This document shows, piece after piece, positions 1-9,531 of a DNA stretch of 9,531 nucleotides. The notes beneath the pieces are model-generated. The model saw only the letters and a list, made by a program, of their open reading frames with translations, was not told the origin of the DNA and did not search any database. The position numbers and the translations under genes are program-made. The first letter of the stretch is position 1. Each line of letters opens with the position of its first letter. The DNA is from Amoebidium appalachense (Eukaryota; Protista; Ichthyosporea), in assembly GCA_963693365.1 (NCBI GenBank), contig CAVNZM010000095.1, positions 1-9,531 of the forward strand. The letters are read 5' to 3'.

Positions 1-210
1 CTTGCCAATATTTACAAAAGGGCTTCTGCCCGAACAATCACATTCCTAAGTCCTCCTACGATCTATCCTACACACTAATTAGAATACTATTGGTCGGCTG
101 TCCCAGCTGACGTGGTCCTGCCCTGCGCCGGCAGAGGCAAGATGATGCACGCAGCTGCACAGCTATCTTGAGGCCCCGGACTTGATCTTGATGATCTGTG
201 ACCCGGGCCA

Positions 211-231
211 CCCCCCCCCCCCCCCCCCCCC
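211..231. repeat. poly-C homopolymer (C21)
   Basis: Read directly from the sequence. Confidence 0.95.
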
Positions 232-283
232 GATCTCGATCGTAGACTTAGGCTAATCTGCTGAGACGGATTAGTATATGTCA

Positions 284-2776
284 GTTGTAATCAGGGCGCG
301 AGCGAGTATTATATTCGCTCGCATTTATCCATCCACCCAAGCGAATATAATATTCGCTCGGATCCTGATGATCTAACCCCAAGCGAATATAATATTCGCT
401 CGAATCCTGATGATCTAACCCCAAGAGAATATAATATTCGCTCCGATCGATCCGAGCGATTATTATATTCGCGCGGATCTTGATTATCTAACCAATCGAT
501 CCAAGCGAATATTATATTCGCTTGGGGGTTGTAATCATGGTGCGAGCGAATGTTACATTCGCTCGCATCCTGATGATCCCACCCCCAAGCGAATATAATA
601 TTCTCTCGAATCCTGATGATCCAACCCCCAAGCGAATATAATATTCGCTCGGATCCTGATGATCCCACCCCCAAGCGAATATAATATTCGCTCCGATCGA
701 TCCGGGCGAATATTATATTCGCGCGGATCTTGATTATCTAACCAATCGATCCAAGCGAATATTATATTCGCTTGGGGGTTGTAATCATGGTGCGAGCGAA
801 TGTTATATTCGCTCGCATCCTGATGATCCCACCCCCAAGCGAATATAATATTCGCTCGCATCCTGATGATCCCACCCCCAAGCGAATATAATATTCGCTC
901 GCATCCTGATGATCCCACCCCCAAGCGAATATAATATTCGCTCGGATCCTGATGATCCCACCCCCAAGCGAATATAATATTCGCTCCGATCGATTCGGGC
1001 GAATATTATATTCGCGCGGATCTTGATTATCTAACCAATCGATCCAAGCGAATATTATATTCGCTTGGGGGTTGTAATCATGGTGCGAGCGAATGTTATA
1101 TTCGCTCGCATCCTGATGATCCCACCCCCAAGCGAATATAATATTCGCTCGCATCCTGATGATCCCACCCCCAAGCGAATATAATATTCGCTCGCATCCT
1201 GATGACCCCACCCCCAAGCGAATATAATATTCGCTCGCATCCTGATGATCCCACCCCCAAGCGAATATAATATTCGCTCGCATCCTGATGATCCCACCCC
1301 CCAAGCGAATATAATATTCGCTCGGATCCTGATGATCTAACCCCAAGCGAATATAATATTCGCTCGAATCCTGATGATCTAACCCCAAGCGAATGTAATA
1401 TATGCTCCGATCGATCCGAGCGAATACTATATTCGCGCGGATCTTGATTATCTAACCAATCGATACAAGCGAAAATTATATTCGCTTGGGGGTTGTAATC
1501 ATGGTGCGAGCGAATGGTATATTCGCTCGCATCCTGATGATCCCACCCCCAAGCGAATATAATATTCGCTCGCATCCTGATGATCCCACCCCCAAGCGAA
1601 TATAATATTCGCTCGCATCCTGATGATCCCACCCCCAAGCGAATATAATATTCGCTCGGATCCTGATGATCCCACCCCCAAGCGAATATAATATTCGCTC
1701 CGATCGATCCGGGCGAATATTATATTCGCGTGGATCTTGATTATCTAACCAATCGATCCAAGCGAATATTATATTCGCTTGGGGGTTGTAATCATGGTGC
1801 GAGCGAATGTTATATTCGCTCGCATCCTGATGATCCCACCCCCAAGCGAATATAATATTCGCTCGCATCCTGATGATCCCACCCCCAAGCGAATATAATA
1901 TTCGCTCGCATCCTGATGATCCCACCCCCAAGCGAATATAATATTCGCTCGGATCCTGATGATCTAACCCCAAGCGAATATAATATTCGCTCGCATCCTG
2001 ATGATCCCACCCCCAAGCGAATATAATATTCGCTCGCATCCTGATGATCCCACCCCCAAGCGAATATAATATTCGCTCGGATCCTGATGATCTAACCCCA
2101 AGCGAATATAATATTCGCTCGAATCCTGATGATCTAACCCCAAGCGAATGTAATATATGCGCCGATCGATCCGAGCGAATATTATATTCGCGCGGATCTT
2201 GATTATCTAACCAATCGATACAAGCGAAAATTATATTCGCTTGGGGGTTGTAATCATGGTGCGAGCGAATGGTATATTCGCTCGCATCCTGATGATCCCA
2301 CCCCCAAGCGAATATAATATTCGCTCGCATCCTGATGATCCCACCCCCATGCGAATATAATATTCGCTCGCATCCTGATGATCCCACCCCCAAGCGAATA
2401 TAATACTCGCTCGGATCCTGATGATCTAACCCCAAGCGAATATAATATTCGCTCGAATCCTGATGATCTAACCCCAAGCGAATGTAATATTCGCTCCGAT
2501 CGATCTGGGCGAAATATTATATTCGCGCGGATCTTGATTATCTAACCAATCGATCCAAGCAAATATTATATTCGCTTGGGGGTTGTAATCAGGGTGCGAG
2601 CGAATGTTATATTCGCTCGCACCTATCCATCCCCCCAAGCAAATATATTATTCACTCGGATCCTGATGATCCAACGCCCAAGCGAATATACTATTCGCTT
2701 GAATCCTGATGATCCAACCCCCATAATAATAATATAATATTATATTCGCTCGCATCCTAACTATGCATCCGCCGGG

Positions 2777-2839
<63 letters not shown>

Positions 2840-2930
2840 ATCGCTTCTGAGTATCCAACTCCCAAGCGAATATACTATTCGCTCGGATCCTGATTATCCA
2901 CCCGATGCAAGCGAATATTATACGCGAGTA
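284..2930. repeat. Minisatellite/satellite array A: 42-43-bp monomers with a palindromic core, organised as a higher-order repeat
   Basis: Monomer CCCCAAGCGAATATAATATTCGCTCGCATCCTGATGATCCCAC (cores at 841 and 884 are 43 bp apart; the TCTAACCCC variant is 42 bp). Roughly 60 cores. A marker cassette (GGGGGTTGTAATC) recurs at 524, 774, 1067, 1488, 1781, 2243 and 2578. Degenerate copies continue to ~2930 after the (AT)n. Confidence 0.95.
2779..2836. repeat. (AT)29 microsatellite
   Basis: Perfect AT dinucleotide run near the degenerate end of array A. Confidence 0.97.
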
Positions 2931-2998
2931 TCCAAAACATTCCTTGGGAGCAACAATTAAATTCACTTTAACATAGGTATAATGTAAGCGTGATTTTA

Positions 2999-3404
2999 AA
3001 GCGCATATCATATTCGTCCCATCCTCAAGCGCATATTATATTCGCTTGACGCATGCCATGCTCCTGCCATCCTGAAGCGCATATTATATTCGCTTGACGC
3101 ATGCCATTGGTCATGCCATCCTGAAGCGCATATTATATTCGCTTGACGCCACCTATGTATGCTCATGCCATCCTGAAGCGCATATTAAATTCGCTTGACG
3201 CATGCCATGCTCATGCCATCCTGAAGCGCATATTAAATTCGCTTGACGCATGCCATTGGTCATGCCATCCTGAAGCGCATATTAAATTCGCTTGACGCCA
3301 CCTATTTATGCTCATGCCATCCTGAAGCGCATATTATATTCGCTTGCCGCATGCCATGCTCATGCCATCCTGAAGCGCATATTATATTCGCTTGACGCCA
3401 CCTA
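2999..3404. repeat. Minisatellite array B, left part (48-52-bp monomers)
   Basis: Monomer GCCATCCTGAAGCGCATATTATATTCGCTTGACGCATGCCAT(GCTC/TGGTC)AT. GAAGCGC starts at 3074, 3123, 3175, 3223, 3272, 3324 and 3372 (spacings 49/52/48, repeating as a 149-bp trimer). Confidence 0.93.
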
Positions 3405-3693
3405 TGTTGGAAGATGGTATCGTTATCCAGTCCGATCGCATGAATCAGATCATGATCGGCTGGTGGCCTGCGAGATCTTAACCGATCTCGTAGCTCAGTT
3501 GGTAGAGCACTCGACCGGAGATAGAGGGGTCGCGGGTTCAAATCCCGTCGGGATCATCTTTTTCTCATCCTCTTCTCGCTGGGGTAAAAGCCAGCACGCC
3601 TTTACTGGCGTCATCACAACCATCGGCAGTGGTTAGGTTGTGATCTCAAGGCTAGCAAGATCGCTAGTCTCTGCACCATGACAAAATCCAAAA
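3405..3693 (+). repeat. 5' LTR (289 bp)
   Basis: Differs from the 3' LTR by 3 substitutions (3409/3779, 3447/3817, 3679/4047) and one 2-bp indel (GG 3501-3502), by eye. Confidence 0.92.
3484..3556 (+). tRNA. tRNA-like gene inside the 5' LTR (anticodon GGA, short variable loop; probably a tRNA-derived Pol III promoter rather than a decoding tRNA-Ser)
   Basis: Acceptor stem GATCTCG/CGGGATC plus discriminator A. D arm GCTC-AGTTGGTA-GAGC (A box). Anticodon arm CTCGA-CCGGAGA-TAGAG (one G.A mismatch, C at position 33). Variable loop GGGTC. T arm GCGGG-TTCAAAT-CCCGT (B box). 73 nt, followed by T5 at 3559-3563. Confidence 0.8.
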
Positions 3694-3701
3694 TGGTAGC
3701 A
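3694..3701 (+). promoter_or_regulatory. Primer-binding site TGGTAGCA (likely initiator tRNA-Met)
   Basis: Directly follows the 5' LTR. Complementary to a tRNA 3' end ...UGCUACCA; U72-A73-CCA is typical of eukaryotic initiator tRNA-Met. Confidence 0.7.
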
Positions 3702-3765
3702 TGAACAGAGGTTCAGTGGGGACTGAGGGGGCAGTCCACCCTAAACTGATTCTGCGATTCGTCCT

Positions 3766-3774
3766 GAGTGGGGA
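3766..3774 (+). promoter_or_regulatory. Polypurine tract GAGTGGGGA
   Basis: Purine-rich tract abutting the TG start of the 3' LTR. Confidence 0.75.
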
Positions 3775-4061
3775 TGTTTGAAGATGGTATCGTTATCCAG
3801 TCCGATCGCATGAATCGGATCATGATCGGCTGGTGGCCTGCGAGATCTTAACCGATCTCGTAGCTCAGTTTAGAGCACTCGACCGGAGATAGAGGGGTCG
3901 CGGGTTCAAATCCCGTCGGGATCATCTTTTTCTCATCCTCTTCTCGCTGGGGTAAAAGCCAGCACGCCTTTACTGGCGTCATCACAACCATCGGCAGTGG
4001 TTAGGTTGTGATCTCAAGGCTAGCAAGATCGCTAGTCTCTGCACCAGGACAAAATCCAAAA
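3775..4061 (+). repeat. 3' LTR (287 bp)
   Basis: Near-identical copy of 3405-3693, followed directly by the TSD ACCTA. Confidence 0.92.
3854..3924 (+). pseudogene. tRNA-like copy in the 3' LTR lacking the D-loop GG
   Basis: Identical to 3484-3556 except TAGCTCAGTT--TAGAGC, i.e. the invariant G18G19 of the A box is deleted. Confidence 0.75.
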
Positions 4062-4376
4062 ACCTATGCACGTGCCATCCTGAAGCGCATATTATATTCG
4101 CTTGACGCATGCCATGCTCATGCCATCCCGAAGCGCATATTAAATTCGCTTGACGCATGCCATTGGTCATGCCATCCTGAAGCGCATATTATATTCGCTT
4201 GACGCATGCCATTGGTCATGCCATCCTGAAGCGCATATTAAATTCGCTTGACGCATGCCATTGGTCAAGCCATCCTCGCGCGCATGTTATATTCGCTTGA
4301 CGCATGCCACTGGTCATGCCATCCTGAAGTGCAGTTTATATTCGCTTGACGTTGCTATGCACGTGCCATCCTGATG
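4062..4376. repeat. Minisatellite array B, right part (degenerating rightwards)
   Basis: Further GCCATCCTGAAGCGCATATT(AT/AA)ATTCGCTTGACGCAT copies after the TRIM. Confidence 0.9.
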
Positions 4377-4505
4377 CGATTGACGCTTGTCATGACATAT
4401 GGATATCATGATGGTTATGATAATAATGTTGCGTTGGAGTGTGCATGCTTTCTTTTTCACATGTTTGGTGTGTGCATATCTTAACCAGGCTTTACCTTGT
4501 TACAG

Positions 4506-4806
4506 GGATTGTCTTCCATAATCCCGACGGAAACGACTTGTTCGTGAATGCCCTGGGTAACGTCAACTTTGGATACATTGGTGCCTTGGTTGCCATGAAG
4601 GTGGTTGACGGCCCTGGTTTTGGAGTTAAGTTCAAAAATACTGCCCACGAAGACTATGTCAAGCAAGAGGTGGCTGTGTTGGCATGGCTTCGCGATAGGG
4701 CGTATGCCCTTTTTTTCGACAACAGATCGGCCAAATCAGCTATTCGCCGGAAGTGCAGCAAAGGCTTCCATTTCCAATGCCAAGAAGGCGCTGTCTTCTA
4801 TTCAGG
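4506..4806 (+). CDS. Integrase exon 1: Ginger/GIN-type N-terminal region
   Basis: VLAWLRDRAYA...KSAIRRKCSKGFHFQCQEGAVFYSG resembles the YL..G.YP...K..IRR.A..F....G.LYY pattern preceding the zinc finger in Ginger/GIN integrases. Ends at donor GG|GTATGT. Start uncertain. Confidence 0.65.
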
Positions 4807-4873
4807 GTATGTGTATGTCTTTGTGTGATATACATGTACACTTAAAATTCGATTCTAATGGTCCGTTCTCCAG
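4807..4873 (+). other. Intron 1 (67 nt, phase 2)
   Basis: GTATGT...CTAAT...TTCTCCAG. Splicing joins ORF 4439 to ORF 4605 exactly in frame (..VFYSG/SDRRRL..). Confidence 0.8.
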
Positions 4874-5173
4874 GTCAGACCGTCGACGGCTCACGAAATC
4901 ATTGGGAAAGAAGTCGCCACCTCGCCGTGTCCTGTTTTTTTCCGACTCACAGGTCATGGAACGCCTTGCGGAGTGTCATACCGGCGGGGGTTTGGGGCAT
5001 GTTGGACGGGATGCGATGATGGCGGACTTCCATCGCAAGTACTTTGTGTTTTGCAACGCAAAGACGCTAGTGTCCGCCTACATTAGTCGGTGCTTCTCGT
5101 GCACCGCGCACTCCACAACCCTGGGCCCAACAACCAGAAAAGTGATCGTGGCTATGATCTGCCTGGACATATT
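4874..5173 (+). CDS. Integrase exon 2: H2C2 zinc-binding domain
   Basis: ERLAECHTGGGLGHVGRDAMMADFHRKYF...YISRCFSC, with His at 4977 and 4998 and Cys at 5091 and 5100. Ends at donor TT|GTAAGT. Confidence 0.88.
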
Positions 5174-5464
5174 GTAAGTCTGTCATTGATACCATCACCT
5201 AATTTTCGTCTTGTCATAGCACGGTTTTAGATCACACATGCATGCTTGTGTGAAACGCATATGTACTCAATGTTTTATCCGTATGATTCCGTGCTCAGGC
5301 CATGCCTCAAGCCATTATTAGATTCCCTTGACCCTTGCCGTGCTCATGCCATCCTGAAGGGAATACTATATTCCCTTGCCGCTTGTTCCCTTGCCACTTG
5401 CTCCCTTATGCTTCTTTGATACCAAATTGAGACCCACTTGGCTCTTCTGACTGTTTCATGTCAG
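5174..5464 (+). other. Intron 2 (291 nt; phase mismatch, contains degenerate B repeats)
   Basis: Consensus donor GTAAGT; acceptor CTGAC...TTTCATGTCAG. Donor is phase 2 but acceptor is phase 0 (see findings). Confidence 0.6.
5299..5385. repeat. Two degenerate array-B monomers in intron 2
   Basis: GCTCATGCCATCCTGAAGGGAATACTATATTCCCTTGCCGC aligns to the B monomer GCTCATGCCATCCTGAAGCGCATATTATATTCGCTTGACGC. Confidence 0.8.
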
Positions 5465-6273
5465 GTGGTAATGGATTTTTCTTCATTGGGCAAAGAGGCT
5501 ACCATGAAAGACCCCGTTACTGGCTTCACCAAGATGAGCCTTGCGACAGACCACCTTTCAAAGTTCACTGTGGGGATTCCCACTGCATCCGAGGACTCCA
5601 ACACCGCCATCCGAACTTTGCAGGCCATGATGAAGGTGACCCCGGTTAGGGAGGTTTGGGTTGACGGCGGTGGTGCTTATGTCAGCAACGAATTTCGCGC
5701 GTTTTGCGATGAGAACAACATTGATTTCGTTCCGGCAACGCCGTACCACCCTCAAACTAAGGGCGTAGTGGAGCGTATCCATCGAACCATCAGGAAACTG
5801 TTGGCATCCGCGATGCTGGCAGGCAGGGATGTCAAGGAGGGGTACACTCTTCCTGGGCGACTGTTTGATCAGGTGTTGCATCAATATAACACAAAGTATC
5901 ATTCGGTTCTGAAGGCGACCCCATTCGAGGTTATGATGGGTCGTGAATCAGGTTCTGTCCGCGCCATGGGCAGGGATCAGTATAACCGTCTACTGGCGGA
6001 GATGAGACGGAATATCATTCGGAGCGGTTCCAGATTCCACAAGGATACCACGGTCAAGCTACCAGAATTGTCCGTCGGTGATTACGTTATCGTCAACACC
6101 GGTGTGAGGGATCGCATCAAGGCGCGTAGTACCCTCAGACCGGTGTGGGGGGCATATGGTGAGGTGAAGGCACAGAGATCTCCATTCACATACACGGTGG
6201 AGATTCTGGCCTCAAAGGCCAAACATCCGGGTTCCACCATCGTTGCTGGATCCACGACGGTCTTCCACATCAG
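5465..6273 (+). CDS. Integrase exon 3: rve catalytic core (DD35E) plus GPY/F / SH3-like C-terminal region
   Basis: VVMDF (D 5474), LATDHLSKF, VWVDGG (D 5663), PYHPQTKGVVER (E 5771, exactly 35 residues between D and E), YNTKYHSVLKATPFEVMMGR, LSVGDYV, LRPVWGAYGEV, VFHIR. Confidence 0.95.
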
Positions 6274-6399
6274 GTAATGTTTCAGGCCTGGCCTTGAATG
6301 TGCGTCTGTTATTATGGCAGGATCATCTTTTTTGCTTTGCCGTATAGTATATTGGTACATACTGTCAACAGCATAGTTCACTGATGGGATTTTATGCAG
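6274..6399 (+). other. Intron 3 (126 nt, phase 2)
   Basis: CAG|GTAATG...CTGAT...TTTTATGCAG|A. Splicing gives VFHIR-DIKLV (typical VFHxxxLK motif) in frame with ORF 6440. Confidence 0.85.
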
Positions 6400-7492
6400 A
6401 GACATCAAGCTGGTTCCATCCAGCTTCAGACCCGACGACATGGAGCGGTACCTCTTCCATACAATCGGCGACCCGACATATGTTGTTGATTGCGTATTCG
6501 GTCGTAGAACCATTGTAGATGACAAAGGGGACTTGTACGACCAGGTTTTAGTTAAATGGCGTGGATTTCCCTTTTCCCAATGTACTTGGGAGGATCCTGG
6601 TGAAGTTATGCCCCCCAACACAGGGGCACCCACTTGCGATGAACAAGATGTGGATGGCAACGACATTCCATTAGCATTACGTGGTCTGAAAGATTTCAGT
6701 AGCTACACGGATGCCAAAATGGAAACGGTCCTTCGTACACTGGATGCCAATGGCGGGTTGGACGACACGGACTTTGCAAATGGCAGTGTTCCAGTTGCCA
6801 CCATGTTTACCACTGTGACATCCAATCAACGTAAGCCCGTGCGACCATCAAAACCGACATTGTCGCATCCGGCAGGTACACCAGTGCGCTCTGAGCCAGA
6901 ACACAACACAGGGTCGTCGGATCCAGCTTCGCCAATTTCGTCGTCGGGTTTTACCAGTGCAGGTGACGGCGCCCCGTCACAAGTACCACCTTCTTCGGCA
7001 ATGGCACAACCGCCCCGTAACCGTGCCAAGGTGACACTGGAGCCCGAGGTAACTGACTTAACGTTGTATACACCCGAAGTGGACCCACCAGTGTCGCCGG
7101 TCCCATCAACTAATGATTGCAACCCTTGCCCCACTGTGCCCATCCCCGTCTCTCTCCGGTCAAAATGGCCCGGGAATGTCAGTGAGTCTGTGTTTACACA
7201 CTACTGCAACAGCGCAGACCCAGTTTATGACGTCACCCCCGTGCCGATGGATGCTAGAGTCTCATTCAACAGCAACGCCACCTTTAGTTTCCGTCCAAGA
7301 TTTTCATGGGAAATGAATTTCTGTTTCATCATCACCGTATTGGACGGATTAAACTGTGGGCTGATAAAATCCAACGTGCCACCTTTACATCTTAAGCCAA
7401 CCGGACTGGACGTTTGGGACCGGATGATTGCTGCCTTAATTATAAAGCACCGCGAGAAGCATACAGCAAATATCCGGGCCATCGCTCATTGA
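6400..7492 (+). CDS. Integrase exon 4, part 1: chromodomain, Pro/Ser/Thr-rich linker, USP-like Cys box
   Basis: Chromodomain 6479-6607 YVVDCVFGRR...VLVKWRGFPFSQCTWEDPGEV; low-complexity linker; SWEMNFCFIITVLDGL (Cys 7322-7324). Ends at TGA 7490-7492. Confidence 0.85.
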
Positions 7493-8248
7493 CTGGCACG
7501 GGTGTGGAAGGTAACACCATACAGGATTGGGGACATAAGTTCAACGGGCAAGTTGTTTGACGCGCTTCAATGTGACATTAGCGGTTCGGATTACCTCACG
7601 GGTGTCCCGCTGGATGGGTCTAGTCGTCCGCTATTCCGAGACAACGTGGTACCCCCTCACGTGACAATCATAACCGCTACATGCGTTAAATGCACTGGCG
7701 TGTGTACGCGTGTGTTGTGTTCCATCGATGCCGAGCTTCGCACCCGACGTCGCCGTGAAAGGATAGACCACAAGGAGACTTACATTGTCAATCCCATAGA
7801 AAACATAGCGGGTACCCACTTCTTCGATGGCGACTGCACTGAATATGGCAGGGAATTTCAAAGCCCAACCTCGGTTTGCACAACGTGCAATTCCAAGGGT
7901 ACGGTGCGGGGCAACGTTTTAATACTTCCTAGAATTCTCTTCGTCCACATGTCAGTGCAATCCGTGCCGCCTGTTCATGTCATGAATTGCGTAAACTTTA
8001 TGGGGCGCCAATACCATCTTGCCTACATTGGTCTTCACAAACCAGGTCACTTTTTCGGTGTGGCACCCGCATTCACATGGAAAAACGGGAGACCATATCA
8101 TCTCCACTGCGACGGTTTTGGTATGACCACGGAAAACCAGACACTGAGCTATGGGAGAGCACTGACACGGGACCTACCAATGTCTCTGTCCAAATGTCTC
8201 GGGAAGGTGGCGAGTGCGAAGGCTGGTGCCCATTATATGTTAAGTTGA
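7493..8248 (+). CDS. Exon 4, part 2 (same frame after the TGA): USP/peptidase C19-like finger and His box
   Basis: Same frame as ORF 6440. TCVKC...VCTTC zinc-ribbon pairs, ILPRILFVHM (cf. LPxVLxIHL), GRQYHLAYIGLHKPGHFFG (His 8048), HCDG (Asp 8111). Confidence 0.72.
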   Translation: MARVWKVTPYRIGDISSTGKLFDALQCDISGSDYLTGVPLDGSSRPLFRDNVVPPHVTIITATCVKCTGVCTRVLCSIDAELRTRRRRERIDHKETYIVNPIENIAGTHFFDGDCTEYGREFQSPTSVCTTCNSKGTVRGNVLILPRILFVHMSVQSVPPVHVMNCVNFMGRQYHLAYIGLHKPGHFFGVAPAFTWKNGRPYHLHCDGFGMTTENQTLSYGRALTRDLPMSLSKCLGKVASAKAGAHYMLS

Positions 8249-8384
8249 ATTGGGCACGCATCAAGGATGTGCATCTCAACTTCATGGTGTATGTGCCCGC
8301 GCAGGAACCACTGTTAGGCGTGGGCTCCCGCAAACTGACGTATGCTAAGTCAACTGTGGATGTAGTGTAGACGACGATATCGGA

Positions 8385-8396
8385 TTTTTTTTTATT

Positions 8397-8440
<44 letters not shown>

Positions 8441-8459
8441 CTTTTTTGTTTTTTTTTTT
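8385..8459. repeat. Low-complexity T-tract / G34 / T-tract
   Basis: Poly-T 8385-8406, poly-G 8407-8440, T-rich 8442-8459. Confidence 0.93.
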
Positions 8460-8991
8460 GCTGCCAACATGCCATTATCGTTTGAACTGGAATTTGAAGG
8501 ACATAATGCCTGCTCGTATTTAAATACACAATGAGTGTGCTGGTTGCATGCTGTCTGGATTTATTTCACGTAGGTGTATAAGTATAAGATCAAGATTGAA
8601 AATTATGCATAGAAGATATTTACGAATATAACATTGAATTGGCTGCTGTGTATGGTCCTTCAACGTAGTGACAACTAAAACATGCAAAATATATATGCTG
8701 ACCGCCGGCGGCGGGGTTTTATTCCATGTGAGCGGTACTTAGTCTATGTGAACCCAATTTAACATTGTGACGTAAGAATGATTAAGAATACAAGATGATT
8801 ACGACTATATTTAATAATGGTGTAATATGGATTCTGTAACGTGTAAATGCAATGGCGATAAATACATACAAACCACATGATACTACACCATTTGCAATGA
8901 GTTGGTAAAATCCTGCTGTCAGTGGCCATGATTTCTTTTCGACCAACACACAAAGCTACAAGCTCAGGACACTTTAATGATTATACCACAA

Positions 8992-9024
8992 CCCCCCCCC
9001 CCCCCCCCCCCTGGTCCCCCCCCC
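8992..9024. repeat. Poly-C low-complexity tract
   Basis: C run from 8992, then TGGT and a second C run. Confidence 0.9.
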
Positions 9025-9189
9025 GAACACATCATTTGCACCAAGAGCATAAAAAACTGGTAACAGTAGACATGATTTTTTCCCCAACACATGTCATAAG
9101 CTAATAGGCACGACAATGATTGTTTATTACGCACACACAGTTTCTCCCACCACGTCATACAAACCCACTGACCCCCCCCATGTCACCCA

Positions 9190-9249
9190 GGGTAGTAGGG
9201 GGGAGGGGGGTAGGGGGGAGGGGGGGAGGGGGGGAGGAGGGGGGGGGGG
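9190..9249 (+). repeat. G-rich tract (G-quadruplex-capable)
   Basis: Multiple runs of 4 or more G separated by A or TA. Confidence 0.8.
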
Positions 9250-9318
9250 TGCATTTTGGCCTGCCCGATATTCCCCCTAGACCAGCCAAATTTGACGTCC
9301 TGGATTTTAATTAGAGGT

Positions 9319-9352
9319 GACGACACTTTGGCCTGGACGACACTTTGGCCTG
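9319..9352. repeat. Perfect 17-bp tandem duplication GACGACACTTTGGCCTG x2
   Basis: Copies at 9319-9335 and 9336-9352, followed by CAACACCC. Confidence 0.9.
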
Positions 9353-9531
9353 CAACACCCCCAACCCCCCCTTTTCCCTATGTATTATAGCGCATTTTGC
9401 CTAATATGGACGTACAACGGTTAATAACTTTCCCCACAGAAATGGGGAGACAGTCCGACCGGTTTTGTTAGACCCCCCACACAGAGACACTGCCTAATGC
9501 AAATTTTGGTTGTGCTCCCATCAAACCCCTG

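What the first reader, a model, noticed from the sequence alone, without database searches (positions are those of the whole stretch)
3400..4066. Complete miniature LTR retrotransposon whose LTRs each carry a tRNA gene
Seen: TSD ACCTA, 289-bp LTR, PBS, 81-bp internal region, PPT, 287-bp LTR, TSD ACCTA, with a full cloverleaf at LTR positions 80-152. The LTRs differ at only four sites, so the insertion is fairly recent. Established: Cassandra TRIMs carry 5S-derived Pol III promoters in their LTRs; from memory, a tRNA-bearing TRIM group called Helenus has been described, with 5-bp TSDs in fungi and plants. Inference: a rare Pol III-driven SINE/LTR hybrid parasite, possibly a new family or host lineage. 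A tRNA scanner would report it only as two tRNA (pseudo)genes.
Basis: partly seen in the sequence, partly recalled or inferred. Interest (0 to 1): 0.78.

Follow-up and report, generated by a model that had tools for sequence, protein, structure and literature searches.

The report
tRNA-bearing miniature retrotransposon, Helenus type
This is a real, young, many-copy jumping element with no genes of its own that carries a tRNA-like sequence in each terminal repeat, likely as its promoter; it is a previously uncatalogued family of a type (Helenus) described in 2024, not a new kind of element.

Summary
The anatomy is exactly as reported: ACCTA duplications, 289- and 287-bp LTRs (three substitutions, one 2-bp indel), an 81-bp interior with PBS and short PPT, and a tRNA cloverleaf in each LTR. 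It is not a local duplication: 250 and 233 contigs of two DNA runs lie on it, interior depth is roughly 20-55 times the neighbouring gene's, and three contigs leave the LTR ends into other flanks. It meets the structural definition of Helenus (Kojima 2024); none of 12 short probes occurs in that paper's consensus file, so it is likely a new family. The host is an unidentified eukaryote. Likely cycle: Pol III starts at the tRNA, partly reads through a T5 stop, and a Copia-type partner copies the ~450-nt RNA. Distinctive: LTR ends TG...AA, and a 10-bp hairpin that would mask the acceptor stem of the 3' tRNA copy (38 of 20,000 shuffles). No ribozyme found. The scan has noted this element type on other DNA (71 notes, at least 19 genomes), never this sequence. 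Verdict: new member of a known kind.

The parts
3400..3404 (+). 5' target-site duplication ACCTA
   Evidence: sibling satellite units at 3115 and 3264 hold ACCTA once
3405..3693 (+). 5' LTR, 289 bp, ends TGTTGGA...TCCAAAA (6 of 7 inverted match)
   Evidence: a contig of run X13 ends at 3693 with one other letter, and other flanks join at 3402, 3404, 3691
3468..3493 (+). 10-bp hairpin (one G-U) pairing the end of U3 with tRNA positions 1-10; its copy in the 3' LTR lies at 3838-3863
   Evidence: pair probability 1.0 when U3 is present; 38 of 20,000 shuffles reach 10 bp
3484..3556 (+). tRNA-like sequence with intact A box (TAGCTCAGTTGG) and B box (GGTTCAAATCC); anticodon GGA, C at 33, short variable loop; likely Pol III promoter and R region
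3559..3563 (+). T5 run, predicted leaky Pol III terminator
   Evidence: the only plus-strand runs of 4 or more T in the element are this one and 3927-3931
3564..3693 (+). long U5-like part with four hairpins
   Evidence: 3557-3693 folds at z -3.94, 1 of 200 shuffles as stable
3694..3701 (+). primer-binding site TGGTAGCA, directly abutting the LTR, initiator-Met type
   Evidence: [quoted passage not shown]
3694..3774 (+). non-coding interior, 81 bp
   Evidence: longest ATG frame in the whole element 47 aa
3765..3774 (+). short polypurine tract TGAGTGGGGA
   Evidence: 8 of 10 purines
3775..4061 (+). 3' LTR, 287 bp
3854..3924 (+). second tRNA-like copy, A-box GG missing
3927..3931 (+). second T5 run, predicted end of the genomic RNA
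4062..4066 (+). 3' target-site duplication ACCTA
3019..4351 (.). host site: 48-52-bp minisatellite array split by the insertion (3019-3398 and 4073-4351)

Best explanation
This is a 657-bp non-coding, multi-copy LTR retrotransposon in miniature with a tRNA-like sequence in each LTR, which is likely transcribed by RNA polymerase III from that sequence and likely copied and inserted by the enzymes of an autonomous Copia-type element. Shown: anatomy, target duplication, many copies, other flanks, no coding frame. Inferred cycle: Pol III would start near 3484; the T5 at 3559 would stop many transcripts (an ~80-nt tRNA-like RNA) and let some through to the second T5, giving an ~450-nt RNA with the tRNA-like sequence as the repeat (R) at both ends; host initiator tRNA-Met would prime at the PBS, the PPT would prime the second strand, and a blunt-ended cDNA would be inserted with a 5-bp duplication. 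Predicted extra: in that RNA the 10-bp U3 hairpin masks the 5' acceptor strand of the 3' tRNA copy, which would keep RNase P from cutting off the 3' R, and frees its 3' strand to clasp the 5' end of the RNA.
For: Anatomy. Copy number and dispersal: 250 (X1) and 233 (X2) contigs on 406 bases against 110 and 135 on 4021 bases of the neighbour; depth at interior position 3709 is 955 and 8071 against 34-46 and 146-271 on long single contigs of the neighbour's integrase half (about 21-28 and 30-55 fold; contig depth is only a rough guide); 3 of the 12 loose ends shown (6 more hidden) leave the LTR ends into other flanks. Promoter boxes fit Kojima's Helenus pattern (TRGCY, YGG, GGTTC) while the anticodon arm is aberrant (C33; U33 in 97 of 103 control tRNAs). 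No TATA box or AATAAA/ATTAAA on either strand. T5 is the minimal yeast terminator, T6-7 being usual (PMC3141230, passages). One 335-nt contig of a run guessed to be RNA bridges the first T5, the LTR-PBS and the PPT-LTR junctions (X18). Copia partner: 5-bp duplication plus iMet-type PBS is the combination Kojima ties to Copia in fungi; a PBS abutting the LTR without spacer is the Ty1 arrangement (recalled). Hairpin: 38 of 20,000 shuffles; clasp probability 0.86 for a start at 3484.
Against: No transcript start or end was measured; Helenus Pol III transcription is itself unvalidated. T5 allowed no read-through with human Pol III in vitro. X18 is only guessed to be RNA and contigs show neither strand nor level. 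The partner was not found; no genome is held. Only 8 PBS bases fit the iMet type and the host tRNA was not seen. Other flanks were seen one side at a time, so their target duplications are untested. Loss of the cloverleaf on extending the RNA is not special: shuffled trailers do the same (102-125 of 200 as low) and 136 of 200 shuffled leaders fall below 0.05. The clasp drops to 0.36 for a start 4 bases earlier. The hairpin test was chosen after seeing it, the LTR is rich in the palindrome GATC (8 in 289 bp), and conservation could not be tested.
Confidence: 0.6

Rival explanations
1. An ordinary TRIM transcribed by Pol II (own LTR promoter or read-in from neighbours); the tRNA or SINE piece is a passenger that at most gives short Pol III RNAs.
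For: A T5 sits 3 bases behind the tRNA and is a full stop for human Pol III. A separate locus in X1 and X2 begins matching exactly at tRNA position 1 (loose end at 3484), as a source tRNA gene or SINE would. Multi-unit read-through transcripts are reported for Cassandra (PMC7215508, passages).
Against: No TATA or polyadenylation signal; both promoter boxes are intact in the family while the anticodon arm has decayed; the same layout recurs across about 230 Helenus families.
Confidence: 0.22
2. The tRNA fold is a processing signal: RNase P (or a ribozyme) cuts longer transcripts in both LTRs to a 370-nt unit that is copied like a retrozyme, perhaps as a circle.
For: Acceptor, D and T arms are intact; U5 is strongly structured; contigs of X13 and X18 run through the whole 370-nt unit.
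Against: No ribozyme family in Rfam up to E 10, no hammerhead, twister-loop, pistol or HDV core by loose recalled patterns on the plus strand; with U3 attached the acceptor stem is predicted closed off; the wrap-around joint is what two LTRs give anyway.
Confidence: 0.1
3. The element spreads a working tRNA-Ser gene.
For: ARAGORN calls tRNA-Ser(GGA); 57 bits in Rfam.
Against: C33, a G-A mismatch in the anticodon stem, no long variable arm, which serine tRNAs need, and an anticodon that eukaryotes hardly use (the last two points recalled).
Confidence: 0.04
4. A local tandem duplication of a tRNA pseudogene segment inside an unstable satellite.
For: It lies in a minisatellite array and ACCTA belongs to the satellite unit.
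Against: PBS, PPT, inverted ends and duplication in register; hundreds of variant contigs, high depth and other flanks.
Confidence: 0.02

Closest known systems
Helenus (TRIMp3), Kojima 2024, PMC10886601 (read: main text parts 1-4 of 6; supplement parts 1, 5, 7, 9, 10, 11 of 11; five motif searches of the whole supplement)
   Same: Two LTRs each with a tRNA-like A/B-box module, short interior with PBS and PPT, no coding frame, 657 bp within 311-1263 bp, aberrant anticodon arm, short T run behind the tRNA (by eye in the consensus file). 5-bp duplication and TGGTAGCA start as in fungal iMet-primed families.
   Different: 0 of 12 probes of 10-12 bases occur in the consensus file (the search works; 70-letter line breaks can hide single probes). 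137 bases follow the tRNA, whereas most consensus LTRs that I read end a few tens of bases behind it. LTR ends in AA. The acceptor stem is fully paired. Host not shown to be among the listed ones.
Oyster Helenus families Helenus-1_SaGl, -2_SaGl, -2C_CGi
   Same: Same 19-base A-box stretch and, by eye, 18, 19 and 17 of 25 identical bases between the boxes, against at most 15 of 25 among 103 distinct control tRNAs from viral contigs with the same box and spacing; a fourth family with that box, -2_TeGr, gives 15.
   Different: No likeness seen outside the tRNA; 4-bp duplications, His-type PBS, LTRs of 123-129 bp. The three are related, were picked from about 230 families, and the control is prokaryotic, so a shared source tRNA type or chance is not excluded.
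Cassandra and Ajax (5S-derived TRIMs)
   Same: Small-RNA promoter inside the LTR; Cassandra is described as starting in the 5' copy and ending in the 3' copy.
   Different: Here the module is tRNA-like; no 5S match.
Retrozymes (hammerhead-bearing non-autonomous LTR elements; seen as search listing only, PMC5680766)
   Same: Short, non-coding, structured LTRs, PBS and PPT.
   Different: No ribozyme detected.

Membership tests
Helenus (TRIMp3) | Two LTRs around a short non-coding interior, total under about 1.3 kb | tested here: met
   657 bp; longest ATG frame 47 aa
Helenus (TRIMp3) | tRNA-derived sequence in the LTR with box A (TRGCY, YGG) and box B (GGTTC) | tested here: met
   against the pattern; the 3' copy lacks the GG
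Helenus (TRIMp3) | PBS behind the 5' LTR complementary to a host tRNA | tested here: inconclusive
   TGGTAGCA equals the start of fungal iMet-type interiors; host tRNA not available; not complementary to the element's own tRNA end
Helenus (TRIMp3) | PPT before the 3' LTR | tested here: met
   8 of 10 purines, short
Helenus (TRIMp3) | 4-6-bp target-site duplication | tested here: met
   ACCTA both sides, once in sibling satellite units; one insertion only
Helenus (TRIMp3) | Interspersed multi-copy family | tested here: met
   250 and 233 contigs, depth ratio about 20-55, three other flanks
Helenus (TRIMp3) | Transcription by RNA polymerase III | not testable with these tools
   only contigs, no raw RNA reads; unvalidated for Helenus generally
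Any catalogued Helenus family | Sequence identity to a published consensus | tested here: not met
   0 of 12 probes; Repbase and Dfam could not be searched. Helenus is a structural, probably multi-origin group, so this bears on the family, not the type
Cassandra / Ajax | 5S rRNA-derived sequence in the LTR | tested here: not met
   no 5S match up to E 10
Retrozyme | Self-cleaving ribozyme in each LTR | tested here: not met
   an unknown ribozyme class would be missed
Canonical LTR retrotransposon ends | TG...CA termini | tested here: not met
   TG...AA in both LTRs, unchanged in read contigs at the 5' LTR end; some Helenus consensus LTRs end in TA
Copia-mobilised TRIM | Autonomous partner sharing PBS, PPT or ends | not testable with these tools
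   no genome held

The most novel reading that the evidence does not exclude
A Helenus-type element in a eukaryote outside fungi, animals and land plants, active now, that solves the tRNA-in-an-LTR problem by RNA structure: a leaky T5 sets its output, a U3 hairpin hides the 3' tRNA copy from RNase P, and the two half acceptor stems clasp both ends of the genomic RNA into one tRNA-like domain that aids strand transfer; Copia integrase accepts its TG...AA ends.
Probability: 0.12. Interest if true: 0.65.

Novelty: new member of a known kind. Interest (0 to 1): 0.38.

Why it matters
Pol III-driven LTR elements other than Cassandra rest on sequence inference alone. A young, high-copy, near-uniform family with an intact cloverleaf, one T5 per LTR and a possible RNA holder is a good test case for where such elements start and stop, and for how their RNA escapes the tRNA-processing nucleases, a question that the Helenus paper does not raise (no mention of RNase P or hairpins). 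If the host lies outside the published groups it widens the range of the type. It also warns that tRNA scans of this genome will count many false tRNA-Ser genes.

Tried and rejected
No whole genome, so no genome-wide BLAST, paired duplications, empty sites or partner search. Host identity: three word-index protein searches with parts of the neighbouring gene found nothing; the full HMMER search gave one close relative without a name (P0001, 61%) and, among the next nine looked up, arachnid and frog retroelement proteins at 26-29%; the Atlas gave no answer; viral contigs held no relative. Exact LTR probes found nothing in metagenome or viral contigs; a relaxed tRNA-head pattern found nothing in viral or prokaryote genome contigs and one metagenome locus, L001, without B box, tRNA or LTR, rejected. 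No RNA holder is on record as RNA. In X18 the neighbouring gene has cover in 3 of 30 bins and in X13 in 12 of 30, and no contig covered this copy's own 5' flank: lack of cover is not used as evidence. Self-priming rejected: the tRNA-like 3' end does not match the PBS beyond TGGT, longest complement in the LTR 5 bases. Read-through-triggered unfolding of the 5' cloverleaf looked sharp but is matched by shuffles: rejected as evidence. Ribozyme search negative. No terminal inverted repeats between the window ends. Interior-LTR pairing not notable (7 bp Watson-Crick). Literature: searches found no Helenus host beyond Kojima 2024; two later papers only cite it (passages); subscription journals and Repbase Reports are not covered. 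Four of the 24 listed runs were laid.

Full report
Observation. Every coordinate of the finding holds: ACCTA at 3400-3404, a 289-bp LTR at 3405-3693, an 81-bp interior, a 287-bp LTR at 3775-4061, ACCTA at 4062-4066. The LTRs differ by three substitutions (1.05%) and one 2-bp indel. ARAGORN and Rfam both call a tRNA in each LTR (3484-3556, 57.4 bits; 3854-3924, 50.8 bits). The element sits in a 48-52-bp minisatellite; two sibling units carry ACCTA once at the equivalent place, which is what the site should look like before insertion. The LTRs begin TGTTGGA and end TCCAAAA, a 6-of-7 inverted repeat with AA where CA is usual.

Is it a mobile family? No genome is held, so I laid contigs of four of 24 listed public runs on one LTR plus interior and on the neighbouring gene. 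In X1 and X2, 250 and 233 contigs lie on 406 bases of the element, against 110 and 135 on 4021 bases of the neighbour. Depth at interior position 3709 is 955 and 8071; long single contigs on the integrase half of the neighbour have 34-46 and 146-271, a ratio of about 21-28 and 30-55. The tool warns that contig depth is no copy number, and the neighbour may itself be repeated, so read this as tens of copies or more; LTR depth is higher still. Of 12 loose ends shown (6 hidden), three leave the LTR ends into flanks unlike this one (3402 in X1; 3404 and 3691 in X2). They show one side each, so their duplications are untested. The family is very uniform: the listed substitutions are five places. 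At 3679 almost all contig depth has the 3' LTR's letter, and the other three LTR differences are not listed as variants of the 5' LTR, so all four look private to this copy (mutation after insertion or assembly error; contigs drop rare variants). The insertion is young; no clock is available.

The tRNA-like part. Box A and box B are intact in the 5' LTR and fit the Helenus pattern. The anticodon arm is not that of a working tRNA: C at 33 (U in 97 of 103 distinct control tRNAs), a G-A mismatch, and a serine anticodon GGA without the long variable arm (serine rule and rarity of GGA recalled). It does not serve as primer: its end does not match the PBS beyond TGGT. The only plus-strand T runs of four or more are the T5 behind each tRNA; there is no TATA box or polyadenylation signal. 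T5 is the minimal terminator in yeast and a tight one for human Pol III in vitro (PMC3141230, passages), so read-through is plausible but not given. In X18, a run only guessed to be RNA, one 335-nt contig bridges the first T5, the LTR-PBS and the PPT-LTR junctions; contigs show no strand, start, end or level.

Mechanism. Most likely Pol III starts near 3484, often stops at 3559-3563 and sometimes runs to 3927-3931, giving an RNA of about 450 nt whose terminal repeat is the tRNA-like sequence, as described for the 5S part of Cassandra. The PBS starts with the same eight letters as fungal Helenus interiors of the kind that Kojima assigns to the 3' end of initiator tRNA-Met and to Copia partners with 5-bp duplications; it abuts the LTR with no spacer, as in Ty1 (recalled). 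All of this is inferred. Such an RNA has a problem: its 3' tRNA copy looks like a pre-tRNA with a leader. The last bases of U3 form a 10-bp hairpin with tRNA positions 1-10 (3468-3493; pair probability 1.0), reached by 38 of 20,000 shuffles. In the predicted 3484-3931 fold the freed 3' strand pairs with the 5' end of the RNA (0.86; 0.36 for a start at 3480). Against over-reading: mere loss of the cloverleaf happens with shuffled leaders and trailers too, the test was chosen after the fact, GATC palindromes are frequent here, and the folding model ignores tRNA tertiary structure. By eye, short hairpins overlapping the first tRNA bases recur in bivalve, nemertean, coelacanth and wasp Helenus consensus sequences; I did not count them. 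No ribozyme was found.

Comparison. Helenus (PMC10886601; main text parts 1-4 of 6 and supplement parts 1, 5, 7, 9, 10, 11 of 11 read) is defined as TRIMs with tRNA-derived sequence in the LTRs, 311-1263 bp, in rust and agaric fungi, six animal phyla and Selaginella. This element meets each structural feature that could be tested. None of 12 probes occurs in the consensus file (5 of 6 shorter or generic control words do), so it is not a listed family; Repbase and Dfam were out of reach. Its tRNA middle resembles three related oyster families (17-19 of 25 by eye, against at most 15 of 25 in 103 controls), with no likeness seen elsewhere: a lead, not a relationship. Searches showed no later host records; two citing papers add none (passages).

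Host. A eukaryote: the neighbouring gene has candidate GT-AG introns, with a branch-site-like motif 18-25 bases before the 3' end in 4 of 4 (introns inferred, not shown by RNA), a pattern more typical of fungi and several unicellular groups than of animals (recalled). The best DNA holders total about 140-205 million letters of contigs. Protein searches gave no named close relative. A new host lineage is therefore possible but not shown.

Verdict. Observation confirmed, interpretation supported, novelty limited to a new family of a type described in 2024. The scan's own unchecked notes list this type in at least 19 other genomes, diatoms included, none with this sequence. Interest 0.38.

Noticed in passing
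window 4506-8370: Intron-containing integrase gene (H2C2 zinc finger, rve core, chromodomain by Pfam) with a long unknown C-terminal part and no reverse transcriptase in view: Ginger-like DNA transposon or domesticated integrase (label recalled). This copy looks broken (frame break near 5155-5173, stop at 7490-7492, frame break near 8132). One unnamed relative at 61%, the rest under 41%. The part beyond about 7060 has 3-8 times the depth of the 5' half.
   Followed up: partly
window 300-2723, 3019-3398, 4073-4351, 5281-5410: A 42-43-bp satellite with 293/334-bp higher-order repeats and a palindromic core, then a 48-52-bp satellite sharing that core; a decayed copy lies in an intron of the integrase gene. 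Possibly subterminal or intronic repeats of the host transposon.
   Followed up: no
window 3484 (runs X1 and X2): The same contig flank joins exactly at tRNA position 1 in two runs: candidate donor tRNA gene, SINE, or retroposed copy of the short RNA.
   Followed up: no
window 3731 (run X2, contig 24): A contig leaves the interior into sequence that looks by eye like the 5' part of another tRNA: possible insertion or variant with a second tRNA-like piece.
   Followed up: no
window 3674 (run X13): A branch of depth 271 (unit 672) leaves the LTR 19 bases before its end: a subfamily or a nested high-copy form.
   Followed up: no
window 3559-3563 (run X1): Contigs with one or two T fewer (depth 581 and 167 of 6313), absent in X2: weaker terminators in some copies, or homopolymer errors.
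   Followed up: no
window 3640-3677: TGATCTCAAG followed by a CTAGC-loop-GCTAG hairpin and CTGCA recurs in the same order in fish Helenus LTRs (6 hits of the 10-mer; the five shown all in that lineage), there upstream of the tRNA; similar CTAG hairpins occur in bivalve and nemertean families. Possible packaging or dimer signal; chance not excluded.
   Followed up: partly
window 211-231, 2779-2836, 8383-8460, 8992-9025, 9190-9250: Long poly-C, poly-G and (AT)n runs.
   Followed up: no
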